Source of the DNA: Octopus vulgaris
Taxonomy: Eukaryota
Length of the DNA stretch: 64,000 nt
Reading direction: 5' to 3'
NCBI GenBank assembly: GCA_951406725.2
Contig: OX597821.1
Span: forward strand, 23,684,001-23,748,000
Shown: positions 1 through 64,000 of the stretch, piece by piece
How positions within the stretch are numbered: position 1 is the stretch's first letter
Layout: each line of letters begins with the position of its first letter
Notes under the pieces: model-generated
Databases searched by the model: none
The model's input: the letters and a program-made list of their open reading frames with translations, nothing else
What the model was told of the DNA's origin: nothing
Made by a program: the position numbers and the translations under genes

Positions 1-553
1 ATCTACTTTACGGATCTTAGGGCCTGAAGTGAAAAATAGGAATGGAGTTCATGAAAGAGTTCACCCAGATTAAAACCAAAGAAAACGGATATTTAGTTCA
101 TCGGAGTTATACCACTTGGATTGGGACCTCCACCCAATGTCCGCCACAGTATATACGATATTTATTTGTAGGGTAGAGATAAGGCAAAGTCGTGGTGGAG
201 ATAGAGATGTTGGGGGTTTGTGAGGATGGGAAAAGTATGGAAAAGTCAAGTTTAAAAGCATGCATGGTCTTGTACATGTGTGTGCGTGTGTATGGGTTCA
301 CATGTATCCGAGTCAAATGTAGTGGCAACAAACTTAATGTTAATTCTTCACATTGCTTTGTTTACGTCCTCGGTTCGGCAAATGTCCCCGTGGGGGAAAT
401 GCCAGACTCAAAAACAAAAACCAAAAAAGAAAAATGTAAGAAATACTGTGGTTGATCTGTTCGTGTAAAATTGGGAGAAAACTCCGATGGGGAGAAGAAG
501 CAACGTTTATATTTATGGTGCAGCTGGTTCAGTTTGCAGAGGATATCAGCCAG

Positions 554-588
<35 letters not shown>

Positions 589-792
589 GCTAGATTTGTC
601 AGTCATCGTTTCAAAACATTTGGGTGATTGATTGAATGACCGAACGATTATTCAAGCAATCCATTAATTTATCGGTTAAATGGTTAACCAATTGACTAAT
701 AATGATAATAATAGTTTCAGATATTTAGTGTTTCACTTGTACTTAATTTATCGACCTCGAAAGGATGAAAAGCGGAGTCGACCTCGGCGGAA

Positions 793-843
793 TATATAGT
801 TATTTCCCTTACAAACCCGAGCAACGCCGGGCGATACTGCTAG
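793..843 (+). mobile_element. Helitron 3' terminal fragment
   Basis: GC hairpin cccgagcaacgccggg (816-831) followed by CTAG (840-843) then T; near-identical to the terminus at 20362-20389. Confidence 0.65.
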
Positions 844-915
844 TATATTATAAGTACACATATATGTATAGATACAAACAATTCTCCCAGAAATATACAA
901 CCAAACGTGTGTATG

Positions 916-981
<66 letters not shown>

Positions 982-1175
982 TCATTGTTTCGATATCCAC
1001 TGTCCATTTTTTTAAAAGATAGTAGGATGTGATGAGGTAGGTTTGAGTATTATTTCTAACGGGTTAGGACACTTAAGAGACTATAGATGTGTATGCGTGT
1101 GTATGGCGCGGCCGCTGTTTTTTCATTTGTTGTTATTTTATATGTTCTCTCTCTCTCTCTCGCTCTTTCTCTCTT

Positions 1176-1228
<53 letters not shown>

Positions 1229-1799
1229 GTGTGTGACCTATTAGCTGCTGTCATTTGACACGTTCATCTGAAACAAACATCTTTGAAGACGCTGTCTTTA
1301 ATAGATAAAATTAATGGCAAACAATGAGAACGTAAATCTTGTGTTCAAAACATTATCTACAACAACAACGACAACAACAACGACAACAACAAAACACACA
1401 CATACACACTTAAAAGTAATATCAGTAACCGTACACAAACAACACAACCAACCACCACCACACCCACGAACGACAACAAAGATTAAAGATAAACAATATA
1501 ACATATTTTTTTCTCTCACTCTTAATACAAACTCACGCACGCGCCACACACATAATATGCATATATATATATATATACATATATAGATATATTATTTATA
1601 TACTATATATATATGTATAATATATATACTTATATATACACACATCTAAAATAGATGTGTGAATAAGTGTGTATTTCTGTATACATGTATATGCATATAT
1701 ATGAATACGTATCAATATATATATGTACAATATATATATATGTATGTATATATATCTATATATTTATACATTTGTATTATGTAGGTATATGTATGTATA

Positions 1800-1831
<32 letters not shown>

Positions 1832-2119
1832 GGTGTTGGTGATTATGCTAATTTTCATATCATATCTTTATCTCAAAAATTGAAGTGGTCTTGGGTGTGT
1901 GTGTATATATATATATATATCATTTACATATACTTGTGTGTGTGTGTGTGATGATGTATATATATATATCATTTACATATGTGTGTGTGTGTATACAATT
2001 ATTGCCGTATAAGATAGATAATCAGTTGCATGGGCAGACATGTTAATATCACTGCGAATGGATGAGATAAGAGATTGGAATGACAATACATATATGTAAA
2101 TAGATAAGGTGGAGGGAAG

Positions 2120-2135
2120 ATGACAGAAGGAAAGG

Positions 2136-2234
<99 letters not shown>

Positions 2235-2585
2235 AAGAAAGAGAGAGAGAGAAAGCGATAAAGTCAGACAAGTTAGACATGAAGAAATATAGAAGAAAGA
2301 AAGAAAGAAAGACAAAATGGAACAAAGAGGAAGGAGAGAAAAGGAAGGAAGGAAGGAAGGAAGGAAAGAAAGAAAGAAAGAAAGAAAGAAATAAAGAAAG
2401 AAAGAAAGAAAGAAAGGAAGAAAGAGAAAATAGAACAAAGAGGAAGGAGAGAAAAAGGAAGGAAGGAAGAAAGAAAGGAAAGAAAGAAAGAAAGAAACAA
2501 ACAAAGAAAGAAATATAGAAGAAAGAAAAAAAGAGAAAATGGTACAAAGAGGAAGGAGAGAAAAAGGAAGGAAGGAAGAAGGAAA
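2120..2585. repeat. (GA)n / (GAAA)n / (GGAA)n polypurine tract
   Basis: Direct reading; explains the spurious 182 and 297 aa ORFs. Confidence 0.95.
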
Positions 2586-3232
2586 GCCAGTTCCTGTTAT
2601 TTGTATTATTTCAACGGTTCGAAGACGATAATGATGATGATGGTGTTGATGGTAAAGGAGATAAAAGTAGAAAGAACGAGAAGAAGAAGGCTTAAAGGTG
2701 GATCGAAGAGGAGAAATAGGGAGAAGAAATAGATGAGAAAAGGGGGGAGGAAGGGAGGAGGAGGAGGAGACGAAGAAGAAGAAGAAGAAAAGATGATAAA
2801 AAAGCGCGATATATTGGCGCATTTCATTACATATATCTGCACACGCGCCTGTGCGCGTGTGTTTTTGTATGTATGCATATATGTATGTATGAATGTATGT
2901 ATGCATATATGTATGTATGAATGTTTGTATGTATGCATGCATGAGAACAGCCCGCTGTAATGTGGTAAAGTACAGCTATCTAATTGCCTATTATCCCATT
3001 TAGTTGTTCTACAAACTTACAAACCTATATTAAGATGTCTACTCGAAATGTCTTTTTCTGTCCTAAACTCACCGTTGTATATGACAACAAATTATTTCCT
3101 TATTTCATTTGCCAAAATGTCTTTTTGGTTAACTCCGTCAACAATAATATTTGTTTAAATATTAACTGTTATAGCATCTCCAAAACTGACTTATTCCGAT
3201 TCAGTGCTACACACATTTCTGATTAAATATAT

Positions 3233-3464
3233 ATTTCTTTACTACCCACAAGGGGCTAAACATAGAGGGGACAAACAAGGACAGACAAAGGGATTAAGTC
3301 GATTATATTGACCCCAGTGCGAAACTGGTACTTAATTTATCGACCCCGAAAGGATGAAAGGCAAAGTCGACCTCGGCAGAATTTGAACTCAGAACATAAC
3401 GACAGACGAAATACCGCTAAGCATTTCGCCCGGCGCGCTAACGACTCTGCCAGCTCGCCGCCTT
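3233..3464 (-). mobile_element. SINE family C, full monomer with 18-bp TSD
   Basis: tRNA-like head (A box gagctggcaga, B box gagttcaaattc), core gcctttcatcctttcggggtcgataaattaagtaccag; TSD atttctgattaaatatat at 3215-3232 and 3465-3482. Confidence 0.9.
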
Positions 3465-3724
3465 ATTTCTGATTAAATATATTTGACTTCGCTTTAATTG
3501 TTGCTGAAAAATGAAAGCATAAAAACTGATTACTTGTCATAATTATGAAGAAACGCAGATTAAGAAATTCGCTTTGAAACCACATGGTTTCAACTTCAGT
3601 TTCACAGCGCGGAACCTAGTGCAAGTTTACTATAGCCTCAGGCCTAGTAATGCCTTATGAGTTGATTTGGTAGAGGAAAACTGAAAGAAGCCTGTTGTAT
3701 AAATAAACATGTACACACACACAC

Positions 3725-3872
3725 ACGACGGGCTTCTTTCAGTTTCCGTCTACCAAATCCACTCACAAGGTTTTGGTCGGCCCAAGGTTATAGTAGAAGA
3801 CAAGGTACCACGCAGTGGGACTGAACCCGGAACCATGTGGCTGGGAAGCAATATTCTTACCTCACAGCCACG
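3725..3872 (-). mobile_element. SINE family A, 5' half
   Basis: Reverse complement of the family A head; an older + strand head lies at about 3550-3700. Confidence 0.8.
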
Positions 3873-4239
3873 CGATATATATATATACATACATATATAT
3901 ATTCATATATATATATATACATATATATATTCATATATATATATACATATATATATTTGTGTGTGTGTGTGTGTATATATATAGAGTGGTTAACTCTAGT
4001 GCTAGAAATAGCTCCTTATTCTGGTATAGCCACCGAAGTTGTTTCCACAAAAGAAATAACATTACCTTCAACGTAAGGAAAGCGAAATACAACGAAAAGA
4101 TAGATTAATGCCGAACAATTGTTTCTTTATTAATATAATAAGCAATTATACACACATATTTATCTATAAGTCATCTGTAGCATTTGTCCTCGATACAATT
4201 TATCAGACCCTCACGGGTGATAAATACCCATGCGGTCTG

Positions 4240-4282
<43 letters not shown>

Positions 4283-4357
4283 TAGATAGATAGATAGATA
4301 GATATACGCGTGCACACACACACACATATACACATGAATACATACATATATACATAT

Positions 4358-4520
4358 AGGCGTAGGAGTGGCTGTGTGGTAAGTAGCTTGCTTACGAACC
4401 ACATGGTTCCGGGTTCAGTCCCACTGCGTGGCACCTTGGGCAAGTGTCTTCTACTATAGCCTCGGGCCGACCAAAGCCTTGTGAGTGGATTTGCTAGACG
4501 GAAACTGAAAGAAGCCCATC

Positions 4521-4578
<58 letters not shown>

Positions 4579-4810
4579 GTGTGTGTTTGTGTGTCTGAGT
4601 TTGTCCCCCTAGCATTGCTTGATAACCGATGCTGGTGTGTTTACGTCCCCGTCACTTAGCGGTTCGGCAAAAGAGACCGATAGAATAAGTACTGGGCTTA
4701 CAAAAGAATAAGTCCCGGGGTCGAGTTGCTCGATTAAAAAAAAAGGCGGTGCTCCAGCATGGCCGCAGTCAAATGACTGAAACAAGTAAAAGAGTAAAAG
4801 ATTAAAGAGT
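4358..4810 (+). mobile_element. SINE family A, full length (tRNA head, CORE-like accttgggcaagt, internal microsatellite, CR1-like tail)
   Basis: A box tggctgtgtgg, B box gggttcagtccc, central (TA)n/(TG)n, tail ggcggtgctccagcatggccgcagtcaaatgactgaaacaag(taaaagag)n; about 25 copies or fragments in the window. Confidence 0.92.
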
Positions 4811-4879
4811 CTGTACCCTTCCCCATTTTTCCACTCCATTTTTCATCGATCTTATTTTATTATATTCTATTTCATTTCT

Positions 4880-5570
4880 GTATACACGCACACATACTTA
4901 CACACACACATACATATACGCACACATGCACACACATGAAAGCACATATACCCCCCCCCACACACACATACGCACAACACACATACATGCACATACATAC
5001 ACACACATACATGCACACACACATACGTACACGTGCACAGGAACGCACATATACCTCCATACACAACCCCACGCACACACTCACATATACACACACACAC
5101 ATACATACGCATACTTACACGCACACGCACACACATGAATGCATATATGCCTCACATATACCTCCCAGAAACACCACACACACACACACACGCACATACA
5201 AGCACACACACAAAACATACATACACGCGCGCGCGCACACACACACATATACACACGCACACATATGCATACACGCACATACACGCATGCACACACACAC
5301 ACACACACGCACAGGAATGCATGCCTAACACACACAACCCCACGCACACACACATACACCTACACACACACGCGCGCACATGTACACACAACTAGACGCA
5401 CATACATACACACATGCACACACACAAACGCACGCACATACACGCAGAAGAACTTACATATACCTCCACACACACTACCCCCACACAATCCCCCCCCCAC
5501 ACACACACAGACGCACATACGCTCACATACGCACACACACTCACATATGCACACACATATGCACTCACAT
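4880..5570. repeat. Degenerate (CA)n microsatellite field
   Basis: Direct reading. Confidence 0.9.
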
Positions 5571-6990
5571 ATTTTCTGGAATACCTATGTATTGAATTTC
5601 ATCAAATTTGTAGATGAGGGTTATTTCCCTCTTTACACAGCGAAACAAAATTATAATCGTGCCACATGTATCCCATACTACTGATTTTCTGAATTTCTTT
5701 GAAATAGGAAATATATGTTCACTGGGTTTGTAAAAGAGAGCAAAGCTACAGGAAACCAAAAAGACGAATGATCACAATAAGCAGTCAGCTACAGTCCCCT
5801 AGTCGTTACCTCTCCCAATGTAGTATTCCTCATTATGCAGGTGACAGGCACAGCCGTAAGATGCATTACGAATCTATAGCAATTGGAAGGGCGTGACCCA
5901 ACTGAAATAAACATTAGCAACTGTATGACGTGAGGGCTAAGGAGAAATGAAAGTTGGAGTTTGAAAATGACCACTATACTGATACGTAACTGGACAGAAT
6001 AAATATACAATCTATAAATGTCTTTGGATAACCAGTCACTCATCTGGGAAGGCCTTGAAATCAATGCTACCGTGTGGGGGCTACGTGTGACCCAGTGATA
6101 ATAAAAAGACTGAAAGGAGATCTGCAATCAAATAACTTTACTCAACACTTTGCAACTGAAACAGTGGAAGCAAAGATACCTCTCATTTACTTGACAATTT
6201 ATGCAGCACATTGCAGAAATCACAATCTAAGTGTATGTCAAAGCAAACTCTTAAACTGTTGTACCATTGAATTACAAATAATGCTCATATTCTATGCTCG
6301 GATGACCCCTACAGCTTCCAAGAGTACAACTATTCGTCTTTGCTTAGATAAAATGACAAAATTGTTGGTGTTAAGTCCCCATGAAGGGATCTTTCTAACT
6401 TGTAAGAAAATGAAATTTTATAAATATTACTTCATTTGTATCTAATATATATGGTTAAAATTTCATCAACAGCAAAAATATATGAATTGTCATGGGGGTT
6501 GTGGCCCTTATGCATAGAATATAATTTCCAAATTTCGTAAAGATCCATTCAGGACTTTTGACTTAGTTTTGGATCATAAAAGAAATGACTAAAATTTGGG
6601 AGTTAAGGCCCCCATTAGGGTGTCTTAGAATCCTCATGTGAAGTGGTAACTTTGAGAATACTTCTTGATGTGTGTCAATTACCCATGGTTGAAATTTCAT
6701 CAACATCGAAAATTTATGAATTTTCATGGGGGGTTCTGCCCCCTTTAAGCCATCTGGAATTCAAACCAAACCTATTGCATTATACCCGCCCTTATGCATT
6801 GAATCTAAGTTTCAAATATCATAAGGATCCATTCAGTAATTTTGGTCCATGAAATTGTATGAAACACACAGCATTACCCTTCTCGCTAGGCTTCGATTTT
6901 GTGTTCCAAATTTCATTATGATCGGTGCAGCAGTTTTCGAATGTATAAGTAATACACGAACACATAAAGACATTGTCTTTGATATAATAA
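5570..6990. mobile_element. Decayed Helitron-like region, possibly with a Pif1 helicase relic
   Basis: Repeated aaatttcat...gatc motifs typical of Helitron subterminal repeats. + strand peptides LKMTTILIRNW, VIIKRLKGDL...IPLIYL and TIRLCL resemble the Helitron helicase C-terminus (LKVG.PIMLLRNL, TRL.VK.L, IPRI.L, P.RLCFA). Confidence 0.4.
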
Positions 6991-7008
6991 ATGTGAATGT
7001 ACACATAT

Positions 7009-7990
<982 letters not shown>

Positions 7991-8069
7991 TGTATGTGTG
8001 TATGGGTGTATATATGTATGCATGTATAAATGTGAATATATATGTGTACATATTACATGTACATCTATA

Positions 8070-8101
<32 letters not shown>

Positions 8102-8405
8102 CATCTACACATATACATGTATACATCTACATCTATATGTATAGAAATAAATGTATACATATACATCTATATGTATAGAAATAAATATATACATATACAG
8201 CTACACACACACACACACACACATACACACACACACACACATACGTAGGTGCAGGTGTGGTTGTGTGGTAACAAACTTCGTTCCAAAACACATGGTCCTG
8301 GGTTTAAATTTAAATTTAAAATAATAAGGTTGAGAAATTGAATATTAATTTGATTGATATGAATTGAAAACCAGTGGTGTAGCATATAAGACCATAGCGG
8401 ATCTT

Positions 8406-8734
8406 CTAGCAAAATGGATGTCCACTGTTAATAGTTCATCCCTCTTATATAATAGTTTGACTTTAATAGTTTCAGTATTAAAGTGAAAGTATCTGACATT
8501 ACAATAGAGAGATGTTTTTGTTTCTCTTCTAACACGTAATACTGAAATTGTAGAGAAGATATGATATTGCTGTGGGCTCGCCCTAGGCAAGAAGTTAGAA
8601 ATTTTTGCCCATGACACTTCCTGGACCCTAAGTAAGGCATGTGTAAAATTTGAATGAAATTGGTTGTGTAGTTCTCAAGTTTTAGGAATTCACACAGACA
8701 GACAGAAACACATTCTCAGGTTTATATATATAGA
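8406..8734 (-). mobile_element. Non-autonomous Helitron, 5' end
   Basis: Minus strand begins A|TCTATATATATAAA...tgtctgtctgtgtg...caaccaatttcattcaaattttacac, the same layout as the start of the 19925 element; left boundary uncertain. Confidence 0.6.
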
Positions 8735-8888
8735 TTGCCCGAAACAGTATTGACTTCTGGTACTTGACTGAGGAAAGAAGTCCACGAATGACCCGTCTTT
8801 TTTTGCCTGTCCTTCTAATTGTTGTTTCTTTTGTCCGACTTTGTATCGTCTGTCGAAATGTTTTATTGTCCTCTAATGCGTTTTTGTT

Positions 8889-8952
<64 letters not shown>

Positions 8953-9439
8953 AGGGGAAAATACCCAGATGATCAAAGTATGTATATATTTATACCTAGA
9001 TAGAAATATCCAGCTGACCTCCTTGATATATATCATGCTGTTTGTAGGACTCCAGTGGATGACCCCTTCACAAGATCATTCACGCTTTTTAATTTATTTT
9101 AGCCATCATGATTAAGGTCATACTGGAGCACTGCTTCACGTTTAGACTGTTTCCTTTCGGAATCAGTCGGTCGGTGGACAAAATATTTGGCTGTATTTAA
9201 TTAATTCCTTTCATGTTCTGAGTTCAAATCCCGCTAGGGTCGACAATGCCATTTTGAAATAAAACAATTTACTAGTCATACCCTGGGAGTCGACTGTTTA
9301 CTCTTACAAAACTTGTGAGTAATTACTTATGTTAACAATTATTGATATTCAACAGGCATATGACTCCCAATCGAAGAGTGTTATCAATTATATCGTCACC
9401 GTATTAGTAATTAGCAAAAGAAAAAAAAAAAAAAGAAAA

Positions 9440-9900
9440 ACAAGGGCAAAATGCCTACGACTCTAATACTACCCCAGATAAGTGATATTGCTGCAACAGA
9501 GGTTCGGTTTAAGATACCGTCCAAGGTAAAAGGTGCGCGAATAGAGAAATGTAGAAGGTTTCAGCACAGGGAAAGCAAAACAAAAAGAAACATAGGGAAA
9601 AATAGGATTGTTTTGTATGGGGTACGGATATCTTGCAAGTTAGAGGAGGGTGGGGATGTTGACATAAGTAAGATAATGGGGGAGGGAGTGAGGGTAATGA
9701 AACCGACATAAGTATGAGGGGTGGTTGGAGGTGGTTTGTAGTGAGACTAACTTAAGTAGGGTATGACGAGAGGTGAAAAACGAGTGCGTCAGCTGGGTTT
9801 GCAAAAATCCAGTATGTGAACCATACAAAGAGAAAATATGCAACACTGTTTCTACAGAAGCTCCAACATGTGACTCCCCTACACAGCTGTTCTTGTTATC
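9440..9900 (-). mobile_element. Possible highly decayed LINE 3' fragment
   Basis: Composition shift and a non-microsatellite coding-like relic; no clear motif. Confidence 0.25.
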
Positions 9901-10186
9901 TAAATTCTAACAATGCAGCTTTGTTTTTGAATTAGGTACTCCATTCCACCCGACTCATTTCTTTCATATGAAACTCTAAAACAAAAAACTACGTAAGAAC
10001 GCACCAAAACAACAGAAAATACAAATCCTTCAAATGAGACCTTTTTTTTTTTTAATTAGGTGACATTTTTAATTGGATAGCATTAATAATGAATGCGTTT
10101 ACATTTCAATGTGCTACATTATACATTCCTATGACAAGTGTAAAGTTCGTTCATCAGAGACGAACTCATTATTTAAAGGGCAGACG

Positions 10187-10360
10187 AAGGCGGCTAGCTG
10201 GCCGAATCGTTAGCACGCCGGTCAAAATGCATAGCGGCGCTTCCTTCGTCTTTACGTCCTGAATTTAAATTCCGCCGATGTCCACTTGGCCTTTCTTCCT
10301 TTCGTGGTTGATAAAATGATTACCAGTTAAGCACTGGTGTCCATGTAATCGACTTACCCC
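10187..10360 (+). mobile_element. SINE family C, diverged
   Basis: aaggcggctagctggccgaatcgttagcacgccgg head plus core. Confidence 0.75.
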
Positions 10361-10532
10361 TCCAGGCACCTACTAAAATGTCAGTAGGAAATATTATTTA
10401 AAAGATATTCAGTGGGGTGAGGCTGCGGTAGGGTGGGGGGATGTAGCTCATTGCATCTGGTACTCCTTAGCTTTTGGGGTTGATTTTTTTTTAAAAAGCC
10501 GTCTTTGTTTCCATTCCGTGCTGTATTGCATT

Positions 10533-11063
10533 TTTACTCTTTTACTTGTTTCAGTCATTTGACTGTGGCCATGCTGGAGTACCGCCTTTAGTCGAGCAAA
10601 TCGACCCCAGGACTTATTCTTTGTAAGCCTAGCACTTATTCTATCGGCCTCTTTTGCCGAACCGCTAAGTGACGGGGACGTAAAGACACAAATACACACA
10701 CACACACATTTTTCCAAATACGCCAGCTAAACTAAGTTGTACTGTCTATTAGTCGTAAGACACCCGCTGTTTTTGTCCTGTTTTTACGATTATTGATTTT
10801 TGTATTTTATATTCGTGTGGCATCGTCCGTTTTTCTGTCCCTCTTTCGTATACATTCGATCCTTTTTCCAAGAAATCTAATGCTCGTAGCTTAGTTTTTC
10901 CTTGGGGCTGGCCGGATCGGAGCGATCTCAAGATTAATCAGCCGAAATTGCTAGGATGATCCGATTCTTGACTGAAGATTGGAGGTTTCGAATGTCCCGT
11001 CCGTGTTTTTTGTATCGTCTTCTAAATGTTTTACGTTCTTGTCCCACTTTGTATTTTTCTTCG

Positions 11064-11114
<51 letters not shown>

Positions 11115-11137
11115 CATACACATATATATATACACAC

Positions 11138-11189
<52 letters not shown>

Positions 11190-11356
11190 GACGGGCTTCT
11201 CTCAGTTTCCGTCTACCAAATCCATTTACAAGGCTTTGGTCGGCCCGAGGCTATAGTAGAAGACACTTGCCCAAGGTGCCACGCGGTGGGACTGAACCTG
11301 ACCTGGAACCATGTTGTTCGTAAGCAAGCTATTTACCACACAGCCACTCCTACGCC
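10533..11356 (-). mobile_element. SINE A split by a ~340-bp unclassified AT-rich repeat (10712-11070) and microsatellite
   Basis: Tail half at 10533-10710 and head half at 11188-11356 on the same strand; the insert resembles 8740-8890. Confidence 0.7.
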
Positions 11357-11748
11357 AATACAACGGCATTTTTCTTGTTTTTTTGTATTGAAATGAATTT
11401 GCTGAAGTTTCAAGTTAACCCTTCATTTCTGAAAAAAAAAATGACGCCGTGACTGCCTCACTTTTTACGGTGCAGTGTTGCCAATTATGAGAGAGGGGGC
11501 GGGATGAAGAAGAAACAGGAGGAGGAAGAGGGGAAAAGGGGGGTGAGTAAGTTGAGACAGTAAAAAGAAATAGTAATAATGGTTTCAGATTTTAGCACAA
11601 GGCCAGTAATTTTAGAAGGGATACGTCGATTACATCGACCTCGGTGCTCTCTGCTGGTACTTATTTTATCGATCTCGAAAGGATGAAAGGTAAAGTCGAC
11701 CTAGGTGGAATTTGAACTCGGGAAGTAAAGTTGAAAGAAATGCCGCGA

Positions 11749-11824
<76 letters not shown>

Positions 11825-11825
11825 T

Positions 11826-12240
11826 AGGCGCAGGAGTGGCTGTGTGGTAAGTAGCTTGCTAACCAACCACATGGTACCGGGTTCAGTCCCACTGCGTGGA
11901 ATCTTGGGCAAGTGTCTTCTGCTATAGCCCCGGGCCGACCAATGCCTTGTGAGTGGATTTGGTAGACGGAAACTGAAAGAAGCCTGTCGTATATATGTAT
12001 GTATATATATATATATATATATGCATGTGTGTGTGTGTTTGTCCCCCTAGCATTGCTTGACAACCGATGCTGGTGTGTTTACGTCCCCGTCTCTTAGCGG
12101 TTCGGCAAAAGAGACCGATAGAATAAGTACTGGGCTTACAAAGAATAAGTCCTTGGGTCGATTTGCTCGACTAAAGGCGGTGCTCCAGCATGGCCGCAGT
12201 CAAATGACTGAAACAAGTAAAAGAGTAAAAGAGTAAAGAG
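11826..12240 (+). mobile_element. SINE family A, full length, within (AAT)n
   Basis: Matches 4358-4810; (AAT)n on both sides; SINE C relics at about 11580-11750 and 12290-12470. Confidence 0.92.
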
Positions 12241-12292
<52 letters not shown>

Positions 12293-12554
12293 TTTCTACT
12301 ATAGGCACAAGGCCTGAAATTTACGGAGGGGGATAGTCGATTACTCAACTGGTACTTAATTTATCGACCACAAAAGGATGAAAGGTAAAGTTGACTTTGG
12401 CGGAATTTGAACTCAGAACGTAGCGACAGATGAAATACTGCTAAGCATTTTGCCCGGAGTGCTAACGATTCTACAGTTTTATGACTCCCTTTGATCAGAG
12501 TTGGCTTGGAGTTAAACAATGAGAACAACAACAATAACAACAATGACAACAGCC

Positions 12555-13065
12555 GTGGAGGCGCAATGGCCCAGTGGTTAGGGCAGAACGCGATTTCGAT
12601 TCCCAGGCCGGACATTGTGAATGTTTATTGATCAAAAGCACCTAAGCTCCACAAGGCTCCGGTGGGGGTGGGGATGAACCCTGCTGTACTCTTTCACAAC
12701 AACTTTCTCTCACTCTTTCTTCCTACTTCTGCCACAAAGCAGGGGAGCCATGGTGTAACCCACTATGGTGTGGTAAACTTTCAGACCCTAGTCTACATTG
12801 CGAATCCTCTGTACCCCAGGATGGTTCAGCTTTCCACCCATTAAAAGCCACCGTTTACGGAATGAGGATAACAACGTAGCTTTCGCAACCGCCAGTCTAC
12901 TGCGTGTGGTGGGTGGATCTTCAAGTTGCTACATGCATTCTTAGTAGCTTAGAGTAGGCTCAAATTAGAGATTAATCTTTGTGGCTAATGGCGTGAGTCC
13001 TGATTGGAAGAAGAAGAAGAAGAAGAAGAAGAAGAAGAAGAAGAAGAAGAAGAAGAAGAAGAAGA
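12555..13065 (+). mobile_element. SINE family B with a unique tail ending in (GAA)n
   Basis: Head gtggaggcgcaatggcccagtggttagggcag...ttcgattccc; after 12730 the tail differs from other B copies and is bounded by gccacaaag/ctttgtggc. Confidence 0.7.
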
Positions 13066-13199
13066 CAGTAGCAGCAGCAGCGGCAGCATCCCCACCACAA
13101 CAACACCTCCAGCATGGGTATGTTAGTTTATCGATCCTCAGAAAAGCTGTAGTTACAAATGTTTCTACGTTTGGCACGAATCCATCCATCTTTTTTAGG

Positions 13200-13403
13200 G
13201 CGTACCTTTAACGTAAATTCTCGGGGAGACTCAGCGTGACACAAAACGTGACAGGTACTACTCATTTTTATTAGCTGAGCGTGCTGGAGCAACGTGAAAT
13301 AAAGTGTCTTGCTCAAGGACACAACACACCGCTAGCAATGGAACTCACGTCCTTACGTCCAAGAGCCGAATGCCCCCAACCACTAAGCCACGTGCCTTCA
13401 CCC
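13200..13403 (-). mobile_element. SINE family D (tRNA head plus CORE-like domain)
   Basis: Minus strand ggcacgtggcttagtggtt...gtgtccttgagcaagacactttatttcacgttgctccag. Confidence 0.7.
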
Positions 13404-14222
13404 CTGTCAACTATTAGTTAGTTGACTGTAGTTCCTGCGGTGGGTTCTGTTAATAATTACAATATCATTTAATTGGGTTTTGCTGTACCGAACTTTACTC
13501 ACCCCAGAAGGATATAAAGCAAAGTCATCTTCAGTGGGATTTGAACTCAGAACGTAAATAGTCGTAACTAAATATCAACATGGCCTCTGACCAACATTGC
13601 GTATTTTGGTGGTGGATGTGGTGGTGGTGGCGGTGGTTTTTGATTTCGGCTCAAGCTCAGCAATTTTTGAGAGAAATGTCGGTTTGTCGATTAAGTGAGA
13701 CTCAGTTCTTGATGTTGTTTTGTTTCATCGACCCTAGAGGGATAAAAGGCAGAGTTGACCTACATAAGGTTTGAAAGCCAGAACATGTATCGTCGGAACA
13801 AATACCAACTCACTAGCTATTCCACCAATCGACCGCCTTTATAATAGTGAAACCATTTTTTCCCCCTCTAATTTTGGTAGTGGGCCTGCTACATCGATCC
13901 AGAACGTGACTGGTACTTTATTTTATTGCTCCCGAAAGGATCTTTTGGTGGGATTTGAACTCAGAATAAAGAGTCGGAACAAAGAGTCCGAAATATTTTT
14001 ATCAATGCTCTAAAAATGTTTGCCAATCTTCTGCCCGAACAATCCTTTCTACTATAGCCACAAGGCCAGAAATTTTGAGGAGAGAGGTTAGTCAATTACG
14101 TCGACCCCTAGAGTTCGACTGGTATTTATTTCATTGATGAAAAGCAATGTCGACCTCAGTGGAATTGGAACCCAGAACGTGTAACTGAAAGAAATGCCGC
14201 TAAGTATTTTGCCCGGCATGCC

Positions 14223-14438
14223 TTACTCTTTACTCTTTTACTCTTTTACTTGTTTCAGTCATTTGACTGCGGCCATGCTGGAGCACCGCCTTTAGTCGAG
14301 CAAATCGACCCCAGGACTTATTCTTTGTAAGCCTAGTACTTATTCTATCAGTCTCCTCTGCCGAACCGCTAAGTGACGGGGACGCTAACACAGCAGCATC
14401 GGTTGTCAAGCGATGTTGGGAGGACAAACACAGACACG

Positions 14439-14494
<56 letters not shown>

Positions 14495-14671
14495 TATACA
14501 TATATACAACGGACTTCTTTCAGTTTCCGTCTACCAAATCCACTCAAAAGGTTTCTGGTCGGCCCGAGGCTAAAGTAGGAGACACTTGCCCAAGATGCCA
14601 CGCAGTGGGACTGAACCCGGAACCATGTGGTTGGTTAGCAAGCTACTTACCACACAGTCACTCCTGTGCCT
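14223..14671 (-). mobile_element. SINE family A, full length
   Basis: Reverse complement of the consensus; inserted in a SINE C relic. Confidence 0.9.
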
Positions 14672-14759
14672 TGACGATTGTCTCTAATATAAGCAGGAGG
14701 CCTGAGATCTGGAGGAAAAAGTTAGTCGATTACGTCGATCCCAGCACTTGACGAGTACT

Positions 14760-15556
14760 CAGGGTCGGATTAAGACTGATAGAGGCCCTAAGCACTTGAA
14801 AGATTTTGGTGCCCCCATGTATGTGTAATTCAAAATATAAACAACAATAAATCATAAAATAAATTTTCTATTCAACAAAATGAAATAGGCGCAGGAGTGG
14901 CTGTGTGGTAAGTAGCTTGTTTACCAACCACATGGTTCGGGGTTCAGTTCCACTGCGTGGCACCTTGGGCAAGTGTCTTCTACTATAGCCTCGGGCCGAC
15001 CAAAGCCTTGTGAGTGGATTTGGTAGACGGAAACTGAAAGAAGCCCGTCGTATATATATGTATATATATATGCGTGTGTGTTTGTGCGTCTGTGTTTGTC
15101 CCCCTAGCATTGCTTGACAACCGATGCTGGTGTGTTTACGTCCCCGTCACCTAGCGGTTCGGCAAAAGAGACCGATAGAATAAGTACTGGACTTACAAAA
15201 GAATAAGCCCCGGGGTCGAGTTGCTCGACTAAAGGCGGTGCTCCAGCATGGCCGCAGTCAAATGACTGAAACAAGTAAAAGAGTAAAAGAGAGAGAGAAC
15301 TAACAGTAAAATGGAAAATGATGTTTATTTTCGCATACTTCCACTTCATGTATATTCGAAAAATGTTGTCCCACTTTGTTTTTTAATTTACAAAGTCGTT
15401 AACCAGACCCTACCACTTCGAATATCATTTTAGCAAGTATAAGGTGATTTCGTTTGTGACGTAAACCATTTACCATTTCTTTGGGGTCCCCCACCCTCGC
15501 CTTCTGTTAATGCCCTAAGCACGAGCTTATTTTGTTTAATAGTTAATCCAGCACTG
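14760..15556. mobile_element. hAT-like non-autonomous element containing a nested SINE A
   Basis: Imperfect TIRs cagggtcggattaa / ttaatccagcactg and subterminal ccctaagcac repeats; no clear TSD. Confidence 0.5.
14887..15292 (+). mobile_element. SINE family A, full length
   Basis: Matches consensus. Confidence 0.92.
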
Positions 15557-16199
15557 CTTTAATTATATTTTCCTCCCCACTCCCACCCCCGGAGGAATAA
15601 TAAACAAAGTTAATTTCAGGGGGATTTGAACTCAGAGCAGTTCAGAAAATTCACAAGACATTTTGTTCGACGCTCTTTTTTTTTGCAAATCCACTACACT
15701 CATTATATTGAGCTTATAAAGAGACATTCTCAGACACACAGACACACAGACAGACACCCATATAAGGTAACATTCAGTGACCAGAATAAAAATAATTCAT
15801 TAGCATCAAGTCTGAGGTTTGTTTTATCGTTTATTCTGTTTAATTAACATGTACGTACGTAATTGTCGTTAAGTTTGAGGTGTTTGTCGAGGGAGGGAGA
15901 GAGAAGGGGAGGGAGAAAGAAGGGGAAGAAGAGAGGGGGAGGGAGGGAGTGAGAGAGGGAGGGAGAGAGATTGAGTGCAAAATGAGAGAGAGAAAGAGAG
16001 GTAGCGGGGGAAGACTGATAGCGAAAGTGATAAGAGAGGGAGAGAGAATGTGTGTGGAGGGGTGAGAAGAGGAGGAGGAGGAGGAGGAGAGGGAAAAAAA
16101 AAGAGAGATGAAAACCATGAATGCAATTACTACAAAAACAACTACAAAAAAAAAACAATAAATAACAGTAATAACAATAGGAATGGAGAGCACTGCATC

Positions 16200-16245
16200 A
16201 AAATACAAACACCAACGATAACAACAATATCAGCATCATCAACTA

Positions 16246-16302
<57 letters not shown>

Positions 16303-16417
16303 ATGATGCTAGTGATGGTGTTGCTGCTACTTTTATCATAATGAAAACCACCACCATTGCTGCTGCTGCTACTACTACTACTGCTACTGCTACAACAACA
16401 ACAACAATTACTACTAT

Positions 16418-16450
<33 letters not shown>

Positions 16451-16703
16451 AACTACTACATAAACAATGTTGTAATTAAAAACCACCGTTATTAATTAGC
16501 CCTAGTCTCTCTTTATTAAGTTTGACAGAATTTCCGTGAGGGTGGGGATGACGGTGGGAATATGAGGGAGAGGGTACCTAAATGATTACCACCACCACCA
16601 CCACCACCACCACCACCACCACTATCACGATCATCCTCATCATCCTCATTCTCATCATCATCACCATGAAATCATCACCACCATCACTACCACCACCACC
16701 ACC

Positions 16704-16737
<34 letters not shown>

Positions 16738-16920
16738 TCATAACCACCAACATCATCACTCTCACCATCGTCACTTTTATTATCATCACCACTGATACAG
16801 CCGCAAACATCAACACTACGACTGCCAGAGTCACCCACTATACACAAAACACAAGCCATGTCATATACCTTCCACAATAAACCGTCACCACCACCACTAC
16901 CACCACCACCAACAACAACA
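16200..16920. repeat. Compound trinucleotide microsatellites (ACT, GCT, GAT, ACC, ATC)
   Basis: Direct reading. Confidence 0.9.
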
Positions 16921-17154
16921 TGTCTGGGCCCCTCAATCACTCCGACAAAAAAAAAATTAGCAGCGTATTTCGAATTAGCACTGGTTGCGCACACAAACCA
17001 ATTACGCAATGAAATGAAAATGAAAGACCATCTGGACGGGAGAAGAGCACAGTTGTTGTTGTTGTTGTCTTTGTCGTCGTCGTCATCGTCGTCGTGGTAG
17101 CTGTTGTAATTGTTTAACCCTGGTGTAAGATTGTCTCGTTTGTAATTACCTTAT

Positions 17155-17540
17155 GGATGAAAGCACTCCGTCGATTACGACGACGAGGGTTCCGGTTGAT
17201 CCGATCAACGGAACAGCCTGCTCATGAAATTAACGTGCAAGTGGCTGAGCACTCCACAGACACGTGTACCCTTAAAGTAGTTCTCGGCAATATTCAACGT
17301 AACACAGAGAGTGACAAGGCCGGCCCTTTGAAATACAGGTACAACAGAAACAGGAAGAAAGAGGGAGAGAAAGTTGTGGTGAAAGAGTACAGCGGGGATC
17401 ACCACCATCCCTGCCGGAGCCTCGTGGAACTTTAGGTGTTTTCGCTCAATAAACACTCACAACGCCCGGTCTGGGAATCGAAACCGCGATCCTACGACCG
17501 CGAGTCCGCTGCCCTAACCACTGGGCCATTGCGCCTCCAC
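17155..17540 (-). mobile_element. SINE family B, full length with 11-bp TSD (tail type 2)
   Basis: TSD aattaccttat at 17144-17154 and 17541-17551; tRNA-like head; tail ccacttgcacgttaatttc...ggaaccctcgtcgtcgtaatcgacggagtgc. Confidence 0.9.
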
Positions 17541-18176
17541 AATTACCTTATAATCATATGATCAAAAGAAATCCAGGTGTGACCATTCCTTCATTCCTAA
17601 GGTTACATTGTCTAAAGCTGGATATCGTTTGAGGAATATTCGGTTGCTGTTTCTAGCAGGTTGAGAGACCATGTAGCTACTCTCTCCATCGTTAGCTCAG
17701 ACAGGCTCGGGTTAAGTACTTTGTTGTGGCAGCAAGCTCTAGACCCCACAGTCTTTGAGTTGAATCCACCCCAATTACCCTGGCACATATGAAATACTCT
17801 AAAATTGCAGCTCCAAACCTGGAGTTCACGGATGCTTGTCGGTCCACAAAAGTAGTATGGGGTAAGGTGGGGTGAGGTCCGGGAGCTGAATTCAGAATTT
17901 GTTGAGTAGACAGACTTTTCAAAAACCTAGGGTGCGTCGAAAAATATACTTAAATAAAAGCAATCCTTGGCGAAGAAAGGGTTAGGAAATGTTATTCCAC
18001 AACTCTACAACTTTCACAACGGAGTGGAACACAATCTTTCACATTCAGTTCAGACATAATACATAATATAACAATCCCGGAACCACGTCATCTTAAGGAG
18101 CCCACTTCACAGTTTCCATATATATGTATGTGTGTGTATGTATGTATGTATGTATGTATGTATGTATGTATGTATG

Positions 18177-18236
<60 letters not shown>

Positions 18237-18239
18237 AAT

Positions 18240-18555
18240 ATTTCTAAATCTCTCTAAAGGAGACTATGGCAGCGGTACCTGGATATTAATAGTTATCGCC
18301 AAGCTAACATGGCAGTCCAGATAAATAGGACGAATGCTGCCGTTGATTAGTTCCAAGAGGTCATCGCCTCTAGCTAGCTATGTGACACACGAATCTGTGT
18401 CCATTATAACCTTCGAACAGGGGAGGTCAGCCGCTTCCTCTTGCTGGTCTGGCATCTACAGACTAGTTTCGGGGTATTTTTCCATTATCAATGTAGAGCA
18501 GCCAAACCCAGCAGGCGTCGCTGCTGACCATCTGTTCGAAGGATTATTCACCTAA
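18240..18555 (-). ncRNA. Structured ~310-nt element with a degenerate type I hammerhead (retrozyme-like)
   Basis: Minus 18496-18456: CUACA-uUGAUaA-(stem II)-GAAA-CUAG-UC-UGUAG; stem I extends into a long rod (ccttcgaacag/ctgttcgaagg, ggtcagc/gctgacc, tgctgg/ccagca). Confidence 0.6.
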
Positions 18556-18698
18556 ATTCAGTACTTATTTTTTTGTACTTGGTACATATTCTATCGGGGT
18601 CTTTTGGCGAATCTCAGTTACAGGGACGGAGACACACAGAAGCAAAGACATACATACATAGATTCGTATGTATATATATATATATATGCGTGTTTATA

Positions 18699-19918
18699 CA
18701 GAGTGTCCCAAAAATATGTATACACACTTTAGCAGCTGATAACTCAATTGATGCTTTTCCTTTCCAGATGAAACCCATTGGAACTAATGATGGTAGTCAG
18801 ACTAAGCTTTGAACAAAGTAAATTGAAGCTAAAATGCTACTGGAAGTGTGAAAACGCAGTTGAAGTGCAAAGACAGTTTAGGGGGGAGTTTCCAACAGAT
18901 CCATTAACGCGACTTACCATCACTCGAATTAGAGACAAGTTTGAAGCCGATGGAACTATTCAGAATGTCCACAAGAAGCGTTCTGGAAGACCACGAACAT
19001 CGACAACCCCAGCAAAGCAGGAAGGATTGCTGGGAACGGATCACCAAAGCCCAAGAAAATTTCTGGGACAAGTGAGTCGTGAGGTAGGTGTTCCAAAATC
19101 GTCTGTCCAACGCATTTTGAAGCGTTGTCAATGGAAAAGTAACGTTCCAAGATTAGTCCAAGCTATTAATGTCGAAGATTCAAACCGAAGAGTGCAGTAT
19201 TGCGAGTGATACTTGGCACGATGCGTAGAAGATGCACACTTTTCAACAAAGATTGTGTGGAGTGATGAGGCCACATTCAAATTAAATGGTTCAATTAACC
19301 AGCGCAATAGCACCTACTGGGGACCTGAGAATCCGCATGTTAATTTACCAGGAGTTACAGTGTGGTGTGGCTTATCATCAAGAGAATTTATTGGACCATT
19401 CTTTTTTGGCGCTACTGTGACTGGTCCCGTTTACTTGAACTTGCTGCAACAGTCTGCCATGCCAAGCATTAGAGAAGACTTTGAAGACGAGAAGTTTTAT
19501 TTTCAGCAAGATGGAGCACCCCCACACTACCATCGCGATGTTAGATCCTTCCTTGATCAGATCTTATCAAACAGGTGGATCGGACGAAGGGGTTTCATTG
19601 AATACCCTCCACTTTCACCAGACCTCACACCACTAGACTTTTTTTATGGGGATACCTAAAAGACAAAGTCTACGCTATGAAACCTGCAACACTCGCTGAT
19701 TTGAGAGCATCCATTGAACGAGAATGCACACAAATACCTAACGAATTGTTTCGTGATGTTTGCGATTCCATTTCTTCGCGTTGACAGCAGGGACCGGACC
19801 AGGACGGACGTCTGTCTGAAAACAGGCGTTGACAAAACAATAAAATAATGTCTGTAAATTCTATTAAATTTTGAAAATTTAATAAATACCTACTTTACAA
19901 TTATTTAAAGTGTGTATA
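18699..19918 (+). mobile_element. Tc1/mariner superfamily DD41D (rosa/VS-type) transposon
   Basis: TA plus left TIR cagagtgtcccaaaaatatgtatacacacttta; partial right TIR taaagtgtgtata at 19906-19918. Confidence 0.88.
18787..19832 (+). pseudogene. DD41D transposase pseudogene (DUF4817-like HTH plus DDD)
   Basis: ORFs 18778-19209 and 19213-19659 are in frame, split by TGA; motifs [31 protein letters not shown] with 41 residues between the 2nd and 3rd D; frameshift before WGYLKDKVY. Confidence 0.92.
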
Positions 19919-19921
19919 ACC

Positions 19922-19924
<3 letters not shown>

Positions 19925-19967
<43 letters not shown>

Positions 19968-20389
19968 GGCAGTTTGTCTGTCTGTGTGTCTGTGTGTCTG
20001 TCAGGTTGTACCCTCACCCTGACCACGGCTTTCAACCGATTCTGATGAAACTTGACACACACATAGCCCAATGTCATAATTCAAAACTAACGCAGTGAAA
20101 ATTTTGAAAAGTTCCCCCAGTTCTGAAAAAATCGATAAATTCGACATGGGGTCGAGAATCTAAGCTTTTTATATGCAACACATTTTCTGTCTAGGGGACA
20201 CAACTCGACCTTTTTATCGCCCAAAGGGACAGCTAGAAACATCGTATACACAGAAGTATTCGAGTGAAGAGAAGACATTGCAACCTACACATGCGCCTTC
20301 GTTCCCTAGAGGGAAAAGGACTAGATTGGGATTAGTCGTTGCCTACTAGGGCTCTTACATACCCGGGCAACGCCGGGCTATGCTGCTAG
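19925..20389 (+). mobile_element. Non-autonomous Helitron
   Basis: 5' (TA)n-aaacggcagtttgtctgtctgtgtg...caaccgattctgatgaaactt; 3' hairpin cccgggcaacgccggg (20362-20377), CTAG 20386-20389, then T. Confidence 0.85.
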
Positions 20390-20405
20390 TATATATATAT
20401 ATGTA

Positions 20406-20570
<165 letters not shown>

Positions 20571-20691
20571 ACGAGGGGTATCTTTCAGTGCCCGTCTATC
20601 AAATCCACTCCCGAGGCTTTAGTTGGCCTGAGGCTATTGTAGGAAACACTTGCTCAAGTGGGACTGAACCAAGTACCATGTGGTTGGGAAG

Positions 20692-20744
<53 letters not shown>

Positions 20745-20756
20745 CGTACACACACA

Positions 20757-21990
20757 TCGTATTTAGGGATGTTCTTTGGATTGTCCTTAGAAAGGTAGAT
20801 GTTCCCGGAAAGATGCTCAATGTCATCATTTCTTTCCATCAAGGGATGATGGCTTCTGTCAGATATAGCGGGAAAGTGTTTGTTTCATTCTCAGTCTCTA
20901 ATGAGACATAACAAGGCTGTGTTCTTGCACCGCTCTTATCTGCTTTGTATTTCTCTGTCATGTTGGAAACAGCGTTCGAGGATGTTAAAGAAGGAGTAAA
21001 GCTTGAGTACAGAACTGGTGGTGGCAAAAACTAAGACTTTGGTGCAAGCAGTTCGATATTTGCTCTTCTCAGACGATTGTGCGCTTGTAGCACACACTCT
21101 TGAAGACACAGAACGGATTCTAAACAACTTCTCGCGTGCATCGGAAGCTTTTGGTCTGACCATCAGCATCAAGAAAACAGTGTTTGTCCATCAGCCCATT
21201 CGTGGCTATCTTCCCGCTGTTGCCCCTACTGTATATGTTGATGGGAAAGCATTAAAAACTGTTTCCTTCTTCATTTATCTTAGTTCCATTGTGTCCAATG
21301 TTGCTAAGATGGATAAAGAAATTCAGTCCAGGATCGGAAAGGCCAGCTCCGCTTTCGGTAAGCTTTATCACAGGCTTTGGAACAACCATGATGTATCGTT
21401 GAAGGTGAAAATAGATGTACATAAGTCGGTGGTCTTGACAACATTGCTTTATGGTATTGAATTTTGGACTCTGTGCCAAAAACACATAAACTAGCTTGAC
21501 GCTTTTCATACGCGATGCTTGCGTACTATCTCCAACATAAAACTGAGTGACCTAAGAAAATACAAAACATCAGGTATTGAAGCCATTCTCATAAAAATAC
21601 AGCTTAGATGGTCGGATAATCTCTGAGGGATGAGTGATATCAGAATCCGAGCAACTTCTTTTAGGTCAATTTCCAATAGGCAGGTCAGTTGGATGACCAC
21701 TCTTCCTCTTCAGAGACAAACTAAAAGACAATCTGAAGCGATGCAACATTCTTCTTTTCTTCCTGGGAAAGCAAAGCACCAGAACGCAGGACCTGGTGCC
21801 AATCCCGCTTCTTCTCAGTTCAAAGACTTGAGCAAAGCCGATTCCAGCATCGGGACTAACTTGATGCAAGCATGAAGGCACGCTGGCAAAACGCTGCTCG
21901 TCCAAATGGAAACCTTACCTGTCATTGTAGTTTTGTGGCACGAAGCAAAGCAGGCCCTGTCGTCCACTCAAGAAAACACATAGTAAATGA
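20757..21990 (+). pseudogene. RTE-clade LINE reverse transcriptase, 5'-truncated and decayed
   Basis: QGCVLAPLL, LLFSDDCAL, FGLTISIKKT, RIGKASSAFGKL, LLYGIEFWTL; C-terminal Cys/His relic. Confidence 0.92.
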
Positions 21991-22206
21991 TCCACAAGCA
22001 CTCAAGACAACTGAGTCCTCAATTTGTTCCATTTCCCAAAAGGTTTGTAAAAATACCAGTAGGCCCCGTGTACGTAGAACATGATTACTGCTTTATTTTA
22101 CTGAACACTCATTTTGTCGTTCACGACAAGAGAATCCATCATATAAATACACATACACATACTCTCTCTCTCTCTCACACACACACAACACACACACACA
22201 CACACA

Positions 22207-22282
<76 letters not shown>

Positions 22283-22285
<3 letters not shown>

Positions 22286-22417
22286 ACATGCCACGATAAC
22301 GAGTTAATTCATTCCAGAGAACGCTCGTAAACCGAAAACTCGTAAATAGAATAAATTGCAAAAGATTGTAAACTCGACATCTCGTAAAGTGGGCCCTCGT
22401 AAAGTGAGGTATTACTG
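22283..22417. mobile_element. Tigger-type MITE
   Basis: Ends ctcgtaaagtgaggtattactg+TA; internal ctcgtaaa repeats. Confidence 0.6.
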
Positions 22418-22715
22418 TATATACAATCATACTTCATCCTAGATCGTTAATTTGTTCCAGGGGACACGACTTGAGTCGAAATAACCATTATTTAAATGTA
22501 AATACATGTAATAATTAAAGCCTAGTCTAACCTAGGTTGTTTTTATGTTAGCCTACGAATTCGATAAATTGTTAGGCAAGTCGAGACTGTTTTTATATTA
22601 GAAAGATATAACTTCTAATACTGTGCCGTTGCTTACGTGATGGCTGGCGTCGGTGTGACTAATTGAGGCTAGTGTAGGAGGAGGCGGAGCTGACTCCTGG
22701 TTCGATGGTGTAGAT

Positions 22716-22916
22716 CAGTGGTTTTCAACCAGGGTTCCGCCAGTACAGTCCAGGGGTTCCGCAAGAAGTTACAAAACTGCTAAAATCGGCAGTAATTTTT
22801 AATTCTCCCGTGCAGATATGTGTGCATAAGACTATTAAATTATTTCACAGGGGTTCCTCGAGCCAGTGGAATGTTTCCTTGGGGTTCCGCTCCAGCAAAA
22901 AGTTTGAAAAGCACTG
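22716..22916 (+). mobile_element. hAT-Charlie-type MITE, 201 bp
   Basis: TIRs cagtggttttcaa / ttgaaaagcactg; 8-bp TSD GTGTAGAT at 22708-22715 and 22917-22924. Confidence 0.95.
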
Positions 22917-23041
22917 GTGTAGATCGTTGTGCGAACTTGTCTAAAGTTCCTTGAATTGTCTTTTTCTTTTCTCTTCAAGGATTTGGTAATAAGGTGCAAT
23001 AGTATCTTGACAACCCACCAATATTTTTACAAAACGTTTTT

Positions 23042-23395
23042 TAAGGCGGCGAGCTGGCATAAACGTTAGCACGCTGGGTAAAATGCTTAGCGGTATTTCG
23101 TCTGCCGTTACATTCTGAGTTCAAACTCCGCCGAAGTCGACTTCGCCTTTCATCCTTTCGGGGTCGATAAACTAAATACCAGTTACGTACTGAGAACGAT
23201 CTAATCGACTTAATCCGTTTGTCTGTCCTTGTTTGTTCCCTCTGTGTTTAGCCCCTTTTGGGTAGTAAAGAAATAGGTATTTCGTCTGTCTTTATGTTCT
23301 GAGTTCAAATTCCGCCAAAGTCGACTTCGCCTTTCATCCTTTCGGGGTCGATAAACTAAGTACCAGTTACGTACTGGGAACGATCTAATCGACTG
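23042..23395 (+). mobile_element. SINE family C head-to-tail dimer
   Basis: One head followed by two body units restarting at ggtatttcgtctg. Confidence 0.88.
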
Positions 23396-23419
23396 CCCCC
23401 CCCCCCCCATTGTGCCTAG

Positions 23420-23579
23420 AGGAGTGGCTGTGTGGTAAGTAGCTTGTTTACCAACCACATGGTCCGGGGTTCAGTCCAACTGCGTGGCACCTTGGGCAAG
23501 TGTCTTCTACTATAGCCTCGGGTCGACCAAAGCCTTGTGAGTGGATTTGGTCGACGGAAACTGAAAGAAGCCCGTCGTA

Positions 23580-23652
<73 letters not shown>

Positions 23653-23876
23653 GTGTGTGCGTTTGTGTGTCTGTGTTTGTCCCCCTAGCATTGCTTGACA
23701 ACCGATGCTGGTGTGTTTATGTCTCCGTTACTTAGCGGTTCGGCACAAGAGACCGATAGAATAAGTACTGAGCTTACAAGAGAATAAGTCCCGGGGTCGA
23801 GTTGCTCGATTAAATGCGGTGCTCCAGCATGGCCGCAGTCAGATGACTGAAACAAGTAAAAGAGTAAAAGAGTAAA
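23420..23876 (+). mobile_element. SINE family A
   Basis: Matches consensus. Confidence 0.9.
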
Positions 23877-24229
23877 TAAAGAATATTTTTTACAAATAAA
23901 GCAAGACATTTATCTAAATGAGAAAAAGCCTCTTGCATTTTCTTCAACGTAAAACGACAAGGCCCGGGATCAGGATTTCCTTCTTCTTCTTCCTTTTTCT
24001 GTTGTTCATGAAGTTCCATCAACTCTTCGTTTTTCAGGAGCTGTTTATCTTTCCCAAATAATTCATTAAAATCTTGTTCTTCCGACTCCATTTCCAGTTC
24101 ATTACTCAACTGCACCAAGGTCATGTTCCTAATTGTCAAAGCCCTTAAAGTCATTGACATATTGTGGGCACAGCTTTTCCCACACACCATTCATAGCCGT
24201 GCTCTTCATCTCCTTTCACGCAGCTGCTA

Positions 24230-24545
24230 TACTCTTTACTCTTTTACTTGTTTCAGTCATTTGACTGTGGCCATGGTGGAGCACCGCCTTTAATTGAGCA
24301 ACTCGACCCCGGGACTTATTCTTTTGTAAGCCCAGTACTTATTCTATCGGTCTCTTTTGCCGAACCGCTAAGTAACGGGGATATAAACACACCAGCATCG
24401 GTTGTCAAGCAATGCTAGAGGGACAAACACAGACACACAAACACACAAACGCATATATATACATACATACATACATACATATATACGACGGGCTTCTTTC
24501 AGTTTCCGTCTACCAAATCCACTCACAAGGCTTTGGTCGGCCCGA
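24230..24545 (-). mobile_element. SINE family A, head missing
   Basis: Tail and body only; the adjacent part of the Tigger DDE domain is also missing. Confidence 0.88.
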
Positions 24546-25327
24546 AGAGATACCTTGGGTATGTTCTTAAGAACTCGGAGGTTCAGTTCGTGATATACAA
24601 GCAGCGGTTTTGGCGTGCTATCGCCTGCACAGTTGCCTCCCACCATTAAGATCAAACGATAGCCAGGAATTATTTTCTCTTCTCTGGATATGAAAGAACG
24701 ATCTGATAATTTCTTCCAGTAAGTACCGGTCTCATCAACATTGAATCTTTGTTCGGGTAGAAATCCATTATCTTCAATAATCTTCGCTGATGTAGCAGGA
24801 AATTCCGCTGCAGCAACATCGTCAGCTGATGCCCTTACACCTAGTTTTTCGAGAGAGTGCAAATTCTGCCGCTGCTTAAACCTCATAAACCAGCCCTGAT
24901 TTTCATTAAATTCTACGTCTTTCTCATCTCTTTACTCTTTTACTCTTTTACTTGTTTCAGTCATTTGACTGCGGCCATGCCGGAGCACCGCCTTTAGTCG
25001 AGCAACTCAACCCCGGGACTTATTCATTGTAAGCCCAATACTTATTCTATCGGTCTCTTTTGCCGAACCGCTAAGTAACGGGGACATAAACACACCAGCA
25101 TCGGTTGTCAAGCAATGCTAGGGGGACAAACACAGACACACAAACACACACACGCATATATATATATATATATATATATAGATATACGACGGGCTTCTTT
25201 CAGTTTCCATCTACCAAATCCACTCACAAGGCTTTGGTCGGCCCGAGGCTATAGTAGAAGACACTTGCCCAAGGTGCCATGCAGTGGGACTGAACCCGGA
25301 ACCATGTGGTTGGTAAACAAGCTACTT

Positions 25328-27477
25328 TATTTCAACAATTTTGCCACTAGGGCAGTACACAGAGTAGCTACGGGCTGGACAAAGACATTAATGGATGATG
25401 GTGGTGGTGGATGAAGATGGTGATGGGAGAAGTCAAAAAGCGCCCGCCGACTTCCGCTTCTCTAAGACATTGTTCTTTTTTTTAATAAGTTCAATTTTCT
25501 TTTTTCTTTAGTTTCAATAAATCGACATGAGGTTGCAAACCTCTTACACGAAGGAGGCACTAAAACCTCTTACAAAGTTCTTTTTTTCATTTCTTTTGCC
25601 ACAAGGGCAGTATATGAATTCACAAAAATTCTCCCTGTCAGGTCCCCGAAGCAAATTGTCTTGCCGCCTGCAGACAACTCTGCGACGACAAGTCGAGGCC
25701 TGCAAAGAGAAAAGTAAAATGTTTCCTCTCAAAGGTCTTTGTAACCCTTGACAAAATGTTTTCCGTTACTACCTCCGCAGCTACCCACGGAGGCCATAAC
25801 GGACTCCTTGAGCTGACCGTGTCCTTGCGTTCTCGGTCACCCAAGCCATTCAAAAACTTTTCTACCTTCCCTCCCTTGTGGTGAAGGAGGAGAAACAACT
25901 CCTCTTCACAGGAAGGGACCTCACACTGATCCGTCAGTGGCACACTTTCCACTGACAGAGCACTGTCCGCGGGTGGCACACGTCCCACCCGCGGCTCCGT
26001 CGGCGACACAGAAACGTCAGCCGTCCGACCTCTTTTTCTTTTTTTTTCCTCTTTTTTTTAGAGGCTGCTAGCCCGGGGGGCTCCTTCGGCAGACACGGGG
26101 GTCGCTATCCTCCTCCTCCGTCTGTACGTTCTTTGGTGAGCAACCATTGTTGCTCACCTGTCTTTTTCTTTTCGTGGAGGCAACATCCTCCACGACTTCC
26201 ACCGTCTCCCCCTCCAATGAGGGGGCAGCGGGCACCTTTTCCTTTTCATGCTCCGGGGCAGCACCACGGCCACCGGGACACTTCCTCTTGATATGTCCAG
26301 GCTCCAGGCACAGGTGACACTTGGGGGGCGTCCCTCAAGCATCAACCGGATACCTGTACCCGGCCATCCTCAAAAAGTCCGGTAAAACCAGACTTTTGGC
26401 TGACTGGGTCCATAGGGTCAAAACAGCTCTTGACCCCTCCCAATCAGCCGCAGGCTGTACTTTTACGTTCAGTAGCTTGGAACTGCTACCATCCAAGCCC
26501 GGGCGGATAGAGTCCTCTATTCACTCGGGCTCAACGCCTGGTGGTAAGCCGCAGATCCAAGCTCTCAACAATTTTTCTCCCTTGTAATTTGGGAGAAACA
26601 ATATTTGTTTGCCCTCAATAGGCTGGCTTGCAAATTCGCAAGCTGCTTTAGGAGAGTCAAATAGCAACCAAACCGTTGCGTATTTAACTCCCCGTGCGAT
26701 ATATTTAACGGCTGGCATGTAGTCTGCCAGCTCGTTAACAATAGTGGCCTTTGGAAAGACTGCTATGGTGTCGAGCGACTTCGAATATGTCCTCAGCACC
26801 ACGATCTTTTCCTCGAGCTCATTCAAATATTTTTTGGGAGGTGTCAAATCCCACACAGTGAATTTCTTTGCCATAACGTAAGATTTAAAAACAGTTCAAA
26901 ATGTGATAAAATAAAATAAGACACAGAAAGGAGAATGAAAAATACAACAGAAGGGAAGAAATAAAATTAGAAATAGCAGTTCAAAAAAAGTTCTTTTTTA
27001 AAAAAATAAATGATAGACGGAGAAAGAGAGTTCAAATCCAGACAAAGGAATTAATTTTTTTTTTTTTTTTTGTTTTCACTTTTTTCGGCCAAAAAATTGT
27101 ATTCCAGGCCAAATGCACAGTTGGTAAAACACCTTGATAAAATAATCCTTGGTACTCCTTGGTAATTCCCGTGGATAACACAAAGACAATTTCAAAAACA
27201 ATTTTTGCAGACGGACTACGCCGCTTTAAAAATACAATTCTCACTGCAAAGTGAGTCTTTACACTCGACAACAGGCAGAAAAATTATATCTGGAGCAAAG
27301 TGGAGTTTATTATCTGCTAAAAAATATTAAATGCTAAAAAACATTAAATGCAAGTAATAGACTTCACTAAGCTCCCAAAAATACAAAACGCCTACCTGTA
27401 GTCGAGTCAAAAGTTCAACAATTCACGTTAAAACGTGACATTTGCCGGAGCGAAAAAAACGCGTCCGTTCGGTGAGA
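25328..27477 (-). mobile_element. ORF1-only non-LTR retroelement (L1/Tx1-like, HAL1-like) with 9-bp TSD
   Basis: TSD aagctactt at 25319-25327 and 27478-27486; ~600-bp 5' UTR, gag-like ORF, 3' end gaaataaa; no EN or RT motifs seen. Confidence 0.8.
25638..26874 (-). pseudogene. Gag-like ORF1 with RRM-like region and CCHC zinc knuckle
   Basis: MAKKFTVWDL...RAWICGLPPGVEPE*; CHLCLEPGHIKRKC (CX2CX4HX4C) at 26319-26278; basic low-complexity linker; stops and frameshifts present. Confidence 0.78.
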
Positions 27478-28076
27478 AAGCTACTTACCACACAGCCACT
27501 CCTGCGCCTATCTGGATATTTCTTTTTCAAATCTTCAAACAAAGACAATGCTTTCTCCTGAATTATTTCCAGACTACAATTTGCTTGCTGACGATTCTGC
27601 CTTTCAACCCAAAGGGCAAGAAGCTGCTCGATCTCTTCGTAAATTCGTCCTCTTAATTGTTGATGATGGTGTTTTTCATCTCTGGAGCATCATCTTTCAC
27701 ATGTGCCATAATCCCATTTCTATCATGCGCAGTCGTTGACACAGTTGTTATGGCTCATCCCAAACGATTGACCGATGGCTACACTCTTTTCACCCTTTTC
27801 ATATAGTTCTATCCACTTTATCTTCCAACAATATGGCTTAACGCTTACCGTTTTCACTCAGATTCTTCTTTTGAGCCATGGGGCTAAATTATAAATCAGA
27901 AAAATAATTGTACAAAATTCTATAGTACAGTAAACAGATTTGGAAAGCTCGCGGCTGGAGCACTAATGCCACCTATCGGAAAACATGTGAACTAGTACAC
28001 TTGTTCCGATTTGTATTACCATTAACCTGTAACTTTTAATGTTTTTGTTTTTAAATGGATTTTAATTGTTTATAAT

Positions 28077-28487
28077 ACTCTTTTACTCTTTACTCTTTTA
28101 CTTGTTTCAATCATTTGACTGCGGCCATGCTGGAGCACCGCCTTTAGTCGAGCAACTCGACCCCGGGACTTATTCTTTTGTAAGCCCAGTACTTATTCTA
28201 TCGGTCTCTTTTGCCGAACCGCTAAGTAACGGGGACATAAACACACCAGCATCGGTTGTCAAGCAATGCTAGGGGGACAAACACAGACGCACAAACACAC
28301 ATACATACATATATATACATATACTACAGGCTTCTTTCAGTTTCCGTCTACCAAATCCACTCACAAGGCATTGGTCAGCCCGAGACTATAGTAGAAGACA
28401 CTTGCCCAAGGTGCCACGCAGTGGGACTGAACCCGGAATCATGTGGTTGGTAAACAAGCTACTTACCACACAGCCACTCCTGCGCCT
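28077..28487 (-). mobile_element. SINE family A, full length
   Basis: Matches consensus. Confidence 0.92.
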
Positions 28488-28755
28488 GTATTTTAACATT
28501 AATGTTAATATGCTATACAGTTTATATGCTTCTATTGCATTTTCATTTATTTCCCGGACACGAATACGAACGTAATCAATCGGTTCAACCTGGAACTAAC
28601 AGTACAGTATAGTATGAACGTTATTGCTGTTATGCCAGGCGACGTAAAGTAATACTGTATTTGATATTTATTTAATATTTTAGAAAGACCGACGTATCTT
28701 CGGAAATGACCTAAGTCGACACGACTTAATCAGAGGTATTTGTGTGCGCGCGCGA

Positions 28756-28794
<39 letters not shown>

Positions 28795-28797
<3 letters not shown>

Positions 28798-29051
28798 AGG
28801 CGCAATGGCCCAGTTGTTAGGGCAGACCGGGCGTTGTGTGTGTTTATTGAGCGAAAACACCTAAAAAGCTCCACGAGGCTCTGGCAGGGGTGGTGATCCC
28901 TGCTGTACTCTTTCACCACTCCTCCTCTCACTCTTTCTTCTGTTGGCTTGCTCGCTTAGCCAGCGGGGTGGCGTCATTCGAAGGTTAAAACAATGCAAAC
29001 GCATTGTGACCAGCGATGTGTAACAACATCTGATGGTCTGGTCGGTCACGG

Positions 29052-29054
<3 letters not shown>
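28795..29054 (+). mobile_element. SINE family B (tail type 1), internal head deletion
   Basis: Head plus tail cttagccagcggggtggcgtcattcgaagg...ggtcggtcacg. Confidence 0.85.
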
Positions 29055-29090
<36 letters not shown>

Positions 29091-30009
29091 TGTATGTATG
29101 TATGTATGTATGTATGTATGTATGTATGTATGTATGTATGTATCTATATATGTATATGTAGGTATGTATGTATATATGTATATATGCGCGCGCACGTGGC
29201 ATGTGTATGTGTATATATATGTATATATGTATGCATGTATGTATGTGTTGTGTCTGTCCCTTATCACTTGTGTTTATGTCTCCGTAACTTAAAGGTTTTG
29301 CAAAAGAAGCCGATAGAATGAGTACCTATTTTTAAAAATAAATACTGGAGTTGATTTATTCGACTAAATCGTTCAAGGTGGTGCCCCAGCATGGCTGCAG
29401 TCCAGTAACTGAAAAGTAAAAGAGATGAAAGATAAAAGACATACACACACACACATACACACCACTCACAAACACACTCACACACACACCACTCACTCAC
29501 GCACACTCTCTCACACACCGCTCACACACACACGCACACCTATAAATATTAAAACATTTTAAGAAACAGCTTAAAGCGTTCGTTTGCAAACTACCTCTCA
29601 TGTTGCTATGTCTATTTTCAGTTTTCTTCTTTGGAATACTGCAGGGATCTGCCATCCCATTCATTCTTTTCAACCTATACCTGTACGACCTTTCTACGCC
29701 TCATTAAAACATGCTTACATTTTCATGCGCTGATGACATTATTATCATATCGTCTCATCAGTTTTCAGTCATAGTTACCCAACTTCACCGACCCGGCATC
29801 TAACACACTGAAACCGGGTTCCAAAATAGCAGCTTTAATGAGATATACACCATGTACATTGTTTTCTTTTTTATCTGTAACACGAGAGAGGATCAGAGAC
29901 AATCAGCCACCACATCCGGCAACCATACTTACAGAAGAAAAAATACTGGGAGTCAACATTCACAAATGACATGGAAAACATAGTAAAGAAAGGAAAACAG
30001 TGCACAATC

Positions 30010-30880
30010 GTATTTAGAACACTTACAAATTCCTCAAATATATTTAGCTTGCTGACAGGTGCCACAAGTACATTTAGTGCACCCACAAATACTACAAGCA
30101 TATTTAGAGCAGTCCACGAGTATATTTAGAGCATTCACAAGTACTACAATCATAGAGCAGTCACAGGTACCATAAACATATTTAGATCAGTCACAGGTAC
30201 CTCAAGCACATTTAGAGCAGTCGCAGGTACTATAAACATATTTAGAGCAGTCGCAAGACGAAAGGAAAGGTCTATAGAAGTTGTGTGAGAGCTGCAATAC
30301 TGTATGGGAGTGAGACATGGTGTTTGGGGATGGGAGAGATGGCAATTTTGAGAAGGACTGAGAGAGCAATGGTGAGAGAAATGTGTGGCATATGGCTGTT
30401 TGATAAGAGGAGGACTGAGGACTTGATGGGGATGCTGGGGTCGGAGGAATTTAGAACAATCATACGTACCACAAACACATTAAGAGCAGTCACAAGTACC
30501 ACAAACACATTAAGAGCAGTCACAAGTACCACAAACACATTAAGAGCAGTTACAGGTACCACAAACACATTTAGAGCAGTCACAGGTCCCACAAACACAT
30601 TAAGAGCAGTCACAAGTACCACAAACACATTAAGAGCAGTTAAAGGTACCACAAACATATTTAGAGCAGTCACAAGTACCACAAACACATTTAGAGCAGT
30701 CACAAGTACCACAAACACATTTAGAGCAGTCACAGGTGCCACTAATACACTTAGTACAGTCAAAGGTACCACAAACATATTTAGAGCAGTCACAAGTGCC
30801 GCAAGCTTATTCAGAGCAGTCACAAATTCTGTAAACTTATTTAGCGCGTTCACTGGAAACACAGTTACGTTTAGAGCTGT
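30010..30880. repeat. 30-bp minisatellite (cacaaacacatttagagcagtcacaagtac)n, about 20 units
   Basis: Direct reading; most homogeneous at 30470-30800. Confidence 0.93.
30257..30449 (+). pseudogene. RTE RT C-terminal fragment embedded in the minisatellite
   Basis: KGKVYRSCVRAAILYGSETW...LRRTERAMVREMCG. Confidence 0.85.
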
Positions 30881-31719
30881 CATTCGTATCAACAGACAAC
30901 AGTATATTATATATATTATCGATTATCTATTATCGATTATATCAGTCCTGGTTTAGTCTCCAGTCTCCTTACAAATGTAAGCAGAGCACACCCACCTGTG
31001 AGCCATACTAAAACACTAAATACAATGTAAATGTACGAAAGCCGAAGCTACTTTTCCATAGCTAACTCCCACTCTCAGAGACCCTGAGATAACATTAAAG
31101 AAAATCTATCAGCCACCACCCAAACAGATATAGAACCCACCAGAACTTTACAACAATAACCTAAAAATATTGATTTCAAAATTTTAGCATAAGGCTATAA
31201 ATTTCTAGATGATGATATAAGTCTTATTTTATCGATCCCGAAAGGATGTAAGGCAAAGTCTCCTTCGGTGGAATTTGAACTTAGAACTTAAGATGGACGA
31301 AATGCCGCAAACATCCCCAAAATATCATCTTTTGCTCTACAATACTCCTGAACACTAGAACGCCATCCAAACAATCCAATTTCTCTCCCACTCTCCAGGC
31401 TCACCTATAACACTCTTTTATACCTCCACAAAGTCCTGACAATATTATCCCTCTTGCACAGTTCTGTAATATTCTAACAACACTATTTCTCCTACTCAGT
31501 CCTGGAACATCTAGAGCAGCAGTGAAAGCTATTGAAGCACCTTTATTCATTCTTACTCAGTCCAGACATATCTACGACACACCGGAGCATGACCACAACC
31601 ACCCGACAACGCTCATCTCTTCCCCCACGAACAGTCCATACACATCTAGAACACACCACAGCACTACTGTTGTAACTTCCAAACAATACTATCTCTCCCA
31701 CGCAGTCCAGACATAAAAG

Positions 31720-31794
31720 ACGCACAAGCACACGCACGTATGCACGTACTCACACACACGCACACACATACACACAAACACACGCACGTATGCA

Positions 31795-31843
<49 letters not shown>

Positions 31844-31964
31844 GCACGTATGCACGTACACACACACACACACAAACACACGCACGTATGCACGTACACA
31901 CACACACAAACACACGCACGTATGCACGTACACACACACACACACAAACACACGCACGTATGCA

Positions 31965-32003
<39 letters not shown>

Positions 32004-32598
32004 ACGCACGCACGCACGCACGCACACACATGCAACATTAATTGCAACATTAGAGATAAATACAGATAAATGCACAAATATCCTTGCTGTTACTCATTGT
32101 AAACATTAAATATTAAAATCCTAGCTAACCCCCTTAATACGAATGAACGATACACTGGAAGGTAATAGTGCTGGATATCCTCAATACAACGGGATGATCA
32201 CAGATGGAATGCCCGGCTCTATTAGAGATGACCCGGGACGGAACAACTTACAGCGTCTAATTTATTCCTACTGATGAAGTTTTTATGTGGTAACGAAACA
32301 TCAATAAAGTTATTAGACCCAAACCACTCTAGATCTGTGTCACCCCCCCCCCACACACACACACATACACACACACACACAAGTGCATATAGACAAGCAC
32401 ACACATACACACACACACATACACATACACACACACACACACAAGTGCATATAGACAAACACACATACACACACACACACACATACACACACACACACAC
32501 ACAAGTGCATATAGACAAACACACACATACACACACATACATATACACACACACACACACAAGTGCATATAGACAAACACACACATACACACACACAC

Positions 32599-32645
<47 letters not shown>

Positions 32646-33040
32646 GCATATAGACAAGCACACACATACACACAGAAACACCTAGAGACACATGCATAAA
32701 CCAGGTTCACCCACACACTGGTACGCATACATACACATTTATTCGCAAACGTACATACACACACACACACACAGGCTTACACACACGCACACACACACAT
32801 TCACGCACGCTCACATACACAGAAGCACACAAATACACAGTCACACACACATACATATATATATATACATACACATACACGTACACACGCGCACACATGA
32901 ACACCCCAACGCACACATACACACACAGACTCGTACACACAAACAACTATTTACACGCCCACGAGCACACACGCAGGTATGCATACATTCACGCATACAC
33001 ATACATACACAGAGGCTTACACACACACACACGCACACAC
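31720..33040. repeat. (CA)n field with higher-order repeats
   Basis: Six copies of acacgcacgtatgcacgtac (31730-31970) and five of agtgcatatagacaa (32380-32660). Confidence 0.9.
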
Positions 33041-33104
33041 AAGACAAAGCACTACGAAATTAGTAATGAATGGTCGTCTCTCTCTCTTTCTACAGAAACA
33101 CCTG

Positions 33105-33201
33105 CTAGTGCTGCTGCTGCTACTACTACTAATACTATCACCACCACCAACAGCATTACTACTACTACTACTACTACTACTACAACAAATACTACAACAA
33201 A

Positions 33202-33267
<66 letters not shown>

Positions 33268-33338
33268 CAAAACCACCACCACCACTACTACTTCTACTAC
33301 TACTACAACTACTACTACCAAAAACCACCACCACCACC

Positions 33339-33373
<35 letters not shown>

Positions 33374-33480
33374 AACTACTACTACTACTACTACTACTAC
33401 TATTACTACTACTTCTACCATCACCACCACCAGCAATGGTCACAACCACCACTACTACTACCAATACTATTACTACTTCT
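33105..33480. repeat. (ACT)n/(ACC)n trinucleotide field
   Basis: Direct reading. Confidence 0.92.
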
Positions 33481-33766
33481 AATACAATACTGTGTATGTG
33501 TTTGTGTATATGTTTGCGTATTTGTGTGTGCGCGTGTGTGTGTCTGTGTTTGTGTGTGTGTATGTGTGCGTGTATCTGCATGAGTTTGTATATTTGTGTA
33601 TGTGTATCTGTTCATATATGCATGCACGTATGTGTGTATCCGTATTTGAGAGAAAGCGATAGAGAGAGGAAGACAGAGAGAGAGAGGGAGGAAGGAGAGA
33701 CACTGTACTTGTGTGTGTGCGTGGGGAATTTTTTGTGTCCGATGTTAATTGTTCTAAACACCTATG

Positions 33767-33829
<63 letters not shown>

Positions 33830-33831
<2 letters not shown>

Positions 33832-34012
33832 TTTGTCCCCCAAACATCGCTTGTCAACCAATGCTGGTGCGTTTACCACGCCGTAAGCGGTTCGGCAAAA
33901 GAGACTGATAGAATAAGTACCAGGCTTACAAAGAATAAGTCCAGGGGTCGATTTGTTCGACTAAAGGCAGTGCTCCAGCATGGCCGCAGTCAAATGACTG
34001 AAACAAGTAAAC
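33830..34012 (+). mobile_element. SINE family A, tail half
   Basis: Matches consensus tail. Confidence 0.85.
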
Positions 34013-34014
34013 GA

Positions 34015-34100
<86 letters not shown>

Positions 34101-34108
34101 TTATGTCA

Positions 34109-34187
34109 GGTCACTTTCGAGTGCTACTGGTAACATGTAACCCAGTACAACCTGTTGCGTGGTCGGGTCGTCGGCGACTTAAACGGC
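34109..34187 (+). ncRNA. Candidate HDV-like ribozyme (imperfect)
   Basis: P1 GGUCAC/GUGGUC (34159-64), L3 CC with GG 34165-66, P4 GUCG-ucgg-CGAC, J4/2 (C)UUAA; P2 and P3 imperfect. Confidence 0.45.
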
Positions 34188-34654
34188 AACCCCACCAAGC
34201 TTGCTTGGTGAGGAGGGTGTTTATTGGACACCCTGCGGGATGAAAAACAAAACCCGCCAAAGGGCGGAGGAACTCTTGAGAGTCAACGGCCATCCAATAA
34301 GTGTCTTAAGGCTGTATCATGCGCAGGGACATAGAAATAATCGGACTGAATACCCAATCGCGCGGTTAAACCATTGGGAGTGAAGGACTCCTAGCCTTTG
34401 TTAGATCATCCTTCTAGGAGAAGGTAACTCAGGTAACTGGAATAACTCCGACATTAAACCTGCGGCTCAGTGGTTACCCATGATGTTGATTTGTTCTTCT
34501 TTTCGGATTATGGCTGCTGTTGCTTAGTGAGTGGGATTGACTCAGTGCACAGCGTTTCCCCACTTTAAAAAAATCTTCTTGCACTGGCATTGCTCGATAA
34601 CAACATTGATTAAGCTTCGTGCAATGGCCATACTCGATAACGAGGGGCAGCCAC

Positions 34655-34655
<1 letters not shown>
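34109..34655 (+). mobile_element. Non-coding, highly structured element resembling an RTE 5' UTR derivative
   Basis: GC-richer island with many hairpins; ctaggagaaggtaactc resembles a motif recurrent in RTE 5' UTRs (from memory). Confidence 0.55.
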
Positions 34656-34656
<1 letters not shown>

Positions 34657-34686
<30 letters not shown>

Positions 34687-34796
34687 TGTATGTATGTATG
34701 TATGTATGTATGTATGTATGTATGTATGTATGTATGTATGTATGTATGTATGTATGTATGTATGTATGTATGTATGTGTGTGTGTGTATGTATGTA

Positions 34797-34827
<31 letters not shown>

Positions 34828-34985
34828 ATGTATGTATGTATGTATGTATGTATGTATGTATGTATGTATGTATGTATGTATGTATGTGTGTATGTGTGTG
34901 TGTATGTACGTACGTACGTACGTATGTATGTATGTATGTATGTATGTATGTATGTATGTATGTATGTATGATGTATGTATGTATG
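34657..34985. repeat. (TATG)n microsatellite
   Basis: Direct reading. Confidence 0.95.
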
Positions 34986-35202
34986 ACCTCGTTCGTTTAT
35001 TACGTGCGTCGCCACTGTTCTTCGACGAGAGATGCATACAGTGAGAGATTGACGTATATATATGAGAACAATGAAGTTCAACCAATATTCCTCACAATAA
35101 ACATATCTTATTTCATATATTCTTCCTTCAAGGAAACAAAGTTCATAGAACTGGGTCAGATTCTAGAATTTTCCAGGCTGAAGTTCGGTTCTGGGCATAC
35201 TT

Positions 35203-35304
<102 letters not shown>

Positions 35305-35637
35305 ATCTATCTATCTATCTATCTACCTCTTTCCTTCTCTCTCTCCCTCCTTCCCCCTCTCTCTCTCTCCCTCTTTCTCTCTCTCCCTCTCTCTCTGTCT
35401 CTCTCTCTTCGTACACATACACTCATATATTTCTATTATCTCTTACTTGTTTCAGTCACTGGATTGCGACCATTCTAAGACACCGCTTTAAAGGGTTTTA
35501 GTCGAACGAATTGAGGCCACTCCTTATGTCCTCTTATCAGTCTCGTACTAAATCTATCTTCTTGGCTGAACCTCAAAGTCATGATGACGTAAAGAAACCA
35601 AGCAATGGGGGTGGGGGTAGCAAACACAAACATAAAG

Positions 35638-35671
<34 letters not shown>

Positions 35672-35919
35672 CCAATATATGTGTGTGTGTATAGATAGAT
35701 TTCTTTTATTCTTCGACTTGTTTCAGTCATTTGACTGTGGCCATGCTGGAGCACCGCCTTAGAATAAGAGTTTTAGTCGAAGAAATCGACATCAGCACTT
35801 ATTCTTTTACTAGTACTATTGAGTTCTTTTGTCGAACCGCTAAGCTACGGGAACGTAAACACACCAACATCGGTTGTCAAGCGATGGTGAGAGGGGGACA
35901 AACACACACACATTCACAC

Positions 35920-36038
<119 letters not shown>

Positions 36039-36062
36039 ATATATATATATAATATATCTATA

Positions 36063-36097
<35 letters not shown>

Positions 36098-36268
36098 TCG
36101 CCATGATAGATCGGTAGCCACTACACATTTTTTTCCCTCCTTGTTTCTTTCCTCCCTCCCGGCACACATATACATGTAGTTATGTACAATTATATTTATG
36201 CTCGTATATATTCAGACAAGAAAACAATACACTGAACAAATTTTCTCGAGGGAAGAAATTCTCCTTAT

Positions 36269-36668
36269 AGACAATATAGATGTAAATACACCACTAAGCT
36301 ATGAATGACGTCAGTTGACCATAGGACACATGCGTTTCTGCATCATTACGCCTCATCAACATAGCTTCTGAAAGCTAGTCGCACCTTTGAATAGGAAATG
36401 TGCACGGACATGCTGAATATGTCTGCACATGGCTATATATTTCATGCAACGCTGCTTAGTGCACCTGTAATTAATTTATTCCAGCTTGACAAAGCTTTTC
36501 GTACATCAACAAATGTAATTTTTGCTATTCTGATATAAGAGCGGCCAGCTGTTGGTGTTCGTGAACGACGGCCCAGGAAACGTAACTGATGATGCGTGAT
36601 GACGCAGAAATGCATGCACCCAACGGTCTGCTGACGTTATTAGTGTTGTGGTTACATCCATAGTGTCT
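36269..36668. mobile_element. Inverted-repeat element with a degenerate hammerhead in each arm
   Basis: Arms of about 100 bp. Plus 36586-36620: CUGAUGA-UGCG/CGCA-GAAA-UGCAUGCA-CC. Minus 36359-36325: UUGAUGA...GAAA-CGCAUGUG-UC. Confidence 0.7.
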
Positions 36669-36952
36669 CTAATCTTTTCTACTATAGGTACAATGCATGA
36701 ATTTTAAAGGAGGGGGCTAACCAATTACATTGACCCCAGTATTCAACTGGTACTTATTTTATCGACCACAAAAAGACGGAAGGTGAAGTCGACCTCGGCG
36801 GAATTTGAACTCAGAACATTAGACAGACGAAATGCCGTAAAGCATTTTGCTCGGCATGCTAACCATTCGCAAACCTCGTCGCCATAGAGCTGTACTAAAC
36901 CGAAAATGTTCACTCATCCTACACGTCTTGAGTTAATTATGTATTTCTCTTT

Positions 36953-36993
<41 letters not shown>

Positions 36994-37259
36994 ATTCTCT
37001 CATCCCAATCTCTATATGATATAAAGCGTGAATATTGATATGTACCAACCAACGAACCAAACAATATTTTATCGGCTATTTTATAGAGGTATATAGGAAC
37101 AGGTGCGATTATGTTTACTTCCCAATTATTTGATTCCGGGTTCAGTCTTGTGGTGTTTTGGGAAATTCTCTTCTACAACAGCCCCATGCCGACCAAAGCC
37201 TTGTGAATGGATCTGGTAAATGGTAACTGAAAGGAGCCTACCATATACATACATATATA

Positions 37260-37515
37260 TTGGGTTGGTGCATAATTATTGCGGCTTTATTTCCCCCCAA
37301 CACATTTTATTCAACAAAAATAATAACAATATTTAACAAAAACATCTTAAATGACGGTCTGACCGTCTGCCAAGCAAATAGGAATCAGTGATTGAAGTAG
37401 ATGGTGAATATACCCCGGAATAATCATTTAAAGATGCTTTTGTTATATGTTATTATTTTTGTTGAATAAAATTTGTTGGAAAAACAAAAGCTGCAATAAT
37501 TATGCACCAACCCAA
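37260..37515. mobile_element. Mariner-type MITE
   Basis: TIR ttgggttggtgcataattattgc / gcaataattatgcaccaacccaa, TA on both sides, long imperfect internal inverted repeat. Confidence 0.9.
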
Positions 37516-37517
37516 TA

Positions 37518-37549
<32 letters not shown>

Positions 37550-37551
37550 AC

Positions 37552-37589
<38 letters not shown>

Positions 37590-37614
37590 TACATATATAC
37601 ATGTTTGTGTGTGT

Positions 37615-37908
37615 GTGGAAGTGCATTGGCCCAGGGGTTAGGGCAGCGGACTCGTGGTCGTAGGAGTGCGGTTTCGATTCCCAGACCGGGCGTTGTGAGT
37701 GTTTATTGAGCGAAAATACCTAAAGCTCCACGAGGCTCCGGCAGGCAGGGGCGATCCCTACTGTACTCTTTCGCCACAACTTTCTCTCACTCTTTCTTCT
37801 GTTGGCCTGTTCGCTTAGCCAGCGAGGTGGCGTCATTTGAAGGCTAAAACAATGCAGAGCGCATTGTAGCAACATCTGATAGCCTGGTCGGTCAAGGTAT
37901 TCAAGGTG

Positions 37909-37910
<2 letters not shown>
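37615..37910 (+). mobile_element. SINE family B (tail type 1)
   Basis: Matches 28795 and 45624 copies. Confidence 0.88.
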
Positions 37911-37940
<30 letters not shown>

Positions 37941-37946
37941 ACTTAG

Positions 37947-38034
<88 letters not shown>

Positions 38035-38289
38035 AAATAAGCAACAAGTAGAGTGGTACAATTGTTTTATGCTACTTCATTTTATTAAACACTGTAAGTA
38101 TTACATCAGTTTTAAAATGTCGAGCAATCTTCAGCCACCTATAGAAATACCATACAAAATTCTGGTGCCTTTGACTTAAGTACCATATTCATCTGAATCT
38201 AAATTTTGATGAACTAAAATAACTTAGATAATTTTCGACCAAAGATTGGTCCAGGCCATATCTAACTTAATAGCACCTGCTGATAGGAT

Positions 38290-39510
38290 TAGCTAATTCC
38301 TTTTTAGGTCAAGTTTTGTGGTATCATGGTCCATTCGAGTAGGCAGTCCTTGTTGAGTGAGTTATAACCAGGTATAGTTATATCCAGGTATAAGAAATTT
38401 GTCCAGATTCCATTTAAAGGTGATGGGATCCTTTTCCTCTTTGATCTGTTGCAGAACAATGTCAAATAGGGCAGGGCTTGTCGAGGAAAAGACACTGTGT
38501 TGCAGTGTATTTATGTGTTGTGGATCCTGATTTGGGTAGGGGATACATGAACTGTGGTCCTAACCTTAGATGAATTTTGAAGCTAATGTTGAGGTGGTTT
38601 GGGCAATGCTGGTGGTATATTCCCCACATCGTGCAAAATGATGTATCGCTCACGGCTGCGCTGGAGGGAATAGAGTTTCAATGCTTGAAGGCGGTCCCAA
38701 TAATAGAGATTAGCCATGCCCTTAATTCTTTTAGTGAATGACCTCTGGAGTGATTCAATTTTCGGAATGTTTTGTTTTGTATGGGGGCCAGCAGTATTCG
38801 ACGTGTGGCCGTACGAAGGAGGAGAAAAGAGGTATGATAATATCTTGTTCTCTGGACCCGAAGGTTCTTAGGATCTAGGAGCTCATCCTACGAGATATAT
38901 CGACATTATTAGGATCTAGGAGCTCATCCTACGAGATATATCGACTCCAGCTGAGATTGTTATCAACAATTACTCCTAGGTCCCAGATATTATTAGATGC
39001 TGTGAGTGATTTCCCTGAAGGAAGAGAATATGATTGTTTTAGCATAGACTTTCTTCCAAAATGCATCAGCTCAAATTTTCCTTCGACTGGTTGCATTTTG
39101 TTTCAGTCTACCCATTGACTCACAGCATGTAAATCAGACCGGAATTCAGTTCAGTCTTCTTTACTGATAATTTTCTGGGGCTAAGAGTCATCAACGAATA
39201 TTTTCACTTTGCTGTTTTATGACGCTGGAGAGGTCGTTTATATTGACTATGAAGAGAAGCGGACCCAAGACAGCCCCCTGAGGGGCACCAATGGTGACTT
39301 TCGCTGGGCTTGAGTGGATTCCACCGATCACAACATGTTGTGTTCTGTTCTACAGGAAATATTCAATTCAAGAGTAGTTTTCAAAGAATTCCAACATTTG
39401 ACAATTTTGATTGAAGGATATTGTGGTCGACTCTGTCGAACGCTTTACTGAAGTCAAAGATATATGACATCAAACTTCGAACTTGATCCCAAGGCTTTAA
39501 GGATATCATC
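38290..39510 (-). pseudogene. CR1-group LINE RT, decayed
   Basis: FDFSKAFDRVDHNIL, VLGPLLFIVNINDL, YWDRLQALKLYSLQRSRERY; 35-bp local duplication at 38870-38945. Confidence 0.88.
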
Positions 39511-39511
39511 G

Positions 39512-39568
<57 letters not shown>

Positions 39569-39907
39569 TCTATATATATATATGCATCTATATATGTAAT
39601 GTATGTATGTATGTATGTAATGTATGTATGTATGTATGTATGTATTTATGTATGTATGTATGTAATGTATGTATGTATGTATTTATGTATGTATGTATGT
39701 ATGTATGTAAGCATATGTGTATGTACGTTTGCGTTTGTCCCTACCACCGCTTGACAACCGGTGTTCATTTGTTTACGTCCCTGTAAATTAGCGGCTCGGC
39801 AGATAGAGACTGATAGAATAATTACCAATCTTAAAAAAAAAAAAAGATACTGGGATCGATTCATTCGACCAAACTTGTCAAGGCGGTGCCTCAGCATGGC
39901 CGCACTC

Positions 39908-40340
39908 GGATCTAGTTTTTTGCATTTGCAAAATATGCATTCTTTTAAAAGGAAGTAAAAAGTCTGAAAATCGGCTATAATAATGTAACCTTTCAGTCTC
40001 ATTGCTTTGAAAGTATGATGTTGTGGAGAAAAAATTGGAGAAAAAAGTTACAGAGGTTTAAAAATCGAATGATTTTTCTGCGTCTAGTGGAGCGGTGTCA
40101 ACTTTAAGGTTGTACCCTGTGAAATTTATAGTTTAGCAGCTGACCTGTTCATTGTAGGTTTACCAAATAAAATCAACATGTATCATCTTACTATTTCTTT
40201 TGTCTCTTCATTGATTGTACTTTTGAAATTTTTTTTTAATTTGTTATATTAGTATATTTGTCTACATGTGTTTACTTTATGCGTATTTCAGTATTATATA
40301 TACCTGTCATGTATTTGTGTATATTATTAATATATAAGTG

Positions 40341-40380
<40 letters not shown>

Positions 40381-41422
40381 AAAAGGGAGCGTCTATCTCC
40401 AAAACTCCAAAGTTGAGTAACGTTTTCATGCTTGGATTTGTAAACTATGATAAGAATAACATTGGTCAACAAAGGAAAAGAATACCTGTATCTCATGTTT
40501 TTGCATGCGGAATTCAAAACTAATGTCAAATTATCTGTATCACCCAGAATTTTTATGAATAGAATTAACCTAGTGAAATCATAAATCCAGTCAATGAGTG
40601 CCAAAAATATATGAAATGAAAAATATGTAAAAAGGCGTAGGAGTGGCTGTGTGGTAAGTAGCTTGTTTACCAACCACATGGTTCCGGGTTCAGTTCCACT
40701 GCGTGGCACCTTAGGCAAGTGTCTTCTACTATAGCCTCGGACCGACCAATGCCTTGTGAGTGGATTTGGTAGACGGAAACTGAAAGAAGTCCGTCGTATA
40801 TATGTATATATATGCGTGTTTGTGTTTGTGTGTCTGTGTTTGTCCCCCTAGCATTGCTTGACAACCGATGCTGGTGTGTTTATGTCCCCGTTACTTAGCG
40901 GTTCGGCAAAAGAGACCGATAGAATAAGTACTGGGCTTACAAAAGAATAAGTCCCGGGGTCGAGTTGCTCGATTAAAGGCGGTGCTCCAGCATGGCCGCA
41001 GTCAAATGACTGAAACAAGTAAAAGAGTAAAAATACTAACACACAGAAAAAGCACAGAAAAAATTCTAATGAATAGAAGCACAGAAAAATATGTTACGGA
41101 GAAATTAAAACACAACTCTTGGTGTAAAGAATCAAATGTGAAAGATCAATATTGACAACAGCGACACAGACAACAGTGAACCACAACACAGCGTGCGGTT
41201 GTCATGGTAACAAGCTGCGAATGCCACACTGTCTGTTGATTGGCTAAAATTATCCAAACTTCCCAACTTTAAATTCCAAATAACATCAGATTCTTTAATT
41301 TACGAGATAAAGTAATTGGTTGATCGTAATCAAAATTCAGAGTTGCATCGATACACCAAAATTGGAAGCAATCCGAGCAAAATTAAGTGAGGCTCATTTT
41401 GCGAATGAAAAAGACTAGATCC
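39908..41422. mobile_element. Non-autonomous DNA transposon with GG termini and 8-bp TSD (Merlin-like)
   Basis: TIRs ggatctagttttttgcatttgcaaaat / attttgcgaatgaaaaagactagatcc; TSD ccgcactc (39900-07) / ccgcagtc (41423-30) within a SINE A tail. Confidence 0.75.
40633..41030 (+). mobile_element. SINE family A, full length (nested)
   Basis: Matches consensus. Confidence 0.92.
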
Positions 41423-41491
41423 CCGCAGTCTAATGAGTGAAACAAGTAAAAGATAAAAAGAAATAAAAGATATACATACATACATATATAC

Positions 41492-41595
<104 letters not shown>

Positions 41596-41900
41596 TTAAT
41601 AAGGGTGAGAGAATTAGATACTAATTTAATAGTATATTTATTCAACACCAAGTGGCCTAGTGCTTCGAGAAACCTGGTGTTGAATAAATATACTATTAAA
41701 CTAGTATCTAATTCTCTCACCCTTATTAATTAATTATAATTATGCTGCATTTATTTCTAAATGCTGTATTTGTTTTCCGTGAAAGTTTGGCGCGCTGTTG
41801 GTTGGGGCATTTGAATTATAACGTCGGATGTAATCAATTGAACCACACGCGTATTTATCGTTATGGTAAAATCTGGCGTGTGATTGAGTGGATTTCATCT

Positions 41901-41994
41901 AGATAGTCTTGGCTGACGAGCTATAAATGGATTTTTTTGTAAGTAAAATTACATTTAATTCATTAATAGCGAAACAATTGTCCCAAAATAATCT
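41901..41994 (+). ncRNA. Type I hammerhead ribozyme, intact core (copy 1)
   Basis: UUGG-CUGACGA(41913-19)-GCUAU...AUAGC-GAAA(41971-74)-CAAUUG-UC|CCAA; predicted cleavage after 41982. Confidence 0.88.
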
Positions 41995-42435
41995 GTATTT
42001 TTGTTATTTTTTATTTGCCCTGTCCGTGTGAGCTAACAATCGTACTGACTTTCATGGTAAGCATGTATTTTCGTGGTTGAAACCTTTTGGATTAACTGGT
42101 GCTAGAGTGAGCAATATAGTGACCACTCTCTTATATTTATTTTGTAAAAATATTATAATATGTTATAAAATATTATAATAATCCAGGTTTCTCGAAGCAC
42201 TAGGCCACTTGGTGTTGAATAAATATACTATTAAATTAGTATCTAATTCTCTCACCCTTATTAATTAATTATAATTATGCTGCATTTATTTCTAAATGCT
42301 GTATTTGTTTTCCGTGAAAGTTTGGCGCGCTGTTGGTTGGGGCATTTGAATTATAACGTCGGATGTAATCAATTGAACCACACGCGTATTTATCGTTATG
42401 GTAAAATCTGGCGTGTGATTGAGTGGATTTCATCC

Positions 42436-42530
42436 AGATAGTCTTGGCTGACGAGCTACAAATGGATTTTTTTTGTAAGTAAAATTACATTTAATTCATT
42501 AATAGCGAAACAATTGTCCCAAAATAATCT
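42436..42530 (+). ncRNA. Type I hammerhead ribozyme, intact core (copy 2)
   Basis: CUGACGA 42448-54, GAAA 42507-10, predicted GUC cleavage after 42518. Confidence 0.88.
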
Positions 42531-42673
42531 GTATTTTTGTTATTTTTTATTTGCCCTGTCCGTGTGAGCTAACAATCGTACTGACTTTCATGGTAAGCAT
42601 GTATTTTCGTGGTTGAAACCTTTTGGATTAACTGGTGCTAGAGTGAGCAATATAGTGACCACTCTCTTATATT

Positions 42674-42721
<48 letters not shown>

Positions 42722-42756
42722 TATATTTGTTCCACGTCCTCGCGTTGTTTGGATTA

Positions 42757-42804
<48 letters not shown>

Positions 42805-42820
42805 CACACACACATATATA

Positions 42821-43043
42821 TACTCTTTACTCTTTTACTCTTTTACTTGTTTCAGTCATTTGACTGCGGCCATGCTGGAGCACCGCCTTTAGTCGAGCAA
42901 ATCGACCCTTGGACTTATTCTTTGTAAGCCCAGTACTTATTCTATCGGTCTCTTTTTGCCGAACCGCTAAGTTACGGGGACGTAAACACACCAGCATCGG
43001 TTGTCAGGCAATGCTAGGGGAACAAACACAGACACACAAACAT

Positions 43044-43117
<74 letters not shown>

Positions 43118-43274
43118 GTTTACGACGGGCTTCTTTCAGTTTCCGTCTACCAAATCCACTCACAAGGCTTTGGTCGGCCCGAGGATATAGTAGAGGATAG
43201 TTGCCCAAGGTGCCTCGCAGTGAGACTGAGCCCGGAACCATGTGGTTGGGAAGCAAGCTTCTTACCACACAGCT
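42821..43274 (-). mobile_element. SINE family A
   Basis: Matches consensus. Confidence 0.9.
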
Positions 43275-43958
43275 ACATACATAAGTATGCATGTATATAT
43301 ATATATAGTGAGACTTTTGTCTGTTTCCTTCTCTTCCTACGCTCTCCCATTCCCCTCTCTCTCTCACACACACTCACACTCACTCTCAATCTCACTCTCT
43401 CAGTCTCTGTCTCTCTCTCTTTCCTCCTTCTCTCTCTCTCCCCTCTCTCTTAAACCAACTTTTTTTGACGGTTCAAGCAAGAAACCCTAAAATTTAGGCA
43501 GGACAGGAAGTTAAACCGATGCGAACTTGAGAGCTGTTGTTACTCACAGCTGCTTTTACACAGCTGCAAAGGTATTTATTACTGCTTTGGTGAAGTGACG
43601 TCGCTGAAAAACTGGACCTGGAGTAATAAAGTATGTATGGCCATTGATTGATATAGAATGAGGAATCTAGACTTTGACATAGCAATTGACCTGGCGGAGA
43701 AGCCACTTAAAATGCGAGAAAATAACCTACGCACGAGAGGGTTACACAGCTGTTGTAGAAATAAACGAAATATATTTATAGAACACTATAATCTACTGAA
43801 TGCGAAGAGAAAATACTAAGAGGAAACAGTAACCAACAAAACAACGGCAAAATATGGAACTTCGTGCTGGGCAAAGCACAATAGAATGTGTTTAAAGATT
43901 AGAGCAAGATGCTATTTCTAACAGGGCCGTATTTCAGTGTTGCCTGAAAGTGTATGAA

Positions 43959-44328
43959 TACTCTTTTACTCTTTTACTTGTTTCAGTCATTTGACTGCTG
44001 CCATGCTGGAGCACCGCCTTTAGTCGAGCAAATCGACTCCGGGACTTATTCTTTGTAAGCCCAGTACTTATTCTATCGGTCTCTTTTTGCCGAACCGCTA
44101 AGTTACGGGGACGTAAACACACCAGCATCGGTTGTCAAGCAATGCTAGGGAGACAAACACAGACAAACAAACACACACATACATATACATATATATATAT
44201 ACATATATACGACAGGCTTCTTTCAGTTTCCGTCTACCAAATCCACTCACAAGGCATTGGTCGGTCCGGGGCTATAGCAGAAGACACTTGCCCAAGATGC
44301 CACGCAGTGGGACTGAACCCGGAACCAT
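43959..44328 (-). mobile_element. SINE family A, 5'-truncated
   Basis: Matches consensus up to the B box. Confidence 0.9.
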
Positions 44329-44440
44329 CGTTTCAAAGACAAAAAGTAAGACCTATCACAAAAATGGCTGGTCGTAGCCTTCGCATGTGTGGGACTTTCG
44401 ATCAGGCTTTGGCAATAATCTTACACTAGTTTGCAACCAT

Positions 44441-44648
44441 TATGTATGTATGTATGTATGTATGTATGTATGTATGTATGTATGTATGTATGTATGTATG
44501 TATGTATGTATGTATGTATGTATGTATGCATGCATGCATGCATGTATGTATGTATGTATGTATGTAAGTATACATGCATGTATGTATGTATGTATGTATG
44601 TATGTATGTATGTATGTATGTATGTATGTACGTACGTATGTATGTATG

Positions 44649-44679
<31 letters not shown>

Positions 44680-44828
44680 GTATACATGCATGTATGTATG
44701 TATGTATGTATGTATGTATGTACGTACGTATCTATGTATGTATGTATGTATGTATGAATGTATGTATGTATACATGCATGCATGTATGTATGTATGTATG
44801 TACGTATGTATGTATGTATGTATGTATG

Positions 44829-44862
<34 letters not shown>

Positions 44863-44889
44863 TGTATGTATGTATGTATGTATGTATGT
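44441..44889. repeat. (TATG)n microsatellite
   Basis: Direct reading. Confidence 0.95.
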
Positions 44890-45200
44890 GTGGAGGCGCA
44901 ATGGCCCAGTGGTTAGGACAGAAAACTCGCGGTCGGAGGTTCGCGGTTTCGATTCCCAGACCGGGCGTTGTGTGTGTTTATTGAGCGAAAACATCTAAAG
45001 CTCCACAAGGCTCCGGAAGAGGGTGGTGGCGACCCCTGTTGTACCTCTTTCGCCCCAACTTTCTCTCACTCTCTCTTCCTGTTTCTTGAGTAACGCTGCG
45101 ATGGACTGGCGTCCCATCCAGCTGGAAGGAACACATACGTTACAGAAACCGGGAAACTGGGCCCATGAGCCTGGCTAGGCTTGAAAAGGGCGCTTAAGTA
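44890..45200 (+). mobile_element. SINE family B with V-domain-like tail
   Basis: gtaacgctgcgatggactggcgtcccatccag...cagaaaccgg resembles the V-SINE central domain (from memory). Confidence 0.8.
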
Positions 45201-45273
45201 AGTGTATGTATGTATGTATGTATGTGCGCGCGCGCGTGTGTGTGTGTATGTGTGAGGACGTATACCCTATGTA

Positions 45274-45585
45274 GTGAGGGCACATGGCTTAGTGCTTAGG
45301 GTGTTGCACTTACGAGTGCGAGATCGTGGTTTTAAATCCTAGACTGGGTGGTGCGTTGTGTTCTTGAACAAAATACTTCATCTCACATTGCTCTGGGATC
45401 ACTTCGACGTGTGGAACACCATGCACCAGGCAAGGTCGTTTATAGACTATATAAACGTCGATTTGATGTAGAGAATGAGCTAATGAGCAGCGCGAACATT
45501 TGAGCACTACAAATAAATTATTTGTGCAAGTCGTTCGGCAACAGCTGAACACTCATACGTCATCTTCGATGGAAGAGTCCATCAT
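45274..45585 (+). mobile_element. SINE family D-like, diverged
   Basis: tRNA-like head tggcttagtgcttagg and CORE-like gtgttcttgaacaaaatacttcatctcacattgctc. Confidence 0.65.
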
Positions 45586-45591
45586 ATATAT

Positions 45592-45623
<32 letters not shown>

Positions 45624-45913
45624 GTGACCGACCAGTCCATCAGATGTAGTTACACATCGCTGGTCACAATGCGTTCGCATTGTTTTAGCCTTCGAATGAC
45701 GCCACCCCGCTGGCTAAGCGAGCAGGCCAACAGAAGAAAGAGTGAGAGAAAGTGTGGTGAAAGAGTACAGCAGGGATCACCCCCCTGCCGGAGCCTCGTG
45801 GAGCTTTTTAGGTGTTTTCGCTCAATAAACACTCACAACGCCCGGTCTAGGAATCGAAACCGCGATCCTACGACCGCGAGTCCCTTGCCCTAACCACTGG
45901 GCCATTGCGCCTC

Positions 45914-45916
<3 letters not shown>
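45624..45916 (-). mobile_element. SINE family B (tail type 1), full length
   Basis: Reverse complement of the 37615 copy; (ATG)n tail. Confidence 0.9.
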
Positions 45917-45957
<41 letters not shown>

Positions 45958-45962
45958 TATAC

Positions 45963-46022
<60 letters not shown>

Positions 46023-46449
46023 GATGAGTGTATTTTACCTTGTTAACAATTAACACGGAAAAATAAATAAATAGTTACCAGGGCAGCAAAAATCTCACAA
46101 GTAAAGATGTTGTAACTCCTTGTTTATAAAGGTTGAAACTTCGTGTTTCTTTAATTTCCTTTATATTTAACATTCACTATTAATATCCCTACTCTTTCTG
46201 TTAGCTACTTATGACGTTATATCATATAACGTTTTTTTAAACAATATTAATAGCGTTCTGTCTATCGCTATACGAATCCATCATTTTTTGCTAAAATGTC
46301 GTATTGACGAGTTTCGTTTTTTCACTTTCCCGAAGAGAAGATTGCGTTGTTTATACCTTTCATTCTTTTGAATAAGTATCAGTGGAATTTTCGAAACATA
46401 TGTAGAAAGTAAAAATACTTGTTTAAACCTGCGTTAACTCCATTTTTTA

Positions 46450-46587
<138 letters not shown>

Positions 46588-46825
46588 TGTAAATGTTTGT
46601 ATGTGTGACTGGGTGTGTCTGTGTGTCTGTTTCTGTGTATACATGTGCGCGCGTTTGTGTGTGTGCGCGTGTATGCGTGTATGCCACTTGTAACATCGAA
46701 AGCTAAAATACCCCGCCGCACACGGCAGCAGCTTTTATTCCCTTTTCAAAGGATGTGATAACAATCGACAGCTTTTTTCAGAACTATCCAAAGCGCCTGT
46801 CGGTTAGGTGTCGAAGGCCTTAGAA

Positions 46826-47026
46826 CAGTGCTTTTCAAACGTTTTGCTGGAGCGGAACCCCAAGGAAACATTCCACTGGCTCGAGGAACCCCTGTGCAAC
46901 AATTTAATAGTTTTATGCAAACATATCTGCACAGGAGAATTAAAAATTACTGCTGATTTTAGCAGTTTTGTAACTTCTTGCGGAACCCCTGGACTGTACT
47001 GGCGGAACCCTGGTTGAAAACCACTG
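46826..47026 (-). mobile_element. hAT-Charlie-type MITE, second copy
   Basis: Reverse complement of 22716-22916; 8-bp TSD CCTTAGAA at 46818-25 and 47027-34. Confidence 0.95.
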
Positions 47027-47611
47027 CCTTAGAAAGTTCAACGAGCACCATAAACTGCTTCTGATTTTTCTCATGTACCTTTTCAGCGACCTAACGAAGG
47101 AAAAAGATCATGTCGATGGTGCTATGGCCTGAGCGAAATCTACACTCTGTTTCTGGATGGATGTCATTTATGACGTGTTTGATGATCCTTTCAAGAATGA
47201 GTTGAGCAAAAACCTTACCAGTAATAGACAGAAGCGATACCCCGCGATGATTATCATAAACACTTGTTTCTTTTGTTCTTATAAAGGTGTTGAATTGAGG
47301 CACCCTTAAACTCCTGTGGTACACGGCCTACCCACAAAATATTTATGAAGAGGTCGTGCAATTTCTTGCAAAGTTTCTCTTCACCTGCTTGTAGATTTCA
47401 GGCGGGACAGCATCCTTGCTTTACCGTTCTCTTCTGTGTAGTAAGGCTACGTTCCATCTGAAACATATAAGACAACAACAGTTATCATTGCCTAAGCGTG
47501 TTAATGTTCTGCCTTTGAAAACCACCGAAAAGCAGGATGAGTGCGATGTTACTCCAATTTTTTTTTATCCAATGGAGAAAGACTGCTAAGTGACAAATCT
47601 GACATCCTTAA

Positions 47612-47833
47612 CCCTTTAGTGTTCAGATTACACTGTTCAATGTAATTCTTTTTTATTTAAATTGTTTTGAATTAATCATGCATTATCTCATAGCTTTGAG
47701 GTTTCAATGATGTGATTGTTTATTTTTAGAATGTCAATGTAGGTTAGGTGTGAGAGGCTGGATATGGCCAGTTTGAATATAAAACATGTGGAATATATTG
47801 GGCCGGATTTGGCCACTTTAAACACTTAAAGGG
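47612..47833. mobile_element. piggyBac-like MITE
   Basis: TTAA-ccctttagtgtt ... aacacttaaaggg-ATAA (degenerate TTAA). Confidence 0.65.
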
Positions 47834-48197
47834 ATAAACGATGGAAAAACCACTTCGAAGCCGTGTTGAACTCAACCTTGGTCACAGATGATGACGTCAT
47901 AAGGTCTGTTCAACCGCACGCTGAGATACCGGAATTGTCTCTGGAACCAACCTTCCCGGAAGTGGTGAATTCTGTTAAACAGATCTCTATTCACTAAAAG
48001 ACAGTGTCTAATATCGATCTGTTTAGCAAATATACCGCCTGTACTGACTCGTAATCCTCATACTTGCAACATCTGTGGGCTTCTTTGCAAATCATTGGCG
48101 AGACTCAAATGTTACATTTGACAATAAGCATTATAACTCACAAAGAAAGAGTAGATTGTCAGATCTTCATACGTCGAAACCGACGGGGGAGTCCATC

Positions 48198-48230
<33 letters not shown>

Positions 48231-48273
48231 TGTATGTATGTATGTATGTATGTATGTATGATATGTATGTATG

Positions 48274-48304
<31 letters not shown>

Positions 48305-48323
48305 TGTATGATATGTATGTATG

Positions 48324-48354
<31 letters not shown>

Positions 48355-48557
48355 TGTATATGTATGTATGTATTGTGTATATATGTATGTATTATGTATG
48401 CATGTATGTATGTATGTATGTATGATATGTATGTATGTATAAATAATCATACACACGTATATGTACATACACACACACACGCACACGCACACACGGACAC
48501 ATGTATATAATCGGTCAGTAGTTCATAAATACGAACATTGTAAAACTTTAGAGCAGT

Positions 48558-48842
48558 AATACTTAAAAGGCGGTTGGTTATAGTCAGAGAGTGAGCATTA
48601 GTTTCGCACCTATAAAGTTCTTAGTGGTACAGGTGAACCCTCAGACACCTAACCTCTCTACATAACCTCTCTACAACTTGGAGGTTGGCTATATTCCTAT
48701 TTCCAGTTGATCAAGACTATATTTCTATTTCCAGTTGTAGAGCGGTTATAACGAGTCTGACGAGTCACGTATACAACTAAGAACTTTGTAGGTACGAAAC
48801 CAATGACCACTTCCTAACCGGCCACGACTAAAAACGTTTTAA

Positions 48843-48846
<4 letters not shown>
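48558..48846. mobile_element. Inverted-repeat element with a degenerate hammerhead in each arm
   Basis: Plus 48753-48812: GAGU-CUGACGA-long stem II-GAAA-CCAAUGACC-ACUU. Minus 48648-48589: CUGAGGG..CACCUGUA/UAUAGGUG..GAAA-CUAAUGCUC-ACUC. Confidence 0.65.
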
Positions 48847-48897
<51 letters not shown>

Positions 48898-49310
48898 TAT
48901 CAATGACTGTGGCTATGCTGGAGTACCGTAGTTAAATGATTTACTTGCTGTAGCTTTTGTCGGTTTGAGAACGTATTCATTTAAAATTAAAATTAAAATG
49001 AGGGTGAAAAATTGGATATTAACTTGATAACATCAATTTAACAGCAGTGAGCGCGCCAAAGCGAGGACTTTTGAAAAAAATAACCACAAGTATAATAGGT
49101 AGAACTACATACATATGTATTTGAATCAAATCTCCGATTGAAGGTTTTTCCTCGATTTTAAAAATTTTATATTGATCTCATTTATTTGTTTTGTTTATTT
49201 TTGTTTATCGCTTGCATATGACCACTATTTGAAAGGACCAATCAAACAAATCCATTTTTAAAGGTGTAACATTTATATTGGTCTTGATAGAATTGTCATC
49301 TCGGTTCTAT

Positions 49311-49369
49311 TTTAACAAAACTGTCCGACGAACGGGAACGTGAAACTCCGAGTAACAGCTTTTGTTAAA
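49311..49369 (+). ncRNA. Type I minimal hammerhead with U4C core change
   Basis: 14-bp stem I (uuuaacaaaa-cugu / acag-c-uuuuguuaaa), CCGACGA, ACG-GGAA-CGU, GAAA-CUC-C-GAG-UA; lies in an AT-rich element (about 48990-49462) whose end resembles 41590-41660. Confidence 0.75.
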
Positions 49370-49460
49370 TTTCCACTGCTTTTAAATAAAGCATATTACT
49401 CTACCTCTGGTATTTGAGTACTCTTTTTTCCACCTTGTTTCACATTTATGTGTTTACTCC

Positions 49461-49529
<69 letters not shown>

Positions 49530-49556
49530 AAGGTTTGGAGATGATGTACAGGTATT

Positions 49557-49834
49557 ATATATTAGAAGAAATGAGGTAATCAGAAGATCGGATGGTTCGT
49601 ATTTATAGATATTTATTTATATATTACATTTTTTACATATATATATCATATCATTCAGATTATTAGCGCTTTCTCCCATTCTAGTGGGGTTTTCAAATCA
49701 AATTGATTTGAAAACCCCACTAAAATGGGAGAAAGCGCTAATGATCTCAGTGATATGATATATATGTAAAAAATGTAATATATAAATAAATATCTATAAA
49801 TATGAACCATCCGATCTTCCGATTACCTCATTTC

Positions 49835-49846
<12 letters not shown>
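49557..49846. repeat. ~290-bp near-perfect palindrome with 1-nt spacer
   Basis: Centre caaatcaa-a-ttgatttg at 49702; arms match with few mismatches. Confidence 0.95.
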
Positions 49847-49902
<56 letters not shown>

Positions 49903-49905
<3 letters not shown>

Positions 49906-51524
49906 CACTTCTTCCAACCACCCACCCTGTATAATTAAAACCACAGTCCAAGCCGTCTCTGACAGATTAACTAAATTATCCTCTAACAGGAATATATTCA
50001 ATGATTACGCGCATCACTATAACCAGGCCCTCTTTAGTGCTGGGTACCCCAAAAAATATCTTTCGGCAAAAAATCCTATCAAGAACCGCCAAGAACACCC
50101 GTCAACTATAAACTCCCCTTGTAAACGAACTAAGAATTCCAAAACTATTAATTTGAAATTAAACGAAATTAGACTAAATAGTGGTAATAACAACACAGTT
50201 TCAACTAATACCAATTCTAATTTAATTTCTAACATGACTAGGAAACAAACGGAAAGAAATCGAACCAATAGAATATTAGTAAATGAAAACCCTTCCGACG
50301 AAAGTAACACTGATTGCATCAGAGGACATAGGGGTAGAAACAGTAGATTACGTAATTATATATGGTATAACATACCATATAACATAGCGGTTAAGGGTAA
50401 ATTATGCAAAACAATATTCTCTATAATTTCCAATAACTTCCCACCCACCCATAAGTATAGGAGCATCTTCTCAAACAAAACGATTAGGATATCCTACTCA
50501 ACTCTACCTAACATGAGCTGCCTCATAACTAAACACAATAATATTAAAATTAGAACAGCTAGATTAGGAGCAAATAATAATGATCACTCGAACCCCCAAC
50601 AATCCAGGTGTTAACATTAGTAGCAGCCAAACTCATAACATTAACCTTAACCATTGTAATAGTCAATATAATAACAATAATCAGGACAGTAACAGCAACA
50701 CCGAAACTGCTAGTAACAACACCCATCACAATAACAGAGGCAACGTTATACCCAATAACTGTATAACTAACGAAGATAATACTACTACTACGTTTAATAT
50801 GATAGCTCAATCCACATTGAATAATAATAATCGTGAACTTAACTATACCAATTGTAATAGCTATACAACTAGCATTAATAATAATAGCAACGCAGAAGAC
50901 AGTTCCTATATCAGGACTAGAAGCGGAAGAAATATAGACCAAAACAACTTAAATAGCACCAATAGTGATAATAACAGTAACAACGGCGAAATTACTAGCA
51001 GAACTTCCATCCACCACAATAGCAACCCCAACAGTAACTATACCGAAATTACCTGCCCAAGGAGTAATAGCAGACGGCCGGGAAGTGCAAATCACGGATG
51101 CAACTGTGCAGATGCTTCAGCCTGTCCTTTACGCTGAAAATGTTTAGCTAAAAACGTAATTTATTCCTGTGAAGTAAGTACCCAATTAAACATACTTACC
51201 CACATTGGTTGCTCATCGGTCTGGAAATCCAGATTCTATAACCACCGATCATCCTTTAGGCTCAGACACAAAGCTAGTAGCACCTCTTTATCTAGAAAAA
51301 TTTGGGAGCTTAAAGACAATAATATAGATTTTAACCTTAGGTGGTCCATTATCGGATCAGCTGCGCCTTATAAAAATAATAGAACAGGGTGCCAACTGTG
51401 TTGCGTAGAACTCCTGAATATCATTAAATTCAAAGAGAAAAGCAAATTAATTAATAAAAGATCTGAATTTAGGCCATCTTGTATGCATAAATTAACTAAA
51501 ACCTTCAAATATTACAAGGCTTAG
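49903..51524 (+). pseudogene. Penelope-like element (Neptune-type) RT thumb plus GIY-YIG endonuclease, 5'-truncated
   Basis: SNHPP, IWYNIPYN...FPPTHKYRSIF...ISYSTLPNM, CNC..CPL..KC linker, VIY...HIG, RFYNHRSSF, CQLC..E...NKRSE...C.H; stop at 51522-24. Confidence 0.9.
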
Positions 51525-51732
51525 GCTCATATACATAACTCTCCAATGTAATATCTTCATATCCACTTACAGCTTTGTTAGCTCCAGCACTTCTCGATTA
51601 CTTTTCCCATTTCATTTTCCACTTCTATTCTTTGATGTTGAATCTATTTCCTTGAATTTCTCCCTTGTTGATTTTTTTTTTATCTACCTCACCTCTTTTT
51701 TTTATCTATTTCGCTGTATATTCTTCTTTTTC

Positions 51733-51960
51733 TTTTATTCTTTTACTTGTTTCAGTGTTTATCCATTTGACTGCGGCCATGCTGGAGCACCGACTTTAGT
51801 CGAGCAAATCGACCCCGGGACTTATTCTTTGTAAGCCCAGTACTTATTCTATCGGTCTCTTTTGCCGAACCGCTAAGTGACGGGGACGTAAACACACCAG
51901 CATCGGTTGTCAAGCAATGCTAGGGGGACAAACACAGACACACAAACACACACACACACA
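51733..51960 (-). mobile_element. SINE family A, tail half
   Basis: Matches consensus tail. Confidence 0.88.
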
Positions 51961-53329
51961 TATATATATATCTATTTTTATCTTATTTCGCTTATGATTG
52001 TTCCCTATTTTCTCCCTTTCCTTTTTTCCTGTCTATCCCTTCCTAACTCCACCTGGGTTTTTACGTTTACATTCACCGTTATTTTTATTTTTATTTTTAT
52101 TCTTATTCTCAGTTTACTCTTTCAGTCCTATTTTATTTTTATTTTTTATTATTTTTTTACCTTTATTTTAGTCTTATCTTTATTTCCTCCTGTATTTTTA
52201 ATTTCTTAATATTTTTTAATATCTTAATCCTTTAATTCTCTAAGTTTTTGTTTACTTTATTGTTCCTTATTTATATTTTTGTTTTTGTTTTTATTTTATT
52301 TTTATTTTTCTCTAAGTTTACCGCATCTTTTAATTTTTATTTCCGCTATACCCTTACACATTATTAACTTGCTAATTATTTATTTATAAATGTTATATCA
52401 CCGTATTCGAGACAGACATTTAGAATATGTGGGGTTTTTTTTTTTTGCGTGTGTGCATGAATGAATCTTCGAACGTATAGGTGTGGACAATCTTCAGTCA
52501 AGAACCGGATCATCCTCGCAATTTCGATGTGTGTGTATATGTATATGTGTATTTGTTGATTGAGGATGACATGAACTGTATAATAACACCGACTTTCAGA
52601 CTATCACCAGACGCATTTATATATGTGAAAGTAGATAAGTATCTAGACACACACGTACATACAGACTTTGGACTTAGAGCATGTGGCTTAGGACTGCCAC
52701 TAAATGACCATTCGCCCACTACTATATCGCCCCCCCCCCCCAGATAATTAAAAATAATTTACGGCACCCACTACGGCATTAAAACTCTAACTCATCATCT
52801 CTAACTGCCATGTATTCTTCTGTATCTCTTTATTTTTATCTCACTTTATCTTTAAGTTCACCTTTTTATTTTTTTATTTTTTTATTTTTCGTTTTTACTT
52901 TTCACTTTTCATATTTTTTTTATTATTATTTTAAATTTTTTAATTTATTTTATCTTTTACCCTTTATTTCTTGTACCTTTTACACTTTCACAATACTTCT
53001 CTAGAATTAATGACCCTATACGTGACGTCCTTTGTATCTTTATATACTTATTTTTTTACAACTTTACTTTTTTTTTTATTATATTTTATATTTATTATCC
53101 TTTATAATTATCTTTAAATTTATATATATATTTTTTCTTTTTTGTGATCCCAACTTCATTAAAGTTTCACCCCCTTCCCCTCCTTTCCTCTTTCTCTCAA
53201 CATCCAATTCCTTCCCTTATATGAAGTAATCTACCCAGTATTCAATCTTTATCGAGTGAAGAAAAGGTATGGATGATTTGTTTTGGAGTCTCGCAATACC
53301 ATGTACGCCTATGAGGATTTACTTTCCCA

Positions 53330-53690
53330 ATTGTTGGCATCCTTTTTGTCTCGGGAGACAATGGGGTTGCGCATAAAGTAGTCTAGTCCGGCTTTTACAT
53401 TTCATGTCCTGATACATTTCCTGCTGTGGCTGTGTAGTCCTATCCTGGACAAACACTCCCTCTGGCAGGTACCGCAAATGTAGCGAAGACTGTTCCTGGC
53501 TGGTTGTAATGCCATAGTTTCTTGTTGACGTCTTTTCTTGTCTTTCCACCCTCTCTCTCTCTCTCTGTCACTCCTTTGTATTCTCTCCCTTACGGTACGT
53601 CGCCAGTCTCCACGGTTGCCGGCAACTGCCTCCCAACCGCTAATATTGATGTTGCTGGCCTTCATGTCCCTTTTGCAAACATCCATGAAA
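53330..53690 (-). pseudogene. RTE LINE 3' end (C-terminal Zn finger plus 3' UTR)
   Basis: DVCKRDMKA...WEAVAGNRGDWR...YICGTCQRECLSRIGLHSHSRKC*. Confidence 0.9.
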
Positions 53691-53905
53691 CTTTCCCAAT
53701 GAAACTCGGTTTTTTCTCAAACTCTTTCCCAAACCTGTTATAATGTGATACATGTCTTTGGTGTGGTAACTGTACGCGGCTGAAGAAGGTTCTTGATCTA
53801 TCTGTTATATCAATTATATATTGATATAAGAATAAGTTGTTCAATAAAGCCCGAAACATATGTATCGCAAAATCCTTTGCGTCCTGTTTTTCTTTTGATG
53901 CACAT

Positions 53906-53974
<69 letters not shown>

Positions 53975-54306
53975 CAGTATGTATGTATGTATGTATATAT
54001 ATATATCAGAAAATGAAGAAAATGGATAAAAATTTACGTACTGATGTTTTCATTTAAAGACATTCATATTCATACATAGAAACTCCCACTTCAGTTTAAA
54101 AGTCGCACTGCGTGCAAACATTTAAGCTAGCTCCTGCTGAGGGCTAATTGGGCCTGCAACCCAAAAACTAAAGAGAGCCATAATAATAGAGCATTTATTG
54201 GTACCCTACCAATATGGTCTTACTTTAAATACAGTTTAAATGAAAAACTTGTAACTTTGCAAATTTCTGGAGTTCTTTTAAAATTTGAATAGATGTGTTT
54301 AAAATT

Positions 54307-54337
<31 letters not shown>

Positions 54338-54414
54338 TTTTGTCCCTCACCATCGCTTGATAACTGGTGTTGCCCTGTTTACGTTCACGTAACTTAGCGG
54401 TTCACTAAAAGAGG

Positions 54415-54800
54415 CATTGTAAGCTACACCAATGCTAGAACGGGACGACACTGCATAGTGCCAAAGATCCCAGCAATGCCATCACGTTTTAGGACCAGCT
54501 TCTGCAACAGCCTGGGTTTCAAGGGCCCACAGCTTTTTAATATTCTCCCAAAGAGTCTGAGGAACTTGCACAAAGTAGATGTAGCAGTTTTTAAATCAAA
54601 GCTGGACATCTTCCTGTCGAGAGTCCCAGATGAACCTACCTCACGGCAAGAGGTACAAATGAGAGTAGCTATATCAAACTCCATTCTTCACCAAGTGCCA
54701 CATATTAGACGAGGTTCGTCGTAATAATAGTGTAGCACAAAACGGCGGTACATCAGCATGGCCGCAGCTCTGAGCTGAAACTAGAAAAAAAAAAATAAAG
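54415..54800 (+). pseudogene. CR1-group (Zenon-like) LINE 3' end with tail
   Basis: GPQLFNILPKSLRNL...FKSKLDIFLSRVPDEP...SNSILHQ*, then ggcggtacatcagcatggccgcagctctgagctgaaac plus A-rich tail; sits inside an old SINE A relic (54330-54920). Confidence 0.88.
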
Positions 54801-55196
54801 AAAAAAATAAAGAAGTACCATGCATAAAAAAGAAAGAACTGGTGTCGATTTGTTCGATTAAATTTCTTCGAAGCGGAGCCCCAGCGTGGCCGCAATCTGA
54901 TAACTGAAAAAGATGAAAGAACCACTAAATTCCTTAGTAAAACTTAAAGCTAAGTGAGATAACTCTTGTACCTCTCACGATCGCTTTACCTGCCAGAAAT
55001 AGCGACCCAAATGCTTTTAAATCAGATCCCAATGCTGGATGTTCAAGAATCAAATGAAAGACAGATTTCCAATCCTGTTATCGTCCTGATTCCAAAAAGG
55101 TATAATATGTCTATGTAGAGTAAATCTAGACTGAGATACAGGGTTCCTAGACGGACAGAATTTTGCTTTTATTAATACACAGACAGACACAGACAG

Positions 55197-55227
<31 letters not shown>

Positions 55228-55247
55228 GACACACACACAGACACACA

Positions 55248-55287
<40 letters not shown>

Positions 55288-55294
55288 CTAATCA

Positions 55295-55737
55295 CACACA
55301 GATTGTCGTTAGCCAGCTGGAGGAGATACCTTCTTGGGGCCTAAAAATAACAGTAACACCGTCCTCTATAGGACCGCCACATTTTGTTGGCAAATATATT
55401 TTACGATTCCGTACTGTTACTGTTTATTTCTCACCCAAAGGTTTAATATAACTTATCTCTCTCTTTACGAAATCAGAGACAGTGTGTCGCTTGAAAAATG
55501 ATAGCATTTTGCGAATGGAATGCGATTTTCATCACTAGTCGGTGATAAACACACACTAAAGACGGGTAACCATCTAGAAACCCGGGTCTGTGTGTGTCGT
55601 GTAAGGCTAGAGATGGGAGCGATGACCCTCCCTTGCAAATACTAATCGGACACAGACTGTGTGTCGTTGGCCAGCTGGAGATGTCTTCATGGGGCTAAAA
55701 ACAACAATAACACCGTCCTCTATCGGACTGCCACATA
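55295..55737. repeat. ~85-bp diverged direct repeats about 355 bp apart
   Basis: gtcgtt.gccagctggag...taacaccgtcctctat.ggac.gccacat at 55295-55382 and 55650-55737. Confidence 0.75.
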
Positions 55738-55759
55738 TATTGTATTTTATATATATAGT

Positions 55760-55962
55760 AAATCCAAAAAAAGAAGAACAAACACGAAAAAACAACAACG
55801 CGAGAACGTAGTACAGGTAAAGTATTAGCAGATGCTCAGGGAAGGAAAGAAAGATGGTTTAACCTTTCGAGCAGACGCTCTTCTTCGGAAACAGGAAAGT
55901 CCAATAGAAGAGAAGACGGAGGAAGAAAATAGTCAATGATTCACATGTGTTTACATTTTGAA

Positions 55963-55963
<1 letters not shown>
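55760..55963 (-). mobile_element. Penelope pLTR-like fragment with degenerate hammerhead
   Basis: Minus 55892-55857: GUUU-CCGAAGA-A-GAGC-gucu-GCUC-GAAA-GGUU-AAAC; related short fragment at 42725-42750. Confidence 0.55.
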
Positions 55964-56009
<46 letters not shown>

Positions 56010-56604
56010 CAGAGAGGGTGAGAGATAGAGAAAGACGGAGAAAAAAGAAAGAGAGAATGAGATACATTCATACGCACATACATATATACATATACTTGTG
56101 TATATAGATATGTATATGTGTATTGTGCGTATGTGTGTATTTATGCATATGCGTGTGTATGTATGTGTGTGAATTATAGATCAACAGTTTCATTGCCCTA
56201 TGCTATAAAACTTTTCTGTATATTTTTAACCAACGTTCTATGCACGAATGATGTAAACAACTCGTCTGTATAAACAATATTTTCAAGGACAGAAAAATAA
56301 GAAACAACTGGAATGGCTTCAGTACATGTGCTTGAATTTCATCAGTGACCATACACCCTGTTCAATGTCTTGTTATATAGATGATATTAATCCTGTTAAT
56401 GTAAAGTTTAATTTAATCCAATAATATCAATTCAATTTTTCTTTTTTGTGCAACAAAAAGTTACTAATCTGTGGCTCAACACTGAAAAATAACTATGGGA
56501 ATAGTTTGACATTTCAACTTTGAAAGCGATTGGAAACAAAAAATGTATTAAAAAATAAATTGATTAAAAGAAAAAAGGGAAAAAAAGTTAAAAGTATAAA
56601 TAAT

Positions 56605-56995
56605 TGGCTGTGTGGTAAGTAGCTTGCTAACCAACCACATGGTTCCGGGTTCAGTCCCACTGCGTGGCATCTTGGGCAAGTGTCTTCTGCTATAGCCCTG
56701 GGCCGACCAATGCCTTGCGAGTGGATTTGGTAGACGGAAACTGAAAAGAAGCCTGTCGTATATATGTATATATGTATGTATATGTATGTGTGTGTTTGTG
56801 TGTCTGTGTTTGTCCCCCTAGCATTGCTTGACAATCGATGCTGGTGTGTTTACGTCCCCGTTACTTAGCGGTTCGGCAAAAGAGACCGATAGAATAAGTA
56901 CTAGGCTTACAAAGAATAAGTCCCGGAGTCGATTTGCTCGACTATAGGCGGTGCAGCATGGCCGCAGTCAAAATGACTGAAACAAGTAAAAGAGA
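56605..56995 (+). mobile_element. SINE family A
   Basis: Matches consensus. Confidence 0.9.
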
Positions 56996-57340
56996 GAAAA
57001 GAATTATATTATCGAAAAATTTACCCAGAAATATCGGGTAAATTGCCTTTAAAAAGCGGGAAATTTTGTCAAGAAACAGACATAGGACTCGAACTCATCC
57101 CTCAAAAACTTCGGCTGAGTGCTTTGACAAATTTCGTTTGTTGATTAATTTTTGCGCTTTACAAAGGCTAATTTACTCAATATTTCTGGTGTTATAACGG
57201 CGTTTCTGCGTTCCAAAAAATCATCATCTTATTTGTATCATATATTTATAAGTGTGTGCGTGTGTGAGTATCGAAACTACGATGAGTTCTAATAGGCTGA
57301 TGGTAGGATATCTATGTCCGTTTAGATTAAAACTGTTGTT

Positions 57341-57626
57341 ACTCTCTTACTCTTTTACTCTTTTACTTGTTTCAGTCATTTGACTGCGGCCATGCTGGAG
57401 CACCGCCTTTAGTCGAGCAAATCGACCACGGGACTTATTCTTTTATAAGCCCAGTACCTCTTTTTGCCGAACCGCTAAGTAACCGGGACATAAGCACACC
57501 AGCATAGGTTGTTAAGCAATGCTAGGGGGACAAACACAGACACACAAACACACACACGCACATATACTCTTTTACTCTTTTACTTGTTTCAGTCATTTGA
57601 CTGCGGCCATGCTGGAGCACCGCCTT

Positions 57627-57671
<45 letters not shown>

Positions 57672-57836
57672 TACGACGGGCTTCTTTCAGTTTCCGTCTA
57701 CCAAATCCATTCACAAGGCTTTGGTCGGCCCGAGGCTATAGTAGAAGACACTTGCCCAAGGTGCCACGCAGTGGGACTGAACCTGGAACCATGTGGTTGG
57801 TAAACAAGCTACTTACCACACAGACACTCCTGCGCC
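57341..57836 (-). mobile_element. SINE family A with an extra tail fragment in the central microsatellite
   Basis: Second tail copy at 57565-57628. Confidence 0.88.
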
Positions 57837-58196
57837 ATCACTACTATGATGCTTTTTACAGTATCCGAGCCTCCTTTTTGGCTCGGTTTCCAGTATGTTC
57901 TTCATACTATTGATTGTATCCCCATTCGTACACATAGCGGGTTAGGGCTTATTTATGGTTTGATATGGGCCCAGTTTTATTCTATCTGTTTTTGCTTCAT
58001 TCTATGTTAAGGCTAATTAGGATGGCCTTATCTTTAATTAATTATTAGATATATTTCATGAAGAGGTTAGTGACGTTCGAATGACTGGGGTGGATATCGG
58101 CTAGTCATGGTGTTACGATGGACGAGTCGCGCGCACACACACACACACACACACACAAAGAGAGAGACGGAGAAAATGTGTGGCAGAGAGAGAGAG

Positions 58197-58243
<47 letters not shown>

Positions 58244-58319
58244 CAAACGAATAAGTCCTTTGTTAGTTTATGTTACCCGGTACGTTTAAAGTTTCTCATG
58301 AACATACAATATACTTACA

Positions 58320-58499
58320 TCATATATGCATACGCATACACATACACATGCACACATACATACATACATACATACATACATACATACGCATATACATACT
58401 TATGTACGTACGCACATACATATACACGTACATACATACGTACATACGTACATGCATAATAAATACATACATACATACATATATACATACATGCATACA

Positions 58500-58530
<31 letters not shown>

Positions 58531-59122
58531 GTACGTACGTACATACATATACACGTACATGCATACGTACATACGTACATATATCATACATACATACATA
58601 CATACATACATACATGCATACATTCATACATACATACATACATACATACGCATATACATACTTATGTACGTACGCACATACATATACACGTACATACATA
58701 CGTACATACGTACATGCATAATACATACATACATACATACATACATACATACATACATACATACATACATACATACGCATATACATACTTATGTACGTAC
58801 GCACATACATATACACGTACATACATACGTACATACGTACATGCATAATACATACATACATACATACATACATACATAGACACATACGTACGTAAGTATA
58901 TTCATACACACACTCAAACTCGCAAATTTAAATATTGCAAAGCCTATACTTCTGTCCTCCTGGTTCACGCTGTGTTGTACATGAATATATACGCGCGCGC
59001 GCGCGTGTGTGTACACATGTATATATGAATGTATGCCTACATATATGTGTATAGGTATTCATATGTACGCCCATGTATATGTATACATACATACATACAT
59101 ATATATATACATACACACATAC

Positions 59123-59209
<87 letters not shown>

Positions 59210-59309
59210 CATATATATATACATATATATACATATACATATACATATATATATATATATACATACATACATACATACAAACATGCATACATATATATGA
59301 GTGTGTGTG

Positions 59310-59346
<37 letters not shown>

Positions 59347-59350
59347 CATA
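58320..59350. repeat. (CATA)n/(TA)n field with higher-order repeats
   Basis: Repeated block cgcatatacatacttatgtacgtacgcacatacatatacacgtac at about 58387, 58649 and 58776. Confidence 0.92.
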
Positions 59351-59699
59351 TTTGACATCCATATATAATGAAAACAACTGCGTCAATAAACAACACGCCG
59401 CTTCCATCTCTGCCACTGCCGCCATCACGAACAACTACATGGAGGACGACAACATCGATGTAGCAAGATGATAATGGAATAAAATATGATGGGAAATGTT
59501 GAATAAGAGATTTATCTGGTGATAAAGAAATATAGCAGGGTAGGAGATGTAACAGTAGGAACAACAGAAACAACAACAATATCAATAATAACAGCAAAAA
59601 CACCAATAAGGACTGCAGCAAATGAAACAATAACGATATCAAGAACAACTTCAACCGCAAGGACAACAGCAAAAATATTAAAAACTTCAGCAAATTTTT

Positions 59700-60247
59700 T
59701 GGAAGAGGTTAAGTCGATTAGATCGACCCCAGCACTCAGTTGGTACTTATTTTATCGGCACTGAAAAGATGAAAGGCAAAGTCGACTCCGGCGGAATTTG
59801 AACTCAGATCGTGAAGACGGACGAAATACCTATTTCTTTACTACCCACAAGGGGCTAAACATAGAGGGGACAAACAAGGACAGACAAACGGATTAAGTCG
59901 ATTATATCGACCCCAGTGCGTAACTGGTACTTATTTAATCGACCCCGAAAGGATGAAAGGCAAAGTCGACCTCGACGGAATTTGAACTCAGAACGTAACG
60001 GCAGACGAAATACCTATTTCTTTATTACCCACAAGGGGCTAAACATAGAGGGGACAAACAAGGACAGACAAACGGATTAAGTCCATTATATCAACCCCAG
60101 TGCGTAACTGGTACTTATTTAATCGACCCCGAAAGGATGAAAGGCAAAGTCGACCTCGGCGGAATTTGAACTCAGAACGTAACGGCAGACGAAATACCGC
60201 TAAACATTTCGTCCGGCGTGCTAACGTTTCTGCCAACTCGCCGCCTT
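59700..60247 (-). mobile_element. SINE family C head-to-tail trimer
   Basis: ~183-bp unit repeated; head only at 60195-60247; third unit more diverged. Confidence 0.9.
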
Positions 60248-60389
60248 AGCAACAACAATAATAATAATAGCAGCAATAGCAGCGACTATGTGACCCAATG
60301 GTAGAGCCATTGTGTGGTCGCACCACCTGCTAGAAGAAATATATCTGTATCGATATCTGTGTGTGTGTGCGTGCGTGTGTGTGTGTGTT

Positions 60390-60445
<56 letters not shown>

Positions 60446-60448
<3 letters not shown>

Positions 60449-60782
60449 CTGCATGGCTCAGTGTTTAGAGCGTTAGGCTCACAATCATGAAGGAGTGAGT
60501 TTGATTCCCAGACCGAGCTATGTGTTGTGTTCTTGAGCAAGACACTTTATTTCATGTTGCTTCAGTTCACTCAGTTGTTAGATATGAATTGCGACATCAC
60601 TGGTGCCAAGTTGTCGGCCTTTGCTTTTCCCTTGGATAACATTGGTGGCGTGGAGAGAGGAGGCTGGTATGCATGAGCAACAGCCATAAAACAATCATGC
60701 CCGGACATGTACCTCGGAGGGGAACTCTTTAGATGCAATCTCATGGTCATTCATGACCGACGGGGGTCTTTACGCTTTACCC
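60446..60782 (+). mobile_element. SINE family D with a distinct tail
   Basis: tggctcagtgtttagagcg head, gtgttcttgagcaagacactttatttcatgttgct CORE-like domain. Confidence 0.75.
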
Positions 60783-60843
60783 TCTATAGATATTCTAATA
60801 CTTGGGAATAGCCGACTTTTACCAATTAGATACACGCACTACT

Positions 60844-60986
60844 AGGCGTAGGAGTGGCTGTGTGGTAAGTAGCTTGCTTACGAACCACATGGTTCCGGTT
60901 TCAGTCCCACTGCGTGGTACCTTGGGCAAGTATCTTCTCCTATAGTCTCGGGTCGACCAAAGCCTTAGAAGCCAGTTGTATATATG

Positions 60987-61022
<36 letters not shown>

Positions 61023-61255
61023 TGTATGTATGTGTGTTTGTGTGTCTGTGTTTGTCCCCCCAACACCGCTTGACAACCGATGGTGGGGTGTTTACGTCCC
61101 CGTAACTTGGTGGTTCGGCAAAAGAGACCGATAGAATAAGTACTAGGCTTACAGAGAATAAGTCCTGGGGTCGATTTGCTCGACTAAATTCGGTGCTCCA
61201 GCATGGCCGCAGTCAAAATGACAGAAACAAGTAAAAGAGTAAAGAGTAAAAGAGA
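60844..61255 (+). mobile_element. SINE family A
   Basis: Matches consensus with an internal deletion. Confidence 0.9.
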
Positions 61256-61257
61256 AT

Positions 61258-61905
<648 letters not shown>

Positions 61906-61924
61906 ATATATATATATATCCTTT

Positions 61925-62300
61925 ATATTTTACTTGTTTCAATCATTTTGATTGCGGCCATGCTGGAGCACCGCCTTTAATCGAGCAATTCGACCTCGGA
62001 ACTTATTCTTTTGTAAGACCAGTACTTATTCTATCGGTCTCTTTTGCCGAACCGCTAAGTAACGGGGACATAAACACACCAGCATCGGTTGTCAAGCAAT
62101 GCTAGAGGGACAAACACACACACACACACGCATATATATACATATATACGACGGGCTTCTTTCAGTTTCCGTCTACCAAATCCACTCACAAGGCATTGGT
62201 CGGCCCGAGGCTATAGCAGAAGACACTTGGTGCCACGCAGTGGGACTGAACCCGGAACCATGTGGTTGGTTAGGAAGCTACTTACCACACATCCACTCCT
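61925..62300 (-). mobile_element. SINE family A, followed by an older copy (62305-63050) expanded by (CATA)n
   Basis: Matches consensus. Confidence 0.88.
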
Positions 62301-63070
62301 TTTATATTTTACTTGTTTCAATCCTTAGAGTCTGGCCATGCTGGGGCACCGCCTTGAGAAATTTTTAGTCGAACGAATCAACACCAGTACATATATTTAA
62401 AGCCTGGTACTTATCCTATCAGCTTCTTTGGCCGAGAGGATGAGTACGGGGACACAAGCACACCGAAACCAGTTGTTAAGCGGTAACGGGGAACAAAGAC
62501 ACAAAGACGCGCGCGCGTATACAAACACGCACGCACACACGCGCATACATACATACATACATGCATACATACATACATACATACATACATACATAAATAT
62601 ATACACATACATACATACATACATACATACATACATACATACATACACACACATACATACATACATACATACATACATGATACATACATACATACACACA
62701 TACATACATACATACATACATACATACATACATACATACATACATACATGATACATACATACATACATACATACATACATAAATATATACACATACATAC
62801 ATACATAAATATATACATAATATATACACATACATACATACATACATACATACATACATACATACATACATACATACATACATACATACATACATACATA
62901 CGGTAGGCTTCTTTCAGTTTCCGTCTATTAAATCCGCTTACAGAGCTTTGGTCGGTTTGAGGTTATAAATGAAAACACTTGTCCAAGGTGTCATGCAATG
63001 AGACTGAACTCAGAACGATGTAGTTAAGAAGGAAATTTCTTACCACACATCTACGCATATATATTATATA

Positions 63071-63460
63071 TGGAGTGGCTGTGTGGTAAGTAGCTTGCTA
63101 ACCAACCACATCGTTCCGGGTTCAGTCCCACTGCGTGGCATCTTGGGCAAGTGTCTTCTGCTTTAGCCCCGGGCCGACCCATGCCTTGTGAGTGGATTTG
63201 GTAGACGGAAACTGAAAGAAGCCTGTCGTATATGTATATATATATATATGTTTGTGTGTCGGTGTTTGTTCCCCTTGGAGTGATTGACAACCGATGCTGG
63301 TGTGTTTGCGTCCCCGTCTCTTAGCAGTTCGGCAAGGGAGACCGATAGAATAAGTACTGGGCTTACAAAGAATAAGTCCCGGGGTCGATTTGCTCGACTA
63401 AAGGTGGTGCTCCAGCATGGCCGCAGTCAAATGACTGAAACAAGTAAAAGAGTAAAGAGT
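63071..63460 (+). mobile_element. SINE family A
   Basis: Matches consensus. Confidence 0.9.
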
Positions 63461-63654
63461 ATATATATGTTTTTGTCTTTATGTTTTCGTTTCTCATTGT
63501 GTTCAACGTTTTTTCTTTTTATGTCCTGTACCCATATATGCATGTATATATACATGTAGATGTAGGTATGTACATATATGTATGTAAAGATGCATGTATT
63601 TATATATTATTTATATTGTTATATGATCGAACGCCACGCATCCTTTTCCAAGTA

Positions 63655-63709
<55 letters not shown>

Positions 63710-63839
63710 TACCCACGTATGCATGTATATATACGTATAGATGTATGTACATATACGTATGTATATATGCATATATATATATATATATTATTTATATTAT
63801 TATATGATTGAACGCCACACATAATCTTCCAAGGTATAA

Positions 63840-63876
<37 letters not shown>

Positions 63877-64000
63877 GATATGCATATTAAAAGGGGTCCG
63901 TGGGAAAACGGATTGGACTGGGAACCACTGTTGGGAACCAGTGTGAAAAGGCTGAGAACTACAACACTAAACCCTTCAACATGGCTGCCATTCAATGACT

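Follow-up and report, generated by a model that had tools for sequence, protein, structure and literature searches.

A decayed ORF1-only retroelement copy in the head of an octopus SINE, probably from a repeated LINE-derived family

The insertion and its host SINE

The window, a 64-kb stretch of Octopus vulgaris DNA, holds one copy of a retroelement at 25328..27477 on the minus strand, and no second copy was found there. The element measures 2150 bp between two copies of AAGCTACTT (25319-25327 and 27478-27486). An intact SINE neighbour at ~28060-28490 has AAGCTACTT only once, at an empty site, which identifies the duplicates as a true target-site duplication (TSD). The 5′ TSD (27478..27486, minus strand) reads AAGTAGCTT on the element strand; the first AA of the 3′ TSD (25319..25327, minus strand) completes the element's AATAAA (25326-25331), so that the two share 2 nt. 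The element was inserted as a whole unit with its TSD and has neither LTRs nor terminal inverted repeats, nor a poly(A) tract at its 3′ end.

When the flanks are rejoined they make up a single copy, in the same orientation as the element, of a SINE that accounts for ~16% of the window. Its 5′ piece (27478..27509, minus strand) carries an A-box-like TGGCTGTGTGG at 27488-27498, and its 3′ piece (24931..25327, minus strand; 92% identity to the intact neighbour) carries a B-box-like GGTTCAGTCCC at 25286-25296, followed by a (TA)n/(TG)n tract and a tail. The boxes were called by likeness to the A and B box consensus. The insertion point lies between them, in a spacer that is 32 nt long in the intact neighbour, a tRNA-like spacing. 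ARAGORN found 0 tRNA genes in the SINE head, and no tRNA occurs among the 8 Rfam matches at E ≤ 5, which fall under gathering scores and mostly lie on microsatellite. A first-pass annotation had described a 2150-bp insert bounded by these duplicates, an AATAAA overlapping the TSD and a position between the A and B boxes; the coordinates and the empty site in the neighbour bear out this description. The first bases of the element, TCTCACC (27470-27477), resemble the GCTTACC/GTTTACC that follows the target in empty SINE copies, and SINE contigs consequently align from 27471. The host possibly belongs to the octopus SINEs that Ohshima and Okada described in 1994 (cited in PMC4758252).

Upstream of the SINE lies a pogo/Tigger transposase remnant with an HTH_Tnp_Tc5 domain (27510..27689, minus strand; PF03221, E 4.5e-06). 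The same frame resumes downstream of the SINE at 24546..24930 on the minus strand, with the reading ...KKKYPD / EKDVEFNENQGWFMRFK...; this piece has no Pfam match and was tentatively assigned to the transposase by its motif. The region 24230-27689 is thus a three-level nest, in which the transposase is split by the SINE and the SINE by the ORF1 element. A possible 4-bp TSD, AGAT, accompanies the SINE within the transposase, and a head-less second SINE copy (24230-24545) interrupts the transposase once more. The order of events would have been Tigger, SINE, ORF1 element and then decay. Elsewhere in the window, two in-frame pieces at 18772-19659 resemble a Tc1/mariner transposase.

The leader, ORF1 and a second open frame

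The element begins with a 603-bp leader (26875..27477, minus strand) that becomes AT-rich towards the ATG, contains no long ORF or Pfam match and is covered in all 4 sequencing runs in which depth was read. The long 5′ UTR of the earlier description is thus present, and we infer that it carries the promoter. The ORF1 core follows at 26068..26874 on the minus strand, with its ATG at 26874, two predicted RRM domains, a CCHC knuckle (26278-26319) and an acidic/basic linker. In the window copy the reading frame is broken: codons 118 and 180 are TGA, codon 269 is TAG, and the frame changes within an A run ahead of a second open frame at 26057-25638. At 26521, 99% of the depth in run X1 carries another base, which makes the first stop private to the window copy; the second stop sits within two closely spaced frame changes near 26322-26344. 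Of the single gag-like ORF with a CCHC knuckle that had been proposed, the knuckle therefore stands and the single open frame does not.

The second frame (25638..26057, minus strand) comprises 139 codons and is tracked by one 80%-alike contig (record 26) to just past its stop. It is possibly the C-terminal part of ORF1 after the frame change, as several ORF1 relatives have a C-terminal domain, or else 3′ UTR. None of 507 candidates matched this frame at E ≤ 1, the Atlas gave no usable match, and a profile built on the C-terminal parts of 8 relatives matched none of the three frames downstream of the knuckle. The earlier figure of ~300 bp for the 3′ region holds if the second frame belongs to ORF1; otherwise the region measures ~700-740 bp. 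In the RRM region, 9 of the 16 listed differences are silent, against an expected fraction of 0.23-0.35 (p 0.004-0.06), whereas the second frame has 2 of 10 and no silent-site bias. The excess of silent changes over the RRM domains speaks modestly for selection acting on ORF1 among members of the family.

ORF1 is predicted to be of type I

A single close homologue of ORF1 emerged from 647 candidates: the Octopus sinensis protein XP_029652367, of 281 aa, with 60% identity over 99% of the query. This one protein has three RefSeq accessions, and a Phe replaces the first cysteine of its knuckle. A profile search at E ≤ 0.001 extended the set to 60 proteins, of which some match by the knuckle alone. 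Twenty relatives were looked up, and the 11 with a species name were all octopods (Octopus or Argonauta). A model of XP_029652367 predicted from 34 sequences, with a pLDDT of 80, places two RRM folds over residues 16-185, ahead of the knuckle. Foldseek matched the model to tandem-RRM proteins (best E 1.2e-05), and VIA Z scores on it were 9.0 for residues 15-102 and 8.3 for residues 101-183. ORF1 had no match to Transposase_22 (PF02994). In the terms of PMC4120745, the predicted fold makes ORF1 a type I protein with the order RRM-RRM-CCHC.

This architecture fits the Tx1 group (PMC5203782). A type I ORF1 also occurs in I, Jockey, R1, Tad1, L2 and CR1 elements (PMC4120745), so it is not diagnostic of Tx1; we regard a Tx1 origin of the element as likely. 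ZCCHC3-like Atlas clusters scored 0.89-0.90 for ORF1, which we treat as a lead only.

Several further observations concern the relatives themselves. Distant ORF1 relatives (P0003, P0062-P0064, P0007, P0013 and P0014) lie on Logan contigs of 1703-1930 bp, and the P0003 cluster has four members of 1849-1930 bp; these could be other ORF1-only units, or transcripts, of ~1.9 kb. The O. sinensis gene model XP_029639579 (P0009) matches the first 46 positions of the ORF1 profile and contains an integrase core (rve), and is probably a chimeric model across another ORF1 copy. A C-terminal motif, Y..LK..FP.DVG, is common to P0008, P0023, P0027, P0036, P0049, P0050, P0054 and P0061; it has no Pfam match, and the region is possibly an undescribed ORF1 domain.

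The insert encodes no reverse transcriptase or endonuclease

All six frames of the insert, with stops read as X, were compared with Pfam at E ≤ 1. The only family recovered was zf-CCHC (E 0.033, below the curated cut-off), with 0 matches to reverse transcriptase (RT) or endonuclease families, as the first-pass annotation had proposed from the lack of such motifs. A search with an alignment (A2) for longer gene models with ORF2 fused to this ORF1 gave 0 of 4891 candidates among proteins of 1508-4305 aa; this and the search with the second frame are weak evidence.

The protein and metagenome-contig searches yielded no autonomous partner. Metagenome contigs gave 105 pattern matches to the element, none of which was confirmed, and 8 matches to the 19-nt motif of its 3′ end (see below) were taken as chance since they had nothing else in common with the insert. 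Within the window, fragments at 21000-21494, 30246-30400 and 49841-51137 resemble parts of an RTE-type ORF2 and a Penelope-like frame, and the tail motif is absent from all three. In O. vulgaris as a whole, 80 L1-Tx1 families are reported, of which 13 have been active recently, with a mean insertion of ~5.4 kb (PMC13282606, Table 1), so candidate partners exist.

The 3′ end is doubled

The terminal block of the element (25328..25571, minus strand) ends in the motif TACTGCCCTAGTGGCAAAA (25339-25357) and AATAAA. Upstream of it on the element strand, an internal copy of the motif (25594-25612), an A-rich run and an 11-mer lie in succession at 25572..25612 on the minus strand. Both copies conform to the 19-nt pattern TACTGCCCT[A/T]GTGGCAAAA and are predicted to fold into a short TGCC/GGCA hairpin. 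The internal copy lies 25 nt beyond the stop codon of the second frame, and a repeat of this kind arose in 0 of 100 shuffled sequences. The 11-mer, AAGAACTTTGT, matches the present target AAGTAGCTTGT at 8 of 11 positions; the likeness was spotted post hoc, has p ~0.002 by local composition, and is a level that 3 of the 2140 11-mers of the insert reach. The presence of two 3′-end motifs indicates that the tail is probably composite. An older ORF1-only unit with its own 3′ end may have acquired 255 bp of 3′ sequence from a relative, after which the two multiplied as a single unit.

The insert belongs to a repeated family

Parts of the insert are present in 20 of 24 listed public runs (10 studies), 8 of these holding a small share, and 5 runs contain at least half of its words. 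Depth was read in 4 of the 24 runs (X1, X2, X3 and X6) over 30 bins, with six low-depth contigs from each run, taken at their median, as the reference, and all 30 bins of the insert were covered in all 4 runs. At three positions behind the ORF1 core the depth was 25-61x that of the low-depth contigs; it was 67-99x at 26804, 20-46x at 27355 and 11-43x eight bases from the 5′ end. The seven chosen positions span 11-99x, and the tail reaches 400-830x. Summed depth is not copy number, and we read these values only as tens of copies, many of which reach the 5′ end.

Towards the tail, the depth at 25339 is 17-24x that at 27355. It declines inwards over five bins in 3 of the 4 runs, with one reversal in X2; in X1 the bins read 69,738, 24,704, 15,564, 7,255 and 3,857, as 5′ truncation would give. 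The excess fits 5′-truncated copies or a commoner partner with the same tail; spill-over from SINE contigs is possible, and the 3′ bins may read too high because of A-rich and (GAT/GGT)n sequence. A dip at 26024-26104 lies on a repeat skipped by the depth program and was left unused.

Contigs spanning the region between ORF1 and the tail bear on whether the layout is a property of the family. Two contigs with 0 differences from the window copy, 25454-25656 in X3 and 25508-25656 in X2 (records 9 and 17), cross the internal motif at ~8-9x the low-contig depth, and two diverged contigs, 25587-25891 and 25596-25772, cross the stop at 25638. Such multi-copy bridges argue against a one-off deletion of ORF2. 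Among the 32 pieces listed (132,156 more exist), there is no contig across the whole element, no second full-length copy and no bridge over 25328-25454 or 25891-26149. Record 26 departs from the window copy 11 nt after the stop and continues with 122 unlike letters, as would be expected of a relative that carries a different 3′ region or an ORF2.

We favour, with a probability of about 0.7, the reading that the insert is a decayed copy of a repeated octopus LINE-derived family that lacks ORF2 at the family level. The half-LINE family in a mollusc that had been suggested from one copy gains support in this way from octopod homologues, from repetition of the whole insert in 4 runs and from the bridged ORF1-to-tail region.

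An ordinary autonomous LINE of Tx1/L1 type, of which this or a few copies lost ORF2 by internal deletion or template jump with no lasting ORF1-only family, would accommodate a tail much deeper than the body, the departure of record 26 right after the stop and the stretch 25328-25454 left unbridged among the contigs listed; the L1-Tx1 families of O. vulgaris (PMC13282606) would supply the parent. The place where ORF2 would be expected is nevertheless crossed by both the identical and the diverged contigs, no remnant of ORF2 is found in any frame, and a 3′ motif follows 25 nt past the stop. We consider this history unlikely.

The composite tail could alternatively record two insertions into the same target at this locus, a 1.9-kb ORF1-only element running to the internal motif and a 5′-truncated 255-bp piece of a relative. 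The A-rich run and target-like 11-mer behind the internal motif are what such a tandem might leave, and tandem insertions around a TSD are known for the target-specific SINEU-3 (PMC4494074). The 11-mer match is post hoc, however, and the junction lies inside the multi-copy contigs of 100% identity, from which it follows that the join predates the locus and spread as a unit. A local tandem thus has very little probability.

Least credible is that a host gene domesticated from an ORF1, like ZCCHC3 or L1TD1, gave rise to the insert as a processed retrocopy: the three RefSeq accessions of the single O. sinensis protein, the ZCCHC3-like Atlas clusters and the termination of the insert at AATAAA would suit it, but depth of tens of copies over the whole insert with many diverged variants, a knuckle Phe in the O. 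sinensis homologue of the kind seen in a decaying copy, and the many distant ORF1-like relatives in octopods speak for a selfish family.

Does the element target the SINE head?

The position of the element invites the idea that it targets the SINE head, an idea we hold to be doubtful. A random insertion would fall in the A-B spacer with a chance of ~1% in the window, and at any SINE position with one of 16%; the site was picked post hoc. The degenerate target-like 11-mer after the inner motif also counts towards targeting. A further hint comes from a joint that leads from 26421 to SINE position 27479, found in one contig each of X2 and X3 among the 15 joints listed (191 more exist), which looks like a 5′-truncated copy at the same target. 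This joint lies at a AAACAGCT/AAACAAGCT microhomology, its shorter side is 21 letters long, in a class that is often false, and it is absent for X1 and X6 among the listed joints; it could also be a deletion allele of the window locus. As the query kept ~33 bp of SINE on each side, empty SINE copies dominate the 15 joints listed (191 more) and the 24 loose ends listed (1578 more). In the window, 17 of 23 matches to the SINE head run uninterrupted across the site, while 2 are the split copy and 4 fall short of it.

A wider proposal, to which we lend only tentative credence, is that a Tx1-derived ORF1-only family and its autonomous partner specifically target the A-B spacer of the commonest octopus SINE, with composites arising from tandem insertions. 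If so, the element would parasitise a parasite, disabling SINE promoters and enjoying a renewable, high-copy safe harbour.

A possible route of mobilisation

Coating of element RNA by ORF1p and its handover to the ORF2p of a partner are modelled here on established LINE biology. The leader would drive transcription of the element RNA, which its own ORF1p would coat before recruiting the partner's ORF2p. Copying would likely occur in trans: a full LINE, probably one from the Tx1/L1 group, would supply endonuclease and RT, and its machinery would recognise the 3′ motif. We speculate that a nick at 5′-AAGCTACTT/ACC-3′ frees a TT end that primes on the terminal AATAAA of the RNA, in a target-primed reverse transcription that would yield a 7-9-bp duplication. 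Pairing of the TT end with the terminal AA of the RNA would explain why the TSD overlaps AATAAA.

Comparison with known systems

We found no literature on an octopus or molluscan ORF1-only LINE, and the accessible portions of PMC11203168 and PMC4758252 hold nothing on the octopus element; Repbase or the O. vulgaris repeat library may already contain the family. Four octopod proteins (XP_029652367, A0A0L8FKL1, CAI9742213 and GAB1605864) have the same RRM-RRM-CCHC core and are annotated as uncharacterised genes; ORF1-only elements of this kind may lie behind several "uncharacterised" octopus gene models.

Target preference is documented for a number of Tx1 elements: Tx1L inserts into Tx1D, Keno into U2, Kibi and Koshi into microsatellites, and Tx1-Mar, with SINEU, into Mariner-N4_AMi (PMC4494074). 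The octopus element resembles these in its type I-like ORF1 and in its insertion into another repeat, and non-autonomous passengers there inherit the target of their partner. Unlike the octopus element, which has no ORF2 and offers hints only, they possess RT, endonuclease and a tabulated preference. Among the targets in the accessible portion of PMC4494074 no SINE head was found, nor did we find literature on a retroelement that targets a SINE internal promoter. If targeting of the SINE head were true, the element would be a sequence-specific retroelement with such a promoter as its target; without it, the element would be a useful repeat-library entry and little beyond.

HAL1 is an L1 derivative of several origins in mammals (PMC5753468). 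Like HAL1, the octopus element is a non-autonomous LINE derivative that consists of a leader, ORF1 only and a 3′ end, is flanked by a TSD and would presumably be mobilised in trans. Unlike HAL1, it has a type I ORF1 (two RRMs and CCHC) with no Transposase_22 match, lacks a poly(A) tract and resides in a cephalopod. HAL1 in the strict sense has a type II ORF1, with coiled coil, RRM, CTD and Transposase_22, and this was not found here. The label "HAL1-like", under which the insert was first described, is therefore apt for its way of life and inapt for its ORF1, which is RRM-RRM-CCHC instead of the mammalian Transposase_22 type.

A close parallel is with bipartite non-autonomous LINEs that have retained ORF1, namely HeT-A (Jockey), Ag-Sponge (CR1) and HAL1 (L1), for which multimerisation of ORF1p with the proteins of a partner has been proposed (PMC5786205). 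The octopus element shares their layout: it has a predicted RNA-binding protein of ORF1 type, no ORF2, and a unit insertion with a TSD. It differs in its likely Tx1 derivation, its molluscan host and its doubled 3′-end motif, none of which is named in the portion of PMC5786205 available to us. A cephalopod family of this kind would support the notion that ORF1p is worth keeping for a passenger element, and with its type I ORF1 it would add an independent origin beyond the L1, Jockey and CR1 cases of PMC5786205.
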